DNA of 64,000 bases from assembly GCA_963783305.1 (NCBI GenBank), contig CAWAMW010000017.1, forward strand, positions 416,001 to 480,000. The letters are read 5' to 3'. Positions 1 to 64,000 of the stretch are shown here, in pieces. Within the stretch, counting starts at the first letter, position 1. Each line of letters begins with the position of its first letter. The notes beneath the pieces were generated by a model. That model saw nothing but the letters and a program-made list of their open reading frames with translations, made no database searches and was not told the origin of the DNA. A program made the translations under genes and the position numbers. Origin of the DNA: an uncultured Gemmatimonadales bacterium (GTDB lineage: Bacteria; Gemmatimonadota; Gemmatimonadetes; Longimicrobiales; RSA9).

Positions 1-1
1 G

Positions 2-547
2 TTCCGGAGCATCGTGGAGCCGCACCCGGACAGCCACCGCACGCTCTACCTCGTAGTGCTGGAAGACGTGTTCTACCCGTTCCTCGAGGTGGCGGAGGGC
101 CGAAACTGGATGCTCAAGACGGTCCGGACGGGCGGGCTCTCGTTCCCCACCTACTCCTACGGCGCGACGATCCCGGCCCCGTACCGCGGCGTCATCACCA
201 TCACGAACCTGTCCCGCCCGGACCGGTACCGGCGCACGGTCGCCCACGAGATCGGGCACAAGGTGATCAACGTGAGCCACGAGTACCGCGACATCTCGCC
301 GCAACACGAGGTGTACGCCGAGGGCGGCCTCATGGTGTACGGTGGCGGGGAGGCCATCGAGTCGGGGGCCGAGGGGCGCTGGCACCTGGAGCGGCTGCGC
401 CTGTCCCCGTTCCTGTATCGTCTGGCGGAGGATGGAGACAAGGAGTGGAACCCGGACTACCGCGAGGGCGGTCACTACTACGACCCCCTGTACGGCGACT
501 ACGTGATCCACTTCGACGGGACGGCGGCCATCGACGAGGACTGGTGA
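2..547 (+). CDS. 5'-truncated putative zinc metallopeptidase-like protein
   Basis: Frame is open from the window start; HExxH motif (VAHEIGHKVINVSH) followed by an LM Met-turn-like segment. Confidence 0.55.
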   Translation, partial: FRSIVEPHPDSHRTLYLVVLEDVFYPFLEVAEGRNWMLKTVRTGGLSFPTYSYGATIPAPYRGVITITNLSRPDRYRRTVAHEIGHKVINVSHEYRDISPQHEVYAEGGLMVYGGGEAIESGAEGRWHLERLRLSPFLYRLAEDGDKEWNPDYREGGHYYDPLYGDYVIHFDGTAAIDEDW

Positions 548-599
548 TCGCCGGCCGTCAAGAACCCTTCGTCCAGGGGGATACACACACCCGCTCCCC

Positions 600-860
600 T
601 CACGGGCTGGGTCCGTTCCCTACCCGCGTGAGCGAGACCAGCCGCAGGTGCAGGTCGTGGATCCGCCGGAGCACTCCGTGCAGCGCCGCCTGATCGGCGA
701 CGGTCACCTGCAGAATGGTCCGGCCGCCCTCGGATTGGAGGACGCACTCGCCGAACCAGGAGCCCCACTCCTCGCCGATCTCGCCGTCCACCACGAGTCG
801 ATAGCCGATCGAGCCGGCGTCCGCGTCCCCTTCCGTGAGTCCCTCCATGACTGCCTCCAT
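600..860 (-). CDS. Small conserved hypothetical protein of the type found beside MalT-like LuxR regulators
   Basis: YRLVVDG..WGSWF..TILQVTVADQAALHGVLRRIHDLHLRLVSL pattern; directly downstream of the MalT-like gene. Confidence 0.75.
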   Translation of the reverse strand: MEAVMEGLTEGDADAGSIGYRLVVDGEIGEEWGSWFGECVLQSEGGRTILQVTVADQAALHGVLRRIHDLHLRLVSLTRVGNGPSP

Positions 861-888
861 CCTGGCGTGCCTGCCCCTCCCGATGATG

Positions 889-944
889 AGGATAGCCGGG
901 GGCGGTCAGCGGCACGTCCCCCACCGACGGCGTAGATGGGGGAT
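889..944 (-). promoter_or_regulatory. Putative activator box plus -10 element (ATCCCCC-N15-GGGGGAC-N21-TATCCT)
   Basis: Same geometry recurs at 3923-3978 on the + strand. Confidence 0.5.
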
Positions 945-978
945 TGATGGGGGGAGTGCGGGCGGCGCGTGGAGCGCG

Positions 979-3681
979 TCAGCCGTGTGGTGCGACGGAT
1001 GTGGGGTCGAGGCCGAGCTCACGAGCCCGGGTGACCGCCCGTTTCCGGTCGCCCACGCCGAGCTTCCCGTAGAGGTGCTTCAGGTGCGTCTTCACGGTCT
1101 CGGAGGAGACGAACATGGCGCGGGCAATGGCCTTGTTGCTGAGGTCCTGGAACAGGTAGCCCAGGACCTCCTCCTCCCGCTCCGTGAGCGGCTCGACCAG
1201 CGCGGCGGCCGGAGACGGGGAGCGTCCTGGAGTTTGGTCATCGAAGCGTTCCAGGAGGTGCGTCGCGTAGGCGCGGGACGTGGTGGAGAGGGGGCGGCTC
1301 ACCGCCGCCTGCAGCAGCGCCCGGACCGGCTCACCGCCGTTCAGCAGCGGACGCGCATAGCCCCGAATGGCCGCCAGCTGCAGGAGCTCCTCCACGCGCT
1401 CCCAGCGGTCCTCTTCCGCATCCGGGAGCAGGGCACGAACGGCGAGGGCGACGCACAGCCCGATGCCGCGACCGCGGCTCCTGCTCTCCCTCTCCAGGCA
1501 CTCCGCGAGCGCGGCCGCGGGGCCGAATCGCTCCCCCCGGACCGCCTGCCAGAGCGCCAGCACGTGCTCCGTCTCCCGGAGCGCCGACCACACCGCCGGC
1601 CCGTCCGGGTCGGTGGCCGCGGCGATCAACGGGGCGGGTGGAGCCGCCCCGGCGATCTCCCGCGCGAACGCCAGTCGCGACCTCTCCAGGTCGATGCTGG
1701 TGTCCATGAATCCCGCATTCTGCGCCTGCGCCAGGGAGGCGGCATCGATCAGATGCGATTCCGCTTCGTCGAATTCTCGCCGTGCGATCGCCACGCGGGC
1801 CAGGCCGACGAGCCCGTTCGCCAGACCTTCCGGGAATTCGGTGGCCCGGCCGAGCTCCACCGCGCGACGGAAGGCGTCGCGGGCGGGGCCGAGGGAGTCC
1901 GCCAGGTATTCCACATGCCCCAGGTGGTAGAGGACGGTGGAGAACGCCGGCAGGCGGGAGAGTCCGCGCTCCTCGGCGAAAGCCACCGCTCCGGCCAGCG
2001 CCTCGGACGCGCGCTGCACGCCGTCCGTCTGCACCGCCACGGCCGCCGCCTGCCCCAGACCCACCAGCACCAGGTACAGATTGGATGCGCGGAGGTTGTG
2101 GTCCTGCGCCCGCTCCAGGAGCTCGCCGGCCGGCACCATCTCCCCGAGCGCCATGTACGCGCGGGCCATGTTGAACGTGAGCAGCCCGTTCATCAGCGCG
2201 TCCTCAGGCCGGAGACCGGCCAGCGTGCGCTCGCTGATCTCGATGGCCTCCTGGTAGCGGCCGGTGAACCGCGCGGAGAACGCGCTCAGGATCTCGCGTT
2301 CCCGTGAGGCGTTCCGCATCCGGTCGGGGTCGTAGTCCGGGGGCACCCTCTCGAGGGCGGCGGAAATGGCGTCGAGGATGGGCTGGAGGTCGGGTGCCCG
2401 CTCGGTCAGCACGCGGACCCAGCCCAACATGGAAAGGAGCATGGGGTAGGGCTGTGACAGCGGGTCGGGCACGCGCCCGAGCCAGTGGCGGACGGTGGCG
2501 ATCTCGCTCCGCGCCAGCATCCCCAGCGCGTGCTGATCGAGGAGCTCCATCAGGGGCTCTGGCTCGGAGAGGAGCGACGCGTGCTCGAGGGCCGCGTGGA
2601 TGTCCCCCTCCGCCGCGAACCATGCGCTCGCCCGCCGGTGGAGGAGATCGAGCCGGTCGGGATAAAGCCGACCGAGCCGGAACTGGAGGAGCTCACCGAA
2701 CAGCCGATGGTAGCGGTACCACTGGCGGTCGCCGCCGAGGGCGACCAGGAAGAGGTTGGCGGACTCCACCTCCGCGAGCCGCGTCGCCGCCTCCGGGTCC
2801 CCTGTAACCGCCGCACAGGTATCCGGCCGGAACCGGCGCAGCACGGAGGTCTCCATGAGGAACCGCTGGACCTCCGGGCTCTGACGCTCCACCGCCTCTT
2901 CCAGCAGATACTCCACAATGTAGCGATGGCTCCCCGCAAAGGACTCCACCACGGCCACGGGGTCCTCCGCATCCCGGATCGCGATGGCCGCCATCCGCAG
3001 CCCGGCCACCCACCCCTCCGTCCGCTGCTCCAGCCGCTCCACCAGCGCGGGCTCGATGGCGCCGGGGACCAGCGCATCGAACAGCTCCACCGCCTCCGCG
3101 CTCGTACAGCGCAGGTCGCGCTCGCGCAGCTCAAGGAGCTCGCCGGCGAGCCGGAGCCGACCCATGCCGAACTGGGGGTCCACCCGCGTCAGGAGCATCA
3201 GCCGTGGCCCCTCTACGGGCGCGTGCAGCAGCGCCTCCAGGACCGATACCACCGCGCGGCCCTCCAGCTCGTGTACGTCGTCCAGCACCACCACCGCGTC
3301 CCGTCCGATCTCCGACAGCGCATCCAGCAGCCCCGGCGGGAGCGGACCGCGTCCCTCGCCCGCGCCCAGGCCACGGATCAGGCTCCCGGCTCGGTCGGCG
3401 CCCGGGACGTCCAGCCGGGCGAACGCGGCACCGAGGTGGGCGAGGAATCGGGCAGGGTCATTGTCGAAGGGATCCACGGACAGCCAGCCCGTGGGGAGGC
3501 CGCGGCTCGCGAGCCAGTCGAGGACCAGCACGGTCTTGCCGAACCCCGCCGGCGCCGACACGAGGATGACGCCGCCGTGGTGATCATCGAGGCGATCGTG
3601 CAGCCGCCTCCTGCGGACCACCGTCGAGGGCACCCGTGGGGGAACGAGCTTGGTCTGGATCAGTCCCGGGTCCTGCGGCAT
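979..3681 (-). CDS. MalT-like STAND ATPase / TPR / LuxR-HTH transcriptional regulator
   Basis: IQTKLVPP N-terminus, Walker A SAPAGFGKT, VLDDVH Walker B, WYRYHRLF, C-terminal LTEREEEVL..SNKAIA..TVKTHLKHLYGKL; start chosen at the ATG after GGAGGAG (alternative start 3738). Confidence 0.93.
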   Translation of the reverse strand: MPQDPGLIQTKLVPPRVPSTVVRRRRLHDRLDDHHGGVILVSAPAGFGKTVLVLDWLASRGLPTGWLSVDPFDNDPARFLAHLGAAFARLDVPGADRAGSLIRGLGAGEGRGPLPPGLLDALSEIGRDAVVVLDDVHELEGRAVVSVLEALLHAPVEGPRLMLLTRVDPQFGMGRLRLAGELLELRERDLRCTSAEAVELFDALVPGAIEPALVERLEQRTEGWVAGLRMAAIAIRDAEDPVAVVESFAGSHRYIVEYLLEEAVERQSPEVQRFLMETSVLRRFRPDTCAAVTGDPEAATRLAEVESANLFLVALGGDRQWYRYHRLFGELLQFRLGRLYPDRLDLLHRRASAWFAAEGDIHAALEHASLLSEPEPLMELLDQHALGMLARSEIATVRHWLGRVPDPLSQPYPMLLSMLGWVRVLTERAPDLQPILDAISAALERVPPDYDPDRMRNASREREILSAFSARFTGRYQEAIEISERTLAGLRPEDALMNGLLTFNMARAYMALGEMVPAGELLERAQDHNLRASNLYLVLVGLGQAAAVAVQTDGVQRASEALAGAVAFAEERGLSRLPAFSTVLYHLGHVEYLADSLGPARDAFRRAVELGRATEFPEGLANGLVGLARVAIARREFDEAESHLIDAASLAQAQNAGFMDTSIDLERSRLAFAREIAGAAPPAPLIAAATDPDGPAVWSALRETEHVLALWQAVRGERFGPAAALAECLERESRSRGRGIGLCVALAVRALLPDAEEDRWERVEELLQLAAIRGYARPLLNGGEPVRALLQAAVSRPLSTTSRAYATHLLERFDDQTPGRSPSPAAALVEPLTEREEEVLGYLFQDLSNKAIARAMFVSSETVKTHLKHLYGKLGVGDRKRAVTRARELGLDPTSVAPHG

Positions 3682-3922
3682 CACTCCTCCTGCCACCTCC
3701 GCGCCGGCCGGCCGAGCCATGGCAATATGGGCGGACATGCACCCGTTGTCTGTCGGGAAACGGGTGAAAGTGCTGTGGGGAGATGACTGCCCGTCCCGCT
3801 GAACCGGTTGAACGGACGACTCGCCGAGCGGGAGTGGAGCGCGACTGGAGTGCGCAGTGGCCGGTCTCAGCGCGGCTCCGGAGCGGACCAGGGACGCCGA
3901 GCCATGCCCGTTCCCACCGCGT

Positions 3923-3978
3923 ATCCCCCGATTCCCCTCCGGATGGGGGATACGCGGGAGCGTGCGAGCGTGTAGGCT
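3923..3978 (+). promoter_or_regulatory. Putative activator box plus -10 element (ATCCCCC-N15-GGGGGAT-N21-TAGGCT)
   Basis: Lies in a perfect 13-bp inverted repeat (3917-3929 / 3945-3957); same geometry as 889-944. Confidence 0.5.
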
Positions 3979-4027
3979 TGTGACAGGGTAGAGGGTGACC
4001 GGCACTATGTGGATATGGAGGAGAGCC

Positions 4028-4786
4028 ATGACTGCAGTTCGTACGACCATGATCGCGCTGGCCGTGGCGATGGGGGCGTGGACGCCGCTGGCCGCGCAGG
4101 ACACTGGGGAGATTGTGGAGCCCGCACCGGTGCGGGCGTTTGCCGAGGGATCGGTCCTGTACGCACAGCCCGTGGGCGAGTTTGCCGACCACATAGATCG
4201 AGGGGTCGGGCTGGCGCTCGGGCTGTCGGTGCCGATCAGGGAAAGGAGCCCGTGGAGCATTCGCCTCGATGGCGGCGTGCTCAACTACGGTAATGAGCGC
4301 CGCGAGGTCACGCTGGGCGGTTCGGTGGGTGGCCGCATCCGGCTGGACCTGACCACCACCAACAACGTCTTCTACCTGGGTGTCGGCCCTCAGGTGGCGG
4401 TGACGACCGGGACCCTGCGGCCGTACGCGCTCGCGTTCGCGGGTGGTGCCTATTTCAACACCACGTCATCGCTCTCGGGAACGGGCGACCACGAGGAGTT
4501 CGGACGCACCGTCAATCACGATGACCTTGCCTTCTCGTGGGGAGGCGGCGCCGGCGTGCGCCTGCCGCTGCCGGTGTCTACCGTTCCGGTGCTCGTCGAT
4601 TTCGGCGCCCGCTATCACCGTATCGGCGAGGTCGAGTACCTCCGCGAGGGCGACATCACAGACCGGCCGGACGGCACGATCCAGCTCGACCCGCAGCGAA
4701 GCCGCGCCGACATGCTGACGATCCACGTTGGCGTCTCCGTCGGACTCAGGTCCAGCATCTTCCAGAGCAACGACGACGAACGATGA
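4028..4786 (+). CDS. Outer-membrane beta-barrel domain protein
   Basis: Signal peptide ending LAAQ, alternating amphipathic strands, RPYA..GG and GGGAG motifs; GGAGGAG RBS. Confidence 0.75.
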   Translation: MTAVRTTMIALAVAMGAWTPLAAQDTGEIVEPAPVRAFAEGSVLYAQPVGEFADHIDRGVGLALGLSVPIRERSPWSIRLDGGVLNYGNERREVTLGGSVGGRIRLDLTTTNNVFYLGVGPQVAVTTGTLRPYALAFAGGAYFNTTSSLSGTGDHEEFGRTVNHDDLAFSWGGGAGVRLPLPVSTVPVLVDFGARYHRIGEVEYLREGDITDRPDGTIQLDPQRSRADMLTIHVGVSVGLRSSIFQSNDDER

Positions 4787-5676
4787 ACGCGTCCCGAACG
4801 GCGGCGGTGGCCGCCATGGCGGTGACGGCCGCGACGTGGACGGCGACGGCCATGGGCGCCCGCCGCTGGGATCGCGCCACCGGCCGCGTGATGGCCCGGC
4901 TGGACAGCGCCGTCGAGCAGGACGGTGCGGTGCTCTTCTCGCCCGATGAGCTCACCGGCCTGCCGGCGCCCGTGCGCCGATACTTCCGTTTCGCCCTCAC
5001 CCCCGGACAGCCGGTGGTGCGGTCGGCGCTGGTGGAGCAGGAGGGGACGTTTCAGCTGCGCCGCGGTGGATCGCGGAGCCCGTTCACGGCGGTGCAGCGG
5101 TTCACGGTGAAGCGCCCTGGCTTCGTCTGGGACGCACGGATCCGGTTGGCCCCGCTCGTCACCGTCCGCGTCCGCGATTACTACGTTGGCGGCCGCGCGG
5201 GGATGCTCGGGAATATCGCCGCACTGCTCCCGGTGGTGCGGCAGGAAGACACACCCGGCCTTGCGTCGGGCGCGCTGCACCGACGGCTCCTGGAGTCGCC
5301 GTGGCTACCCACGTCGCTGCTCCCGAGCCAGGGCGTGCGCTGGGATCCCATCAACGAGTCCTCCGCCCGGGCCACACTGGTGGATGGCGAGCTCGACGTC
5401 TCCATGGTGGCGCACTTCGGAGACGATGGCGGCATCGAGCGGGTCGAGGCGCTCCGGATGCGCGACGTGGACGGAGCCGGTGTGCCCACGCCCTTCGTGG
5501 GATACTTCGGCGATTACGAGAAGGTCGCGGGCATGAGAGTGCCCATGACCGGCCATGTCGAGTGGGTTCTGCCCGAGGGCCGGCACGATTTCTGGCACGG
5601 TCGCATCACCCGGGTCGAGTACCGGATGGCTGCACCGGCGGTCCCACGCCGCCCGAGCGAGGCCGCCGGACCATGA
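4783..5676 (+). CDS. DUF6544/DUF6920-like conserved protein
   Basis: LPAPVRRYF, PFTAVQ, PGFVWDARI, WLPTSLLP, GMRVP..G.VEW pattern; ATGA overlap with the upstream gene. Confidence 0.75.
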   Translation: MNASRTAAVAAMAVTAATWTATAMGARRWDRATGRVMARLDSAVEQDGAVLFSPDELTGLPAPVRRYFRFALTPGQPVVRSALVEQEGTFQLRRGGSRSPFTAVQRFTVKRPGFVWDARIRLAPLVTVRVRDYYVGGRAGMLGNIAALLPVVRQEDTPGLASGALHRRLLESPWLPTSLLPSQGVRWDPINESSARATLVDGELDVSMVAHFGDDGGIERVEALRMRDVDGAGVPTPFVGYFGDYEKVAGMRVPMTGHVEWVLPEGRHDFWHGRITRVEYRMAAPAVPRRPSEAAGP

Positions 5677-6283
5677 GGGGGACCGCCACCAGAGCACTCA
5701 GCAGCAGGCCGAGGTCCTGAATCACGCCGAACTCGAACACGGCCGACAGCCCCAGAACGGCCCACACGGCGGGTACCACCAGCAGCCAGCGCGGCGCGAG
5801 CGGCGACAGCAGGAGCATGCCGAAGGTGAAGATCACCAACGGACAGGGAGCCCCGAACGTGGGGCTGGCACGGTAGGCGTGGCCGGCGAGCGCACCGACC
5901 AGCGGGTAGATCGCAAGCGCGTATGCGATCATCGCCGCCGCCGATACACCGCGGATCCCCACGCTGAACCGGAACCTCGGCGGCTCCCGCTCGGCCGCGC
6001 GGCCGAAAAGGAGCAGACCCTCGACCACGAATAGGGCGCCGAACCCGAACGCCGCCGGGTTGATCACAGAAAAATGAAGGATGTGATAGACGACGCCCGT
6101 CCACAGCCACAGCGCGCCGAGTCCGGCCCAGATCCAGCGGGCGGCGCGGTCGTTGCCCCGGAATGCCAGTATTGCGACGCCACACGCCAGCGACAGCAGC
6201 ACGAGCTGCGCCGGCCAGACCGCTTCGTTGTAGGCGACGAAGACACCGAAGAACTCGTCGGCTGAAAAGGGAACGCGGAACAT
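5606..6283 (-). CDS. DUF6064-like integral membrane protein
   Basis: PFSADEFFGVF..YNEAVWPAQ, INPAA, FGAPCP, DLGLL motifs; multiple TM segments; GGAGGA RBS. Confidence 0.75.
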   Translation of the reverse strand: MFRVPFSADEFFGVFVAYNEAVWPAQLVLLSLACGVAILAFRGNDRAARWIWAGLGALWLWTGVVYHILHFSVINPAAFGFGALFVVEGLLLFGRAAEREPPRFRFSVGIRGVSAAAMIAYALAIYPLVGALAGHAYRASPTFGAPCPLVIFTFGMLLLSPLAPRWLLVVPAVWAVLGLSAVFEFGVIQDLGLLLSALVAVPLMVRRPRSGGVGPPVQPSGTRPG

Positions 6284-6452
6284 GATCGTCCTCCGTCCGG
6301 GGGGTGCGCAGGATCACCATACCGCGCGCCGGGGGCGTCCGCAGTGGGGAGATCCCCGATGACGTTCCTGTGGGGAAAGCTCCGACGGCGGGCGCCACGT
6401 GACCGCCCCCACCCCTGGACGCGGGGCCCCCCATCGCTCCACACTGCGGGTC

Positions 6453-7217
6453 ATGATCACGACACTGGTCTCGCTCACCCTCATCACCCTGCTGGCGTAC
6501 GCGGTCAAGGCGGCCACCGGCTTCGGCCCTGCCCTGGTCGTGGTTTCCCTCGGGAGCATGCTGGTCGGCCCCGCCCACGCCGTCATCCTGGCGGCGTTCC
6601 TGGACATGGCCAGCGGGGCCGGGCTCCTGTGGCTGGATCGTGGCCGCATCGCCGCCGAGGCGTGGCGGGGGCTGGCCGTGACCATGGCGGCCGGCGCGGT
6701 AGTGGGTGCCATGCTCCTCGGCGTGATCCCCACCGCAACGCTCACCCGCGTCGTCGCCGTAGGGATCGTGGCGTTCGGGGTGTGGATGCTCGCGACCCCC
6801 ACCATGGGCGGCAGCACGGACGAGAGCACTCGACCGGGCGCGGAGCCTCGGGATGACCGGCGAGAGCGCGCGGGCTTCAGCGCGCACCTCATGGCGGCGA
6901 TCGGCGGACTTTCCGGCGGGCTGATCGGTGTCGGCGGTCCGCCGCTGGTGATCTACTTCGGCGCGCGGCTGCCGAGAGAGCGGTTCCGCGCCCTGATCGT
7001 TCCACTGCTACTCACGGCCGCCGTCTTCCGCGTCGCCACCTACGCGCTGACGGGACAGGTGGACCGTGAGCTGATGATGCTCGTGCTCCCGTCCCTGCCT
7101 GCGCTCCCCCTGGGGCTGGCGCTGGGCAACCGGCTCTTCCGCCGCTGGAGCGACCGGGGGTTCCGGATCGCGGTGTCGCTCCTCGTCACCCTGGCCGGGC
7201 TGCGACTGCTCTTCTGA
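6453..7217 (+). CDS. TauE/SafE family (sulfite exporter-like) membrane protein
   Basis: GFGPAL and GGLSGGLIGVGGPPLVIY motifs; about 8 TM helices. Confidence 0.85.
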   Translation: MITTLVSLTLITLLAYAVKAATGFGPALVVVSLGSMLVGPAHAVILAAFLDMASGAGLLWLDRGRIAAEAWRGLAVTMAAGAVVGAMLLGVIPTATLTRVVAVGIVAFGVWMLATPTMGGSTDESTRPGAEPRDDRRERAGFSAHLMAAIGGLSGGLIGVGGPPLVIYFGARLPRERFRALIVPLLLTAAVFRVATYALTGQVDRELMMLVLPSLPALPLGLALGNRLFRRWSDRGFRIAVSLLVTLAGLRLLF

Positions 7218-7287
7218 TCCGCCGCGACGGTACACGTCCTGCAACCCGGTGCCCTGGAAGATTCGGCCATCCGAGGAGCACGCATCC

Positions 7288-8226
7288 ATGTCCTATCCAC
7301 TCGCCATCATGGTCCTGGCCGCACTGTGCCCCACCGGGTGCACGGGCGGCTCCCCGGACACCGCCGACGCCGGGCTCCAACCCCGCGCGATGGCGCTCCC
7401 GACCTCACCGGCAGCAGCGACGTGCGAAGTGGTCGAGGCGGGCCGGGCGCTCCCCGCGGAGGTACGGGAGACGAGCGGGCTCGCCGTCAGCGCGACGGAT
7501 TCCTCCCTCTTCTGGACCCACAACGACGCCGGGAACCGCGCCGAGCTGTTCGGCATCGGAGGGGACGGCCGGCTGCGGGAGCGCGTGCGCGTGACGGGCG
7601 CGACACTGGTGGACTGGGAGGACCTGGAGGCAGCACGCTGTGGCGAGAGCGCGTGCCTGTACGTAGGCGACATCGGCGACAACGACGGCGAACGCGTGAG
7701 CGTCACGATCTATCGCGTCCCCGAGCCCGCCGCGGGATCCTCGCAAACCGCGCCCGCCGAGGCTATCCGCGGGCGCTACCCGGACGGCCCCAGAGACGCC
7801 GAAGCGCTGTTCGCCGCACCTTCCGGTGACCTCTACATCGTCACCAAGGGCCGACCCGGGCCGGCGGAGCTCTACCGCCTCCGGGCGCCCCAGCGGACGC
7901 AAGGCGTTGCCACGCTGGAGCGCGTGAGGGAGCTCTTTGCGGAGCCCCACGATCCGGATGACCGCGTGACCGCAGCTACCGCCACCCCCGACGGCCGCTG
8001 GGTCGGGATCCGCACCTACCGCGCTCTGTACCTCTATCCGCTCGAGGACCTCGTGGGCACCGCCTCGCTCCAGCCACGCGTGGTGGATCTCTCCAACCTG
8101 CCCGGCCGCCAGGGCGAGGCCATCGCCATGGCGAATGACGGGACCGTCTGGCTCTCCAGCGAGGCGGAGGACGACGACGCGCGGCCGCTGTGGGCCCGCC
8201 TCGCATGCCAGCTGGACCCGCGCTGA
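7288..8226 (+). CDS. Secreted/lipoprotein, beta-propeller-like conserved hypothetical
   Basis: Hydrophobic leader with Cys; ETSGL, WTHNDAG, DWEDL, YVGDIGDN, DAEAL, QGEAI motifs. Confidence 0.7.
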   Translation: MSYPLAIMVLAALCPTGCTGGSPDTADAGLQPRAMALPTSPAAATCEVVEAGRALPAEVRETSGLAVSATDSSLFWTHNDAGNRAELFGIGGDGRLRERVRVTGATLVDWEDLEAARCGESACLYVGDIGDNDGERVSVTIYRVPEPAAGSSQTAPAEAIRGRYPDGPRDAEALFAAPSGDLYIVTKGRPGPAELYRLRAPQRTQGVATLERVRELFAEPHDPDDRVTAATATPDGRWVGIRTYRALYLYPLEDLVGTASLQPRVVDLSNLPGRQGEAIAMANDGTVWLSSEAEDDDARPLWARLACQLDPR

Positions 8227-8340
8227 TACGGCGTCCTCCCCGCGGCGGGGCCAGGACCGCCGCCACGGCCACGCCGCTCGACCCACCGGACTATCTTCCC
8301 CATATTGCCAGCCCCCGGCACTCCTGAGATGAGCTCAGCA

Positions 8341-8793
8341 ATGACACCCAGCGAAGCGGATTTCGTGGAGCGCGTCGGTCGCCACTTCGAGGCCGACGGC
8401 GTTCCTCGCATCGGGGGCCGGCTCTATGGCTTCCTGCTCCTTCAGGATCGGCCCTGCTCCCTCGATGAGCTCGCCGCCGGCCTGAGCGTAAGCAAGGCGA
8501 GCGTCAGCACCAACGCCCGTCTCCTCGTGCAGTGGGGCATCGTCGGCCGTGTCACCCGCCCCGGCGACCGGCGCGACTTCTACATCGCCGCGCCCGACCT
8601 CGTCCCCGTCCTCCAGCGGCGACTCCAGCGCGTTCGCGAAGTCAGTGAGCTGCTCGCGGCCGGCTCCCGCGCCGTGCCACCGGACCGCCCCACGGCGGCC
8701 GAGCGTCTGTCCACGATGGCGGAGTTCAACGCACGCGCCGCCGACCGCCTCGAGGACTTCCTCGACGGCTGGCGCAAGGGCCACCAGGCCTAG
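8341..8793 (+). CDS. GbsR/MarR-family transcriptional regulator (copy 1)
   Basis: GVPRIGGRLYGFLLL, SLDELAAGLSVSKASVSTNAR, PGDRRDFY. Confidence 0.9.
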   Translation: MTPSEADFVERVGRHFEADGVPRIGGRLYGFLLLQDRPCSLDELAAGLSVSKASVSTNARLLVQWGIVGRVTRPGDRRDFYIAAPDLVPVLQRRLQRVREVSELLAAGSRAVPPDRPTAAERLSTMAEFNARAADRLEDFLDGWRKGHQA

Positions 8794-8830
8794 CCCGGTC
8801 GCGCCCTGAGGAGCCCGAAACGGCGCTGGT

Positions 8831-8868
8831 CGTTAAGTGTTGACTGAACGTACTGAACGTATTACTCT
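8831..8868 (+). promoter_or_regulatory. sigma70-type promoter (TTGACT-N17-TACTCT) overlapped by a palindromic operator
   Basis: -35 at 8840-8845, -10 at 8863-8868; palindrome CGTTAAGT-N4-ACTGAACG at 8831-8850 plus an extra ACTGAACGT at 8852-8860. Confidence 0.65.
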
Positions 8869-8899
8869 AATGGCTCTATCGACCGTATGGAGTCACTGC

Positions 8900-9352
8900 A
8901 TGCACCCACAGACACAGAAGATCATCGAGCGGATGGGGCTCTTTTTCGAGAAGGATGGGCTGCCCCGCATCGCCGGGCGCGTTCTGGCCTACCTCCTCCT
9001 CAGTCCCGCACCTCGGACGCTGGACCAGCTGGCGGAAGTGCTTCAGGTGAGCAAGAGCAGCGTGAGCACGGATGCCCGGCTCCTGGAGCGGATGGGCACG
9101 GTGGAACGTGTGACGGTGGCGGGAGATCGGCGGAACTACTACCAGATCGCCGCGGACCTGCCGGACCGGATGGCGGCGATCTGGCGTGAGCGGCTCACGG
9201 GGACGCGGGAGCTGCTGGAGGACGCGCTGGACACGCCGGAAGCGGAGCAGGACGTGGTAGAGCGACGTCTTCGGCGCGGCGCGCGGATGATGCAGGGCCT
9301 GTCCGCAGCGCTGGCGGAGGCGGGACTGGGTGGGGAGGAAGAAGCGGCATGA
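8900..9352 (+). CDS. GbsR/MarR-family transcriptional regulator (copy 2)
   Basis: GLPRIAGRVLAYLLL, TLDQLAEVLQVSKSSVSTDAR, AGDRRNYY; paralogue of 8341-8793. Confidence 0.9.
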   Translation: MHPQTQKIIERMGLFFEKDGLPRIAGRVLAYLLLSPAPRTLDQLAEVLQVSKSSVSTDARLLERMGTVERVTVAGDRRNYYQIAADLPDRMAAIWRERLTGTRELLEDALDTPEAEQDVVERRLRRGARMMQGLSAALAEAGLGGEEEAA

Positions 9353-10857
9353 GGATCGTGGACGATGGAGTGGCGAGGATGAGGCGGGGCGTGGTGGGAA
9401 TCGGGGCGCTGGCGGTGCTGGTTCCGACGTTGTCGTGGGCACAGGCGCCGGCGGAGCGGGACTCCGTGCGGCTGACGGTGGAGGGAGCCGTGGCCATGGC
9501 GCTGGAGCGGAGCGAGGAGGTGGCCACGGCGCGGAGTCGGGTGGCCGGCGCGAACGCGCAGTACCGGGTCGCGCGATCGGGGCTGTTGCCGCAGGTGAAC
9601 ACGCAGCTGGGGTACACGCGGACGCTGCGGTCGGTGTTCCAGGGTGCTGGCGGGGGCTTCACGCTCCCGGACAGTCTGCGTTTCGACCCGGACCCGACGG
9701 CGCCGCTGGAGGAGCGCGTGGCGTACCTCGAGGACCGGGTTCCGTCGGCTGCGTTTGGCGCGCTGGGGAGCCTGTTCAGCGACCTGCCGTTCGGGAACGA
9801 GCACACGTGGGTGGCGGGTCTGTCGGTGGCGCAGCCGGTATTCACGGGGGGGCGACTGCGCTCGGCGATCCAGCTGGCGGGTCACGCGGAGGACGCAGCG
9901 GCGGCGGCGTACGAGGAGGCGGCCGCCGACGTGGTGCTGCAGGTCCGGCAGGCGTACCGTGACGCGGCGCTGGCGCGGGAAGCGGCGCAGATCGTGGGCG
10001 CGAGCGTGGAGCTGGCGGCCGAGCATTTCGAGCAGGTGCAGCTGCGGCTCGATGCCGGCCGCGCGTCGGAGCTCGAAGCACTCCGGGCCGAGGTGGAGCT
10101 CCAGAACCTGCGGCCGCAGCTGGTGCAGGCGGGGAATGCGGTGGAGCTCGCGATGCTGAACCTGAAGAGGCTCACCAACATCCCGGTGGAGACGGAGGTA
10201 GTGCTGGTCACGCCGCTGGTTCCGGACGGGGACGACGACGCCCTCGCCCGGCAGCTCCCGCGGCTCGACGAGGCCGCGGCGCTCCTCGCCTCGCGGGCGG
10301 CGGTCCGCGCCGCGGCCGCACAGGTAGAAATGCGCGAGGAGCAGGTGGACATGGCGCGGGCGGCGTACTTCCCCTCCGTGTCGCTCACCGCCAACCTGTC
10401 GCGTCAGGCGTTCCCTGGGGGGTTCCAGTTCCCGTCGGCTGACGACTGGCGGGATGACTGGAACGTGGGCTTTGCGGTGCAGTGGCCGCTCTTCCAGGGG
10501 CTGCGTCGGGACGCGGAGGTGGACGCCGCGCGGTCGCAGGTCGAGGAGGCGCGGCACCAGCTCGATCAGCTCAAGGAGGGGGTGCGGATCGACTACGAGG
10601 CCGCCCTCGGCGAGCTGGAGCGGGCCCGAACGCAGATCGTGGCGGCGAGCCGCACGGTGGAGCAGGCGCGTCGGGTGTACGAGCTGACCGAGCTCCGGTT
10701 CGAGGAGGGGCTCGCGACGCAGCTGGACATCTCGGACGCGCGGCTGGGGCTCCAGCAGGCGCGGCTGAACGAAGTACAGGCGTATCACGACGCCCATGTG
10801 GCCCTGGCCCGCGCGGAGCGGGCGCTGGGGCTGGCGGTGGAGACGATCGAGCGATGA
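9349..10857 (+). CDS. TolC-family outer-membrane efflux protein
   Basis: Signal peptide, two OEP repeats (LLPQV..QPVFTGG; YFPSV..WPLFQG), RFEEGLATQLD; ATGA coupled to the upstream gene. Confidence 0.92.
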   Translation: MRIVDDGVARMRRGVVGIGALAVLVPTLSWAQAPAERDSVRLTVEGAVAMALERSEEVATARSRVAGANAQYRVARSGLLPQVNTQLGYTRTLRSVFQGAGGGFTLPDSLRFDPDPTAPLEERVAYLEDRVPSAAFGALGSLFSDLPFGNEHTWVAGLSVAQPVFTGGRLRSAIQLAGHAEDAAAAAYEEAAADVVLQVRQAYRDAALAREAAQIVGASVELAAEHFEQVQLRLDAGRASELEALRAEVELQNLRPQLVQAGNAVELAMLNLKRLTNIPVETEVVLVTPLVPDGDDDALARQLPRLDEAAALLASRAAVRAAAAQVEMREEQVDMARAAYFPSVSLTANLSRQAFPGGFQFPSADDWRDDWNVGFAVQWPLFQGLRRDAEVDAARSQVEEARHQLDQLKEGVRIDYEAALGELERARTQIVAASRTVEQARRVYELTELRFEEGLATQLDISDARLGLQQARLNEVQAYHDAHVALARAERALGLAVETIER

Positions 10858-12023
10858 ACGGCGAGTCGATGAAACGGGATGGGAACGGGATGACGGTGAG
10901 ATCGAAGGGAGTGGCGATCGCGGCGGCCCTGGTGCTGGCACTGGGTGCGTGCGGCGGCGGCGAGGAGGCGGAGGTCGACGCCAGCGACGAGGCCGGGGTG
11001 GTGGTGCTCGGGGCGGATGATGTGGCTGAAGCGCGCCTGGATACGCTGAATGCGGGCATCGTGGTATCGGGGAACCTCGACCCGTACCTGCGGGTCGAGG
11101 TGCGGGCGCAGGTCCCCGGGGTGGTGACCCGGCTGGCCGTGGACCGTGGTGATGCGGTCCGCGAGGGTCAGGCGCTGGCCCGGATCGAGGCGGAGGGGAT
11201 CCGGGGTCAGGCGGCCAGTGCCCGGGCCGGGGTGGCGGCGGCGCGGGCGCAGCTTGCGCTGGCGCGAAGGCAGCTCGACTCCTCGCGGCGCATGTACGAA
11301 GCGGGAGCCATGTCGGAGATCGAGTATCAGCAGGCGGAGGCTGGGTACGAAGCGGCGCAGGCGCAGGTGGCGGCCGCCGAGGCGCAGGCGCTGGGGGCGG
11401 GCGAGAGCGCACGCCGCGCCACGGTCGAGGCCCCCATCACGGGTGTGGTGAGCGACCGGATGGTGAGCGATGGCGAGGCGGTCAATCCTGCGCAGCCGCT
11501 CCTGACGATCGTGAACACGAGTCAGCTCGAGCTGGCTGGCCGTGTGGGGGTGGAGGAGGCCGCCCACATCCGGCCGGGCATGCCGGTGGAGTTCACCGTG
11601 GACGCCTACCCGGGGCGGGTCTTCCAGGGTGCGGTCGCCCGGGTGGACCCCACCGCCGACCCCGCCTCCCGCCAGGTAGGGGTGTACGTGCGCCTGCCCA
11701 ACGAGGGTGGCGCGCTGGTGGGTGGGGTGTTCGGAACGGGCCGGATCCTGACGGGCGGACGGGATGCCGTCCTGACGGTTCCAACCGGTGCGATCCGCGG
11801 CTCGAGCGATGAGCCGTACGTGTTCGTGGTCGAGGATGGCCGGATCGCACGGCGTCCCGTGCGCCTCGGCGCCCGGAGCGAGGCGCGGGGTCAGGTGGCG
11901 GTGATGGACGGCCTGGAGCCGGGGTCGATCGTGGTCGTGTCGCCCGGTCAGGTCTCGGAGGGCACGGCGGTCCGGATGCGTGAGTCGGAGCGGCCGGGGC
12001 TGGTGGCGGAGGAGGAGCGGTAG
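10854..12023 (+). CDS. RND efflux periplasmic adaptor (membrane fusion protein), lipoprotein
   Basis: LGAC lipobox, VDRGDAVREGQAL lipoyl half-motif, coiled coil, APITGVV, VDPTADPASR. Confidence 0.92.
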   Translation: MNGESMKRDGNGMTVRSKGVAIAAALVLALGACGGGEEAEVDASDEAGVVVLGADDVAEARLDTLNAGIVVSGNLDPYLRVEVRAQVPGVVTRLAVDRGDAVREGQALARIEAEGIRGQAASARAGVAAARAQLALARRQLDSSRRMYEAGAMSEIEYQQAEAGYEAAQAQVAAAEAQALGAGESARRATVEAPITGVVSDRMVSDGEAVNPAQPLLTIVNTSQLELAGRVGVEEAAHIRPGMPVEFTVDAYPGRVFQGAVARVDPTADPASRQVGVYVRLPNEGGALVGGVFGTGRILTGGRDAVLTVPTGAIRGSSDEPYVFVVEDGRIARRPVRLGARSEARGQVAVMDGLEPGSIVVVSPGQVSEGTAVRMRESERPGLVAEEER

Positions 12024-12024
12024 C

Positions 12025-15276
<3,252 letters not shown>

Positions 15277-15298
15277 TGGCCTCGCGCGGGAGGCGGCC

Positions 15299-16075
15299 AT
15301 GACGACCAGGGGACTGGCGCGGGTCGGACGCGAGGCCGACTCCTTCCTCACGCACGTCGGCCAGATGGCGCAGCTGGTCGCCAGCATCGCGTCGGCTACG
15401 GTGCGCGGCGCCGTCCCCCTCCGCGCGGTCCTCCACCAGATGTACTGGATCGGCGTGGGGAGCCTGCCCATCGTGCTGGTGACCGCCGTACTCGCGGGGA
15501 TCGTGACCTCGCAGCAGGGCGGCTACCAGTTCACGGGCGCCGTTCCGCTCCACGTCCTGGGCAGCGTGGTCACCTCCAGCGTGGTCCTCGAGCTGGGGCC
15601 GGTCCTCACCGCGGTGGTGCTCATCGGTCGTGTGGGCGCCCGGATCACCGCCGAATTCGGAACCATGAAGGTATCCGAGCAGATCGACGCCATGTACGCC
15701 CTCGGTCGGGACCCGGTGCGAGAGCTGGCGGCGCCACGGGTCCTCGCCGCCATCATCACCGTGCCGCTGCTGGTCGGAATCGCCGACGCGGTGGGCATTT
15801 TCTCCGGGATGATCGCCGCCCAGGCCACCGTAGGGCTCGGGGCCGAGTCCTTCTTCTACGGCGCGCGCCTCTACTGGCACAGCTGGGACCTCTTCTACTC
15901 CCTCATGAAGGCGGTCGTGTTCGGCTTCGCGATACCGGTCATCGCCACGCACATGGGCTTCCAGACCCGCGGCGGCGCCGAGGGCGTGGGTCGCGCCACC
16001 ACCACCGCGGTGATGGTCATGACCCTCTCGATCCTGATCCTCGACGCGCTCTTCCCGCCCCTGCTCCTGGACTGA
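15299..16075 (+). CDS. mlaE: MlaE-family ABC permease
   Basis: LELGPVLTA, GRVGARITAEFGTMKVSEQIDA, GAEGVGRATT. Confidence 0.92.
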   Translation: MTTRGLARVGREADSFLTHVGQMAQLVASIASATVRGAVPLRAVLHQMYWIGVGSLPIVLVTAVLAGIVTSQQGGYQFTGAVPLHVLGSVVTSSVVLELGPVLTAVVLIGRVGARITAEFGTMKVSEQIDAMYALGRDPVRELAAPRVLAAIITVPLLVGIADAVGIFSGMIAAQATVGLGAESFFYGARLYWHSWDLFYSLMKAVVFGFAIPVIATHMGFQTRGGAEGVGRATTTAVMVMTLSILILDALFPPLLLD

Positions 16076-16077
16076 CC

Positions 16078-16845
16078 ATGATCCGGTACCGCAACGTGTG
16101 GAAACGCTACGAGCACCCGGTCCTCACCGGCGTGGACCTCGACGTCTCGACCGGCGAGATCCTCTCGATCGTGGGGCCGTCGGGGACGGGCAAGAGCGTT
16201 CTGCTCAAGACCACCATCGGCCTCGTGAATCCGGACCGCGGCGAGGTCGTCATCGATGGGGAGTGCGTCCCGGCTCACGAGCCCGAGTCCCTGGGACGGC
16301 TGCGGAGGAAGGCGGCATACGTCTTCCAGCACGCAGCGCTCTTCGACTCGCTGAACGTGTTCGAGAACGTGCTCTACGGACTGCCGAAGGACCGTGTGGC
16401 CACGATGAGACGACGGGAGCAGGCCCGCCGCGTGGGTGAGGCGCTGGAGCATGTGAACCTCGAGCCGCTCGAGGTCATGACGCGGCTTCCTGCCGAGCTC
16501 TCCGGCGGCATGAAGAAGCGCGTCGGGATCGCCCGGGCCATCATCGCCGAGCCGTGTATCCTTCTCTACGACGAGCCCGTTACCGGACTGGACCCGGTGA
16601 ACTCGGACGTGATCCACGAGCTGATCGCCCGCCTCGCCGATGAGATGGACGCCACGTCGATCCTGGTCACGCACGACGTGGAGGGCGCACTGGCGATCTC
16701 CGACCACGTGGCACTTCTGACCGATGGCCGCGTCCGGTTCAAGGGCACCCCCACCGAGTTCAAGTACAGTGATGACCCGCTGGTGCGGGCGTTTACCCAG
16801 CGCCGCATCGCCGGAACGCAAGAGAGGGAGGTGGAGGTCCCATGA
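16078..16845 (+). CDS. mlaF: MlaF-family ABC ATPase
   Basis: GPSGTGKS, FQHAALFDSLNVFENV, LSGGMKKRVGIARA, YDEPVTGLDP. Confidence 0.92.
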   Translation: MIRYRNVWKRYEHPVLTGVDLDVSTGEILSIVGPSGTGKSVLLKTTIGLVNPDRGEVVIDGECVPAHEPESLGRLRRKAAYVFQHAALFDSLNVFENVLYGLPKDRVATMRRREQARRVGEALEHVNLEPLEVMTRLPAELSGGMKKRVGIARAIIAEPCILLYDEPVTGLDPVNSDVIHELIARLADEMDATSILVTHDVEGALAISDHVALLTDGRVRFKGTPTEFKYSDDPLVRAFTQRRIAGTQEREVEVP

Positions 16846-17804
16846 GGTCTCCGGACGAAGACCGACAGGATAGGGAACGCGACACGGCGACAGAGCGGGA
16901 GACGGAGTGGCTGGAGTCGCTGCCCACCCGCAAGCGAGGCCGCGAGGCGTGGGTGGGACTGTTCGTGGTGGCGGCCATCCTGGCCACGCTCACCGCCCTG
17001 TTCACCCTCACCGACGCCAGCCTCTTCCGGGGCCGCTACGAGACGCTGGTCCGGGTGGACCAGGCCAGCGGGATCCGGCGCGGCGATCCGGTGCAGCTGC
17101 GCGGCGTGAACATCGGACGGGTCAAGAACTTCACCATTGAGGATGACGGCGTGCTGATCCGGCTGGAGATCGAGGGCGAGTACCCGATCCCCGAGGACTC
17201 CCGGGTACAGCTGGTCTCCGGCAGCCTCCTGGGCGGCATGTCCGCCCACGTCATCCCTGGAAACGCCGAGGAGCGAGCCGGGCGGGACGACGTGCTCGTG
17301 GGCACGGTCGCCGGCGGGATGATGGACACGGCGGCGGACCTGGGCGGCGACGCCCAGCTCGTGCTCCGGCGAATGCAGGCATTGCTGGACCCGGGTACGG
17401 TGGACGCCGTGGGCGCCGGGGCCGTGGAGCTGCGCGACCTCCTGACGGAGCTGTCGGCGCTGGCCGGGGAGGAGCGGGAGTCGCTGCGGGCCCTCACCGC
17501 GAGCCTCCGTCGGTCGGCGGAGGGGATCGAGGGCGCCACCACAGGCCCGGAGCTGGAGCGGGTCATCGCGCAGCTCGATGCCATGAGTGCCGATGCCGCG
17601 GAGACGGCCGCCGCATCGAGTCGCGCCGCACGCTCGCTCGAGACCGTCCTCGGGCGGCTGGAGCGCGGGGAAGGCACGCTCGGCCGGCTCTCCACCGATC
17701 CCGCCCTCTACGACGACCTCCAGTCGGCGGCCGCCGGAATCAACGCGCTGGTGGAGGACATCCGCGCCAACCCCAAGCGCTACATCAATCTGCGGGTGTT
17801 CTGA
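16842..17804 (+). CDS. mlaD: MlaD/MCE-family substrate-binding protein with helical extension
   Basis: EAWVGLFV TM, ASGIRRGDPVQLRGVNIGRV MCE motif, GEGTLGRL..D.ALY, DIRANPKRY. Confidence 0.9.
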   Translation: MRSPDEDRQDRERDTATERETEWLESLPTRKRGREAWVGLFVVAAILATLTALFTLTDASLFRGRYETLVRVDQASGIRRGDPVQLRGVNIGRVKNFTIEDDGVLIRLEIEGEYPIPEDSRVQLVSGSLLGGMSAHVIPGNAEERAGRDDVLVGTVAGGMMDTAADLGGDAQLVLRRMQALLDPGTVDAVGAGAVELRDLLTELSALAGEERESLRALTASLRRSAEGIEGATTGPELERVIAQLDAMSADAAETAAASSRAARSLETVLGRLERGEGTLGRLSTDPALYDDLQSAAAGINALVEDIRANPKRYINLRVF

Positions 17805-17975
17805 GCAGGGGCGGGCCCCCGCATCAGAGGGGCCTGACCGGCCCGGCCTCCGGGAGTTCCGCGCGGTTCCGTAATTTCGCGGTGGATCGCCTGCTCCGGA
17901 GCGCCTTGTGGGGGCCACGATCCCTGCCTATCGTCCCGGGACGCAACACGTCGTACCCCTTTACACGAGTCCATA

Positions 17976-20186
17976 ATGTCCATTCATCGCCTGGTCCCTG
18001 CCGCTGCCGCCCTCCTGGTCGTATCGGGGTGCGCCGCGCATCATCCACCCGACGCCGAGCCCATGCAGAACTCCTCAGCCGCGCCGTCCTCCCCGGCGCT
18101 CCCCACACCCGCCGCCGCACCGGCCGACAACCCGCTCCTGGCGGAGTGGACCGGTCCCTATGGCGGCGTGCCGGCGTTCGACGCCATGGACCTGGCGGAC
18201 CTTCCGGCCGCCATCGAGACGTCCATGGCGATCCAGCTCGCCGAGATCGACGCCATCGCCTCTGATCCCGAGCCGGCCACGTTCGAGAACACCATCGTGC
18301 CGCTGGAGCGGGCGGGGCGGGACATGGACCGGGTCATGACCTATTACGGGATCTGGAGCTCGAACCGATCCTCGCCCGAGTTCCGTGCCATCCAGGGGGA
18401 GTTCGCACCAAAGCTCTCCGAGCACTACAGCCGCATCACCCAGAACGACGCCCTCTTCCGCCGCGTGAAGGCGGTGTACGAGGGCGACGAGATGGCGACG
18501 CTCAGGCCGGATCAGCGCCGGGTCGCCCAGCTCACGTATGACGGCTTCGCGCGGAACGGCGCCACGTTGACCGGCGCGGCGAAAGCGCGCTACGCCGCCA
18601 TCAACGAGCGGCTCGCGGAGTTGCACACGGCCTTCGCCAACAACGTCCTGGCCGACGAGGAGGGGTACGTCACCTTCATCACGGAGGATCAGGTCGGCGG
18701 GCTGCCGCAGTCCTTCGTCCGGGCGGCGGCGGCCGCGGCGGCGGAGCGAGGCCGTCCCGGTGAGTACGCCATCACCAACACCCGCTCCTCCATGGACCCC
18801 TTCCTCACCTTCTCCGAGGAGCGCGGACTGCGCGAGGAAGTCTGGCGCACCTACTACTCCCGCGGCGACAACGGCGACGCGCACGACAACAACGCCATCA
18901 TCGCCGAGATCCTGAAGCTGCGCGATGAGCGCGTCGCCCTCCTGGGTTACGACAACTACGCCAGCTGGCGCCTCGAGGACCGCATGGCGAAGACGCCCGA
19001 GCGCGCCTTCGACCTCATGGAGGCCGTCTGGCCCGCCGCCATCGCCCGCGTCGAAGAGGAGGTGGCCGACATGCAGGCCATCGCCGACGCCGATAACGCC
19101 GGCATCACCATCGAGCCGTGGGACTACCGCTTCTACGCCGAGAAGGTGCGGCAGTCGAAGTACGACCTCGACTCCGATCAGGTGAAGCAGTACCTCCAGC
19201 TCGCCAACCTCCGCGACGCCATGTTCTTCGTGGCCGGGGAGCTGTTCGGCTTCGAGTTCTCGCCCGTCCCCGACGGCACGGTCCCCGTCTTCCATCCCGA
19301 TGTGGAGGTCTTCGAGGTCACCGACCGCGCCACCGGCGAGCCCATCGGGGTCTGGTACCTCGACGCCTACGCCCGCACCGGCAAGCGCTCCGGCGCCTGG
19401 GCCACCACCTACCGCAGCCACGAGACGTTCGACGGCCAGCGCACGGTTCTGGGGTCGAACAATTCGAACTTCATCAAGGGCAGCCCCGGCGAGCCCGTCC
19501 TCATCTCATGGGACGACGCCACCACCCTCTTCCACGAGTTCGGCCACGCCCTTCACTACTTCTCGTCCAACGTCGCGTACCCCACGCTGAACGGCGGTGT
19601 GCGCGACTACACCGAGTTCCAGTCGCAGCTCCTGGAGCGCTGGCTGCTCACGGACCCCGTGATCGACAACTACCTGGTCCACTACCAGACCGGCGAGCCC
19701 ATGCCCGACGAGCTCGTGGCGAAGATCCGGAACGCCGCCACCTTCAACCAGGGCTTCGACACCACCGAGTACCTGGCCTCCGCGCTGGTGGACATGAAGT
19801 ACCACACCGCGGATCCCGCCGGCATCGACCCGGACGCCTTCGAGCGCCAGGCCCTCGCCGAGCTCGACATGCCCGACGAGCTCGTCATGCGCCACCGCAG
19901 CCCCCAGTTCGGCCACATCTTCAGCGGCGAGGGCTATTCCGCCGGCTATTACGGCTACATGTGGGCCGACGTGCTCACCGCCGACGCGGCCGAGGCCTTC
20001 CGGGAAGCGCCCGGGGGGTTCTACGACAAGGCGCTCGCGAAGAAGCTCGTGGAGCACCTCTTCGCGCCCCGCAACTCCGTGGACCCGGCGGAAGCCTACC
20101 GCGCGTTCCGGGGACGCGATGCCCGCATGGAAGCGCTCATGCGGGACCGGGGCTTCCCGGTGCCCGCGCCGGAGCCGGAGGACTGA
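17976..20186 (+). CDS. dcp: M3-family metallopeptidase (peptidyl-dipeptidase Dcp-like), lipoprotein
   Basis: VSGC lipobox, GKRSGAW, TLFHEFGHALH, EFQSQLLE, HIFSGEGYSAGYYGYMW. Confidence 0.92.
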   Translation: MSIHRLVPAAAALLVVSGCAAHHPPDAEPMQNSSAAPSSPALPTPAAAPADNPLLAEWTGPYGGVPAFDAMDLADLPAAIETSMAIQLAEIDAIASDPEPATFENTIVPLERAGRDMDRVMTYYGIWSSNRSSPEFRAIQGEFAPKLSEHYSRITQNDALFRRVKAVYEGDEMATLRPDQRRVAQLTYDGFARNGATLTGAAKARYAAINERLAELHTAFANNVLADEEGYVTFITEDQVGGLPQSFVRAAAAAAAERGRPGEYAITNTRSSMDPFLTFSEERGLREEVWRTYYSRGDNGDAHDNNAIIAEILKLRDERVALLGYDNYASWRLEDRMAKTPERAFDLMEAVWPAAIARVEEEVADMQAIADADNAGITIEPWDYRFYAEKVRQSKYDLDSDQVKQYLQLANLRDAMFFVAGELFGFEFSPVPDGTVPVFHPDVEVFEVTDRATGEPIGVWYLDAYARTGKRSGAWATTYRSHETFDGQRTVLGSNNSNFIKGSPGEPVLISWDDATTLFHEFGHALHYFSSNVAYPTLNGGVRDYTEFQSQLLERWLLTDPVIDNYLVHYQTGEPMPDELVAKIRNAATFNQGFDTTEYLASALVDMKYHTADPAGIDPDAFERQALAELDMPDELVMRHRSPQFGHIFSGEGYSAGYYGYMWADVLTADAAEAFREAPGGFYDKALAKKLVEHLFAPRNSVDPAEAYRAFRGRDARMEALMRDRGFPVPAPEPED

Positions 20187-20204
20187 CGGTCGAGCGGCGG
20201 ACGA

Positions 20205-20633
20205 TCAGGGGCTGACGGCGATCGCGCTCAGCTCCACACGGATGCCGCGGAGGTCGGCGCCCACCACCGTGCGGGACGGCCAGGGCGCCGGCATCACCTC
20301 CCGGTACACCGCGTCGAAGCCGTCCCAGTCGGCCACGTCCTGGAGGTAGATCGTCATGGCGACCACGTCCTCCAGACCCGCGCCCGCGCTGGCGAGCACC
20401 GTCCGCAGGTTCTCCAGCACCGCCCGCGTCTGGCTCGCCAGGTCGTCGCCCGCCAGCTCGCCCGTGCGCAGGTCCCGCGGCACCTGGCCCGAGAGGAACA
20501 GCAGGCCGGCCGCCCGCGCGCCCCGGGAGTAGGCGCCCGTCGCGCGCGGCAGGTCATCACTCAGCTCGATGGGAGTCCAGCTTGGCGCCCGCCCGCCGGG
20601 CGTGGCGCTTTCGGTGGCTGACTTCTCGTTCAT
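20205..20633 (-). CDS. RidA/YjgF/UK114 family protein
   Basis: GAYSRG, LFLSGQVP, PWPSRTVV, RVELSAIA; AGGAG RBS. Confidence 0.9.
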   Translation of the reverse strand: MNEKSATESATPGGRAPSWTPIELSDDLPRATGAYSRGARAAGLLFLSGQVPRDLRTGELAGDDLASQTRAVLENLRTVLASAGAGLEDVVAMTIYLQDVADWDGFDAVYREVMPAPWPSRTVVGADLRGIRVELSAIAVSP

Positions 20634-20753
20634 GGCTATTCTCCTGGCTCTCGTTTCGCGCAACATGCGGCCGCGCCCGCGCCGTCACAACCAGCGGCTC
20701 CCGCGCCGGGCCGCGGGGTTCCGGCGATGGAACGTCCCGATTATCGTCCAGCC

Positions 20754-21248
20754 ATGATCCAGATACCGATACGTACCGACAGAGCGCACCGGATGGCGCT
20801 GCGCGCGCTGCTGACCCTCGCCCCGGTTGCGCTGCTCGCCGGCTGCGGCGATGACCCCACCGCGGTCGACGTGCGCGACGTGACGTTCGCCCCCGAGCTC
20901 GGGATCGACCTCGACGCCATGACCCGCACCCCCCAGGGGCTCTACTTCCGCGACGTGGAGCCGGGTGAGGGACCCCCCGCCGAGCCGGGCGCGCGCCTCG
21001 ACGTCTACTATCAGGGCTGGCTTCCCGACGGCACGCGATTCGACGCCCGCCGACCCCCCGCCGATCCGTTCTCCTTCGTCCTGGGCGCCGGCAGGGTCAT
21101 CGAGGGCTGGGACCGCGGCGTGGAGGGCATGCGACCCGGCGGCGTACGACTCCTGGTGATCCCGCCGTCCCTCGGCTACGGCGACGCCCGCAACGGCCCT
21201 ATCCCCGCCAACTCGGTCCTGGTCTTCGAGGTCGAGCGGGCGCCGTAG
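20754..21248 (+). CDS. FKBP-type peptidyl-prolyl isomerase, lipoprotein
   Basis: LAGC lipobox, VIEGWDRGVEGM, LVIPPSLGYG, IPANSVLVFEVE; start uncertain (20754 or 20793). Confidence 0.9.
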   Translation: MIQIPIRTDRAHRMALRALLTLAPVALLAGCGDDPTAVDVRDVTFAPELGIDLDAMTRTPQGLYFRDVEPGEGPPAEPGARLDVYYQGWLPDGTRFDARRPPADPFSFVLGAGRVIEGWDRGVEGMRPGGVRLLVIPPSLGYGDARNGPIPANSVLVFEVERAP

Positions 21249-21470
21249 CCGAAGGGCGGCGGGGGTCAGAACACCGAGCCGTCGGGCGCGCCGGGCTGTT
21301 CGGAACGGGACACACGACGCCCGCTCATGGGACGTCCGCCCCGCCCCAGCCGGCAGTTGTGCTCGCTCCAAGCGATTGACGCCCAACGGATTACCGCCTT
21401 ATACGCTGCGTAGCACGGGCATTGCCTCGTTCGGTACGCATGGCATCCCCCCCGCGGAAGACCGAACTCG

Positions 21471-23888
21471 ATGGGCACCAACCGTAACGACCTCCGCTTC
21501 GCGCTGCGCCAGCTCCGGCGGCAGCCTGGCTTCACCTTCATCGCCGTGGCGACGCTGGCCATCGGCATCGGCGCGGCGACGGCTGTTTTCAACGCGGCCG
21601 AGGTCGCCCTGTACCGGCCGCTGCCCATGGAGCACCAGGACCGCCTCGTTCGGATCTACCGGGTTCCGGAGGCCGGCACGCCGTGGATCAGCCTGCGGCC
21701 CGCGACGTTCGCGACCGTGGAGCGCAACGGCCGCTTCTTCGACCGGATCGTGGGCCAGCGGTACACGACCCTCGTGCGCCCGACGGAATCGGGACCGGAG
21801 CGCCTGGTGGGGATCGCCGTCACCGCCGGCTGGGCCGAAACGCTGGGGGTGGACGTGCACCTGGGCCGGTCGTTCTCGCCGGACGAGGAGCGACTGGGCG
21901 CGGCCGCGGCCGTGGCGCTGCTCAGCTACGGCGCGTGGCAGCGCCTCTTCGGGGGCGACCCGGCGGCCCTCGGTCGCACGCTGGTCCTGAACGAGCAGCC
22001 ACACACCGTGGTGGGCGTCATGGAGCGGGGCCTCCGCTACCCGTACAACGCCGACGTGTGGCTGCCCATGCGGGTCGAGGACGAGCAGGTTGGGCCGTGG
22101 TCCTACAACGCGCTGGCACGCCTCCGCCCGGGCGTCACCCTGGACGCGGCGCGGGAGGAGCTGGCCTCGCTGGCCCAGGAGGTCGCCCGCACCGGCGAGG
22201 CGCCGTCGCTCCAGGCCGAGGGCATGACGCTCACCGCCATTCCGTTCAGACAGCTGTTCGTGGGCGAAGAAGGTCGCACGTCGGTGGCGCTGCTGGGCGC
22301 CGTGTCGTTCCTCCTGCTGATCGTATGCGCGAACCTGGCCAACCTTCTGGTGGCCAGGGGTCTGAACCGGACGCGGGAGCTGGCGTTACGGTCGAGCCTG
22401 GGCGCGACCCGGGGTCGTCTGGTCCGACAGCTCCTGACCGAGAGCCTGGTCCTGGGCGGCATGGGCGCCGCCCTGGGCGTTTTCCTGGCCTACCTGGGCA
22501 GCGGCCTGGCCCAGCCGCTGCTCCCGAGTCGCCTCGAGTTCGTGGAGGCCACCGTCAGCATGAACGGCACCGTGCTCGCTTTCGCCGTGGGCCTGGCGCT
22601 CCTCAGCACGCTCCTCTTCGGCCTCCTGCCCGCCCTCCGGCTGTCCTCCGCAGGCCCGGCCACCGACGCGCTCCGCAGCCGGTCGGGGGGACCGGACCGC
22701 CGGGGCCGCAGCCTCGGCAATGGGCTGGTGGTGGCCGAGATCGCCCTGGGCGTCGTGCTACTCACCGCCGCAGGGCTCGTGGTTCAGGACCTCCGTCGCC
22801 TCGAGCGCCAGGACCTGGGCTACGACCCAGCCGGGCTCCTCACCTTCTCCGTCCCGCTCCAGCGCGGCGCGTACGCCGACTCCACCGGCCGCACCGCGTT
22901 CCTCGCCCGCGCCGAGACCGGGCTGCGCGCCGTCCCGGGCATCCGGGCCGCGGGCGTGACCACCATGTTCCCCTCCGACAACGGCAACGCCCTCGCCCCC
23001 ATCCAGGTGGCCGGGCGCGAGGAAGATCAGCGGGGCGAGCGGCCCCTGCTCAATCACCGGCTGGTCACGCCAGGGTTCTTCGACGCGTTGGGGCTGCCCG
23101 TCCTCCAGGGCCGCGGAATCGAGGAGCGCGACCGGGCCGGCACCCTCCCCGTCGCGGTGGTGAGCGCCAGCGCCGCCCGGAAGCTCTGGCCCGACCAGGA
23201 CCCCATTGGACAGCAGATCCGGCCGACGTGGTCTGAGGACGCGGAATGGCTCACGGTCGTGGGCGTCGTGGCCGACGTACGGCAGTTCTACGACGTCGCC
23301 GAGAGCTGGTACCTGCCGTACGCCCAGCACGCCGGCAGCGGAAACGCGTCCAGCGCCACCTTCGCGGTCCGGACCGGCGGCGCCGCGGCGGCCGCCGCAC
23401 CGTCCGTCCGGAGCGCCATGAGCCGGGTGGCGCCCGACCTCCCCCTCGAGGATCTGCTGCCGGCCGTCGCGCTCCATGAAGCGTCGCTCACCCGCCAGCG
23501 GCAGGGCGCGCGGCTGAGCGCCGCCTTCTCCGCCTTCGGCCTGCTCCTCGCCGCCATGGGCCTCTACGGCGCCATCGCCTACACCGTCAACCGGCGCCGG
23601 CGCGAGTTCGGGATCCGGCTCGCCCTCGGTGGCGACGCCCGCCGCGTCGTGGGGTCCGTGCTGCGCCAGGCCGTGGGGCTGGTCGCAGTCGGCGTCGCCC
23701 TCGGCGCCGTGGCGGCGCTGGCCGCCACCCGGCTTCTCGCCCACGCCCTCGAGACCGTCCACGGCTTCGACCCCGTCAGCTTCGGCATCGCCGTCCTCAC
23801 CATGGCCCTCACCGCCCTCGCCGCCGTCATCGTGCCCGCACGCCGCGCCGCACGGGTCGAGCCGGCGACGGTGCTGCGGGAGGAGTAG
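21471..23888 (+). CDS. ADOP-type (duplicated MacB/FtsX) ABC permease
   Basis: DLRFALRQLRRQPGFT, LLIVCANLANL, RRREFGIRLALG, PARRAARVEP. Confidence 0.92.
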   Translation: MGTNRNDLRFALRQLRRQPGFTFIAVATLAIGIGAATAVFNAAEVALYRPLPMEHQDRLVRIYRVPEAGTPWISLRPATFATVERNGRFFDRIVGQRYTTLVRPTESGPERLVGIAVTAGWAETLGVDVHLGRSFSPDEERLGAAAAVALLSYGAWQRLFGGDPAALGRTLVLNEQPHTVVGVMERGLRYPYNADVWLPMRVEDEQVGPWSYNALARLRPGVTLDAAREELASLAQEVARTGEAPSLQAEGMTLTAIPFRQLFVGEEGRTSVALLGAVSFLLLIVCANLANLLVARGLNRTRELALRSSLGATRGRLVRQLLTESLVLGGMGAALGVFLAYLGSGLAQPLLPSRLEFVEATVSMNGTVLAFAVGLALLSTLLFGLLPALRLSSAGPATDALRSRSGGPDRRGRSLGNGLVVAEIALGVVLLTAAGLVVQDLRRLERQDLGYDPAGLLTFSVPLQRGAYADSTGRTAFLARAETGLRAVPGIRAAGVTTMFPSDNGNALAPIQVAGREEDQRGERPLLNHRLVTPGFFDALGLPVLQGRGIEERDRAGTLPVAVVSASAARKLWPDQDPIGQQIRPTWSEDAEWLTVVGVVADVRQFYDVAESWYLPYAQHAGSGNASSATFAVRTGGAAAAAAPSVRSAMSRVAPDLPLEDLLPAVALHEASLTRQRQGARLSAAFSAFGLLLAAMGLYGAIAYTVNRRRREFGIRLALGGDARRVVGSVLRQAVGLVAVGVALGAVAALAATRLLAHALETVHGFDPVSFGIAVLTMALTALAAVIVPARRAARVEPATVLREE

Positions 23889-23976
23889 AAGCGGCCCACG
23901 AAGCCCCGCCCGTGGCAAGGTCGTTGCACCGGTTCCGGGCGGGAGTCAGGCGCAGTTCACCGACCTTGGAGGACCC

Positions 23977-24216
23977 ATGGCCAACGATCCGATCCACTCC
24001 GACACCAACGACCAGATTCCGGACCCGGTCGCAGTGTACGAACGGCAGGGCGAGGCCGGGCTCCGGGACCGCCTCGATGGGCTGGACCGCGACGCCCTCG
24101 AGAGGGTCGTGCGCGCCCACCCCCCCCACCACACCGTGCCGCCCGCGCTGCAAACGCTCTCCGACGACGAGCTGATCGGATACATCGTGGACGGCGCCAG
24201 GCGGAACGCCGACTGA
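23977..24216 (+). CDS. Small hypothetical protein (79 aa)
   Basis: GGAGG RBS, GC3-rich codons, directly upstream of the Rieske oxidoreductase. Confidence 0.6.
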   Translation: MANDPIHSDTNDQIPDPVAVYERQGEAGLRDRLDGLDRDALERVVRAHPPHHTVPPALQTLSDDELIGYIVDGARRNAD

Positions 24217-24239
24217 GAGACACGCGAACGGAGGCACAT

Positions 24240-25760
24240 ATGGGCGGCGACGACGAGGAGCTGAAGGGTCCGGACCTGGGGGCGGGTGTGGCGCTGGACG
24301 CGCTGGAGGACGGAACGCCGTTCGTGGGCCACGCCGACGGCGAGGCGGTGCTTCTGCTCCGTCGGGGCGGTGAGGTGCTGGCCATCGGCGCCACGTGTAC
24401 CCACTACGGCGGGCCCCTGGCCGAGGGGAAGGTGGATGGCGACCGGGTGTACTGCCCCTGGCATCACGCCTGTTTCTCACTCCGCTCAGGCGAGGCGCTG
24501 GAGGCGCCAGCACTGAACCCCGTGGCCCGCTGGACCGTGGAGGTCGAGGACGGGCGTGTTCGGGTCACCGGGAAAGACGAGCCCGACCCCCTGGACCCCC
24601 GGGGCCGCTCGGCCGACGGGCCGGAGTCCGTGGTGATCATCGGGGCCGGCGCCGCCGGGAGCGCCGCGGCGGAGATGCTCCGTCGCCAGGGGTACGACGG
24701 GCCCGTCACCCTCGTGGACCCCGAGGAGCTGGCGCCCTACGACCGCCCCAACCTCTCCAAGGACTTCCTCGCAGGGGACGCGCCGGAGGAGTGGATCCCG
24801 CTCCGGGGGGAGGGCTTCTACGAGGAGCACGGGATCGATCGGGTGGTGGCCACCGTCGAGTCGCTGGACACCGACGCCCGGGAGGTCCGGCTCTCCAACG
24901 GCGATACCCTCACCTACGGCGCGCTCCTGATGGCCACGGGCGCATCGCCACGCCGGCTGGACGTCCCGGGCGCGGAGCTCGGCCACGTCCACACCCTCCG
25001 GTCGCTGGCCGACTGCCGGCGGATCATCGACGACGCGGACGGAGCGGAGCGGGCGGTCGTCGTGGGATCGAGCTTCATCGGGATGGAGAGCGCCGCGGCG
25101 CTCCGGGGGCGTGGTCTGGACGTGGCCGTGGTGTCGAAAGACGCGCTCCCGTTCGCGCGCTCCCTGGGCCCGTCCATCGGCCGGTACCTGCTGGGCGTGC
25201 ACCAGGAGAACGGCGTGGCCTTCCACCCGGAGCGCACCGTGGCCCGGATCGATCCGGGCTCCGTGACGCTGGACGACGGCACCACCCTCGACGCCGACCT
25301 GGTGCTGGTGGGCATCGGCGTGGTCCCCGAGACCGGGCTGGCGGAGGCGGCCGGGCTCCAGGTGGACGACGGCGTCGTGGTGGACGAGCGGCTCCGGACC
25401 CCCACCGCCGGGGTCTGGGCCGCCGGCGACATCGCCCGCTACCCCGACCCCAGGAGCGGCCAGCGCGTCCGGGTCGAGCACTGGGTCCACGCCCAGCGCA
25501 CCGGTCAGACGGCGGCCCGGAGCATCCTGGGCACCGACGGCGCGTACACCCAGGCCCCGTTCTTCTGGACGAACCAGTTCGACGCCAAGGTCAGCTACGT
25601 GGGCCACGCCCCCGAATGGGACGAGGCCGTGGAGGAGGGCGACCCCGCCTCGGGCGACGGCGTGGTCCGCCTCATGGCCGGCGGCCGCGAGCTCGCCGTG
25701 GTGGCCGTGGGCCGGGGCGACGCCACCTTGGACGCGGAGGTCCGCTGGCGCGACGGGTGA
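24240..25760 (+). CDS. Rieske [2Fe-2S] / FAD-NAD(P)H ferredoxin reductase fusion
   Basis: CTHYG..CPWH Rieske ligands, IIGAGAAG, PYDRPNLSK, ATGASP, WAAGDIA, PFFWT. Confidence 0.93.
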   Translation: MGGDDEELKGPDLGAGVALDALEDGTPFVGHADGEAVLLLRRGGEVLAIGATCTHYGGPLAEGKVDGDRVYCPWHHACFSLRSGEALEAPALNPVARWTVEVEDGRVRVTGKDEPDPLDPRGRSADGPESVVIIGAGAAGSAAAEMLRRQGYDGPVTLVDPEELAPYDRPNLSKDFLAGDAPEEWIPLRGEGFYEEHGIDRVVATVESLDTDAREVRLSNGDTLTYGALLMATGASPRRLDVPGAELGHVHTLRSLADCRRIIDDADGAERAVVVGSSFIGMESAAALRGRGLDVAVVSKDALPFARSLGPSIGRYLLGVHQENGVAFHPERTVARIDPGSVTLDDGTTLDADLVLVGIGVVPETGLAEAAGLQVDDGVVVDERLRTPTAGVWAAGDIARYPDPRSGQRVRVEHWVHAQRTGQTAARSILGTDGAYTQAPFFWTNQFDAKVSYVGHAPEWDEAVEEGDPASGDGVVRLMAGGRELAVVAVGRGDATLDAEVRWRDG

Positions 25761-25950
25761 CAGCGGACGCCGGTCGGCGTCCATGACCTGCGGATGGACC
25801 CATCCCCGGGCCGGGCGTGGGGAGCGCTCCCACCCCGGTCGCCCATGATCGGCGTCGGGCTCCTGGCCAGAGCTCGGTCGCGCGGGGGGACCGCCGGCCG
25901 TACTGTCCTTTGACATGGGTCCATCGAACCGAAACCGAGCCGCCGACGTG

Positions 25951-27453
25951 ATGTCACACTGCCGCCCCTTCCGCGCCCACCCACTCCTTCTCCTCGCGAT
26001 CCTGACCTCCGCCGCCGGCAGCGCCGCACCGCTGACCGCACAGGAGCTCCAGCAGGAAGAGAGTTGGGACTACTGGGCGCCGCAGCGCGAGATGGTCCGC
26101 CGCGGACAGCAGGCGATTCTGACCTGCAACGGACTCTTCACCTCCCACCGGACGCTGGAGCAGGTCTACGAGCGGGAGCTGGCGTTCTTCGTGGAGCCCG
26201 GCCCCATCGGGTCGCCGGACGGCGGCGACTACGCCATCGACGAGGACCGCCGCGCCGTCGCCATCGGGGACCCGGCCACCGGCCCGGTCATGCGCGCCGC
26301 CTTCCGCGACGGAATCGGGTGCGTCATCATGGCCCCCGATCAGGACTTCGACGACATCGACGACCTTCCGGCGATCCGGACGCCGCCGCTCCCGGGCGAC
26401 CCGAACACCATCCCCTGGCCCGATGGCGACCTCGTGGAGGACGCGCCGCTCCCGCCCGGCATCGACGCCGCCGCGCTCCAGGCCGCGTCCGACTGGGCCT
26501 TCGACCGCGAGTCGCCGTTCCAGCACACGATCTCCCTCGTCATCGTCCACGACGGCCGGATCATCCACGAGCGCTACGCACCCGGCTTCGACCGCCAAAC
26601 GCGCACCCGCACGTGGTCCACCGCCAAGAGCATCGCCGTTACGCTCATCGGCATCCTGGTGGACGACGACCGCATGGCGCTGGACGCGCCGCTGGCCCTG
26701 GACTGGCTGCCGGAGGTCCGGTCGCCGGAGACCGACCCGCGCGACGCCATCACACTCCGTAACGCCCTCCACATGTCCACCGGGCTCTACCCCATCGACT
26801 TCGGCGGCCTCGAGTACGCCACCGGCTCCGGCCTCGGCTACTGGGCCGGCGCCAGCTCCGTCCGCCTCGCCCTCGACCGCGGGCTCATCCGCGACCCCGG
26901 CACATACTGGGACTACGAGAACTCCGAGACGCTCCTGGCCGTCCGGAAGATGAAGGAAGCGCTTTGCGAAGACGCCGGGGCCGGCTCCGACGCCGCCACC
27001 TGCGACGCGTACCACTCGTTCCCCCGATCCGCGCTCCTGGACCGCATCGGTATGCGGAACACCCTCCTCAGCACCGACCGGTTCGGCGACTTCATCCTCA
27101 GCAGCCAGGTCTATACCAACGCCCGCGACCTCGCCCGCTTCGGACTCCTCTACGCCAACGGCGGCACCTGGAACGGGGAGCGCATCATCAGCCGGGAGTG
27201 GATCGACTTCGTCCGCGCACCCGCGCCCGCCACCGTCGGCATCGGCAGCTTCTACGGCGGCCAGTTCTGGCTCGTCCCCACCGACCGCCACGACGTCCCC
27301 GCCGGCGCGTACACCACCGCCGGCAACCGCGGCCAGTACGTCATCATCGACCCGTCCCACGACCTGGTCATCGTCCGTCGCGGACTGGACTGGGGGCAGC
27401 AGGGGTTCGGCGAGTGGGACCTGCTGCGGGAGGTCCTGCGGGCGTTCCGGTAG
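25951..27453 (+). CDS. Secreted serine hydrolase, beta-lactamase (class C/6-aminohexanoate hydrolase-like) family
   Basis: Signal peptide; intact SxxK (STAK), YxN (YENS), ARDLARFG, GNRGQY. Confidence 0.88.
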   Translation: MSHCRPFRAHPLLLLAILTSAAGSAAPLTAQELQQEESWDYWAPQREMVRRGQQAILTCNGLFTSHRTLEQVYERELAFFVEPGPIGSPDGGDYAIDEDRRAVAIGDPATGPVMRAAFRDGIGCVIMAPDQDFDDIDDLPAIRTPPLPGDPNTIPWPDGDLVEDAPLPPGIDAAALQAASDWAFDRESPFQHTISLVIVHDGRIIHERYAPGFDRQTRTRTWSTAKSIAVTLIGILVDDDRMALDAPLALDWLPEVRSPETDPRDAITLRNALHMSTGLYPIDFGGLEYATGSGLGYWAGASSVRLALDRGLIRDPGTYWDYENSETLLAVRKMKEALCEDAGAGSDAATCDAYHSFPRSALLDRIGMRNTLLSTDRFGDFILSSQVYTNARDLARFGLLYANGGTWNGERIISREWIDFVRAPAPATVGIGSFYGGQFWLVPTDRHDVPAGAYTTAGNRGQYVIIDPSHDLVIVRRGLDWGQQGFGEWDLLREVLRAFR

Positions 27454-27465
27454 GCCATCCGTCCG

Positions 27466-28416
27466 TCATGTCGCGGCCGCCCGCAGCCCGGCGATGTCGA
27501 TCTTCTTCATCCGGAGCATCGCGTCCATGACCCGTCCCGCCCGCTCGGGATCGGGGTCCGACAGCAGCTCGGTCAGCGCGCTGGGTACGATCTGCCACGA
27601 CACGCCATACCGGTCCTTCAACCAGCCGCACTGCTCGGCGCCGGGGACCGCGGAAAGCCGCTCCCAGTAGTGGTCCACCTCCTCCTGTGACGCGCAGTGC
27701 ACCACGAACGAGACGGCCTCGTTGAAGGTGAAGCCGTGGTCCTGCGCGCTGTCCATGGCGGCGAACAGCCGGCCCTCGAGGACGAAGTCGGCGAACATGA
27801 CCGCGTCCGCGGCGTCGGGCTCCCGGCCGGGGCCGTAGCGGTGGATGGCGAGGGGTCGGGCATCGTCGAACACGGACGTGTAGAAGCCGATGGCCTCCTC
27901 GGCCTTTCCGCATACGTCACCGGTGAACATCAGCGACGGGAATATGGACTGCCGGACCTCTTCTTCCGCCAGCATCACCTGCCACGACACCCCGTACCGG
28001 TCCTGGATCCACCCGTACTTCGGGCTGAACGGGTAGGCATTGAGAGGCATGAGGGCCGTGCCGCCGTCGGAGAGCGCCGACCACATCTCGTCGACCTCCC
28101 CCACCGTGTCGCCGATGGCGAAGAAGGAGATGGCGGGCGTGAAGGTGAAGTGCGGGCCGCCATTGAGCGCGGTGAAGTCGTGGCCCGTCAGCCGGAACGC
28201 CACCGTCATCACCGACCCCGGCTCCGGCCCGCGGGCGTCGCCGCCTGCCGCCTCGGGGCCCGCCTCAGGGTAGCGCGCGACCGCACCCATCTCCGAGTCG
28301 CGGAAGACGGACGTGTAGAAGCGAGCCGCCTCCTCGGCCTGGTCGTTGAACCAGAGGAACGACGTTATCTTCTGCCCCCCCGGAGCGGCGTGCTCGGGAC
28401 CGCCCCACTCAGTCAT
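27466..28416 (-). CDS. VOC/PhnB-like (3-dmu-9 3-methyltransferase family) two-domain protein
   Basis: ITSFLWFNDQAEEAARFY, duplicated GW..D(R/K)YGVSWQ, FNEAVSF. Confidence 0.9.
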   Translation of the reverse strand: MTEWGGPEHAAPGGQKITSFLWFNDQAEEAARFYTSVFRDSEMGAVARYPEAGPEAAGGDARGPEPGSVMTVAFRLTGHDFTALNGGPHFTFTPAISFFAIGDTVGEVDEMWSALSDGGTALMPLNAYPFSPKYGWIQDRYGVSWQVMLAEEEVRQSIFPSLMFTGDVCGKAEEAIGFYTSVFDDARPLAIHRYGPGREPDAADAVMFADFVLEGRLFAAMDSAQDHGFTFNEAVSFVVHCASQEEVDHYWERLSAVPGAEQCGWLKDRYGVSWQIVPSALTELLSDPDPERAGRVMDAMLRMKKIDIAGLRAAAT

Positions 28417-28843
28417 GAGCGTCGTGCTCCTGTCCGGCGATTCGGTCCCGGACCCGGTCCTCCTGCTCCCTCAGCTCGGGCGTGAACGCCTCGCCGAAGT
28501 CGTCGGCCTCGAACACCGGCCGGATCTCCACTTCGACCCCGCCATCGAACGGCGCCCGCTTCAGCCACTCCACGGCGTGATCCATGGAGTCCACCCGCCA
28601 GAGCCAGTAGCCCCCAATGAGCTCCTTCGTCTCCGCGAACGGACCGTTGGTCACGGTGCGGTCGTCGCCGGAGAACCGTATGCGCACGCCCTTCGAGCTC
28701 GGGTGCAGCCCGTCGCCGTCGAGCATGATGCCGGCATCCACGAGCTCCTCGTTGTACCTCCCCATCGCGGCCAGCTCCCCCTCGCTCGGCATTGCCCCGG
28801 CCTCGCTGTCCTCACTGGCCTTCACGATCACCATGACTCGCAT
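28409..28843 (-). CDS. YciI/DGPF-domain protein
   Basis: MGRYNEEL, GLHPSSKG, NGPFAETKELIGGYW, EIRPVFE; GGAGGAGG RBS. Confidence 0.92.
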   Translation of the reverse strand: MRVMVIVKASEDSEAGAMPSEGELAAMGRYNEELVDAGIMLDGDGLHPSSKGVRIRFSGDDRTVTNGPFAETKELIGGYWLWRVDSMDHAVEWLKRAPFDGGVEVEIRPVFEADDFGEAFTPELREQEDRVRDRIAGQEHDAHD

Positions 28844-28917
28844 TGGTCCCCCTCCTCCTGGTGCGAAGTGGGGCCCGGCCGCTCTCGACCGGGTTTGAAC
28901 CCCGTTCTCAATGTGTG

Positions 28918-28944
28918 GTCGAACGGCGGATCGCGAAATCGACA
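28918..28944 (-). promoter_or_regulatory. ECF42-type promoter (TGTCGA-N17-CGAC)
   Basis: Matches the ECF42 consensus and sits upstream of a DGPF gene, the known ECF42 target class. Confidence 0.6.
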
Positions 28945-29007
28945 TGTGAACCTGCGATGGCTGTCGACACACATCACCGGGAGAGGGCTCGTGCCCGCGG
29001 TCCAGCG

Positions 29008-29907
29008 CTACTCCGTGGGCGTGCCGGCGATGAAGTCGACCGCGATCCGGGCCAGCTCCTCGCCGCGGTCCTCCTGGATGAAGTGGCCGGCACCCTCGAG
29101 GCGCTGGTGGGGCTGCCCGGCGGCGCCGGGGATCCGCTTCTGGAGGACGCGGTCGAAGCCGCGGAAGATGGGGTCGCCGGTGCCGAACGCCGTGAGGAAC
29201 GGCTTCCGCCACTCGTCCAGGACCGCCCACGCCCGTCGGTTGGCCTCGGCTTCGGGGTGGTCGGGGCTGGTGGGCACCAGGCGCGGGAACGCGCGGGCGC
29301 CGGCCTTCGAGCGCCGCGTGGGATACGGCGCGCCGTACGCCGCCAGCGCCTCCCGCGATACCGACCGCGCGCACCCCACGCGCACGATAGCCCGCACCGG
29401 GAAGATAGGCGTCCAGCGGGCGAACGCCTGCCACAGCCGGAAGACCAGCGGTAGCCGCTCCCCGCCCGTGGGCAGCCCGCCGTTGGCGATGACCACGCGA
29501 CGGAACAGCCCCGGCCGCTCCCCCACCAGCCGGAGCCCGATGAGCGACCCCCAGTCCTGGGCTACCAGCGTAATGTCCCGCAGCCCGTTCTCCCGGATCC
29601 ACTCCTCGACCCACGCCACGTGGCCGGAATAGGAGTAGTCGCCGCGATGGATGGGCTTGTCGGACCGGCCGAACCCCGGCAGGTCGGGCGCCAGCACCCG
29701 GTGCCCGGCCTCGGCAATGACGGGGATCATCTTCCGGTACAGGAAGCTCCACGTGGGCTCACCGTGGAGGAGCAGCACCGGCTCTCCGTCCGCGGGGCCC
29801 GCCTCCACGTGGTGCATGCGGAGCCCCGCGACCGTCGTATAGTGGGGCTCGAAATCGTACCCCGGGAGTGATTCGAAGCGCGAGTCAGGCGTGCGGTAGC
29901 TTTCCAT
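29008..29907 (-). CDS. Haloalkane dehalogenase
   Basis: RTPDSRF, LLHGEPTWSFLY, GFGRSDKP, QDWG nucleophile Asp, GHFIQED. Confidence 0.93.
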   Translation of the reverse strand: MESYRTPDSRFESLPGYDFEPHYTTVAGLRMHHVEAGPADGEPVLLLHGEPTWSFLYRKMIPVIAEAGHRVLAPDLPGFGRSDKPIHRGDYSYSGHVAWVEEWIRENGLRDITLVAQDWGSLIGLRLVGERPGLFRRVVIANGGLPTGGERLPLVFRLWQAFARWTPIFPVRAIVRVGCARSVSREALAAYGAPYPTRRSKAGARAFPRLVPTSPDHPEAEANRRAWAVLDEWRKPFLTAFGTGDPIFRGFDRVLQKRIPGAAGQPHQRLEGAGHFIQEDRGEELARIAVDFIAGTPTE

Positions 29908-30171
29908 GGTTCTCAGATCTCCTCCACGGACTCGAGGGCCCGCCCGTTCCGCACGTCGCCCGTATTCAGCGTGACGCGGCCGGCCCTTTTCGCCGGCAGC
30001 GCCGCCGTGGTCCCGCTGAATTAGCGGAACGCGCCCGATCGGCCGGAACCGCGATGGCGTCCGCCTCCAGGTCGGCTCAGTCGAAGTCGAAACGCGCGGC
30101 CAGCCGGTTCCTCATGCGGATCACCGCTCCGGCTCCACGTCGAGCACCGACTCGCCGCCTTGGGACCTCCC

Positions 30172-31818
30172 TCACGGCTCCCGGCCCAGCAACGACAGCA
30201 TCAGCGGCGTGAAGTCGAGCTGGGTCGGCGAGTCGCCGAGCGCCTTGAGTTGGTCCCGTACCTCCGGGCCCGTGCGGTCGGTCCGGATCAGGAGCAGTGG
30301 TGCGTAGCTGTCCTCGGCCTCGGCGCTGGCGTGCCAGGATTGGTAGGGGTGCGAGAAGTAGAAGCGCTCCCCCATGGGCGCTGATGCCCCCAGCCGCGCC
30401 ATCACGATGACATCGCCCGACCGGTCCGACTCGGGTCCGGTGGTCAGCCAGCCCAGCCGCTCCTCGAACCGCAGCAACTCCGGCCGCGGGTGCGCCGACA
30501 GGTACTGGCCCAGCGGTACCGCCTCGCCGTCGTCGATGACCCGGAGTCCGCCGTTCGGATGGCGGGCCAACACGAGGTCGATGGGCCGGGTCGGGTGAGC
30601 GGCGGCCGACCGCTCGATGGCGCGGGCCGCCGGCAGGATGTCCTCGCTCCAGCGCGCGGGCCGCGGCCACGCGCACCCCTGGCCCTCCGCGGCGCACGTG
30701 GATCGATCGGCCAGCGAGACGTACGCGAAGGCGCCCTCCCACGCCATCACCGCCTGGTGGTCCCCGTCCTCGACGTCCAGCTCGGGCGGCCGGACCCTGA
30801 ACCCCGCCCCCTCCAGCGCGTCGCCCAGCGAGAACGCGGAATCGCCGGCCAGGGCATGAACGGCGTCGTTGTGAACGGGCGTGTGGCCATGGTCGGCGAC
30901 CACGACGACCCACGTCCCCTCCAGCGCTCCCGCCTCCCGGTACGCCGCGATCACCTCGGCAATGGCGGAATCGGTCACCTCGGCCAGGTAGCGCCGCTGC
31001 TCCGCCAGCGGGTCGGGGGCCGCGTGCGTGTAGAGGTCGATCCCCGGGAAATAGACCACGGCCAGGTCCGCCGGGCCCTCCTTCCTCACCAGCTCCGCCA
31101 TCCCCTCCGCCGACGTGCGATCCACCGTCGCGTACACCTTCCGCTCCACCGGCTCGTCGCTCACGGCGCCCCTCGGGAACGCGCCCAGCAAATCCGCCAG
31201 GTCCGTCGCGCCCGGCGCTACAAGCAGGTCGGCGCCCCGGTGCACGGGAAGGAGTGCCACGTAGCTCCGGACGTCCGCCCGGTCGAACAGCGTGGGCACG
31301 GCCACGAGCGAGTCCATGAGCTGGTCGCTCATCGTCTCCAGCGCCTCATCCCGGCTGGTCACCGACACCGGCGCCGGTGCATGGAACCGGTCGCTCTGGC
31401 GGTCGAACCACTCGTTCCCCGGCACCCCGGACTCCCCTGGAGGCGCCCCCGTGAACAGTGTCGTCCACGCCGCCATGGTGATGGACGGCAGCACGGTCAT
31501 CACCGGCCCCGCATCCGCGCCATGGGCCCAGCCGGAGCCCGTGGCCTCGCCCAGCAGCGACGTCAGGGTCGGCAGCGCGCCGGCATCCAGCGCCGCCTTC
31601 ATATCGTTGTAGCCAACCCCATCCAGCGCGAACACCAGCACCCGCGGCGGTCCCGCCGGGGCGCGGACGCTGTCGCGCAGCTGGGTCGTCCCGCCTTCCG
31701 CCGCTATCTCCGCGGCCTCGCCGGCCACATCGGCTTTCTCCCCGCAACCCGCGAGGGCGCCGGCGAGGAGGAGGAACAGGGACGTGACTACGGCGGCGTG
31801 TTTGGAATTTGTAATCAT
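30172..31818 (-). CDS. Alkaline phosphatase superfamily (NPP/phosphodiesterase-type) lipoprotein
   Basis: LAGC lipobox, FALDG, PSITMAAW (Thr nucleophile), IDLYTH, VADHG, SWH. Confidence 0.85.
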   Translation of the reverse strand: MITNSKHAAVVTSLFLLLAGALAGCGEKADVAGEAAEIAAEGGTTQLRDSVRAPAGPPRVLVFALDGVGYNDMKAALDAGALPTLTSLLGEATGSGWAHGADAGPVMTVLPSITMAAWTTLFTGAPPGESGVPGNEWFDRQSDRFHAPAPVSVTSRDEALETMSDQLMDSLVAVPTLFDRADVRSYVALLPVHRGADLLVAPGATDLADLLGAFPRGAVSDEPVERKVYATVDRTSAEGMAELVRKEGPADLAVVYFPGIDLYTHAAPDPLAEQRRYLAEVTDSAIAEVIAAYREAGALEGTWVVVVADHGHTPVHNDAVHALAGDSAFSLGDALEGAGFRVRPPELDVEDGDHQAVMAWEGAFAYVSLADRSTCAAEGQGCAWPRPARWSEDILPAARAIERSAAAHPTRPIDLVLARHPNGGLRVIDDGEAVPLGQYLSAHPRPELLRFEERLGWLTTGPESDRSGDVIVMARLGASAPMGERFYFSHPYQSWHASAEAEDSYAPLLLIRTDRTGPEVRDQLKALGDSPTQLDFTPLMLSLLGREP

Positions 31819-31855
31819 GCCGCCGGGCGTATGCAGGTTCCGTGCGCCCGTCAGG

Positions 31856-32971
31856 TCAGTGGACGGCTCGGCACGCGGCATCGAGCAGGCTGGGCAGGCC
31901 GCCGTCGAGCACCGGGCTGCGGGGGTACCGCGGCAGAGCCTGCATGGGGTTGATCTCGCCCATGGTGAGGTCGGGCACGGCACCGATGTCCCACACGACG
32001 CCGATCTGGAGGTAGTCGATGCGGTCCATGAAGCCGAGGTTGTAGTAGTCCATGCCGGAGTACCACCGGCCGAAGAGACCCCAGCCCTGGAGTCCATCCG
32101 GCATCCAGTCCACGGTGGCGGTGTGTGCCCAGCTGGGGACATCGGGGGCGGGGGAATCGAGCCACCGCGCCTCTCCGCCGATCGTCAGCTGCCCGCGCAG
32201 TGGCGCGCCCCATTCGGCGGCGACCGTGGCCTGGATCCGCGGGTAGAACTCGGCCTGCTCGTCCGATAGGGAGCCGGGGCCCCAGCTGCCCGGGTGGTAC
32301 TCTACGGACGCCTGGTACGTGCAGCGCTCGCTGCCGACCATGCGGGTATCCCGGTCCTCCAGCCGGTACCAGGAGTAGCCGAGAGCGAGCCGCGCGAAGT
32401 TGGTGGAGAAGCTGCCGTTCACACGGTTGGGCTCCGGCACGCCGGCCCGCTCCTCCGGGTCGCTGCACTCGCCGCTCACCGGGTCCTGGCTCTGGTCTGC
32501 GAATAGACAGCCGTTCTGGCCATTGGAATGATGCGCCCATGGCGTGATCGTCATCCCCCACACCCGGAGTGGAGCGGCGAACTCCTCGCGGAGCGCCGTT
32601 GCGGTGTCCGCCAGGCTCGTGCGCAGGAACTGGAAGTCGAGCGGTCGCGGCATGTACGACGGCGTCCGGACCGGGAACGACTCAGTGGAGAACATCCGCA
32701 GCCGGATCAGCGGCGTCATGACCCAGGCGAAGCTGGTGATCGGCTTCGAAAAGACCTCCCCCGCGCCCCACGGGTCCTGGCGCACGATGAACAGGTGCGG
32801 CGCGATCTGGCCCTCGAACGCGAGATCGTCCGTGGGAACACGGTTGAAGATGCGGGATCGCTCCATGAAGAAGGCGTCCGGCCGGCCGGTCCGTTCCTGT
32901 GCGGCTGAGGGGTCGGCCGCCGCGAGGGTCAGCCCGACAGCGGAGAGAAGAGCCAGTCTCACGGGGCGCAT
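31856..32971 (-). CDS. Secreted/outer-membrane protein, divergent phospholipase A (OMPLA/PldA-like)
   Basis: Signal peptide; HHSNGQ resembles the PldA H-x-S-N-G motif; SFPVRTPSYMP and YSGMDYYN resemble conserved PldA segments. Confidence 0.6.
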   Translation of the reverse strand: MRPVRLALLSAVGLTLAAADPSAAQERTGRPDAFFMERSRIFNRVPTDDLAFEGQIAPHLFIVRQDPWGAGEVFSKPITSFAWVMTPLIRLRMFSTESFPVRTPSYMPRPLDFQFLRTSLADTATALREEFAAPLRVWGMTITPWAHHSNGQNGCLFADQSQDPVSGECSDPEERAGVPEPNRVNGSFSTNFARLALGYSWYRLEDRDTRMVGSERCTYQASVEYHPGSWGPGSLSDEQAEFYPRIQATVAAEWGAPLRGQLTIGGEARWLDSPAPDVPSWAHTATVDWMPDGLQGWGLFGRWYSGMDYYNLGFMDRIDYLQIGVVWDIGAVPDLTMGEINPMQALPRYPRSPVLDGGLPSLLDAACRAVH

Positions 32972-32973
32972 GG

Positions 32974-33315
32974 TCAGTCCTCCTCCCCGTCGCCGAGCCC
33001 GATCCCGGGCCCGAATCCGAGGGTATCGTCGCCGGCGAGCAGGGCCGCGCCCCGGGGGTGCCACTTGCCCCACACGACGGCGCCCGCCGGCTGAAGGGAG
33101 AGGACGAAGAAGAGGCGGTCCGGGTAGTGACTGGCCAGCACCTGTAACTGGCGCGCCAGGCTCCTGAAGCTGGCCGTGGTCACGGGATCGATGATGGCCG
33201 TCCAGGTGGTGAGCCGCTGGGTTCGGTCCGGCGGCAGCAGCGCGGCCAGATCGAAGACGATCTGCTGGAACTCGGGGTCGTGGGCGTCCACGTCCCAGGA
33301 GAGGAGTGCGCGCAT
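32974..33315 (-). CDS. Small hypothetical protein (113 aa)
   Basis: AAGGAG RBS; 2-bp gap to the next gene in the operon. Confidence 0.65.
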   Translation of the reverse strand: MRALLSWDVDAHDPEFQQIVFDLAALLPPDRTQRLTTWTAIIDPVTTASFRSLARQLQVLASHYPDRLFFVLSLQPAGAVVWGKWHPRGAALLAGDDTLGFGPGIGLGDGEED

Positions 33316-33457
33316 CGAGAGGCTCCTTGGATCTGAAGGGGACCAGGCTCATTGTCAGCTGAACCGCCATGAGACCGCCGCGGCGAAAGACCGGGAGGTC
33401 GAGGCGGAGAAGGCGCGGCACCGAGACCCGCAGCGGTACGCCGGTCCGCCGCCATTC

Positions 33458-34822
33458 CTACGCCGTCGGGAACCAGAAGACCTTGTTCTCCCCCACCATC
33501 GGCATCGGCTCGCGGTTCAGGCACACCTCCACGAACGTAGTGGTGAACGGATAGAACAGGCGGAACTCCTCGCCTTTCAGCCCGGCCGTAAGGTCCACCT
33601 CGGCGTCCCAGACGCCATCGCCGTTCATGGCGGTGCCATCGGGCGTGATGCGCTCGCTGCCGTGGCCGTGGTAGGCCACGAGCTGTGTGCCGGACGTGGC
33701 GATGATGCGGAGCTTGAGGCGGGTGAGGGTGTGGGGCTCGAGCTCGTTGAGGTTCACATGGAAGCAGCGGAGGCTCCCATCCCGCTTGTAGGGGTGGACG
33801 CTCATCCCGAACTCGCGGACGCGGGGGTCGTCGGCCTTCTGGCTGAAGAGCTGGGCGTTCCAGTCGGTAACGGGGTCGCCGCGCTCATCCACGACCCGGA
33901 TCACGAACTGCTGCCACTCGTCCACCTTCTTCCGAGCGGCCTCGGTCCGCGCGAGCGCGTCCTCGTTCCACGCGGTGAACTGCCGGGCCGTCTCCACCTC
34001 CAGCGCGCTCCGGACGAGCTCCTGGAGCAGCTTCGACGGCTTGGCCATGATGCTGCCGTGGTCGAGCCCGTTGATAAGGATCAGTGGGTGGTCCTGGTTG
34101 GCCCAGTCGGAGGGGGTGATCTTCGGCTTCCGCCGGGAGCCCGGCGGGACCCGCAGGTCCACGGTGATCTTGCGGCTGTTGAGAGGCGCACCAGCCCAGC
34201 GGACGGTGCCGTCGGAGCCCTTCTCGTCCGTCACGAGGTTCTTCCAGAAGCCGTAGTTCTTGTTGCCGCAGAACGTGAAGACGAACGGGGTCTCCGGGCC
34301 GGGCTTGAAGCGGGCGTTATGGTCGATGAGGTCGTCGTGGGCGAGGTCCCAGGTGAAGCGGCTGGCGAGCTCGAGGTTGAAGAGTATCTCGTCGCCCGCC
34401 TCTCCGAAGTCGGGGCCGCGCTCCCGGTTGCCCTTGAACACGGAGCCGATCCAGCTGCGGCCCTTGTGCGCCAGCGGCGAGCCGTTGGTGGCGGGGGCCA
34501 GCGCGATGAGCCGCTTGAGCCGCTTCCGCCGGCTCCGGCCCTCGGAATACGAGTTAAGCCACGCCCGCAACACCAGCATCCCCGTGGAATGGACGATGGC
34601 GTCGAACTCGTCGCGGGTGTCCAGCCCCGCCTGCCGACGGAGCGCCCGGTCGAAACCCTCCGCCACGTCCTTGAGCGAGACCTCGTTGGTCAGGCTGACG
34701 TACTGCCCGATATGGACGCTCTCCGTGGGCCGGTCCCAGCCGGCGATGATCTCGCTCCAGCGCTCGAACCCCACCGCGCTGTCGGAATAGCCATGGACCA
34801 GGACGAGAGGGCGCATTGTCAT
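33458..34822 (-). CDS. Alpha/beta-hydrolase (lipase/esterase, PGAP1-like)
   Basis: LVHGYSD oxyanion motif, IVHSTG nucleophile, ALAPATNGSPLA, SDGTV, DHGSI. Confidence 0.85.
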   Translation of the reverse strand: MTMRPLVLVHGYSDSAVGFERWSEIIAGWDRPTESVHIGQYVSLTNEVSLKDVAEGFDRALRRQAGLDTRDEFDAIVHSTGMLVLRAWLNSYSEGRSRRKRLKRLIALAPATNGSPLAHKGRSWIGSVFKGNRERGPDFGEAGDEILFNLELASRFTWDLAHDDLIDHNARFKPGPETPFVFTFCGNKNYGFWKNLVTDEKGSDGTVRWAGAPLNSRKITVDLRVPPGSRRKPKITPSDWANQDHPLILINGLDHGSIMAKPSKLLQELVRSALEVETARQFTAWNEDALARTEAARKKVDEWQQFVIRVVDERGDPVTDWNAQLFSQKADDPRVREFGMSVHPYKRDGSLRCFHVNLNELEPHTLTRLKLRIIATSGTQLVAYHGHGSERITPDGTAMNGDGVWDAEVDLTAGLKGEEFRLFYPFTTTFVEVCLNREPMPMVGENKVFWFPTA

Positions 34823-34901
34823 GGGCTGCCGCCGGGGGGGAGGGGAGGGTGTTCCGCTGGGAACTAGATGTCCGGCCCCACGGGGAAGCGCAAGGCTTTT
34901 G

Positions 34902-35311
34902 CTACTCCGGCAGCGGCAACGTTGATCGCAGCGACGCGTCCACCGCACGCCCCAGCCGCACCACGATCTCCGGCACCGCGTCCACGTCCGCGGCGTCCGT
35001 GTGGAAGTTCACAATGCACGCGCGCAGCAGGTACACGTCGCGGACCACGGCGTTGGAGACGAGGTGATATACCCGAAGAAGCGGGGGTGGCCGTTGAACA
35101 GCGAGTGCTCGAACAGCAGCTCCGTCGCGTTCGACACCAGCGCTTCGGCATCCGATCCGGCGCCCGGCAGCGTGCGCTCCGCGTCCAGCCGGCTCCGCAC
35201 GGCACCCGGCCGCTCCCCCGGCGTCACCGGTCCATCCGGGATCCCGGCCAGACGCTTGGCGATGGCAGCCACCAGCGCGGTTCCGACCCGGCGGAACTCC
35301 TCGGCCTGCAT
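34902..35311 (-). pseudogene. Group II PLP-dependent (aromatic amino-acid) decarboxylase with a large internal deletion and frameshift
   Basis: N-terminus MQAEEFRRVG..HPRFFGYITSSP is joined out of frame to C-terminus VSNAVVRDVYLLRACIVNFHT..PE*; the PLP-binding core is missing. Confidence 0.85.
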
Positions 35312-35421
35312 GGTCAGCCGTGCATCTCTCGTGGGGCTCTCGGCGGACTGGAGATCCCGGCTCGCGGCCTCTTCGTGCAGGGGGAATGGCGCTTCAACCC
35401 CGACGGTTAGACCTTCCGGTC

Positions 35422-36414
35422 ATGAACCTGTCCATACTCGACGTCCTGCCCGTCCGCTCCGGCTCCACGGCCGCCGACGCCCTCACCCGCGCCGCCGACC
35501 TCGCCCGCCTCGCCGACCGCCGCGGCTACACCCGCCTCTGGTTCGCCGAGCACCATGGCATGGGGGGCATCGCCTCCTCCTCACCCGACCTGATGATCGC
35601 CCACGTCGCGCCGCTCACTGAGCGCGTCCGCGTGGGCGCCGGCGGCGTCATGCTCCCCAACCACGTGCCGCTCCAGGTGGTGGAGCGCTACCGCACCCTC
35701 GAGGCGCTGCACCCCGGCCGCATCGACCTGGGGATCGGACGCGCCGCGGGCACCGACCCCCTCACCGCGCAGGCGCTCCGCTCCGTCTCCGGCGACCAGG
35801 TGGGTGGACTCATCGCCGAGCTCCTCGCCTTCGCGCGCAGCGAGTTCCCGCCCGACCATCCCTTCGGCCGCATCGGCATCACACCCGGCGGCGTGGAGCT
35901 GCCGCCGGTCTGGATGCTCGGCTCCAGCGGCGGCAGCGCCCGACTCGCCGGACAGATCGGTGCGGGGTACGCCTTCGCGGGTCACTTCAGCGAAACGCCC
36001 GCCGCCCCCGCCATCCAGGCGTACCGCGACGCGTTCGCGCCATCCCCCGCCTTCGCCGAGCCCCGCGCGATCCTCGCCCTGTCCGTCATCTGCGCCCCCA
36101 CCAACGCCGAGGCCCGTGAGCTTTCGTCCTCGGTCGAGGTGATGTTCCAGCGGATCCGCCGCGGAGAGACCGGCCCCCTGCCCAGCCCCGCCGAGGCCCG
36201 CGCCGACGGCTGGTCCGCCGATGCGCCGCCACGTGGCCCCATGGCCAACCTCCTCATCGCCGGCACCCCCGACCACGTTCGCGATCGGATCCGCGCCACC
36301 GCCGAGGCCGCTGGCGCCGACGAGGTCATGCTCATGACCATCGTGCATGACCCGGCGGCACGACTCCGGTCCTACGACCTCATCGCCGACGCCTTCGATC
36401 TCCCCACCGCCTGA
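35422..36414 (+). CDS. LLM-class (luciferase-like) flavin-dependent oxidoreductase
   Basis: LSILD, WFAEHH, GAGGVMLPNH, GRIDLGIGRA, WMLGSS. Confidence 0.93.
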   Translation: MNLSILDVLPVRSGSTAADALTRAADLARLADRRGYTRLWFAEHHGMGGIASSSPDLMIAHVAPLTERVRVGAGGVMLPNHVPLQVVERYRTLEALHPGRIDLGIGRAAGTDPLTAQALRSVSGDQVGGLIAELLAFARSEFPPDHPFGRIGITPGGVELPPVWMLGSSGGSARLAGQIGAGYAFAGHFSETPAAPAIQAYRDAFAPSPAFAEPRAILALSVICAPTNAEARELSSSVEVMFQRIRRGETGPLPSPAEARADGWSADAPPRGPMANLLIAGTPDHVRDRIRATAEAAGADEVMLMTIVHDPAARLRSYDLIADAFDLPTA

Positions 36415-36506
36415 CTCACCCGCACGACCCTGCCCCCGCCCGCCGCGCCTTGACTCCGTCCCGTGACCGTGGCCATCCTCCCATGCTCACGGAACACCCA
36501 CGAGAC

Positions 36507-37811
36507 ATGAAGAACATGACGATGCTACGGCGCGCGATTCCCACGACACTCCTCGTGCTGCTCGCCGCGTGCGGCCCGCTCGCCACGACCGCCGTACCAC
36601 CGGCCTCCTCCGGCCCCGCGGCCCCCGCCGAGCGGCCGCTGCCCGCCTTCCTCGCCGACAGCATTGCCGCCATCCGCGCCGATTACGCGCCCGATCGAAG
36701 GGTCGCCCGCTTCGACATCGACGCCGCATGGGAAGACGGCCGGCTCGCGCTCACCGGGGCCACGGACCAGCCCGCGGCCCTGGACCGACTCCGCCGCGCC
36801 ATGGCCGCCCACGCCGTCGCCTGGGATGACCAGGTCAGGCGCCTCCCGGATGAGGCCGCCGGCTCCCCCGTCTGGGCCCTCGTCAACAACTCCGTCGCCA
36901 ACCTCCGCTCCGAGCCGCGGCACCCCGCGGAGCTCGCCACGCAGGCTCCCCTCGGCACCCCGCTCCGTATCCTCGACCGGGACGGCGGCTGGCTGCTCGT
37001 CCAGGTCCCCGATGGCTACATCGCCTGGGTGGACGGCGGCGCCATCACGCGGGTGACCGCCGATCGGCTCGAAGAACACCGTGCGGCCGACAAGGTGATC
37101 TACCTGCGATCGTCCGGCGTGGCGCTCTCCGCGCCGTCGGCGAGCGCCGACCCGGTAGCGGACCTGGTCGCCGGCGGGCTGCTCGAGCGACTCGGCGAGG
37201 CCGACGGCTTCCACCACGTACGCTTCCCCGACGGCCGCGAAGCGTGGGTGCCCACCGCGGAAGCCGAGCCATTCACCGAATGGCTGGCGGGGCTCCAGGC
37301 CACCGAAAGCTCCCTCGTCGCCGCCGCCCTGACGCTCCTCGGTCGACCGTACCTCTGGGGCGGCACCTCCCCCAAGGGCATGGACTGCAGCGGCTTCACC
37401 AAGACCGCCTTTCTCCTCAACGGCATGATCCTGCCCCGCGACGCCTCTCAGCAGGTGTTCGCCGGCGCCCCCGTCGGCGGGCCGGGCGAGTTCGACGGGC
37501 TGCGCCCAGGCGACCTCCTCTTCTTCGGGCGACCCGCCACCGACACCTCACCCCAGCGCGTCGTTCACGTGGGGATGTGGATCGGCGGCGACCGCTTCAT
37601 CCACTCCAGTGGCAGCGTCCAGATCAGCAGCATCGATCCCGACGACCCGCTCTACGACGAATACAACACCGGCCGACACCTCGGGACCCGCCGCATGCTC
37701 GGCTACGAGTCGGGCATCCACCAGCTCACGGACGAGGCCCTCTACCCACACCACGGCCGGTTCGCGCCCGCCGCCACCGCCGGGCCCGCCGCCCGCGGCG
37801 GGCCGCGCTGA
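36507..37811 (+). CDS. SH3 + NlpC/P60 (C40) cell-wall peptidase, YkfC-like lipoprotein
   Basis: LAAC lipobox, ELATQAPLG SH3 segment, PYLWGGTS..DCSGF, LPRDASQQ, HVGMW..FIHS. Confidence 0.92.
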   Translation: MKNMTMLRRAIPTTLLVLLAACGPLATTAVPPASSGPAAPAERPLPAFLADSIAAIRADYAPDRRVARFDIDAAWEDGRLALTGATDQPAALDRLRRAMAAHAVAWDDQVRRLPDEAAGSPVWALVNNSVANLRSEPRHPAELATQAPLGTPLRILDRDGGWLLVQVPDGYIAWVDGGAITRVTADRLEEHRAADKVIYLRSSGVALSAPSASADPVADLVAGGLLERLGEADGFHHVRFPDGREAWVPTAEAEPFTEWLAGLQATESSLVAAALTLLGRPYLWGGTSPKGMDCSGFTKTAFLLNGMILPRDASQQVFAGAPVGGPGEFDGLRPGDLLFFGRPATDTSPQRVVHVGMWIGGDRFIHSSGSVQISSIDPDDPLYDEYNTGRHLGTRRMLGYESGIHQLTDEALYPHHGRFAPAATAGPAARGGPR

Positions 37812-37881
37812 CCGGACGACCTTCGCCCGAGTCTTGCACCAGCCCCACGGGCAGCGAAGCCCCCACAACCAGGGAGGACTC

Positions 37882-38817
37882 ATGAACGCTCGATTCTCGA
37901 CCGTCGCCCTCATTGCCGCCCTGCTCGCCGCGTGCGGCGGAACGGACACGACTCAGGACGATCCGCAGGTGGCCGCGGATCAAAGCCTGCAACCGACCCT
38001 CCAGGCCGAGGACGGCGCTTCCCCCGACCTCTTCGTGGACGAGATCCCTGCGGCCGCCCAACTCGTCTTCGTCGGGGACGACGAAGCCATACGGCCGGGC
38101 GATCGCCCCGACGCCGTCTTCGTGCCGATGTCCACCTTCAGCGTGGAACGGGACGGGATTCCAAACGAGTTCCCGCCCGTCGACAGCATGGCCGCGCTCC
38201 TGGAATCCGCTGGCGTCCGCGATGGTCGAATCGTCGTGATTGGAGAGCCGATCCCCGCCGGCCGCGCCTACGCGGGCCTCGACTACCTCGGCCTCGGGGA
38301 CAGCACCGCCCTGCTCGACGGTGGCCCCGGCGCGCTCCCGCCACTGAACAGCGGCGACGACGGCGCTCGCGCCGCGCCCGAGGGGGCGCCGAATGCTGAC
38401 GGAGCCGGCCTCTCGGTCGACCCACGCCACGACATGATCGTCGATGCCGAGTGGGTCCACGACCACCTCGACGATCCCGATGTCGCTATCCTGGACGCCC
38501 GGCCGCCGGAGCAGTTCACCGGACAGACACCCGGCGATGGCATCGACCGGCCAGGTCACATCCCCGGCGCCCACAACCTCTTCTGGCAGTCGCTCATACA
38601 GTCCCCGGACCAGCCGCGCCTCAAGGACGAGAGCGAGCTGCGCCGCCTGTTCCAGGAGGCGGGCGCCGAGCCGGGTGACCTCGTCGTCGCCTACTGCCGT
38701 ACCGGCGGGCAGGCCAGCTTCCTCTACACCGTAGCGCGCCACCTCGGCTACGAAGTCCGCCTCTACGACGGCTCGTTCATCGACTGGAGCCGGACGGATT
38801 ATCCCGTCGAGCGCTGA
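37882..38817 (+). CDS. Rhodanese-family sulfurtransferase, lipoprotein
   Basis: LAAC lipobox, LDARP, GHIPGA, YCRTGGQA active loop, LYDGSFIDW; GGAGG RBS. Confidence 0.88.
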   Translation: MNARFSTVALIAALLAACGGTDTTQDDPQVAADQSLQPTLQAEDGASPDLFVDEIPAAAQLVFVGDDEAIRPGDRPDAVFVPMSTFSVERDGIPNEFPPVDSMAALLESAGVRDGRIVVIGEPIPAGRAYAGLDYLGLGDSTALLDGGPGALPPLNSGDDGARAAPEGAPNADGAGLSVDPRHDMIVDAEWVHDHLDDPDVAILDARPPEQFTGQTPGDGIDRPGHIPGAHNLFWQSLIQSPDQPRLKDESELRRLFQEAGAEPGDLVVAYCRTGGQASFLYTVARHLGYEVRLYDGSFIDWSRTDYPVER

Positions 38818-38857
38818 TCGCGCGCAGGGGCGGGGGTGAGGCCACTCCCCCGCCCCA

Positions 38858-38908
38858 CCTCTTGACAGCTACAGGTACCGGCGCGAGGTTCCTGTCGACA
38901 GCTACAGT
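38858..38908 (+). promoter_or_regulatory. Two 18-bp PadR-type operator boxes overlapping a TTGACA -35
   Basis: CCTCTTGACAGCTACAGG (38858-38875) and CCTGTCGACAGCTACAGT (38891-38908) upstream of padR. Confidence 0.6.
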
Positions 38909-38935
38909 CGACCCCGCCCCCCGCCGGAGCCTTCC

Positions 38936-39274
38936 ATGCCCGCTCGTTCCCCGTCCGATGCCCTCAGGGGCTCGCTCGACCTGCTCGTCCTGAAGACACT
39001 CTCGCTCACGCCCATGCACGGGTGGGGGATCAGCCAGCGGGTGCAGCAGATCTCCGATGGTGTGCTCGAGGTCAACCAGGGCTCGCTCTACCCGGCGCTC
39101 CAGCGGCTGGAGAAGGAGGGTCTGATCACGAGTGACTGGGGGACCACGGAGAACAACCGTCGCGCGCGCTATTACGAGCTGACCGGGGCGGGGCGTCGTG
39201 CGCTGGGCGAGGAGGTGGCGAGCTGGCGGCGGTTCGCCGCGGGGCTCGAGGCAGTGCTGGAGACCGGGGGGTGA
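38936..39274 (+). CDS. PadR-family regulator (acidobacterial type)
   Basis: LRGSLDLLVLK, HGWGI, GSLYPALQRLE, ENNRRARYYELT. Confidence 0.94.
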   Translation: MPARSPSDALRGSLDLLVLKTLSLTPMHGWGISQRVQQISDGVLEVNQGSLYPALQRLEKEGLITSDWGTTENNRRARYYELTGAGRRALGEEVASWRRFAAGLEAVLETGG

Positions 39275-41925
39275 GGTGGGTCGAGGCGGTGCGGGCGCGG
39301 CTGCGGCTGCTCTTCGCGGGTCATGCCGCGGAGTCGAGGATGGAGGAGGAGATCGACTTCCATATCGAGATGGAGGCGGAGCGTCTCGTCCGGGAGGAGG
39401 GGCTGGAGCCGCGGGAGGCGCGACGGCGTGCGCTGGTCTCGTTCGGCGGTGTGGAGAAGACGAAGGAGGAGCTGCGGGACAGCCGCGGTCTGGCGTGGAT
39501 GTCGGGTTTCCGCCTGGACCTGAAGCTGGGCGCGCGCACGCTCGTGAAGCACCCCGTCCTCACCACGGCCAGTGTGCTCGCGCTGGCCATCGCGGTGGCC
39601 ATGGCCGCGTCGTGGTTCGAGTTCATGACGGACATCGTGCGGCCTAACCTGGGCCTCGAGGACTCCGGCCGCATCGTGCAGATCAGGACCCGGGACGCGG
39701 AGAAGGCCACGAACATCCCCTCGTCGCTCCAGGAGTTCGAGGCGTGGAGTGAAGGTGTGGAGTCGCTGCGGGTGATCGCCGCGGTGTCGCCCGCGGACTA
39801 CAGCATCACGACGGAGAGCGGCCGTTTCGCACCGGTCGAGGGCATGCGGGTGACCGGCGACTTCTTCGCGGTGCCCCGGGTCCCACCGCTGCACGGGCGC
39901 ACGCTCACGGCGGCGGACCTCGAAGCGGGCGCCACGCCCGCCGTCGTGCTGGGCTACTCCGTGTGGCGGCGGCTCTTCGACGGTGACCCCTCGGCGGTCG
40001 GCCAGACCGTGCGGCTCGGGCCGGACCACGCCACCGTGGTCGGGGTGATGCCGGAGGGGTTCGGATTCCCCGTGAACGAGGAAGCATGGACTCCGCTCCG
40101 CGAGAGCGCGCTGGACCACGGGGCGCTGGGGGGCCCGCCGGTGATGGTGGTCGGCCGCATCGCGAGCGGGGCGTCGCTCGACGAGCTGCGTACCGAGCTC
40201 GACGTCGTCGGAGAGCGCGCGGCCGCGCAGTTCCCCGAGTCGAAGCGGCACCTCCGACCGCGGGCGGACCGCTTCGGACGCGGCAGCAACATGAACGGCC
40301 CGGCCACGCTCCTGAACGTCCCCTTCCTCCTCTTCCTCATCGTGGTAAGCGCCAACGTGGCGACGCTCTTCTTCGCCCGCACCGTGACCCGGGAAGGCGA
40401 GATCGCCATGCGTAGCGCCCTGGGCGCCAGCCGCCGCCGGATCCTCCTCCAGCTCGTGGCCGAGGCGCTCGTCCTGACCGTCATCGCCACGGTGGTCGGC
40501 CTGGCCGCCGCGCACTGGGGGATGGGCTGGGGCATGGACCTGTTCTGGGAGGTCCAGCAATCACGGCCGCCCTTCTGGTTCGACCCCGGCCTGTCCGCCG
40601 GCTCGGCCCTTTACGCCGCGGGTCTGGCGCTCCTGGGCGCGCTGATCATCGGCGGGATCCCCGGGCTCCGCGCCACTCGGAAGCAGATCCGCAGCCGGCT
40701 CCCGCAGACGGGCGCGGGTGGCTCGGGCGCGCGCTTCGGCTTCGTGGCGACCGGCGTGATCGTGGTCCAGGTCGCGCTCTGCGTCGCCTTCATCCCCATC
40801 TCCATCACGAACGGCAAGGAGCTCCTGGAGGAGCAGCGATCCAGCGATTTCCCCGCCCACGCCTACCTCTCCGGCCAGGTCCAGCCCTCGATGGTGACGG
40901 CACGCCGGTCCACCGCCGAAGATGCCGGCTCCGAGGCCGAGCGCGGGGAGGACCTGCGGCGCGCCGAGCGACTCGACGAGCTGCAGCGGCGGCTCGCCGC
41001 CGAGCCCGGCATCGTGGCCGCGACCCGCGTCACCCGGCTGCCCGGCTTCAACCACCCCATGGAGCTCGTCCAGGTCGAGAACGACACGGCCTCGTCCGAA
41101 TGGGTCCGTCAGATCGGCGCGGACCCCAACTTCTTCGAGACCATGGAGGTCCGGGTCACCGACGGGCGCGGCCTCAGGGAGGTCGATGCCACCGCCGAGG
41201 CGCTTCCCGTCGCCGTGGTGGACGGCGACTGGGCGGCCGAGGCCTTCGGCGGCCGCAACCCCATCGGTCAGCGGTTCCGCTACCCCAACCGCCCGGACGA
41301 GGAGGGGCGCCGCTGGTACGAGGTGGTCGGCGTAATGGCCGGCATGCAGCGGGCGACGGGACCGGGCGAACCGGTCGCCATCGTGCATCCGCTCCTGCCG
41401 CGGCAGCGCGTGGGCGCACAGGTGTACCTGCGCACCGATGGCCCGCCGGAGGCCGTCGTGCCCAGGCTCATGGAGCTCGTCACCGCCGTCGACCCCGACC
41501 TCGCCATGACGGGGCTCGAGCCCCTCGATGAGATCTGGGACCCCGTCGAGCGCAGCCAGGTCTTCTTCGTCGCGGCCATGAACGTCGTGGCCGCCATCAT
41601 CGTCCTGTTCGCGCTCATCGGGATCTACGCCCTCATGTCCTTCACCGTGGCCCAGCGCGCCCGCGAGATCGGCATCCGCTCGGCCCTGGGCGCCGACCCG
41701 CGCCGCATCATCGCCGCCATCTTCTCCCGGGCCATGTTCCAGATCGGCCTCGGGATCGTGGTCGGGGGCGTCCTCGTCAGCGCCCTGGTCTTCAAGAACC
41801 CCGACGAGATGCGCCTGGTCGCCGGCGTGGCCCTCGCCATGGCCGTCGTGGGGCTCCTCGCCTGCGTCCTCCCCGCCATGCGCGCGCTCCGGATCCAGCC
41901 GACGGAGGCGCTCCGGGCGGAATAG
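39271..41925 (+). CDS. ADOP-type ABC permease with N-terminal permease-prefix domain
   Basis: EEIDFHIEME..ARRRAL..FGG, ANVATL, REIGIRSALGA, PAMRALRIQP; GTGA overlap with padR. Confidence 0.92.
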   Translation: MRWVEAVRARLRLLFAGHAAESRMEEEIDFHIEMEAERLVREEGLEPREARRRALVSFGGVEKTKEELRDSRGLAWMSGFRLDLKLGARTLVKHPVLTTASVLALAIAVAMAASWFEFMTDIVRPNLGLEDSGRIVQIRTRDAEKATNIPSSLQEFEAWSEGVESLRVIAAVSPADYSITTESGRFAPVEGMRVTGDFFAVPRVPPLHGRTLTAADLEAGATPAVVLGYSVWRRLFDGDPSAVGQTVRLGPDHATVVGVMPEGFGFPVNEEAWTPLRESALDHGALGGPPVMVVGRIASGASLDELRTELDVVGERAAAQFPESKRHLRPRADRFGRGSNMNGPATLLNVPFLLFLIVVSANVATLFFARTVTREGEIAMRSALGASRRRILLQLVAEALVLTVIATVVGLAAAHWGMGWGMDLFWEVQQSRPPFWFDPGLSAGSALYAAGLALLGALIIGGIPGLRATRKQIRSRLPQTGAGGSGARFGFVATGVIVVQVALCVAFIPISITNGKELLEEQRSSDFPAHAYLSGQVQPSMVTARRSTAEDAGSEAERGEDLRRAERLDELQRRLAAEPGIVAATRVTRLPGFNHPMELVQVENDTASSEWVRQIGADPNFFETMEVRVTDGRGLREVDATAEALPVAVVDGDWAAEAFGGRNPIGQRFRYPNRPDEEGRRWYEVVGVMAGMQRATGPGEPVAIVHPLLPRQRVGAQVYLRTDGPPEAVVPRLMELVTAVDPDLAMTGLEPLDEIWDPVERSQVFFVAAMNVVAAIIVLFALIGIYALMSFTVAQRAREIGIRSALGADPRRIIAAIFSRAMFQIGLGIVVGGVLVSALVFKNPDEMRLVAGVALAMAVVGLLACVLPAMRALRIQPTEALRAE

Positions 41926-41949
41926 GCACGGCAGGGGTGCTTTCGCGGC

Positions 41950-41961
41950 GGGGGGGGGGGG
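41950..41961. repeat. G12 homopolymer in the putative promoter spacer of the TonB receptor
   Basis: 12 consecutive G ending 2 nt before TAAATT (41964-41969). Confidence 0.8.
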
Positions 41962-42007
41962 CGTAAATTTCCCGAGCCGACCTCGCTTCCCTGCCTCCCC
42001 GAGGATC

Positions 42008-45000
42008 ATGCTCGCTGTCCGCACGATCGATGTCGCACTTCGCGCCTTCGCACGCGAGGCCCCGGGAGCTCGCGAGGCCGGTGGCGGCCGCGCGTGTGCC
42101 ACCGCCCGTGCGCTGACCGCCGCCGTCTGGCTGATCGCCGCGGCCACGCTGATCACCGCCGCCCCGGCGGCCGGGCAGGTCGTCGCGCCGTCGGTCCTGG
42201 TGGGCACCGTCGCCGACTCGGCGGGCCAGGCCATCGATGGGGCGGAGGTCACCGCGTCCCGACCGGGCATCACCGGGGAGCACACCACGACCACGGGTGA
42301 GGACGGCCGGTTCATCCTCCCGCGGCTTCCCCCCGGCGACTACCACGTACGTGTCCGGTCGTTCGGGTACCGCGACCTGGAGCGGGCCGCGAGCCTGGCG
42401 CCGGGCGCCACCGTCGTCCTCGATCTCGTGCTCGCCACCGATGCCTTCGCGGTGGACGAAGTGAGGGTCGAGGTGGCGGCCAATCCGCGTTTCGACCGCA
42501 CCCGTACCGGCACCGGCACCACACTCACGGCCGAGGCCATCCGGGCGGTGCCCACCGTGGAGCGGAGCCTCGAGCGACTGGCGGAGCTCTCGCCCGTCGT
42601 CTCCTCGACGCGCGGCGGCGGCCTCTCCATCTCCGGCCAGAACGCCCGCTACAACGCCGTGATGATCGACGGCGCCATGCACCAGGACCACTTCGGCGCC
42701 ACGTCCAGCGGGGTGCCCGGCAGCGAGGCCCGGGCCCGCGCGCTGCCGCTCGACGCCGTGGAGGACTTCGAGGTGGAGGCCGCGCCCTTCGACGTCCGCA
42801 GGAGCGGGTTCACCGGTGGGCTCCTCAACGCCGTCACCCGCCGCGGCACCGACGCGTGGCACGGCTCGCTGGGTGTGGACTACCGGAACGAGCGGTTCTT
42901 CGGCGAGCTGGTCGTCGATGGCGCGGACCTCACGCCCGCCTCCTACCGCAAGCAGGTCCTCACGGGCACGCTGGGCGGCCCCATCCTCCGCGACCGGCTC
43001 CACGTGTTCCTCGCCGCCGAGGTCGACTCCCGCCTAGAGCCGCCCCTCGGGTACTCCCTCGGCCCCGGCACCTCCACCGTCCACACCCGCGTCGACGCCG
43101 ACTCCGCCGCCTCACTCGCCACCATTCTCGAAGACGTATACGACCTCGAGGGAGGCGAGCCCGGGGCCTACGACCTCGACAACCTGAGCGGCAACGCGTT
43201 CGCCCGCGTCGACTGGCGCATCGGCCCGGACCACGAGCTCACGTCCCACCTGAACCTCGTGTCGGCCTCGCGGGACGTGCCCGCGAACCGCACACCGGTG
43301 GGCGCCTACGAGCTTTCCTCCAGCGGGTACGCGGTCGAGAGCACCACCATCGGGGCCATGGCGCGCCTGAAGTCCCGGCTCTCCCCCGCGCTGGAGAACG
43401 AGCTCACCCTCAACCTCCAGCGCACCCGCGACCGCCGCGAGCCCGCCGCCCGATTCCCCCAGATCGATGTGGAGGTCCGCAGCGAGCTCACTCGCGGCGA
43501 GCTCGACGGCTACCTCCTCCAGCGGACGCTCCGCGCCGGCGCCGGCTACATGGACCAGCGGAGCGACCTCGGCCAGACCATCCTCCAGCTCTCCGACGCC
43601 CTGTCCTGGGAGCGCGGCCCCCTCACCACCACCTTCGGCGCCGGCATCGACCTCTACCGCTTCAGCCACGACGTGCTGCCCGGCGCCCTCGGCTACTACC
43701 GGTTCGACTCCCTCGACGAGCTCCGGGCGAACACGCCGTCGTACTACGAGCGGAGAGTTCTCCAGGAGGGGGCACCCGAAGGACCCGTCCGGTTCACGGT
43801 CGCGCAGCCGAGCGCGCTCGTCCAGAACGAGCACATCTTTCCCGACGGTCTGATCATGTACTACGGGATCCGCGCCGACGTCCCGCTCTTCCTCACCGAG
43901 CCCGATCACAATCCCGCCATCCAGGATGCGTTCGACCGCCGTACCGACCGCCTGCCGTCCGGCCATTTCCTGATCTCGCCCAGGGTCGGCATCAACTGGC
44001 AGAGCGACCGGAAGTACATGACGCAGATCCGCGGCGGCGGCGGGGTCTTCACCGGTCGGCTCCCCTACGTCTGGCTCGCCGACGCGTATGCCAGGACCGG
44101 GCTCCGGACCGAGGTCCTCTCCTGTTCCGGCTTCACCGCTCCGGACCTCCAGGCTGGCACCGCCCCCGCGACGTGCGCGGGCAGCATCCCCGGCGATCGC
44201 GCCGCCAATGTCCTGGTCTTCGACCCCGACTTCCGCGTCCCCCGCGAGATCAAGACCTCCCTCGCCGTTGACCAGCGGCTCCCCTTCGGACTCATCGCGT
44301 CCGCCGAGGTTCTCCTGGTCCAGACGCTGAGCCAGGTCGTGATCCGTGACCTGAACCTGGACCCCGCCGGGGCGAAGGACCGGCGGTACCTCACCATCGC
44401 CGGCCAGCGCACCCAGTTCGGCGACCCGATCCTCCCCACCGGCTACGCCCAGCGCCGACTCCTCGAGGGCTACGCCCACGTCCTGGAGATGGGCAACGAG
44501 ACGAGCAGCGGGTTCGCTCATTCCGTCACCCTCGGCCTCGAGGGGCGCTTCGGCGATCACGTCACGCTCGGCGGCTCGTATTCGTTCAACCACTCCGACG
44601 ACACCCAGAGCCTCACCTGGGGCGATGCGCTCCTCAACTATGCCACCAGCCCCGCCACCCGCGACCCGAACGAACGCGCCCGCCGGACCTCGGCGTTCAA
44701 CCGCCCGTGGAAGGCCGTCGCGTCCGCCAGAATCACCCTCCCGGACTCCTGGACCGGCGGCACCGAGCTGTCCGTCGTCTACATCGGCGAGGCCGGTACG
44801 CCGTACTCGTACGTCTATGGAGGGGACGTGAACGGCGATGGCTATCCCGGCCCCGGGATCCAGATCGACGAGAGCAACGACCTCATCAATGTCCCGCTGG
44901 ATGTGGGGGTGCTCAATGCCTCCCCCGCCACGTGGAACCTCCTGGGTCAGCTCTTCGAGCGTGAGCCGTGTCTCGCCGACGCTCGGGGCACCATCGTGCG

Positions 45001-45367
45001 TCGGAACGCCTGCCGGGGGCCGGCGTCGCACCGGGTCGACGTGCGGCTCGCACAGCCGCTCCGCTTCGGCCGCTACCGCATGGACGTGACCGCAAGCCTC
45101 CTCAACCTGCTGAACTTTCTGGACCCCTCCTGGGGCCGGGTCATCGACGTGCCACCCCTGGTTCCCGTCCTGGCGCTCCACGGCCGACTCCTCGAGAAGC
45201 TCCCGCCCGACGGCCGGCCCAACCCCAACGCCCCCCTCGGCCTCCGCTACGTCGGCCCCCTCGAGTGGGACGCCGAGCAGCAGCGGTCCACCGCCGGACT
45301 GCCCCACAGCGTGCTCGTCCCCGAATCGCAGTGGCAGGCGCAGATCGGCATGAAGCTCTCCTTCTGA
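42008..45367 (+). CDS. TonB-dependent receptor, Oar-like with carboxypeptidase-regulatory-like domain
   Basis: GTVAD..G..I.GA.V, DGRF..LPPGDY, SISGQNARYN, APFDVRRSGFTGG, SPRVG, C-terminal QIGMKLSF; true start may be a little downstream. Confidence 0.9.
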   Translation: MLAVRTIDVALRAFAREAPGAREAGGGRACATARALTAAVWLIAAATLITAAPAAGQVVAPSVLVGTVADSAGQAIDGAEVTASRPGITGEHTTTTGEDGRFILPRLPPGDYHVRVRSFGYRDLERAASLAPGATVVLDLVLATDAFAVDEVRVEVAANPRFDRTRTGTGTTLTAEAIRAVPTVERSLERLAELSPVVSSTRGGGLSISGQNARYNAVMIDGAMHQDHFGATSSGVPGSEARARALPLDAVEDFEVEAAPFDVRRSGFTGGLLNAVTRRGTDAWHGSLGVDYRNERFFGELVVDGADLTPASYRKQVLTGTLGGPILRDRLHVFLAAEVDSRLEPPLGYSLGPGTSTVHTRVDADSAASLATILEDVYDLEGGEPGAYDLDNLSGNAFARVDWRIGPDHELTSHLNLVSASRDVPANRTPVGAYELSSSGYAVESTTIGAMARLKSRLSPALENELTLNLQRTRDRREPAARFPQIDVEVRSELTRGELDGYLLQRTLRAGAGYMDQRSDLGQTILQLSDALSWERGPLTTTFGAGIDLYRFSHDVLPGALGYYRFDSLDELRANTPSYYERRVLQEGAPEGPVRFTVAQPSALVQNEHIFPDGLIMYYGIRADVPLFLTEPDHNPAIQDAFDRRTDRLPSGHFLISPRVGINWQSDRKYMTQIRGGGGVFTGRLPYVWLADAYARTGLRTEVLSCSGFTAPDLQAGTAPATCAGSIPGDRAANVLVFDPDFRVPREIKTSLAVDQRLPFGLIASAEVLLVQTLSQVVIRDLNLDPAGAKDRRYLTIAGQRTQFGDPILPTGYAQRRLLEGYAHVLEMGNETSSGFAHSVTLGLEGRFGDHVTLGGSYSFNHSDDTQSLTWGDALLNYATSPATRDPNERARRTSAFNRPWKAVASARITLPDSWTGGTELSVVYIGEAGTPYSYVYGGDVNGDGYPGPGIQIDESNDLINVPLDVGVLNASPATWNLLGQLFEREPCLADARGTIVRRNACRGPASHRVDVRLAQPLRFGRYRMDVTASLLNLLNFLDPSWGRVIDVPPLVPVLALHGRLLEKLPPDGRPNPNAPLGLRYVGPLEWDAEQQRSTAGLPHSVLVPESQWQAQIGMKLSF

Positions 45368-45506
45368 GCCGGGACGGGGGGCCCCGCCCGCGCCGCACCC
45401 GGACCAGGGAGACCGCCGCCCCTCATCCCGGACTGTCGCGGCCGCCGCTCCCGGAGTACCGTATGGTTCCCGCACGTCGTGACCCGGAGCAGGAGCGCCC
45501 GACGCC

Positions 45507-47210
45507 GTGAAGTTCCTACCCGCCCAGCTCTCCTACTTCGTCGAGACCACCGCCATGCGGCGGAACGTCGCGCTCCTGATCCGGTTCATCGGGATCCTCC
45601 TGGTCATGATCGTGGCCTACAGCCTCCTCTTCCACGTCATCATGGAGTACGAGGGGCAGAACCACTCGTGGGTCACCGGCTTCTACTGGACCCTCACGGT
45701 CATGTCCACCCTGGGCTTCGGCGACATCACCTTCCAGAGCGACCTGGGCCGGATGTTCTCCATCCTGGTCATGGTCTCCGGCGTGATCTTCCTGCTCATC
45801 GTCCTGCCGTTCACCTTCATCCAGTTCTTCTACGCCCCCTGGCTCGAGGCGCAGACCCGGCGACGCGTCCCCCGCGAGCTCGACGCCTCCGTCTCCGGAC
45901 ACGTCCTGCTCGCCTCCCACGAGCCCATCGCCATCAGCCTGATCGAGCGGCTCGGAGCCGTGGGCCGCCCCTACTACGTCCTGGAGCCGGAGCTCGGCCG
46001 CGCCCTCGAGATGGAGGAGGCCGGGCTCCACGTCGTGCTCGGCAGCCCCGAGGACATCGAGACCTACCGCCGCCTCGGCGTAGACCGCGCGGCCATGATC
46101 GTCGCGAACGTGGACGACCACGTGAACACCAACATCGCGTTCACCGTCCGGGAGCTCGATGACGACGTCCCCATCGTGAGCATCGCCCGCGATCCCGCGT
46201 CCGTGGACGTCCTGGAGCTCGCCGGCTCCACAACGGTCCTCGAGCTGCCGGACATGCTCGGACGATCCCTCGCCCGCCGCATCCTCGCCGGCGACCAGCG
46301 GGTGAGCGTGGTGGGCGAGTTCGATGAGCTCCTCATCGCCGAGGCGCCCGTGGCGGGGACCCCGCTCGTGGGGAAGGTGCTGGGCGAGGGGTGGCTGCGG
46401 GAGATGACGGGGCTCACCGCCGTGGGCGCGTGGGACCGCGGACGGTTCTCCGTCCCCACTCCCGACACGCGACTGGGCCCCTCCACCGTGCTGCTCCTGG
46501 CCGGCACGGAGGAGCAGCTGCTCCAGTTCACCGAGCTCACCGCCATCTATCGACCCGGCGACGCCGCCGTGCTGATCCTCGGCGGCGGGCGCGTGGGCCG
46601 CGCCGCGGCGGCGGCGCTCCGGGAGCGAGGGCTGGACTACCGGATCGTCGAGAAGAACCCGGATCGGGTGAAGGACCCGGAGCACACCACGGTCGGGAAC
46701 GCCGCGGAGATCGAGTGCCTCGAGAGCGCCGGCATCCACGTGGCACCCACCGTGCTCGTCACCACCGCCGACGACGCCACCAACATCTACCTGACGATCT
46801 ACTGCCGCCGCCTCCGCCCCGACGTCCAGATCGTCAGCCGCGCCACCCTCGAGCGCAACGTCTCCACCCTCCACCGGGCCGGCGCCGACTTCGTCATGTC
46901 CTACGCGTCCATGGGCGCCAACGCCATCCTCAACACGCTGGAGGGCGGCGACATCGTAATGGTAGCCGAGGGCCTGGACCTCTTTCGCGTCCCCGTCCCC
47001 CCGGAGCTCCTGGGCGTCCGGCTCCGCGACTCCCGGATCCGCCAGGACACCGGCTGCCACCTCGTCGCGTTCCAGACGGAGGACGGCGTCCGGACCAACC
47101 CGCCCCCCGATTCCGGGATCCCCGCCACACCCGGCAGCGAGATGATCCTCGTCGGCACCACCCACGACGAGCAGCGCTTCATGGAACGCTACAACGCCTC
47201 ACGCGCCTGA
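45507..47210 (+). CDS. Potassium channel with tandem RCK (TrkA-N/TrkA-C) domains
   Basis: Two TM helices plus pore TVMSTLGFGD; ILGGGRVG Rossmann motif; HRAGADFV. Confidence 0.92.
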   Translation: MKFLPAQLSYFVETTAMRRNVALLIRFIGILLVMIVAYSLLFHVIMEYEGQNHSWVTGFYWTLTVMSTLGFGDITFQSDLGRMFSILVMVSGVIFLLIVLPFTFIQFFYAPWLEAQTRRRVPRELDASVSGHVLLASHEPIAISLIERLGAVGRPYYVLEPELGRALEMEEAGLHVVLGSPEDIETYRRLGVDRAAMIVANVDDHVNTNIAFTVRELDDDVPIVSIARDPASVDVLELAGSTTVLELPDMLGRSLARRILAGDQRVSVVGEFDELLIAEAPVAGTPLVGKVLGEGWLREMTGLTAVGAWDRGRFSVPTPDTRLGPSTVLLLAGTEEQLLQFTELTAIYRPGDAAVLILGGGRVGRAAAAALRERGLDYRIVEKNPDRVKDPEHTTVGNAAEIECLESAGIHVAPTVLVTTADDATNIYLTIYCRRLRPDVQIVSRATLERNVSTLHRAGADFVMSYASMGANAILNTLEGGDIVMVAEGLDLFRVPVPPELLGVRLRDSRIRQDTGCHLVAFQTEDGVRTNPPPDSGIPATPGSEMILVGTTHDEQRFMERYNASRA

Positions 47211-47342
47211 GCGCAGCGAAGCGTCCGATAGCGAGCGCAGCGAAGCGTCCGATAGCGAGCGCAGCGGAGCGTTCGATAGCGAAGCGCAGCGGAGCGTTCG
47301 ATAGCGAAGCGTTCGATAGGGAGCGCAGCGACCGTTCGCTAG
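47209..47342. repeat. Tandem repeat of a ~24-bp unit GAGCGCAGCG(A/G)AGCGT(C/T)CGATAGC
   Basis: Two identical units (47209-47256), two variant units and two partial units fill the gap between convergent genes. Confidence 0.9.
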
Positions 47343-47722
47343 AACGGCATGTCGTCGTCGACATCCCCCGACGGCTCCGGCCACGGCTCGCCCGCACCCG
47401 CGCCCGGCGCGCCCGGTCCGCCCGCGGCGCCGGCACCGCCCGCGCCGCCGTCCGTGATCTTCTCCACTCGCCACGCCTTCACGTCCGTGTACCAGCGGCC
47501 GTTGTACTCCCGGCTCTGGATGTCCACGTGGGCCGTCAGCCGCTCACCCTCGCGCACCGCGAACGTGTCGATGTTCTCGCCCCACTGCGTGATGCAGACC
47601 GGCTTCGGGTAGCTGTCCTCGGTCTCCAGGATGAAGTCCTGCTTCCGCCACGGCCCGTTCTTGCCCGTGCCGGACTGCTCCTCGAGGACCTGCGTGACCT
47701 TCCCGGTGATCGTGTTGTCCAT
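47339..47722 (-). CDS. DUF3127-family OB-fold protein with SSB-like acidic tail
   Basis: ITGKV..SG..W.KQDFILET..YPK..WGE, SREYNGRWYTDVKAWR, Gly/Pro linker, DDDMPF end. Confidence 0.88.
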   Translation of the reverse strand: MDNTITGKVTQVLEEQSGTGKNGPWRKQDFILETEDSYPKPVCITQWGENIDTFAVREGERLTAHVDIQSREYNGRWYTDVKAWRVEKITDGGAGGAGAAGGPGAPGAGAGEPWPEPSGDVDDDMPF

Positions 47723-47844
47723 GGCGCTCTCTGGTCGTTGTCATGATAGGGGTCATCCAGCGGGTCCAACCCGCGCTCGTAGAGGGGTACTCGAAGAGGG
47801 GGAGAAGGTTTCCTCCGCGCCCGCGCCGGACGCGGACGTCGTGA

Positions 47845-48011
47845 TCGCAGCCGCGAGCGGCCGAGGCGCCCGCGAGTGCTGCGAACACCATGACTATCCT
47901 GCTGTCTGCGGCTCTCGACCTCCCGAACCGCACTCGTGGATGCGAACGCCCGGATATTCACGGTCTTTGCAGCCGCCGCTCTCGCGCCCGCCATCCCGGG
48001 CTGCGAACACC
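47845..48011. repeat. Mini-array A: 37-nt palindromic repeats separated by 24-nt spacers
   Basis: Half repeat 47845-47852, full repeats 47877-47913 and 47938-47974, next repeat starts 47999; spacers 47853-47876, 47914-47937, 47975-47998, all 24 nt. Confidence 0.8.
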
Positions 48012-48050
48012 CACCACGGAAGCGCACCGGCAGGTCGGAATGGACGCGCG

Positions 48051-49013
48051 CTATTGCGCTGGCCCTTCGTCCGCGTCAGCCGGCTCGATGGAAAGATAGA
48101 TGGTTGCCGACAGCGGCAGTCCGGTCTCGCGTGGCGGGGCTTCAATGCCGAGACGCGGTGCCCGGGGCGCGGGAACCAGCAGGAGGGCGAGCGCCATGGC
48201 CGATGCCGCGGCAGCGGCGAGGGCGGCCTGCTTCCTGCCCCCTCTGTCGCGCGCCGTGATCAGCCGGATCCGTCGTTCCAGCTCGCTCCGCCCGGAGGCG
48301 AGGCCGGTGGAAGGGAGCAGGGGTGCCCGGCTCGGCCTCCCCGCCACCTCGAGGAGCGCTCGTGCATACGTCCGGGCGTCGCCCGTCGCGGCGAGAACGC
48401 GCGCATCGCAATCGCTCTCGACGGCGCCGCGCAAACGGTGGAGCTGCCACCAGAGCGGAAGCGACCACGGCAGGAGCGAGACGAGAACGACCGCGCCGAG
48501 CAGCAGTCGCGTGTCCGCGGCCCTGACATGCTCGACCTCGTGCAGGAGAATGACCCGCCGGAGGCACGGCGCGGCGTCCAGCACCCACTCCGGGAACACG
48601 ATCCTGGGACGCGCCGCTCCGATCACCCCGGGGCCGAAGCCCGGAGCCACCAGGACGAGCTGCCCCGCCACGGACCGCCTCCGCCACAGCCGCTCGTTCC
48701 GCCGCAGCGTCCAGTCCGAGAGCCGCACGTTCGAGAGCAGGATCAGGCTCACGGCGGCCCATGCGGCCGCAGCCGCCCATCCCATCAAGAACGGATGCGG
48801 GCCTGTCGGCAGCTCGCGCCAGAACGTCGGCTCCACCATCGAGGCGCCACCGCCCAGGAGGTGCACGAGGGGGACCGCCACCGACAGGACCATGGCGCCG
48901 GCCCACGCCCAGCGCGCCGGACGACCCAGCCGCCGAAGCGCACCCTCCGCTACGAAGCCCGCCGCGCCTGCGCCGCAGCCGATCGCCGTCACGTACACGA
49001 TCCAGGCGAGCAT
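48051..49013 (-). CDS. M56-family (BlaR1/MecR1-type) zinc protease / antirepressor without a penicillin-binding sensor domain
   Basis: GPGVIG..RPRIVFP, ILLHEVEHV (HExxH), ESDCDARVL, YARALLEV, LERRI; TGATG coupled to blaI-like gene. Confidence 0.9.
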   Translation of the reverse strand: MLAWIVYVTAIGCGAGAAGFVAEGALRRLGRPARWAWAGAMVLSVAVPLVHLLGGGASMVEPTFWRELPTGPHPFLMGWAAAAAWAAVSLILLSNVRLSDWTLRRNERLWRRRSVAGQLVLVAPGFGPGVIGAARPRIVFPEWVLDAAPCLRRVILLHEVEHVRAADTRLLLGAVVLVSLLPWSLPLWWQLHRLRGAVESDCDARVLAATGDARTYARALLEVAGRPSRAPLLPSTGLASGRSELERRIRLITARDRGGRKQAALAAAAASAMALALLLVPAPRAPRLGIEAPPRETGLPLSATIYLSIEPADADEGPAQ

Positions 49014-49384
49014 CAGCTCTCGCCCCCCAGCTGCTCGTCGATCAGCTCCCTCAGCCGCCTCAGCTCCGACTCCGGCAGGTCGCGCTCCCGGATCAGCTCC
49101 GTCACGAGCAGCGCCGGCGAGCCGCCGAACAACCGGCCGACCAGCCGCCGCACCGCGCTGTGCGCCGCCTGGTCGCGCTCCACCAGAACGTGGTACCGGT
49201 GCGCCCGCCCCTCCGCTTCATGGCCGACGTACCCCTTCTCCTCCAGGATCCGGAGCATGGTCAGCACCGTGTTGTACGCCAGGTCGTCACTCAACCGCTC
49301 CCGCACCTCGGCCACGGTCGCCGGCCCGTCCTGCCACAGGACCGCCATGATGTCCGACTCGCGCTCGGTGAACGAAATCTCCAC
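49013..49384 (-). CDS. BlaI/MecI/CopY-family repressor
   Basis: FTERESDIMAVLW, LAYNTVLTMLRILEEKGYV, LFGGS; GTG start after GGAAGGAGGT. Confidence 0.93.
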   Translation of the reverse strand: MEISFTERESDIMAVLWQDGPATVAEVRERLSDDLAYNTVLTMLRILEEKGYVGHEAEGRAHRYHVLVERDQAAHSAVRRLVGRLFGGSPALLVTELIRERDLPESELRRLRELIDEQLGGES

Positions 49385-49440
49385 GGCCACACCTCCTTCC
49401 GGATCGGTCTCTGCCCCAAGTTGTGTCCGCGGCGCCGGGC

Positions 49441-49464
49441 TGTCAACCAAATCCTTAGTTGACA
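49441..49464. promoter_or_regulatory. Palindromic BlaI-type operator containing back-to-back TTGACA -35 boxes
   Basis: TGTCAACCAA-ATCC-TTAGTTGACA between divergent genes; candidate + strand -10 TACCTT at 49483-49488. Confidence 0.7.
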
Positions 49465-49551
49465 CGGGCCATAGCGACGGCCTACCTTGAACTAAAGGCT
49501 CAGGAATGGGGCCGGCTCCGGCCTCACCATGGGACCCGGACGGAGAGGACG

Positions 49552-50094
49552 ATGACACGACTCGCTCGGACCGTACCCGTCCTCGGTGTGCTCCTCGCCG
49601 CGGCGCTGCTCATCCCGTCGCTGGTCTCGGCACAGCACTTCCCGGAAGACGAGGATCTGGCGGTCATGCTCCGCTACCTGGTGGAGGACGGCGAGACGCC
49701 GGGGATCGTGCTCGGGGTGATGGAGCGGGATGGCTCGTCGGTGCGACGCGCGTCGAAGATCAGCGGCCGCACGCCGCCTCCGCGGGAGGTTGCCGGAAAT
49801 GCCCGTGAGCAGGGGCTGGCGGTGACGGCCGAGGACATGGCGCGCTACGCGGGGACGTACGCGCTCCAGGGGCTGCCGGCTCCCGTCGAGCTGCGGATGT
49901 GGGGGCGGAACGGGGTGCTGATGGCGCAGACGCCGCCGCAGAACGAGGAGCCGCTCATCAGGACGGGCGAGAACACGTTCGCGTTGTCGGACAACACCAA
50001 CATCCGGCTCGTGTTCGACGTCGTCGAGGGGCGGGCGGTGCGCGCGACGCTCCCTATGGGGGGACGCGCGATCCCGGGGATACGGAAGAGATAG
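49552..50094 (+). CDS. Secreted serine-hydrolase paralogue with in-frame loss of the catalytic domain (possible pseudogene)
   Basis: N-terminus QHFPEDEDLAVMLRY..DGETPGIVLG..DGS is paralogous to the next gene, then jumps to a RYAGTY (DUF3471-like) C-terminal domain. Confidence 0.7.
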   Translation: MTRLARTVPVLGVLLAAALLIPSLVSAQHFPEDEDLAVMLRYLVEDGETPGIVLGVMERDGSSVRRASKISGRTPPPREVAGNAREQGLAVTAEDMARYAGTYALQGLPAPVELRMWGRNGVLMAQTPPQNEEPLIRTGENTFALSDNTNIRLVFDVVEGRAVRATLPMGGRAIPGIRKR

Positions 50095-50098
50095 AGGG

Positions 50099-51625
50099 AT
50101 GGCCAGCTTTACGACGCAATGTCTCGGTCCGTTTCTGGCGACCGTAGCCGTGCTCGCTCCCGCGCCGGCACAGGCGCAGCACTTCCCGTCGGAGGAGGAG
50201 CTGGCTCTCCTGCTCCGGTATCGGGCCGAGGACGGAGCGGCACCCGCCGTCGCTCTCGGGCTCCTCGACCAGGACGGCTCCACCTCCGTCCTCACCGCCG
50301 GCGACGCCGGCCCGGGAGCCGCCCCCCTCGGGCCCGGCTCCGTCTTCGAGCTGGGTGATCTGACCATGACCTTCACGGCGACCCTGCTCGCCGTAATGGC
50401 GGAGCGCGGCGAGGTCTCGCTCGACGATCCTGTCGCCCGCTACCTCCCGGAGAGCGTCCAGCTCCCGTCGGTGGGCGGTCGTGAGATCACGCTCGTCGAC
50501 CTGGCCCGGCACCGGTCCGGTCTGCCCGCTGACGCGCCGGAGCCTCAGGACGCGTTCACCGTCGAGGACCTGTACGACGTGGTGTCGAGGGCGAAGCTCG
50601 AATACCCACCGGGCCAGGAGCACGAGTTCTCGCACATCGGCTACGGCCTCCTCGGCCACGCGCTGGCCCGGTCGGCCGGGCTCCGCTTCCCGGACCTGCT
50701 GCGGAGCCGCGTGCTGGAGCCGCTGGGAATGGAGCATACGGGGTTCGCACTCGAGGGGGAGATCGAGGACCGGATGGTCCGGGGCCACGCCCGCGGCGAG
50801 GTCGTCCCGTTCGAGATGCCGACGGAAGCACTGCAGGGCGCTACGGGGCTGCGATCGACTCCGACGGACATGCTCGCCTACCTCGAGGCGAACGCCCGCC
50901 CGCCGGACACCGAGCTCGGCCGGGCCATGCGTTTGGCCCAGCAGGTTCCCGGGTCGGACCCCACGGGGGAGGGCCGGGGGTTCTCATGGCGCCGGTACGC
51001 CGGGGGCGGCGGACGGGAGCCACTGCTCGTGACGCACGGGGGCCGGACCGGAGGATTCACCTCGCTGATCACCCTCGACCGCGAGCGGGGCATCGGCACC
51101 GTCTTCCTTGCCAGCAGCAGCGACACCCGACCGTGGGTCAGTCGAAACCTGCTCTGGCTGGACCCCTGGCCCTCGGAGCCCGCGCACCATGTGGATCCGA
51201 CCATCGCCGGGCGGTACGCGGGGACGTACAGTACGACCGTCGGGCGGTACACGGCCGTCCCGGACGCGGGCCGGTACTTCATCCGGCTCGAGGAAGAGGG
51301 CCGGCTCACATATCAGCGACCCGGGGGCGTCCGGGTCCCGCTCCAGCCCCGGACGGACAGCACCTTCTACATGGTCGGAGTCCCGTACACCCTCTCGTTC
51401 CATGAGCAGGGGGACCGGATGCGGTTCATCGCGTCCCTGGACGAGCGGGAGCCGCCACGGCAGCGGGGTCAGCGGTGGGTCGCCTGGAGGGTGAACGAGG
51501 AAACGCCCCCCCTGGATGAGGCGTCGGCGCCGTCGGCGAGCTTCCGGATCGCCCTCATGTTGCTGCTCGCGGGCGTCGCGGTGGCCGTGGCGCGTTCGCT
51601 CTGGCGGAGACGGCGCCGGGCCTGA
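50099..51625 (+). CDS. Beta-lactamase-fold serine hydrolase-like protein, catalytically degenerate, C-terminal membrane anchor
   Basis: FELGDLTMTFT in place of FxIGSxxK; FSH in place of YSN; HRSGL, LEPLGM and HGG retained; C-terminal TM helix followed by RRRRR. Confidence 0.85.
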   Translation: MASFTTQCLGPFLATVAVLAPAPAQAQHFPSEEELALLLRYRAEDGAAPAVALGLLDQDGSTSVLTAGDAGPGAAPLGPGSVFELGDLTMTFTATLLAVMAERGEVSLDDPVARYLPESVQLPSVGGREITLVDLARHRSGLPADAPEPQDAFTVEDLYDVVSRAKLEYPPGQEHEFSHIGYGLLGHALARSAGLRFPDLLRSRVLEPLGMEHTGFALEGEIEDRMVRGHARGEVVPFEMPTEALQGATGLRSTPTDMLAYLEANARPPDTELGRAMRLAQQVPGSDPTGEGRGFSWRRYAGGGGREPLLVTHGGRTGGFTSLITLDRERGIGTVFLASSSDTRPWVSRNLLWLDPWPSEPAHHVDPTIAGRYAGTYSTTVGRYTAVPDAGRYFIRLEEEGRLTYQRPGGVRVPLQPRTDSTFYMVGVPYTLSFHEQGDRMRFIASLDEREPPRQRGQRWVAWRVNEETPPLDEASAPSASFRIALMLLLAGVAVAVARSLWRRRRRA

Positions 51626-51693
51626 AGCGCCCGCGGTCCGGCCTGGCACCGGCCGATAACCGGATCCAGCGCCGGCTGCCGCGTCAGAACCGG

Positions 51694-51800
51694 GCGGTGG
51701 CCGGTGGCGGTGGCCGGTGGCGGTGGCGGTGGCGGTGGCGGTGGCGGTGGCGGTGGAGGTGGCGGTGGAGGTGGCGGTGGAGGTCGGCGGTGGAGGTGGA
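51694..51800. repeat. Hexanucleotide microsatellite (GGTGGC/GGTGGA)n
   Basis: About 100 bp of near-perfect GGTGGM units in intergenic DNA. Confidence 0.92.
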
Positions 51801-51857
51801 CGGCGGGCGGTGCGCGGGGTGGCGGGGAGCTCAGCCGTGGCTGGGCGGACACGGAGA

Positions 51858-52021
51858 CCGCAGCCGTAGTTGGGCTGGCCTGTGCATGCGGCTGCGAAGG
51901 CCATGCCTATCATGGCCTCTGCAGCCCTGGACCTCGACCGGTCCAACCGCGGCTGCGGACGCCATGATCGTGATGGATAATGCCGCCATCACCATCGGCC
52001 CCTGCCCTCCCTGGCTGCGAA
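51858..52021. repeat. Mini-array B: 37-nt palindromic repeats separated by 24-25-nt spacers
   Basis: Half repeat 51858-51865, full repeats 51890-51926 and 51951-51987, next repeat starts 52013; same family and orientation as array A. Confidence 0.8.
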
Positions 52022-52095
52022 CCCCGCGCCCGTTCGCTCCGATCCCGCGCCCGTGTCGGCGGCTCTTCGCCCGAGGTGGGCGAGACTCTGGGCGA

Positions 52096-52743
52096 TCAGC
52101 ACCGGTAGTAGGCGACCACGCGCTCCCGCACATCGCTCCGCGCCCGCTCCGCCACCGCCCCCACCGCGGGCAGCCCAGCCGGGAGCGCCCACAGGTGCGC
52201 CATCTCGAGCTGCGCATCCTTCGCCCCGGCCCCCTCGAGCGCCGCCCTGTCGATCCGCGGCGCGTACCATTTGGGGTTGCCGCGGGCGTCGTTCAGCGGT
52301 GCGGCCAGCAGCGCACCGGTCGGCAGTTCGCCGAGGATGATCCAGGGCCGGTCGCCGTCGTAGAGCGTGAGGTACGGCGCCGGCACCACCAGGCCGAGGA
52401 GGGGGCCGGGCCACACGAGCGACCAGACCCGGCCGCCCTGGAACAGGCACCGGGCGATGCGCGGGCGCGGCGAGGCGGTGCGGCCGACAGAGCCCAGGAC
52501 CATCCGCTCGTCGATCGCGCCGACCCAGGCAGGCGACCCCGCGTCGTCCACCCATGCCGCCAGCGTGAGTCGATTGTCCGGTGCCCGGAGCGCGCCCGGG
52601 TGCGCGGCGATCACCACCTCCGCCGTCGGCGGCGCGAACCGGAGCTTGCGCAGCTCCGCTTCGTCGAGCAGTACGAGCCCTCCCGGCTGGAGCCGCGCCA
52701 TCAGGTCCGCAGCCGGATCACGGGCTCGATCGAACCAGGACAT
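52096..52743 (-). CDS. Hypothetical protein with possible tandem PemK/MazF-like folds
   Basis: Clean 215-aa ORF with GC3 bias; GDRPWIIL..LLAAPL..LWAL..VGAV pattern. Confidence 0.6.
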   Translation of the reverse strand: MSWFDRARDPAADLMARLQPGGLVLLDEAELRKLRFAPPTAEVVIAAHPGALRAPDNRLTLAAWVDDAGSPAWVGAIDERMVLGSVGRTASPRPRIARCLFQGGRVWSLVWPGPLLGLVVPAPYLTLYDGDRPWIILGELPTGALLAAPLNDARGNPKWYAPRIDRAALEGAGAKDAQLEMAHLWALPAGLPAVGAVAERARSDVRERVVAYYRC

Positions 52744-52793
52744 GCGGGCATGATGGTCCTCTCAGGTGCGCACAGTCATGGGACGACGGGTCC

Positions 52794-52960
52794 ATGATAG
52801 TCGAAGAAGACAGGCACCGGAAGGCGATGCCCATGACCGCAGTCTTGTTCCTGATCGCCTCCTGATTGGCGGGCGCGTGTTCGGATCCGGAGGCGACTCT
52901 GGGTGAGTTCGAGACCTGCGAGTCAGTGGGGGTTCGTCTCCACACTCCTCGTCGTGCCAC
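52794..52960 (+). pseudogene. Possible lipoprotein gene remnant
   Basis: RHRKAMPMTAVLFLIAS*LAGACSD: signal peptide and lipobox-like motif interrupted by TGA at 52863-52865, running into the island boundary. Confidence 0.3.
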
Positions 52961-52975
52961 GTTCCGTACCGAGAC

Positions 52976-53030
52976 CAGGGTACGGAAACGCCCCAGCGGC
53001 CTAAGCCCCTGGGGCGTAACAACTTCCGAA
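52976..53030. repeat. Left copy of island-bounding direct repeat (att-like)
   Basis: 52/55 identical to 59414-59468; followed by a degenerate tRNA-Val 3' end (cggccgcggtaggact vs tgggcgcggcaggact). Confidence 0.9.
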
Positions 53031-53097
53031 ACTCCCTACGGCCGCGGTAGGACTGACGGCGGATTCCGGCGGTACGTGGGCGACTCAGAAAACCTCG

Positions 53098-55500
53098 TCA
53101 GAACGAGGCCAGCACATCCGCCTCCGGCTCGGCCCACTTCTGATCGGTCCAGCGCGGCGACCGACTTTCCCCCGTTCGGGCGTGATGGCCGTTTGAACTC
53201 ACCGTTTCGACCCCCGACTCAGCCGTGCCGACTCGCCTCCCGCCACCGCCGCGCCCGTGGGGGGTCGTTTCGGCGAGCGTGAACAGCTGGACCATCTGCC
53301 GCATCCGCTCGGACTGGCTCGTGAGCTCCTCCGCAGCACTGGCCGCTTCCTCCGCGGTGGCCGCCGTGTTCTGCGTGACGCCGTTCATCTCCTCTACTGC
53401 GGTGTTGATCTGGTCCACGCCGTCCGTCTGCTGCTCGGACGCGGCCGCGATCTCCTCCATCACCTGACGAACGCGACCCACCCCCGCCTCGATCTCCCGC
53501 AGCCGATCCAGGACCTCATCCTGGACGGCTACGCCCTGTTCGGAGTTGGCGACGCTGTCTTCGATCAGCTCCGCTGTGTTCTTCGCCGCCTCGGCGCTGC
53601 GGATCGCCAGCGCGCGGACCTCTTCGGCCACCACCGCAAAGCCCTTTCCCGCCTCGCCGGCGCGGGCTGCTTCCACGGCCGCGTTCAACGCCAGGAGGTT
53701 GGTCTGGAACGCGATCTCGTCGATCGTCTTCACGATCTTCGCCGTCGCCTGGCTCGAATCCCTGATCCGGGTCATGGCTTCGCTCAAATGTCGGACGCTT
53801 TCCGCACCCTTCTGTGTGCTGTCCGCCGCCCCTTCGGCCATGCTCCGGGCCTCCTGAGCGTTCGCAGTGTTCTGACGCGCCATGCTGGCCATCTCCTGGA
53901 GCGAGCTGGATGTCTCCTCCAGGCTCGATGCCTGCTCGCTGGCGCCCTGCGCCAGGGATTGGCTGCTCCCGTTGATCTGCGACGCCGCCCCGGCCACCTG
54001 CTCCGCGGCCGCCGACACCTCGGTGAGGGTCTCGTTCAGGTTCTGCGCGGCCTGGTTCACCGCTCGCTTGATCCGCTGGTACTCGCCCGCGTACTCGCCA
54101 GTCATCCGGGCGCTGAGGTCTCGATCTGCGAACCGCTCCAGAACGGCTGCGGCCTCGTCGATGGGAACGCTCGCCGTGTCCAGGGTATCGTTGATCCCCT
54201 GCAGAACGGCCCGATACGCGCCCTTCACTGCCGTCGTATCGGCTCGCTCATTGAGGCGTCCGGTGCGACCCGCTTCCGTCAGCCGGGAGCTTTCGTCCAC
54301 GAGTGTCCGGAGCGAATTGCGGATTTCCTGGAGAACAGGAGCGATCTCGTCGCGGCAGTCTTCCGCGTCTTTCACTACCTCGATGTCGCCGGCCGCGAGG
54401 TTACGGATCGAACCCAGTACGCGGTCTTGCAGATCGTCAGCGAACGTGTTCAGGTCGCGGACGAGGATCCCGAGCTCGTCTTCCTGACGCACCTCCAACC
54501 GCTCGCTGAGGTGCCCGCGTCCGATTTCCCGGACGAATTCCCCGGCCTGTCTGATTCGATGGACCATGCCGCGCGTCAACCAGTACGCCAGGGCGAGCCC
54601 TACGAGCAGTACCGCCAGGCCGACCACGAGGACAATGGTCCGTAGCTGATTCAATAGAGACGCGTAGGGCGCGTGGTCGAGCGCGATCTCGAGGACGCCC
54701 ACCGGGTTGCCGTCGTAGTCCGGGAGAGGCCGGAGCAACACCGCCCGCTCTCCGCCGGCCCGCCGTCGGACCACGACCTCGCCGGCCGTGGCCTCGTCCA
54801 GCGCCCGCCGCAACTCTTCCGGCCCTGGCGCGCCTTCTCCGTCCACCATGGTGGTGCCGCGGGCCTCAAAGCCCTCGTCCATGACCTGATAGAAGGCCAT
54901 GTCGGCGTTGTACCTGTTCTTGAAGCGGTCGAAGAAGGCCTGGTCCAGACCCATCCCGAACTCCACGGTTCCCACGGACCGTCCCTCATGGTGCACGGGA
55001 ACGACCCCGCGAATGCCGATGCCGGCCACGCCGGACTCCAGGCCCCGTATGGTCCGATCCTCCGTGTTAGCGGTCACCACGGTGTGCCGGATGCTGGAGA
55101 GGTCGTCGCCGAACTTCTCGAGCTTGTGCAGGCGGAGGAAAGAGGTGGCAGGAGCCAGATGGAACTGGAACTGCTCGGTGCCGTACTCCTCGCTCAACAC
55201 GTCGAAGACCGGGGTGTACATGGCTCGGAGCGTATCGCGATTGCGGGCGGCGAATGCACTCTGCGCCATCGGCTCGCTCGCGGCGAAGGCGGCCAACGCC
55301 GTGGCCAGCCGCGCCTCTCCGGCGATTTCGGAGGTGGCGCTCCCGAACAACGCCGTCAGTTCCGCATGCTCCGCCCTGGCCACGGTGGCCTGGACCTGTC
55401 GGTAGGCCAGCGTCCCCAGCACCCCTACGGTGAGGACCAGCACCCCACCGATGCCGAGCATCAATCGGGTCCCGATCCTCATGTTCCTGAACCTGTTCAT
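53098..55500 (-). CDS. Methyl-accepting chemotaxis protein (Cache sensor, HAMP domains, MCP signalling domain)
   Basis: QFQFHL..SFLRLH..KFGDDLS Cache motif, two TMs, [42 protein letters not shown]. Confidence 0.95.
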
Positions 55501-55544
55501 GGGTCTATTCCTTTCGAGTCGCATCTATCCCGTAGGATGTCCCG

Positions 55545-56699
55545 CTACCAGGACGCCTGCATTTCCATCAACAGTAGGTTCGTGACCGCACCGCTCGGCC
55601 CGAGGTCGCGTCGCACGTAGTTGAGCTTCAGCGCCACCGGCGATTCAGCAAAGAAGTAGCTGCCGCCGATCAGGGCGTCCCGGATTTCTTTCACTTCGCC
55701 GGTCCCGTCGCGATCGGGATCCCAGGCGTCGTAGCGAAGGACGGCTTCCCAACGGCCGACTCTGTACGCGGTCAGCCCATAGTATCCGAGGCGGCGGACC
55801 GCTCCGTCGGTCGCCCGGATGACCTCTCCGCGCACCTTGACAGGGCCGTGGGCGAGGGCCACATCAGCACCCAGGCGGCGGCGCGCCTCGGTCTCCCCTC
55901 GTTCGCCACCCCACGCTCCAGAAACCCCCACACTCAACCCCGTCAGCGGCGTCCGGAATCCGAGGCGGCCGGCCACGGCCTTCGCGTCATCGCTGTCCGT
56001 GCCGTTCTGCCCTTCTCCCAGCCCGTTGAAGACGCCGACCGTGAGGTCCGTCTCGAGCGGAAGATCAACGCGAGCAGCGGCGCCGACATCCCGCACCTGG
56101 GTCAGTTTGCCGGTGCTCGCCAGAAGCGCCCGTTCGACCGTCTCGAGCTTCGATGACGAGAGTACGGACCCTTCGAGTCCCACGGGCAGCCGGAACTGAC
56201 CAACGTCCACCCTCAAGCCCGGCCGGCGGAAGCTCAGGTAGGCGTCCTGCAGCAGCAGACTCGCCTGGTTCGGCCGGGTCTCGCTCACCGTCTGGCTCGC
56301 ACCGACCGTCGCGTAGGAATTGCTCAGCTTCAGCGCCTTCGCCGGGTCCACGGAAAGCGTCCATGCGGCGGACCCGGAGAGATCGCCGCTGACCTTCAGC
56401 ATGGCTCTGCGCAGGCGGAAGCTACGGGGCGAGACGGCGTCCCCGTCCAGGTACCACGCCTGGAGCAGACCGCTGAACTTGAGGCCGATGAGATCAGCTC
56501 GAGTGGCTGCGCTGTCTGTCGCCAAGGTTCCAGGGTCGCCGGGAGAGGTCACGTCCGCCGTATCCGCCGTTGCGGGCAGCCGGCTCATGTTGGCCGACGC
56601 GTGCGCCGACAACGCAGGTTCGGGACTGACATGGCCAGCGTCACCCAGTCCTCCACCCCCCATGGCCCACGCACACAACACAACGACTCCGTTCCACAT
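55545..56699 (-). CDS. Porin, OprO/OprP (phosphate/anion-selective) family-like
   Basis: SGLLQAWY, FRLRRA, LQDAY, VGQFRLPVGLE, RDVG, GVFNG, C-terminal aromatic W. Confidence 0.8.
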   Translation of the reverse strand: MWNGVVVLCAWAMGGGGLGDAGHVSPEPALSAHASANMSRLPATADTADVTSPGDPGTLATDSAATRADLIGLKFSGLLQAWYLDGDAVSPRSFRLRRAMLKVSGDLSGSAAWTLSVDPAKALKLSNSYATVGASQTVSETRPNQASLLLQDAYLSFRRPGLRVDVGQFRLPVGLEGSVLSSSKLETVERALLASTGKLTQVRDVGAAARVDLPLETDLTVGVFNGLGEGQNGTDSDDAKAVAGRLGFRTPLTGLSVGVSGAWGGERGETEARRRLGADVALAHGPVKVRGEVIRATDGAVRRLGYYGLTAYRVGRWEAVLRYDAWDPDRDGTGEVKEIRDALIGGSYFFAESPVALKLNYVRRDLGPSGAVTNLLLMEMQASW

Positions 56700-56974
56700 C
56701 TCGCTTAGCCCCGTTCAACCGTGGTCGTATCGCACTTCAACAGGGGAAGAGCCTCGGCGCTGCCACGTGGAACTTGAGGACAGCCGCCGTCTCTCCGTTC
56801 TCAAGGGGGCGCGTCGCGACAGAGGTAAAGATCAGGACGTAACGACCGACTATACGAGCAGAGGACATTCGAGGCATTGGCGACCAGTTAGGGCGAAAGT
56901 TCGCCATACAGCCACAGGCCGGCGTAACTCGCGCAGCAGATGACCCGCAGTCCGCAGCCGAGAGGAATCGATAG

Positions 56975-59134
56975 GTGATCAGGCTCATGAACACGCGGAT
57001 CGGGGCTCGCCTGATGCTCGGCATAGGCGGAGTGCTGATCCTCACCGTAGCGGTGCTGGGGGGGCTGGCGTATCGGCAGGTCCAGACCACCGTAGCCAAG
57101 GCGGAGCGGTCGGAGCTGACTGCGCTGTTCCAGAGTGCCACATCAGGGATCGCTGGAGAGGCGCGGCTGGCTTCCGCGTTGGCTGCCTTCGCCGCAGCCG
57201 AGCCGAGGACGCAAAGCGCCTTCGCCGCCCGCGATCGCGACACGCTGCGGAGTCTGTACACTCCAGTCTTCGAGGCACTGAGCCGGGAGTACGGCGCCGA
57301 GCAGTTCCAGTTCCACCTGGCGCCCGCCACCTCCTTTCTCCGGCTCCACGAACCCGAGAAGTTCGGGGATGACCTGTCCGGCTTCCGCCAGACTGTTGTC
57401 GCAGCGAATACGGAGGATCGAACCGTCCGTGGCCTGGAGTCGGGCGTGGCCGGATTCGGAATTCGAGGCGTCGTTCCAGTGCACCACGCTGGAAAAGCGG
57501 TCGGTACCGTGGAATTCGGGATGCGTCTGGACCAGGCGTTCTTCGACCGCTTCAAGAACAGGCATGGTGCCGAAATCGCCTTCTATGAGGCGACGGAGGG
57601 AGGCTTCGTTCTCCGCGGCAGTACCCTGGCGGATGCGGAGGGCGCCCCACGACTCGCTGAGTTACAGCGGGCGCTGGACGCAACAGGGACTGGTGAGGTC
57701 GTGGTGCGCCGGCGGGCGGGCGCAGACCGAGCGGTTTTGCTGAGGCCGCTCGACGACTATGAGGGGAAGCCGGCAGGCGTTCTCGAGATTGCGTTCAACC
57801 GCTCGTCCTATGCGGCTCTACTCGATGAGTTCCGCGTCATGGTCCTCTTCGCCGGCCTGACCGTCTTGCTTGTGGGATTCGGTCTGGCGTACTGGTTGAC
57901 TCGCGCGATAAACCAGCAGCGCCAGCTCGAACAGCAACTGCAGAACGCGCAGAGGATGGAGTCGATAGGTCGCCTCACCGGAGGAGTGGCTCACGACTTC
58001 AACAACTTCCTGACCGTGATTCAGGGGTTCGCCTCGTTGATCGAGAGCCACGGAGATGAGTTGCACCAGGAAGTCCGTGAATCCACTGCTGAAATTGCTG
58101 GAGCTGCGCAGGGCGCGGCGACGCTGACGCGTCAGCTTCTGGCGTACAGCCGTCAGCAGGTCCTCGAGCCCACGGTGCTCGACCTGAACGCACTGATCGC
58201 CTCAACCCATAGGATGCTGGTACGGCTGCTCGGAGAGCACATCCAGTTCGACCTGAGGTTGTCGCCGGAGCTTGGTTGCGTGTACGCGGATGCAGGGCAG
58301 CTCCAGCAGGTGCTCATGAACCTGGCCGTGAACGCGCGTGACGCAATGCCCGAGGCCGGACGCCTGTCCATCGCTACGCGCAACGAGACGGTAGACGGGG
58401 CGCGGGCCGCGTCTCATCCAGCTTTCCAGCGGGGGCGCTACGTGGTCATGGAAGTAGCGGACACGGGCCACGGCATGGACAAGGCCACGCTGGACCAGAT
58501 CTTCGATCCCTTCTTCACCACCAAGGCGCCGGGCGAAGGCACGGGCCTCGGCCTTTCCACCGTCTACGGAATCGTGAAGCAGAGTGGTGGCTTCATCTGG
58601 CCGTACAGCGAACCGTCCATCGGGACGACATTCAGGATTTACCTCCCGGCCGCCTCACGCCGACCGTCGGCGCCCGAAGCTACGACTCCACGCATAACGG
58701 ACACCCTACTGGATGGCAGCTCGTGGAGCGTCCTCGTCGTGGACGATGAGGATCCGGTTCGACGTCTCGTCCGGAAGGCACTGGAGCGCCGTGCCTTCAC
58801 AGTCATGGAGGCGGAATCCGGTTCGGAGGCGCTGGCGATCCTGGAGCAGTCGACCGTATCCATCGACCTCCTCCTTACTGACATGGCCATGCCGGCAATG
58901 GGCGGAAAAGAACTCGGCGAACGGGCGCACCAGGTTCGGCCGGACCTCCCCATCGTGTACATGTCGGGCTACAGCAAGGACTTCCTCTCGCGACGGGGAG
59001 ATCTCGAATTCCGAGCCACCGTGCTCGAAAAACCGTTCACACCTGCGCGGCTGTTGGACGTCGTGGCCGAAACGATCGAGGCCCGCGGCGTGGCTGCAGG
59101 GCACGAGGCGACCGATCGACAACGCTCGGTGTAA
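56975..59134 (+). CDS. Hybrid sensor histidine kinase / receiver (CckA-like) with Cache sensor
   Basis: [14 protein letters not shown]-box, [54 protein letters not shown] receiver. Confidence 0.95.
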
Positions 59135-59413
59135 GCCGCCCACCCGTCTAAGAACCTGGCGCTGTCTTCACGAGGTCGATGCGGCACGACGGACCGGAGA
59201 ACGGCAGAGCGCAGACCTCATCCACGGCCCGGCCACTGCTACATTCTCCACTCCCAGATCACACCTCCTGGGAGGTATGGCACCCGAATTACAGGCGTGC
59301 AGCCACACCCTCGACTCCCCAGGGAACTCGAACCTGCGGAAGACGACAGCCCGTTCTTCTCGCTGTTCCGCCAGATCCGTCGCAGAAGCCGTCGAAGTCT
59401 TCCGTAGGTAAAT

Positions 59414-59468
59414 CAGGGTACGGAAAAGCCCCAGCGGCCTAAGCCCCTGGGGCGCAACGACTTCCGAA
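59414..59468. repeat. Right copy of island-bounding direct repeat
   Basis: 52/55 identical to 52976-53030; immediately 3' of tRNA-Val. Confidence 0.9.
59424..59453 (-). terminator. Probable intrinsic terminator of the tRNA transcript
   Basis: GCCCCAG..CTGGGGC stem followed by TTTT on the - strand, just downstream of tRNA-Val. Confidence 0.55.
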
Positions 59469-59475
59469 TTTGCCA

Positions 59476-59549
<74 letters not shown>

Positions 59550-59673
59550 GAAGGGAGCGTAGCTCAGCCTCGTGACGCGAAGCGTTACGAGAACTACCTC
59601 TCCCGGACAGCAGATCCTTCCGCGGGAGCCTCACCACACATGGCGAGGAACCACTTCTCCCGACCTCACTTCA

Positions 59674-59746
59674 TACCCCCAGGGGGAATCGAACCCCCGT
59701 CTTCTGGCTGAGAACCAGATATCCTGGGCCACTAGACGATGGGGGC
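59674..59746 (-). tRNA. tRNA-Glu (anticodon CTC); CCA not encoded
   Basis: GCCCCCA/TGGGGGT acceptor stem, TCTGG-TTCTCAG-CCAGA anticodon arm, GGGGG-TTCGATT-CCCCC T-arm. Confidence 0.95.
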
Positions 59747-59783
59747 CAGGACAGCCCGAAACTTAACGAAAGGGACCCGACGG

Positions 59784-60740
59784 TCAACCCCTCATCCGGG
59801 CCGCTACTGCCCACGCCAGCAGCGGCACCATGATCTCGTGGTGGCCCGTGATCTGGTACCCCACGCCGCCCCCCGTCCGCGTGGGCCGCTCCACCACGTT
59901 CACACGGCTCCGGTAGTGCCGGATCATGTCCAGGTCCACCGCCGTGAATGCCCGCGGCCGGCCGTCGTGGAGGTTCCTGCACACCGTGAGCGCCTTGAGG
60001 AACACTTCCGGCATGATCACGGCCGAGCCCAGGTTCAGCACGACCCCGCCCTCCAGCGCCGTCATCGCGGCGGCCAGCCGCCGGAAGTCCGTGTGGCTGG
60101 TGCCGCCGATGGCCGCACCGTCGGCGGCCGGGTGCTGGTGGATGATCTCCGCGCCGATCGCCGCGTGCACCGTGAACGGGACGCCCAGTCGGCGGGCGGC
60201 CAGCAGGAGCGACCGCTCCGGGTGCGCCAGGTCGTCGCGCGACTCGAGCGCCCGGCCGACGGCCTCTCCCAGGCCCCAGCCCTCCGCGGCGCCGCGCGTG
60301 ATCGCCTCGTTCATCTCGCGCCCGGTCTCCTCGGCCATCCCGAAGGTGCCGTCCGCCAGCCCCGCCTCCACGTCCTCGCTGGTGCCGCCCCAGCGCGCCA
60401 TCTCGTAATCATGGATGATGGCGGAGCCGTTGCTCGCCAGGTGGGTGATTACGCCCCGCTCCATCAGGTCGATGAGGACCGGGGCCACACCCGTCTTCAC
60501 GATGTGGCCGCCCATCATGCAGATCACACCGCGGCCACCCCGCGCGGCCGTAACGAGCGCGTCCACCACGGCCCGGAGGCTTCGGGCCTCCAGAATGTCC
60601 GGGAGCGAGTCGAAGAACGCGGCGAAGGAAGCGTCGCCGGAAGGCGTGCCGGCAAACTCTTCCGACCGCACCTTGTTGGGACGGCCGGCGACGGGCACGG
60701 TTCGCAGCTCGGACAGGTCGGCTTCTTCGGGTCGGTTCAT
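59784..60740 (-). CDS. Conserved protein, deoxyhypusine-synthase-like fold
   Basis: MGGHIVKTG, ASNGS.IIHDYE, TSEDV, FGMAEETG, GSAVIMPEVFLKA, GHHEIMVP. Confidence 0.7.
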   Translation of the reverse strand: MNRPEEADLSELRTVPVAGRPNKVRSEEFAGTPSGDASFAAFFDSLPDILEARSLRAVVDALVTAARGGRGVICMMGGHIVKTGVAPVLIDLMERGVITHLASNGSAIIHDYEMARWGGTSEDVEAGLADGTFGMAEETGREMNEAITRGAAEGWGLGEAVGRALESRDDLAHPERSLLLAARRLGVPFTVHAAIGAEIIHQHPAADGAAIGGTSHTDFRRLAAAMTALEGGVVLNLGSAVIMPEVFLKALTVCRNLHDGRPRAFTAVDLDMIRHYRSRVNVVERPTRTGGGVGYQITGHHEIMVPLLAWAVAARMRG

Positions 60741-60777
60741 GGCCTGGGGTCGTCGGCCGGCGCGAGGCGCGGCCTGG

Positions 60778-61572
60778 TCAGCGGGTCGACAGCGGCTGGC
60801 CCGGGGTATAGCCGGTGAGCGTGAGCCCGAGTCGTCCGATGATCGGTACCTTGGAGCTCATCTTCACCAGGATCCTCCGCCAGTCGTCGGTGAAATACAC
60901 CTCCGCCTCGCCCCCCTCGCCGAACAGCCCGCTGGTCCGGATGATCGGCTGCACCACGACGACCGGCACGTCGCCACCCTGCGGGCCCCGCATGACCTCG
61001 CGGCGGAGCACCTTCAGCGTCACCGGATTGCCGGACTCCTTGTAGTAGCGGTTCAGCGTGTACGTGCGGCCGGGCTCCAGATCGAGCGTACGGACGTAGT
61101 AGAGGAACGAGACCTCGTCGAGCGGCTCATCCGATGCGAGCGGCTCGGTCTTCCCGCTGTCCCGGTGCTGGTAGATCATGCGTTCCGGGAAGAAGTCGTA
61201 GGATCGCTCGGAATTGTATGTGATCTCGTGCTGCCGCTTGTAGTGCCGACGGGCGAAGAGCTGGTCCACGTCCAGCCACGACTCGAACAGATCGTCCACC
61301 GACCCCACCAGGACCTTGCCGTTCAGGCCGAACTGGAGGTGATACGTGGCGTGGCCGTGCACCCGCTCGGTGCCCACCACCTCCATGTACCCGGTGCCGA
61401 CCTTGCCGAAGATGCCCAGCGAGACCTTGTACTCCGCGCGCTCGCCCGGCCCGAACGGGACCATGTCGGGAGCGGCGCCCAGCGGCGCGCCTCCCTGTGC
61501 CGAGGCGATCGGTGGGAGCAGCATGAGGATCGCGACGGCGATGAACGCCGCCCGGTGCAACCGGCGCCTCAC
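60778..61572 (-). CDS. DUF3108-like secreted protein
   Basis: Signal peptide, PFGPGERAEY, LDEVSFLYYVR, YFTDD.RRILVK. Confidence 0.75.
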   Translation of the reverse strand: MRRRLHRAAFIAVAILMLLPPIASAQGGAPLGAAPDMVPFGPGERAEYKVSLGIFGKVGTGYMEVVGTERVHGHATYHLQFGLNGKVLVGSVDDLFESWLDVDQLFARRHYKRQHEITYNSERSYDFFPERMIYQHRDSGKTEPLASDEPLDEVSFLYYVRTLDLEPGRTYTLNRYYKESGNPVTLKVLRREVMRGPQGGDVPVVVVQPIIRTSGLFGEGGEAEVYFTDDWRRILVKMSSKVPIIGRLGLTLTGYTPGQPLSTR

Positions 61573-62315
61573 GCCGTTCCGCCCGCGGGACGGCGTCTCG
61601 GCTTGAGCAGGCGAGCCAGCTCACGGGAGGTCGGGACCGGCCGGAACCGGCTCTCCCGCTGCAGTCGCTCGTAGCGCACCTCCACGTCCACGGCCTCGGT
61701 GCGGCGCGAGTGCGGGACCACGTGCCCCAGAAGCTCCGCGTTGGCCGCCCAACCCTCCGTGCTGATCAGCGGCGCCGAGCCCTGCGCCTCCATGGCCCTG
61801 AGCAGCACCATGACGCGGTACGCCCTGAAGCCCGACAGCACGTCGCCTTCCACCTCGCCGCCGTGGACCCGCCGGAGCAGGTAGTGCCACGCCGTCCGCG
61901 TCCACCGGAACGCTCTCGGCGCTGAGCCCGCGACAATGTGCATCCGGCCGGTCACCACGTCCGCGCCCCCCTCGATCCGCTTCACCAGCGTGACCACGTC
62001 CCCCGGCTCGTCGGTGAAGTCGGCCTGGAGCGTCACCACCACATCCCGCTTCGGGTACGCCGCCCGGTTCGACGCTTCCCGCACCAGCGCCTCCAGCGAC
62101 GACGCGTACCCCTCGCGGCTCTCGTTCCTCCGCACGTGGATCGGCATGATCCGGGTGTAGGGAGTGATGACATCGGACGTCCCGTCGGTGGACCCGTCGT
62201 CCACTACGAGGACCTCGTAGTCACGCTCGAACTCCGCCATCACCTCCCGGATCTTCCACAGCACGACCCCGATGGTGCGCTCTTCGTTGTATGCCGGTAT
62301 GCAGATATAGATCAC
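61569..62315 (-). CDS. Glycosyltransferase family 2
   Basis: IYICIPAYNEE, VVDDGSTDGT, ADVV, SGFRAY; GTG start. Confidence 0.88.
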   Translation of the reverse strand: MIYICIPAYNEERTIGVVLWKIREVMAEFERDYEVLVVDDGSTDGTSDVITPYTRIMPIHVRRNESREGYASSLEALVREASNRAAYPKRDVVVTLQADFTDEPGDVVTLVKRIEGGADVVTGRMHIVAGSAPRAFRWTRTAWHYLLRRVHGGEVEGDVLSGFRAYRVMVLLRAMEAQGSAPLISTEGWAANAELLGHVVPHSRRTEAVDVEVRYERLQRESRFRPVPTSRELARLLKPRRRPAGGTA

Positions 62316-62334
62316 TTGGAGCTCATTTCGATCA

Positions 62335-63270
62335 TCACGGTTCTCGACCCACTTCCTTGTACCTCGCGCCCCCGCCGCCGTTCCCCGGCCGCGTCTTCCA
62401 GCGACGATGGTGCCAGAGATACTGCCCGGGCTCCTCCCGCACCGCCGCCTCCAGCGCCGCCGCCAGCTCCGCCGTAAGCAGGTCCGCCTGCTCCTCGGCG
62501 TCCGCCGCGACCGGCATCGGCACCGGCCGGATCGTGACCCGATAGCCGCCGTCCGCGCGGCGCACGGCCGTCCCCATGAATACGGGGGCCCCCGTCCTCG
62601 ACGCCAGCACCGCCGGCCCGCGGTGCGTCGAGGCGGGGCGGCCGAAGAACGGCACGAAGACGCCCCGCGATCGGGCGTCCTGGTCGGCCACCAGCGCCAC
62701 CGCTCGTCCCTTGCGCAGCGAGCGCAACGACGCCTTCGTGGCGCCGCCACGCCGGATGACCGTCATGCCCAGCCGCTCACGGGCCTGGTTGATGAGCCGG
62801 TCGATATGTGGGTTCGCCTGCCGCTGCGCCACCACGTCCAGCGGCACCCCGCGCGCGGCCACACTCGCACCGCCGATCTCCCAGTTCCCCAGATGTCCGG
62901 TGACCAGGATGGCGCCCGCGCCGCTCTCCACCGCTTGCCGCAGCGCTTCCAGCCCCCTCACCTCCGTGGCCGCGATGACCTCGTCCCGGCCGAGGCGGGA
63001 CAGTCTCAGGAGCATCATCGCCTCCTGTCCCAGGTGCTCGTACGACGCGGCGGCCACGCGCCCGATCCACCGCTCGTCCCGATCGCCGAAGGCGTCCCGG
63101 AGCTGTTGCTCCACGACCCGCCGACGGATCCCCAGGCGGCGATAGGCGAAACGGCCGAGCGCGGCGGCGAGGCGGCCGCTGAGGCGCGCGCCGACCACCC
63201 GGTCGAAGCCGCGGGCCAGGAGAACGAGGCCGTACTCGAGACGGTGTTGCGCGCGACGTCGCAGGCTCAT
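62335..63270 (-). CDS. lpxL: Lipid A lauroyl/myristoyl acyltransferase (LpxL/HtrB family)
   Basis: LVTGHLGNWE, LVADQD, VPFFGRPAST, PGQYLWHHRRWK. Confidence 0.9.
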   Translation of the reverse strand: MSLRRRAQHRLEYGLVLLARGFDRVVGARLSGRLAAALGRFAYRRLGIRRRVVEQQLRDAFGDRDERWIGRVAAASYEHLGQEAMMLLRLSRLGRDEVIAATEVRGLEALRQAVESGAGAILVTGHLGNWEIGGASVAARGVPLDVVAQRQANPHIDRLINQARERLGMTVIRRGGATKASLRSLRKGRAVALVADQDARSRGVFVPFFGRPASTHRGPAVLASRTGAPVFMGTAVRRADGGYRVTIRPVPMPVAADAEEQADLLTAELAAALEAAVREEPGQYLWHHRRWKTRPGNGGGGARYKEVGREP

Positions 63271-63935
63271 GACTCGCCGAAATCGGTGCGGATGAACGAG
63301 TAGCGGCGGCCGTCGTGTGTGATGTAGAAGATCCGGTAGCCGTAGCGCTCCAGCACCCCCACGAGCTCCTCCACACCGTCGCGCTCCTCCGGGCTCGACG
63401 CGGTGGGGAACGCCACCAGCAACTGCCGGACGTCGACCTCCAGCGCCACCAGGTCGCGGATAGCCGCGGACGCCCCGGCCGCGTTCAGCTTCACCAGGTC
63501 CACTCGGCGGTGGCCCAGCGTCTTCATGAGGCTCCCGAGCCGGACCGTTCCGGCGCCCTGCATCCCCAGGGACGGATCCGCATCCCGGTTCTCCGCACCC
63601 ACCTGGATGGCGTCGAGCTGAAGCTCGTCGAGCAGACCTTCCGCCTCCGCGCGCGCGGCCACCTCGGGGTGCGGGTCGAAGAGGTACACCCGTGCGGAGT
63701 AGTCCTGGATGAGTGCCCGCTCCAGCTGGAGGTCGCTCCCGAGATCGAACGAATACACGAGGTCGCCGGGCCGCAGCACCTCGGGGCAGATCCACCAGCC
63801 ACCGTGCTGCACGCGGTGAGCTCGTATCTGCACGCGCGTCCGCGGCTCCGTGCCCTGCCACTGCCGGACCCTGCGTCGGATCCGGGCCAGCGACCATCGC
63901 CAGGCGCTCATCCGCTTCGCCTGCCCATCCCTCAT
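63267..63935 (-). CDS. FkbM/Methyltransf_21-22-like protein with degenerate motifs
   Basis: GGWWICP..LVYSF.LG.D, LFDP.P, LMKTLGHRRVDLVKL; ATGA coupled to lpxL. Confidence 0.65.
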   Translation of the reverse strand: MRDGQAKRMSAWRWSLARIRRRVRQWQGTEPRTRVQIRAHRVQHGGWWICPEVLRPGDLVYSFDLGSDLQLERALIQDYSARVYLFDPHPEVAARAEAEGLLDELQLDAIQVGAENRDADPSLGMQGAGTVRLGSLMKTLGHRRVDLVKLNAAGASAAIRDLVALEVDVRQLLVAFPTASSPEERDGVEELVGVLERYGYRIFYITHDGRRYSFIRTDFGES

Positions 63936-64000
63936 TGCCCCTCCGGCCCCTCGGGTTCCGCGCCAAGATAAGGCCCGTCGCTGCCGCGCGCCCGCCCGGG

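Follow-up and report, generated by a model that had tools for sequence, protein, structure and literature searches.

The window analysed here, a stretch of 64,000 nucleotides from an uncultured Gemmatimonadales bacterium (assembly GCA_963783305.1, contig CAWAMW010000017.1, positions 416,001 to 480,000 of the forward strand), carries a BlaR-BlaI module with a short repeat array on either side. The arrays, called A and B, and their neighbours are as follows:

47339..47722, minus strand: DUF3127 gene, outer flank of array A
47840..48011, plus strand: array A, six half-sites, two 37-bp cores, three 24-bp linkers
47877..47913, no strand: array A core 1, half-site 18 + 1 + half-site 18
47938..47974, no strand: array A core 2
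48051..49013, minus strand: BlaR1-like peptidase M56 gene, neighbour (PF05569, E 3e-15)
49013..49390, minus strand: BlaI/MecI/CopY-family repressor (Penicillinase_R), neighbour (PF03965, E 2e-32)
49552..50094, plus strand: internally deleted paralog of a lactamase-fold + DUF3471 protein, neighbour
50099..51625, plus strand: beta-lactamase-fold (serine hydrolase) gene, neighbour (PF00144, E 1e-53)
51853..52026, plus strand: array B, six half-sites, linkers of 24, 24 and 25 bp
51890..51926, no strand: array B core 1, best palindrome
51951..51987, no strand: array B core 2, right half-site degenerate
52096..52743, minus strand: hypothetical gene, outer flank of array B

Each array is built from six alternating half-sites (consensus GGCTGCRAA-NN-CCAKGAY), which form two palindromic cores of 37 bp and three linkers of 24 or 25 bp, with a period of 61. 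The half-site anchors, in window coordinates, are <47852 >47877 <47913 >47938 <47974 >47999 for array A and <51865 >51890 <51926 >51951 <51987 >52013 for array B. An earlier note on this DNA had described two CRISPR-like mini-arrays; their positions and shared orientation, the 37-nt cores, the linkers of 24, 24 and 24 nt (A) or 24, 24 and 25 nt (B), and the choice of 51890-51926 in array B as the best core are all confirmed. The weak likeness that it saw between positionally equivalent linkers is also real, since across six-site arrays the middle linkers have a mean identity of 0.56 against 0.42 for shuffled ones. Chains of six sites at the array spacing occur four times in the genome and not once at any of 174 control spacings, under a 2-mismatch rule that misses array B. 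The arrays are absent from the 20 largest families of a general repeat search, and a promoter and terminator scan gave no signal at them.

Array A is a gene-less (orphan) copy in the intergenic DNA between the 3' end of the blaR-like gene and the 5' end of the DUF3127 gene, and array B is an orphan copy that sits between convergent genes. The genes between them had been read as blaR, blaI and two lactamase-like genes; the gene types stand, and one of the two lactamase-like frames proves to be internally deleted. Residues 22-63 of its product (49552..50094) match the N-terminus and residues 69-180 the C-terminal part of longer paralogs, and the product has no Pfam match. The BlaR1-like gene scores far under the blaR1 NCBIfam cut-off, and it is a neighbour of the repeat system, not a part of it. 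The orthologous loci of the DUF3127 gene in the genus (4/4) and those of the 52096..52743 gene (2/2) have no array, and in the relatives found within the window's own genus the genes flanking A and B are not syntenic.

A search of the genome and its relatives, as the earlier note had proposed, found five full copies in this genome (G000) and further arrays in three relatives. The five copies score E 1e-39 to 1e-45 in a search with a profile built from those same five, the best match elsewhere being E 0.078. One of them begins about 110 bp behind the end of an intact gene on another contig (C2:486959-487873), whose product, P0001, is an AbiEi_4 + DUF559/MTES_1575 protein; the DUF559/Vsr partner guessed at earlier is this AbiEi-DUF559 fusion gene. 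Three C2 copies follow the gene at steps of about 6 kb, in one orientation. The fold of P0001 matches AbiEi (6y8q, E 3e-6), Rv2827c (1zel) and I-Bth0305I (3r3p), the residues E206, D233, E244, D246, H251 and D260 are invariant in 24/24 sequences, and the gene is under purifying selection (dN/dS 0.20-0.25). Its neighbours in G000 are MFS and M3 peptidase genes, and an IntI tyrosine recombinase is not apparent in the gene calls surrounding the C2 cluster.

The link between array and gene extends to other genomes. The three closest relatives of P0001 with genomic context (79%, 78% and 57% identical) each have the same array behind them, so that gene and downstream array were found in four different gene neighbourhoods (4/4 genomes), and the four array-linked proteins form a clade with support 100/100. 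In this clade, no array lies upstream of the gene, which is free-standing at four unrelated loci, with no intron or intein and no fixed homing site. A DUF1814 toxin gene was not found beside it by a Pfam scan in G000 or by reading of translations in the other three genomes, and the neighbours differ in all four. Among 73 family genomes, only three have at least three pattern matches (G000 11, G005 3, G014 19), and only these same three encode a protein at least 57% identical, the next best being 48%. In a sample of 401 genomes of the phylum, the strict pattern occurs in two and the clade protein in the same two, with 5 candidates per genome scored in the protein scan. The fourth array genome, G378 (same coordinates as G097), has 15 arrays (55 pattern matches vs 2 in the control), and 5/5 of its congeners have neither the clade protein nor the strict pattern. 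Its AbiEi-DUF559 protein is 78% identical to that of G000, compared with 74% for GuaA and 50% for MraZ; G378 likely received the gene by transfer. Arrays and this one AbiEi-DUF559 branch thus occur only together in the genomes sampled, and as related genomes are not independent, the four genomes represent at most a few events.

A G378 paralog at 53% (L288) and a 53% relative (L012, in G098) have no array of this type. Fourteen re-scanned single-match pattern loci in other family genomes, and four more, were set aside as chance, with no profile match, and G014 C34 is a lone match, not an array. IMG/VR yielded only one isolated pattern match, with neither array nor gene, and nuclease-domain matches of 29-45%, so no viral carrier was found there; 72,556 plasmid records held one distant homologue.

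All arrays are intergenic, and most are solitary and hundreds of kb apart. Among the 24 with both neighbours called, 11 lie between convergent, 10 between tandem and 3 between divergent genes, which differs from the gaps of G000 (124 convergent, 532 tandem, 172 divergent; Fisher p 4e-4). In 5/5 congeners of G378 the mraZ/TPR gene pair is syntenic and lacks the array of about 200 bp, which in G378 arrived alone, with no cargo, at a previously empty conserved site; the congeners are about 70-80% identical in DNA, and this is the one clean case in three loci with usable or partial synteny, a further G378 locus having none. At two other G378 sites with different neighbours, a 365-nt segment of array plus flanks is 95% identical, which shows recent duplication without exact end points. 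In one congener the two flanks at guaA meet, bridging a 1.43-kb stretch that contains an array and a gene; elsewhere in G378, an 850-bp XRE + membrane-gene module has a truncated array on one side and a full array on the other. Both cases suggest occasional cargo, and, with the 365-nt segment taken into account, flanking DNA or cargo may now and then travel with an array.

On these comparisons, arrays A and B are orphan members of a dispersed repeat whose partner is one AbiEi-DUF559 clade, and the BlaR-BlaI module most likely just happens to be flanked by two copies that were placed independently. The earlier idea of an undescribed REP/REPIN-like family tied to a trans-acting nuclease is supported by linkage and co-occurrence with the clade, and the system is probably a REP/RAYT-like one, selfish or domesticated, that an unrelated nuclease runs. 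The AbiEi fold of the protein likely binds each half-site as double-stranded DNA, with one monomer per site of roughly 23 bp as in AbiEi and Rv2827c, while the nuclease domains, as in I-Bth0305I, would pair across a core. The Vsr-like domains likely make a nick or a cut within the array or next to it, and host repair would then place new copies of the array, at times together with some of its flanks, at further intergenic sites. Association and analogy make a role of the enzyme in array copying likely. Double-stranded binding sites are favoured because the core arms lack compensatory change: 41 cores hold 549 Watson-Crick cells against 549.5 when shuffled. One core position, 11:27, does covary (p 0.0055, uncorrected), which counts against this reading. 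A bolder proposal, to which we give slightly less than an even chance, is that AbiEi-DUF559 fusions are the catalytic partners of an undescribed class of mobile repeats, each reading its own six-site array, cutting it and driving its spread. About 61 bp would then correspond to six turns, with the array helically phased and read as a duplex, and the enzyme would spread the array, itself across bacterial families and, at times, neighbouring genes.

Other explanations have to be weighed against a self-spreading repeat. The arrays may serve the host as operator or loading sites at which the AbiEi-DUF559 protein is parked, regulated or localised, whether for autoregulation, for control of a small regulon, for organising the chromosome, or as a defence nuclease kept sequestered until stress releases it, with copies arising by ordinary recombination. 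AbiEi and Rv2827c do repress transcription through 23-bp inverted repeats, as described in the accessible text of PMC3985639 and PMC7319586; a periodicity of 60-62 bp precedes the gene in many family members, purifying selection acts on the gene, and several arrays adjoin small regulator genes (family names partly read from translations). Such a role is nevertheless unlikely, though of some weight, given that the gene-linked array is downstream in 4/4 clade genomes, that dispersed copies prefer the ends of convergent genes and show no excess at divergent promoters, that the genes next to arrays vary among genomes, and that G378, the likely recipient by transfer, has 15 arrays and its congeners none. 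It is improbable that the arrays are recombination sites delimiting cassettes (integron- or dif-module-like), mobilised either by the nuclease or through recombination of the direct repeats by the host, with the bla module as one such cassette. The direct orientation of A and B, 4 kb apart, the regular C2 steps, the bracketed XRE module, the guaA stretch and another blaI/blaR pair adjoining an array in G378 would all fit. The cassette ends proposed in the earlier note are not supported, however, since a second bla-blaI-blaR module in the genome (C2:537586-540625; 52/79/51% identity) has no array and a relative gained an array alone, at mraZ, which leaves this reading weak. Moreover, none of 13 other bla-homologue loci shows an array, among them one that is linked to blaI/blaR and has short flanks; most arrays stand alone; and no contig in four sequencing runs of patchy cover joins the flanks across the module. 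In these runs, array A is covered at its own position by two short contigs that carry 1 and 8 differences, and no close strain spans the window.

Very little probability attaches to the arrays being single-stranded hairpins or structured RNA, either RAYT-moved REP/REPIN elements or mRNA-stabilising or terminating structures, with the AbiEi-DUF559 gene as a hitch-hiker. Predicted folds are stable (z -4.5 for B and -2.2 for A vs shuffles), but single-strand folding stronger than in shuffles is expected for any array that is palindromic in this way; placement is intergenic and convergent, and there are two weak Y1_Tnp matches in G000 and one in G005. These matches lie far from any array, no Y1_Tnp was found in the array-richest genomes G014 and G378, and the linked gene is AbiEi-DUF559, not a cognate RAYT. 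Hairpin selection is also disfavoured by the cores, whose covariation score is reached by 348/500 shuffles (7 sequences), and by linker ends without complementarity, whereas REPIN spacers show both compensatory change and end complementarity according to the available text of PMC3116915. GTAG stands at 1/50 array ends (CGTC tags left out of the count), and no Rfam family matches at gathering score, the window's only Rfam matches being two tRNAs. As for a degenerate or orphan CRISPR mini-array, or a guide-RNA array whose spacers were acquired, the repeat/spacer look with conserved lengths and palindromic repeats is shared, and in G014 a cas1 shares the contig of its array, at a distance of 54 kb. 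Yet no cas1 was found in the other three array genomes, G000 (96% complete), G005 and G378; inside G014 arrays the linkers hardly differ, and between arrays they are homologous position by position, not acquired, while cores diverge inside an array. Arrays also terminate in half-cores and disperse as whole units, and a BLAST of both against 50,697 phage records, which sample this host group poorly, gave nothing significant (one match, E 0.6). The CRISPR reading is largely refuted and the label hardly credible.

The putative nuclease-partnered repeat does not stand alone: further AbiEi-DUF559 paralogs have arrays of 60-63 bp of their own, with different sequences. The best self-repeat lag is 59-63 in 40/181 family-gene flanks against 142/2678 genome controls and 2/51 within-locus controls. 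In the other 141 flanks the best lag falls outside that range; L011 and L013 are among them though their arrays are real, so the lag test under-counts, and some family genes may have no array. A metagenome scan gave only 38-49% relatives and was therefore used for the family-wide test, not the clade test. A second AbiEi-DUF559 clade (100/99) has a different, also dispersed array family; a comparison of flank similarity with protein similarity, in which shared neighbour genes are a confounder, served only to select this clade. Its link is looser, as the three tandem matches of G017 are not at its listed genes, G003 encodes the clade protein but shows 0 strict matches, and protein identity does not cleanly separate array-bearing genomes.

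Several known systems share parts of this picture. REP, BIME and REPIN sequences with their RAYT (TnpA-REP) form the 'REPtrons' described in the accessible text of PMC8266576, PMC3116915 and PMC3733652. Like them, the arrays are short intergenic palindromes, dispersed and often in inverted tandem clusters; one chromosomal enzyme gene lies beside its own palindromic repeats, gene-less copies are scattered in intergenic DNA and clustered near the gene, and a genome may hold several gene-repeat pairs, each with its own sequence, with strain-level gain at new sites. Unlike them, the enzyme has an AbiEi fold and a Vsr-like nuclease in place of an HUH Y1 transposase, and the arrays lack the GTAG tag and hairpin covariation, have a fixed phased geometry (37 + 24/25 bp, mostly six half-sites) and are few (2-15 per genome for this array family). 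The N-terminal 200 residues share the wHTH + CTD fold of the AbiEi and Rv2827c type IV antitoxins (6y8q, 1zel). The Rv2827c operator, in the accessible text of PMC7319586, also has tandem alternating inverted sites, repeating at 63 bp vs 61-62 bp in the arrays; by our sums from its spacings, 23+13+23+4 = 63 compares with 23+1+23+14 = 61, where the 23-bp half-site is an assumption and conservation past 18 bp is weak at inner sites. In contrast to these antitoxins, as the available parts of PMC3985639 and PMC7319586 describe them, the protein here is fused to a nuclease and has no DUF1814 toxin gene alongside, and the clade's sites are downstream of the gene and dispersed, not confined to a promoter. 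The catalytic fold with its conserved E/D/H/D residues is that of the EDxHD/Vsr-like I-Bth0305I (3r3p) and of DUF559 (3hrl). As a dimer, I-Bth0305I spans about 60 bp surrounding a pseudo-palindrome (accessible text of PMC3239194); it differs in its DNA-binding domain and in its intron or intein setting, and the putative target here accompanies the gene and is not an empty allele.

A literature search, largely outside subscription journals, found no paper linking AbiEi-DUF559 genes to repeats; supplementary files beyond its scope, the REPtron list (PMC3733652) and family sequences (PMC2267715), could hold related repeats. What is new is the pairing of enzyme and repeat, with genome-level behaviour that resembles REP/RAYT and a mechanism that we infer. 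AbiEi-DUF559 fusions are a large family with no known substrate, routinely mis-labelled 'type IV antitoxin' or 'very-short-patch-repair endonuclease'. One clade now gains a precise candidate DNA target, and sister clades have different candidate targets with the same geometry, which makes binding, cleavage and specificity testable with short oligonucleotides. False calls of orphan CRISPRs also likely arise from such arrays. If the bolder proposal is true, nature would offer many enzyme-site pairs that could reveal a recognition code, and REP/RAYT would gain a second, chemically unrelated counterpart, assembled from the operator of a toxin-antitoxin system and a Vsr nuclease. Should the arrays be spread by the enzyme, this would explain the origin of REP-like repeats in genomes without RAYT, provide a natural panel of long-site nucleases, and reveal a new route from regulatory operator to selfish element.

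The window contains two phased palindrome arrays, A and B, one on either side of the BlaR-BlaI (bla) module, and the position, period and layout first described for them are all borne out. Each comprises six half-sites of alternating orientation, which form two 37-bp cores and three linkers.

Half-site anchors of the two arrays in the window (< and >, the two orientations)
Array A: <47852 >47877 <47913 >47938 <47974 >47999; linkers of 24, 24 and 24 bp
Array B: <51865 >51890 <51926 >51951 <51987 >52013; linkers of 24, 24 and 25 bp

The window is C17:416001-480000 of the source genome (G000), which the names of close homologues place, with some likelihood, in the Gemmatimonadota. A profile search finds five full copies in G000, these two plus another three on contig C2 (474.6, 480.9 and 486.7 kb), and six-site chains occur four times at the true spacing and not once at each of 174 control spacings. 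The array has no match in Rfam. Simple tandem repeats (12/24-bp units and GGTGGC runs) lie near both arrays, at 47216-47340 and 51695-51800 of the window; many AbiEi-DUF559 genes and arrays are also flanked by similar simple repeats, perhaps marks of repair-prone sites.

In total, 25 arrays were gathered, respectively five, two, three and 15 from G000 and three other array-bearing genomes, G005, G014 and G378. Exactly six half-sites are chained in 18 of them; array B, with three mismatches in its fifth site, would bring this number to 19. In G014 the arrays exceed this length, having 9-14 sites, and their units are nearly identical. The core is 37 bp long in 50 of 58 cases, a length of 38 bp being confined to G014, and the linkers measure 24 bp (n=52) or 25 bp (n=27). 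The half-site consensus, GGCTGCRAA-NN-CCAKGAY, has its conserved bases in two blocks separated by roughly one turn, and half-sites are mirrored about one central base within the core. There is no covariation between the core arms (paired cells number 549 against 549.5 in shuffled data, 41 cores, G014 left out), and a separate covariation test on seven sequences agrees; with G014 included, the values are 624 and 614.6, and one core position stands out. The linker ends show no complementarity either, and these two results together are easier to reconcile with sites that proteins bind independently on double-stranded DNA than with selection for a hairpin.

A candidate for such a protein is encoded beside one copy. 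The array at 486.7 kb on C2 begins about 110 bp past the stop codon of P0001, a gene for a 304-aa fusion of an N-terminal AbiEi_4 domain and a C-terminal DUF559/MTES_1575 domain. In its AlphaFold model (pLDDT 84.6), about 200 residues match AbiEi (6y8q, E 3e-6) and Rv2827c (1zel), and about 100 match the Vsr-like nuclease of I-Bth0305I (3r3p) and DUF559 (3hrl). The putative catalytic residues E206, D233, E244, D246, H251 and D260 are invariant in all 24 aligned homologues, namely those at 51% identity or more out of 105 matches, and dN/dS among three orthologues is 0.20-0.25. No toxin gene was found next to P0001. A conserved motif, CCxGCCATGGxxGxGCCC, precedes P0001 (C2:487900 region) as well as 21 of 100 AbiEi-DUF559 genes across clades, mostly by 15-90 nt, against about 2 per 100 expected from genome frequency; this motif could be part of a promoter or mark the left edge of the gene unit.

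The same array lies downstream of the closest relatives of P0001 with genomic context (79% identity in G005, 78% at locus L011 of G378, 57% in G014), and gene and array sit together in four unrelated gene neighbourhoods. Among 73 family genomes, only G000, G005 and G014 have at least three pattern matches, and only these encode the protein at 57% identity or more, the next best being 48%; 14 further family genomes have one or two pattern matches each, much like a reversed-pattern control. Among 401 phylum genomes, a stricter pattern and the clade protein (five candidates scored per genome) were both found in G000 and G378 only. The four clade proteins, P0001 and its three closest relatives, group at 100/100 support in a 45-row tree (32 genome loci, plus 13 that were chosen from the 80 metagenome loci for their periodic flanks), and two 53% relatives (L012 in G098, L288 in G378) have no array of the P0001 type. 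Since G378 belongs to another family, its five congeners have neither clade protein nor pattern, and G000 and G378 are more alike in this protein than in GuaA or MraZ, the comparison points to horizontal transfer of the clade gene between families. The co-occurrence comes from four related genomes, which amount to few independent events. Clade gene and array are very probably functional partners.

Other AbiEi-DUF559 genes appear to have arrays of their own. The six paralogs of G000 all lie on C2 within about 570 kb (C2:51.7k-622k), one of them frameshifted (C2:104616-105494), and four of the five other than P0001 lie close to a 61-63-bp array, periodic or palindromic, that is unlike the P0001 one; gene-less copies of three of these occur elsewhere. 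The predicted recognition helix also differs between paralogs (SRGAIEHRL type against S-R--QYRL type). The best self-match lag falls at 59-63 in 40 of 181 family-gene flanks, the corresponding counts being 142 of 2678 for control flanks from G000 and 2 of 51 for within-locus controls, and at 61-62 in 22 family-gene flanks against 30 control flanks; in the remaining 141 family-gene flanks another lag is best. The 181 family-gene flanks come from genome loci and 80 metagenome loci, after removal of four duplicates and of flanks shorter than 250 nt. A second AbiEi-DUF559 clade (100/99 support) shares a GGGGA-type array, with many copies in G004, G006, G079 and G000. One such array in G079 is 300 bp away from a family gene. 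The three pattern matches in G017 are not close to any listed gene, and the strict pattern gives no match in G003. Spread is best studied in G079 (family f1), a single-contig genome with 73 GGGGA-type matches. An actinobacterial homologue (32%) has a 41-bp palindrome on either side, the two copies being in inverted orientation. Gene-less 61-63-bp periodic arrays were also seen in G000 at C17:212.0k, C15:374.4k, C2:401.1k, C7:88.7k, C11:33.0k, C16:129.2k, 138.3k and 317.7k, and C15:405.1k, several of which resemble arrays of other paralogs. Two more AbiEi_4 matches, at C7:253035 and C17:320740, are other AbiEi-type genes not found via P0001.

All collected arrays are intergenic, and the 24 with both neighbours called (by a crude gene caller) lie between convergent (11), tandem (10) or divergent (3) genes, against 124, 532 and 172 of the respective kinds among the intergenic gaps of G000. 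An array separates mraZ from the TPR gene in G378, and the same gene pair has none in five of five congeners, which reads as array gain without cargo. At the left junction of this array, in the region upstream of mraZ (L108:1430-1490), a conserved host motif is duplicated in inverse, a feature absent in the five congeners and possibly a scar of fold-back repair. Two distant G378 sites, with different genes on both sides, share at 95% identity a 365-nt segment that consists of an array and its flanks (about 140 and 50 nt) and at one site takes in the neighbour's last codons; such imprecise ends suggest copying through repair, not by a precise transposase. Cargo may sometimes travel with arrays, as two copies in G378 bracket an 850-bp two-gene module, and at the guaA locus a 1.43-kb stretch (array and one gene) is absent in one congener.

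The earlier note had also suggested that A and B may mark the ends of a bla cassette. A second lactamase-blaI-blaR module in G000 (C2:537.6-540.6 kb) lacks arrays, as do the 1.5-kb flanks of all 13 other lactamase-homologue loci and the orthologues of the outer genes flanking the arrays (four of four and two of two), so that this reading, which is unlikely, is not needed. A further blaI/blaR-like pair in G378 (L211:3210-5720) adjoins an array, with the cognate gene about 10 kb downstream. Between A and B, the ORF at 49552-50094 is a paralog, with an internal deletion, of a protein that combines a lactamase fold and DUF3471; its N-terminal 60 residues are fused in frame to the C-terminal domain. 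Elsewhere in the window, a 69-nt direct repeat (88%; 52962-53030 and 59400-59468, 6.4 kb apart), whose second copy adjoins a tRNA gene, brackets a chemotaxis-receptor/porin/histidine-kinase block that may be a tRNA-linked island; its two sensor genes share a 947-nt inverted duplication (54570-55516 and 56959-57905).

The label "CRISPR-like" does not hold, because the linkers are inherited and not acquired, cas1 was not found in G000, G005 or G378, and arrays A and B have no significant match among 50,697 phage records. REP/RAYT elements proper, as characterized in PMC8266576, PMC3116915 and PMC3733652, are likewise rejected, as a search of the two genomes richest in arrays found no Y1 transposase and GTAG occurs at 1 of 50 array ends. 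No description of the link between AbiEi-DUF559 genes and arrays was found in the titles and abstract openings surveyed, which take in few subscription journals; passages of PMC2267715, PMC3632139 and PMC3710099 mention unnamed repeat families or these domains without linking gene and repeat.

According to PMC3985639 and PMC7319586, the AbiEi target is a pair of 23-bp inverted repeats, each taken by one monomer, and the Rv2827c target has four sites with gaps of 13 and 4 bp; summed from the published spacings, the Rv2827c operator repeat is 63 bp, close to the 61-62 bp of the present arrays. I-Bth0305I is described in PMC3239194 as a dimer spanning about 60 bp. The sequences show how the arrays are built, that they are linked to the gene and co-occur with it, that the enzyme is intact, that an array was gained at an empty site, that copying has been recent and imprecise, and that paralogs have arrays of their own. 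In the mechanism that we favour, AbiEi folds would sit on the half-sites along one face of the duplex, with nuclease domains pairing across a core to nick or cut the DNA, host repair would copy the array, and unequal exchange would alter the number of units. The main rival explanation is that the arrays are operator or parking sites serving the host, which we regard as unlikely. Taken as a whole chain, AbiEi-DUF559 binding, cutting and repair-driven copying is a reasonably probable account of how these arrays spread.
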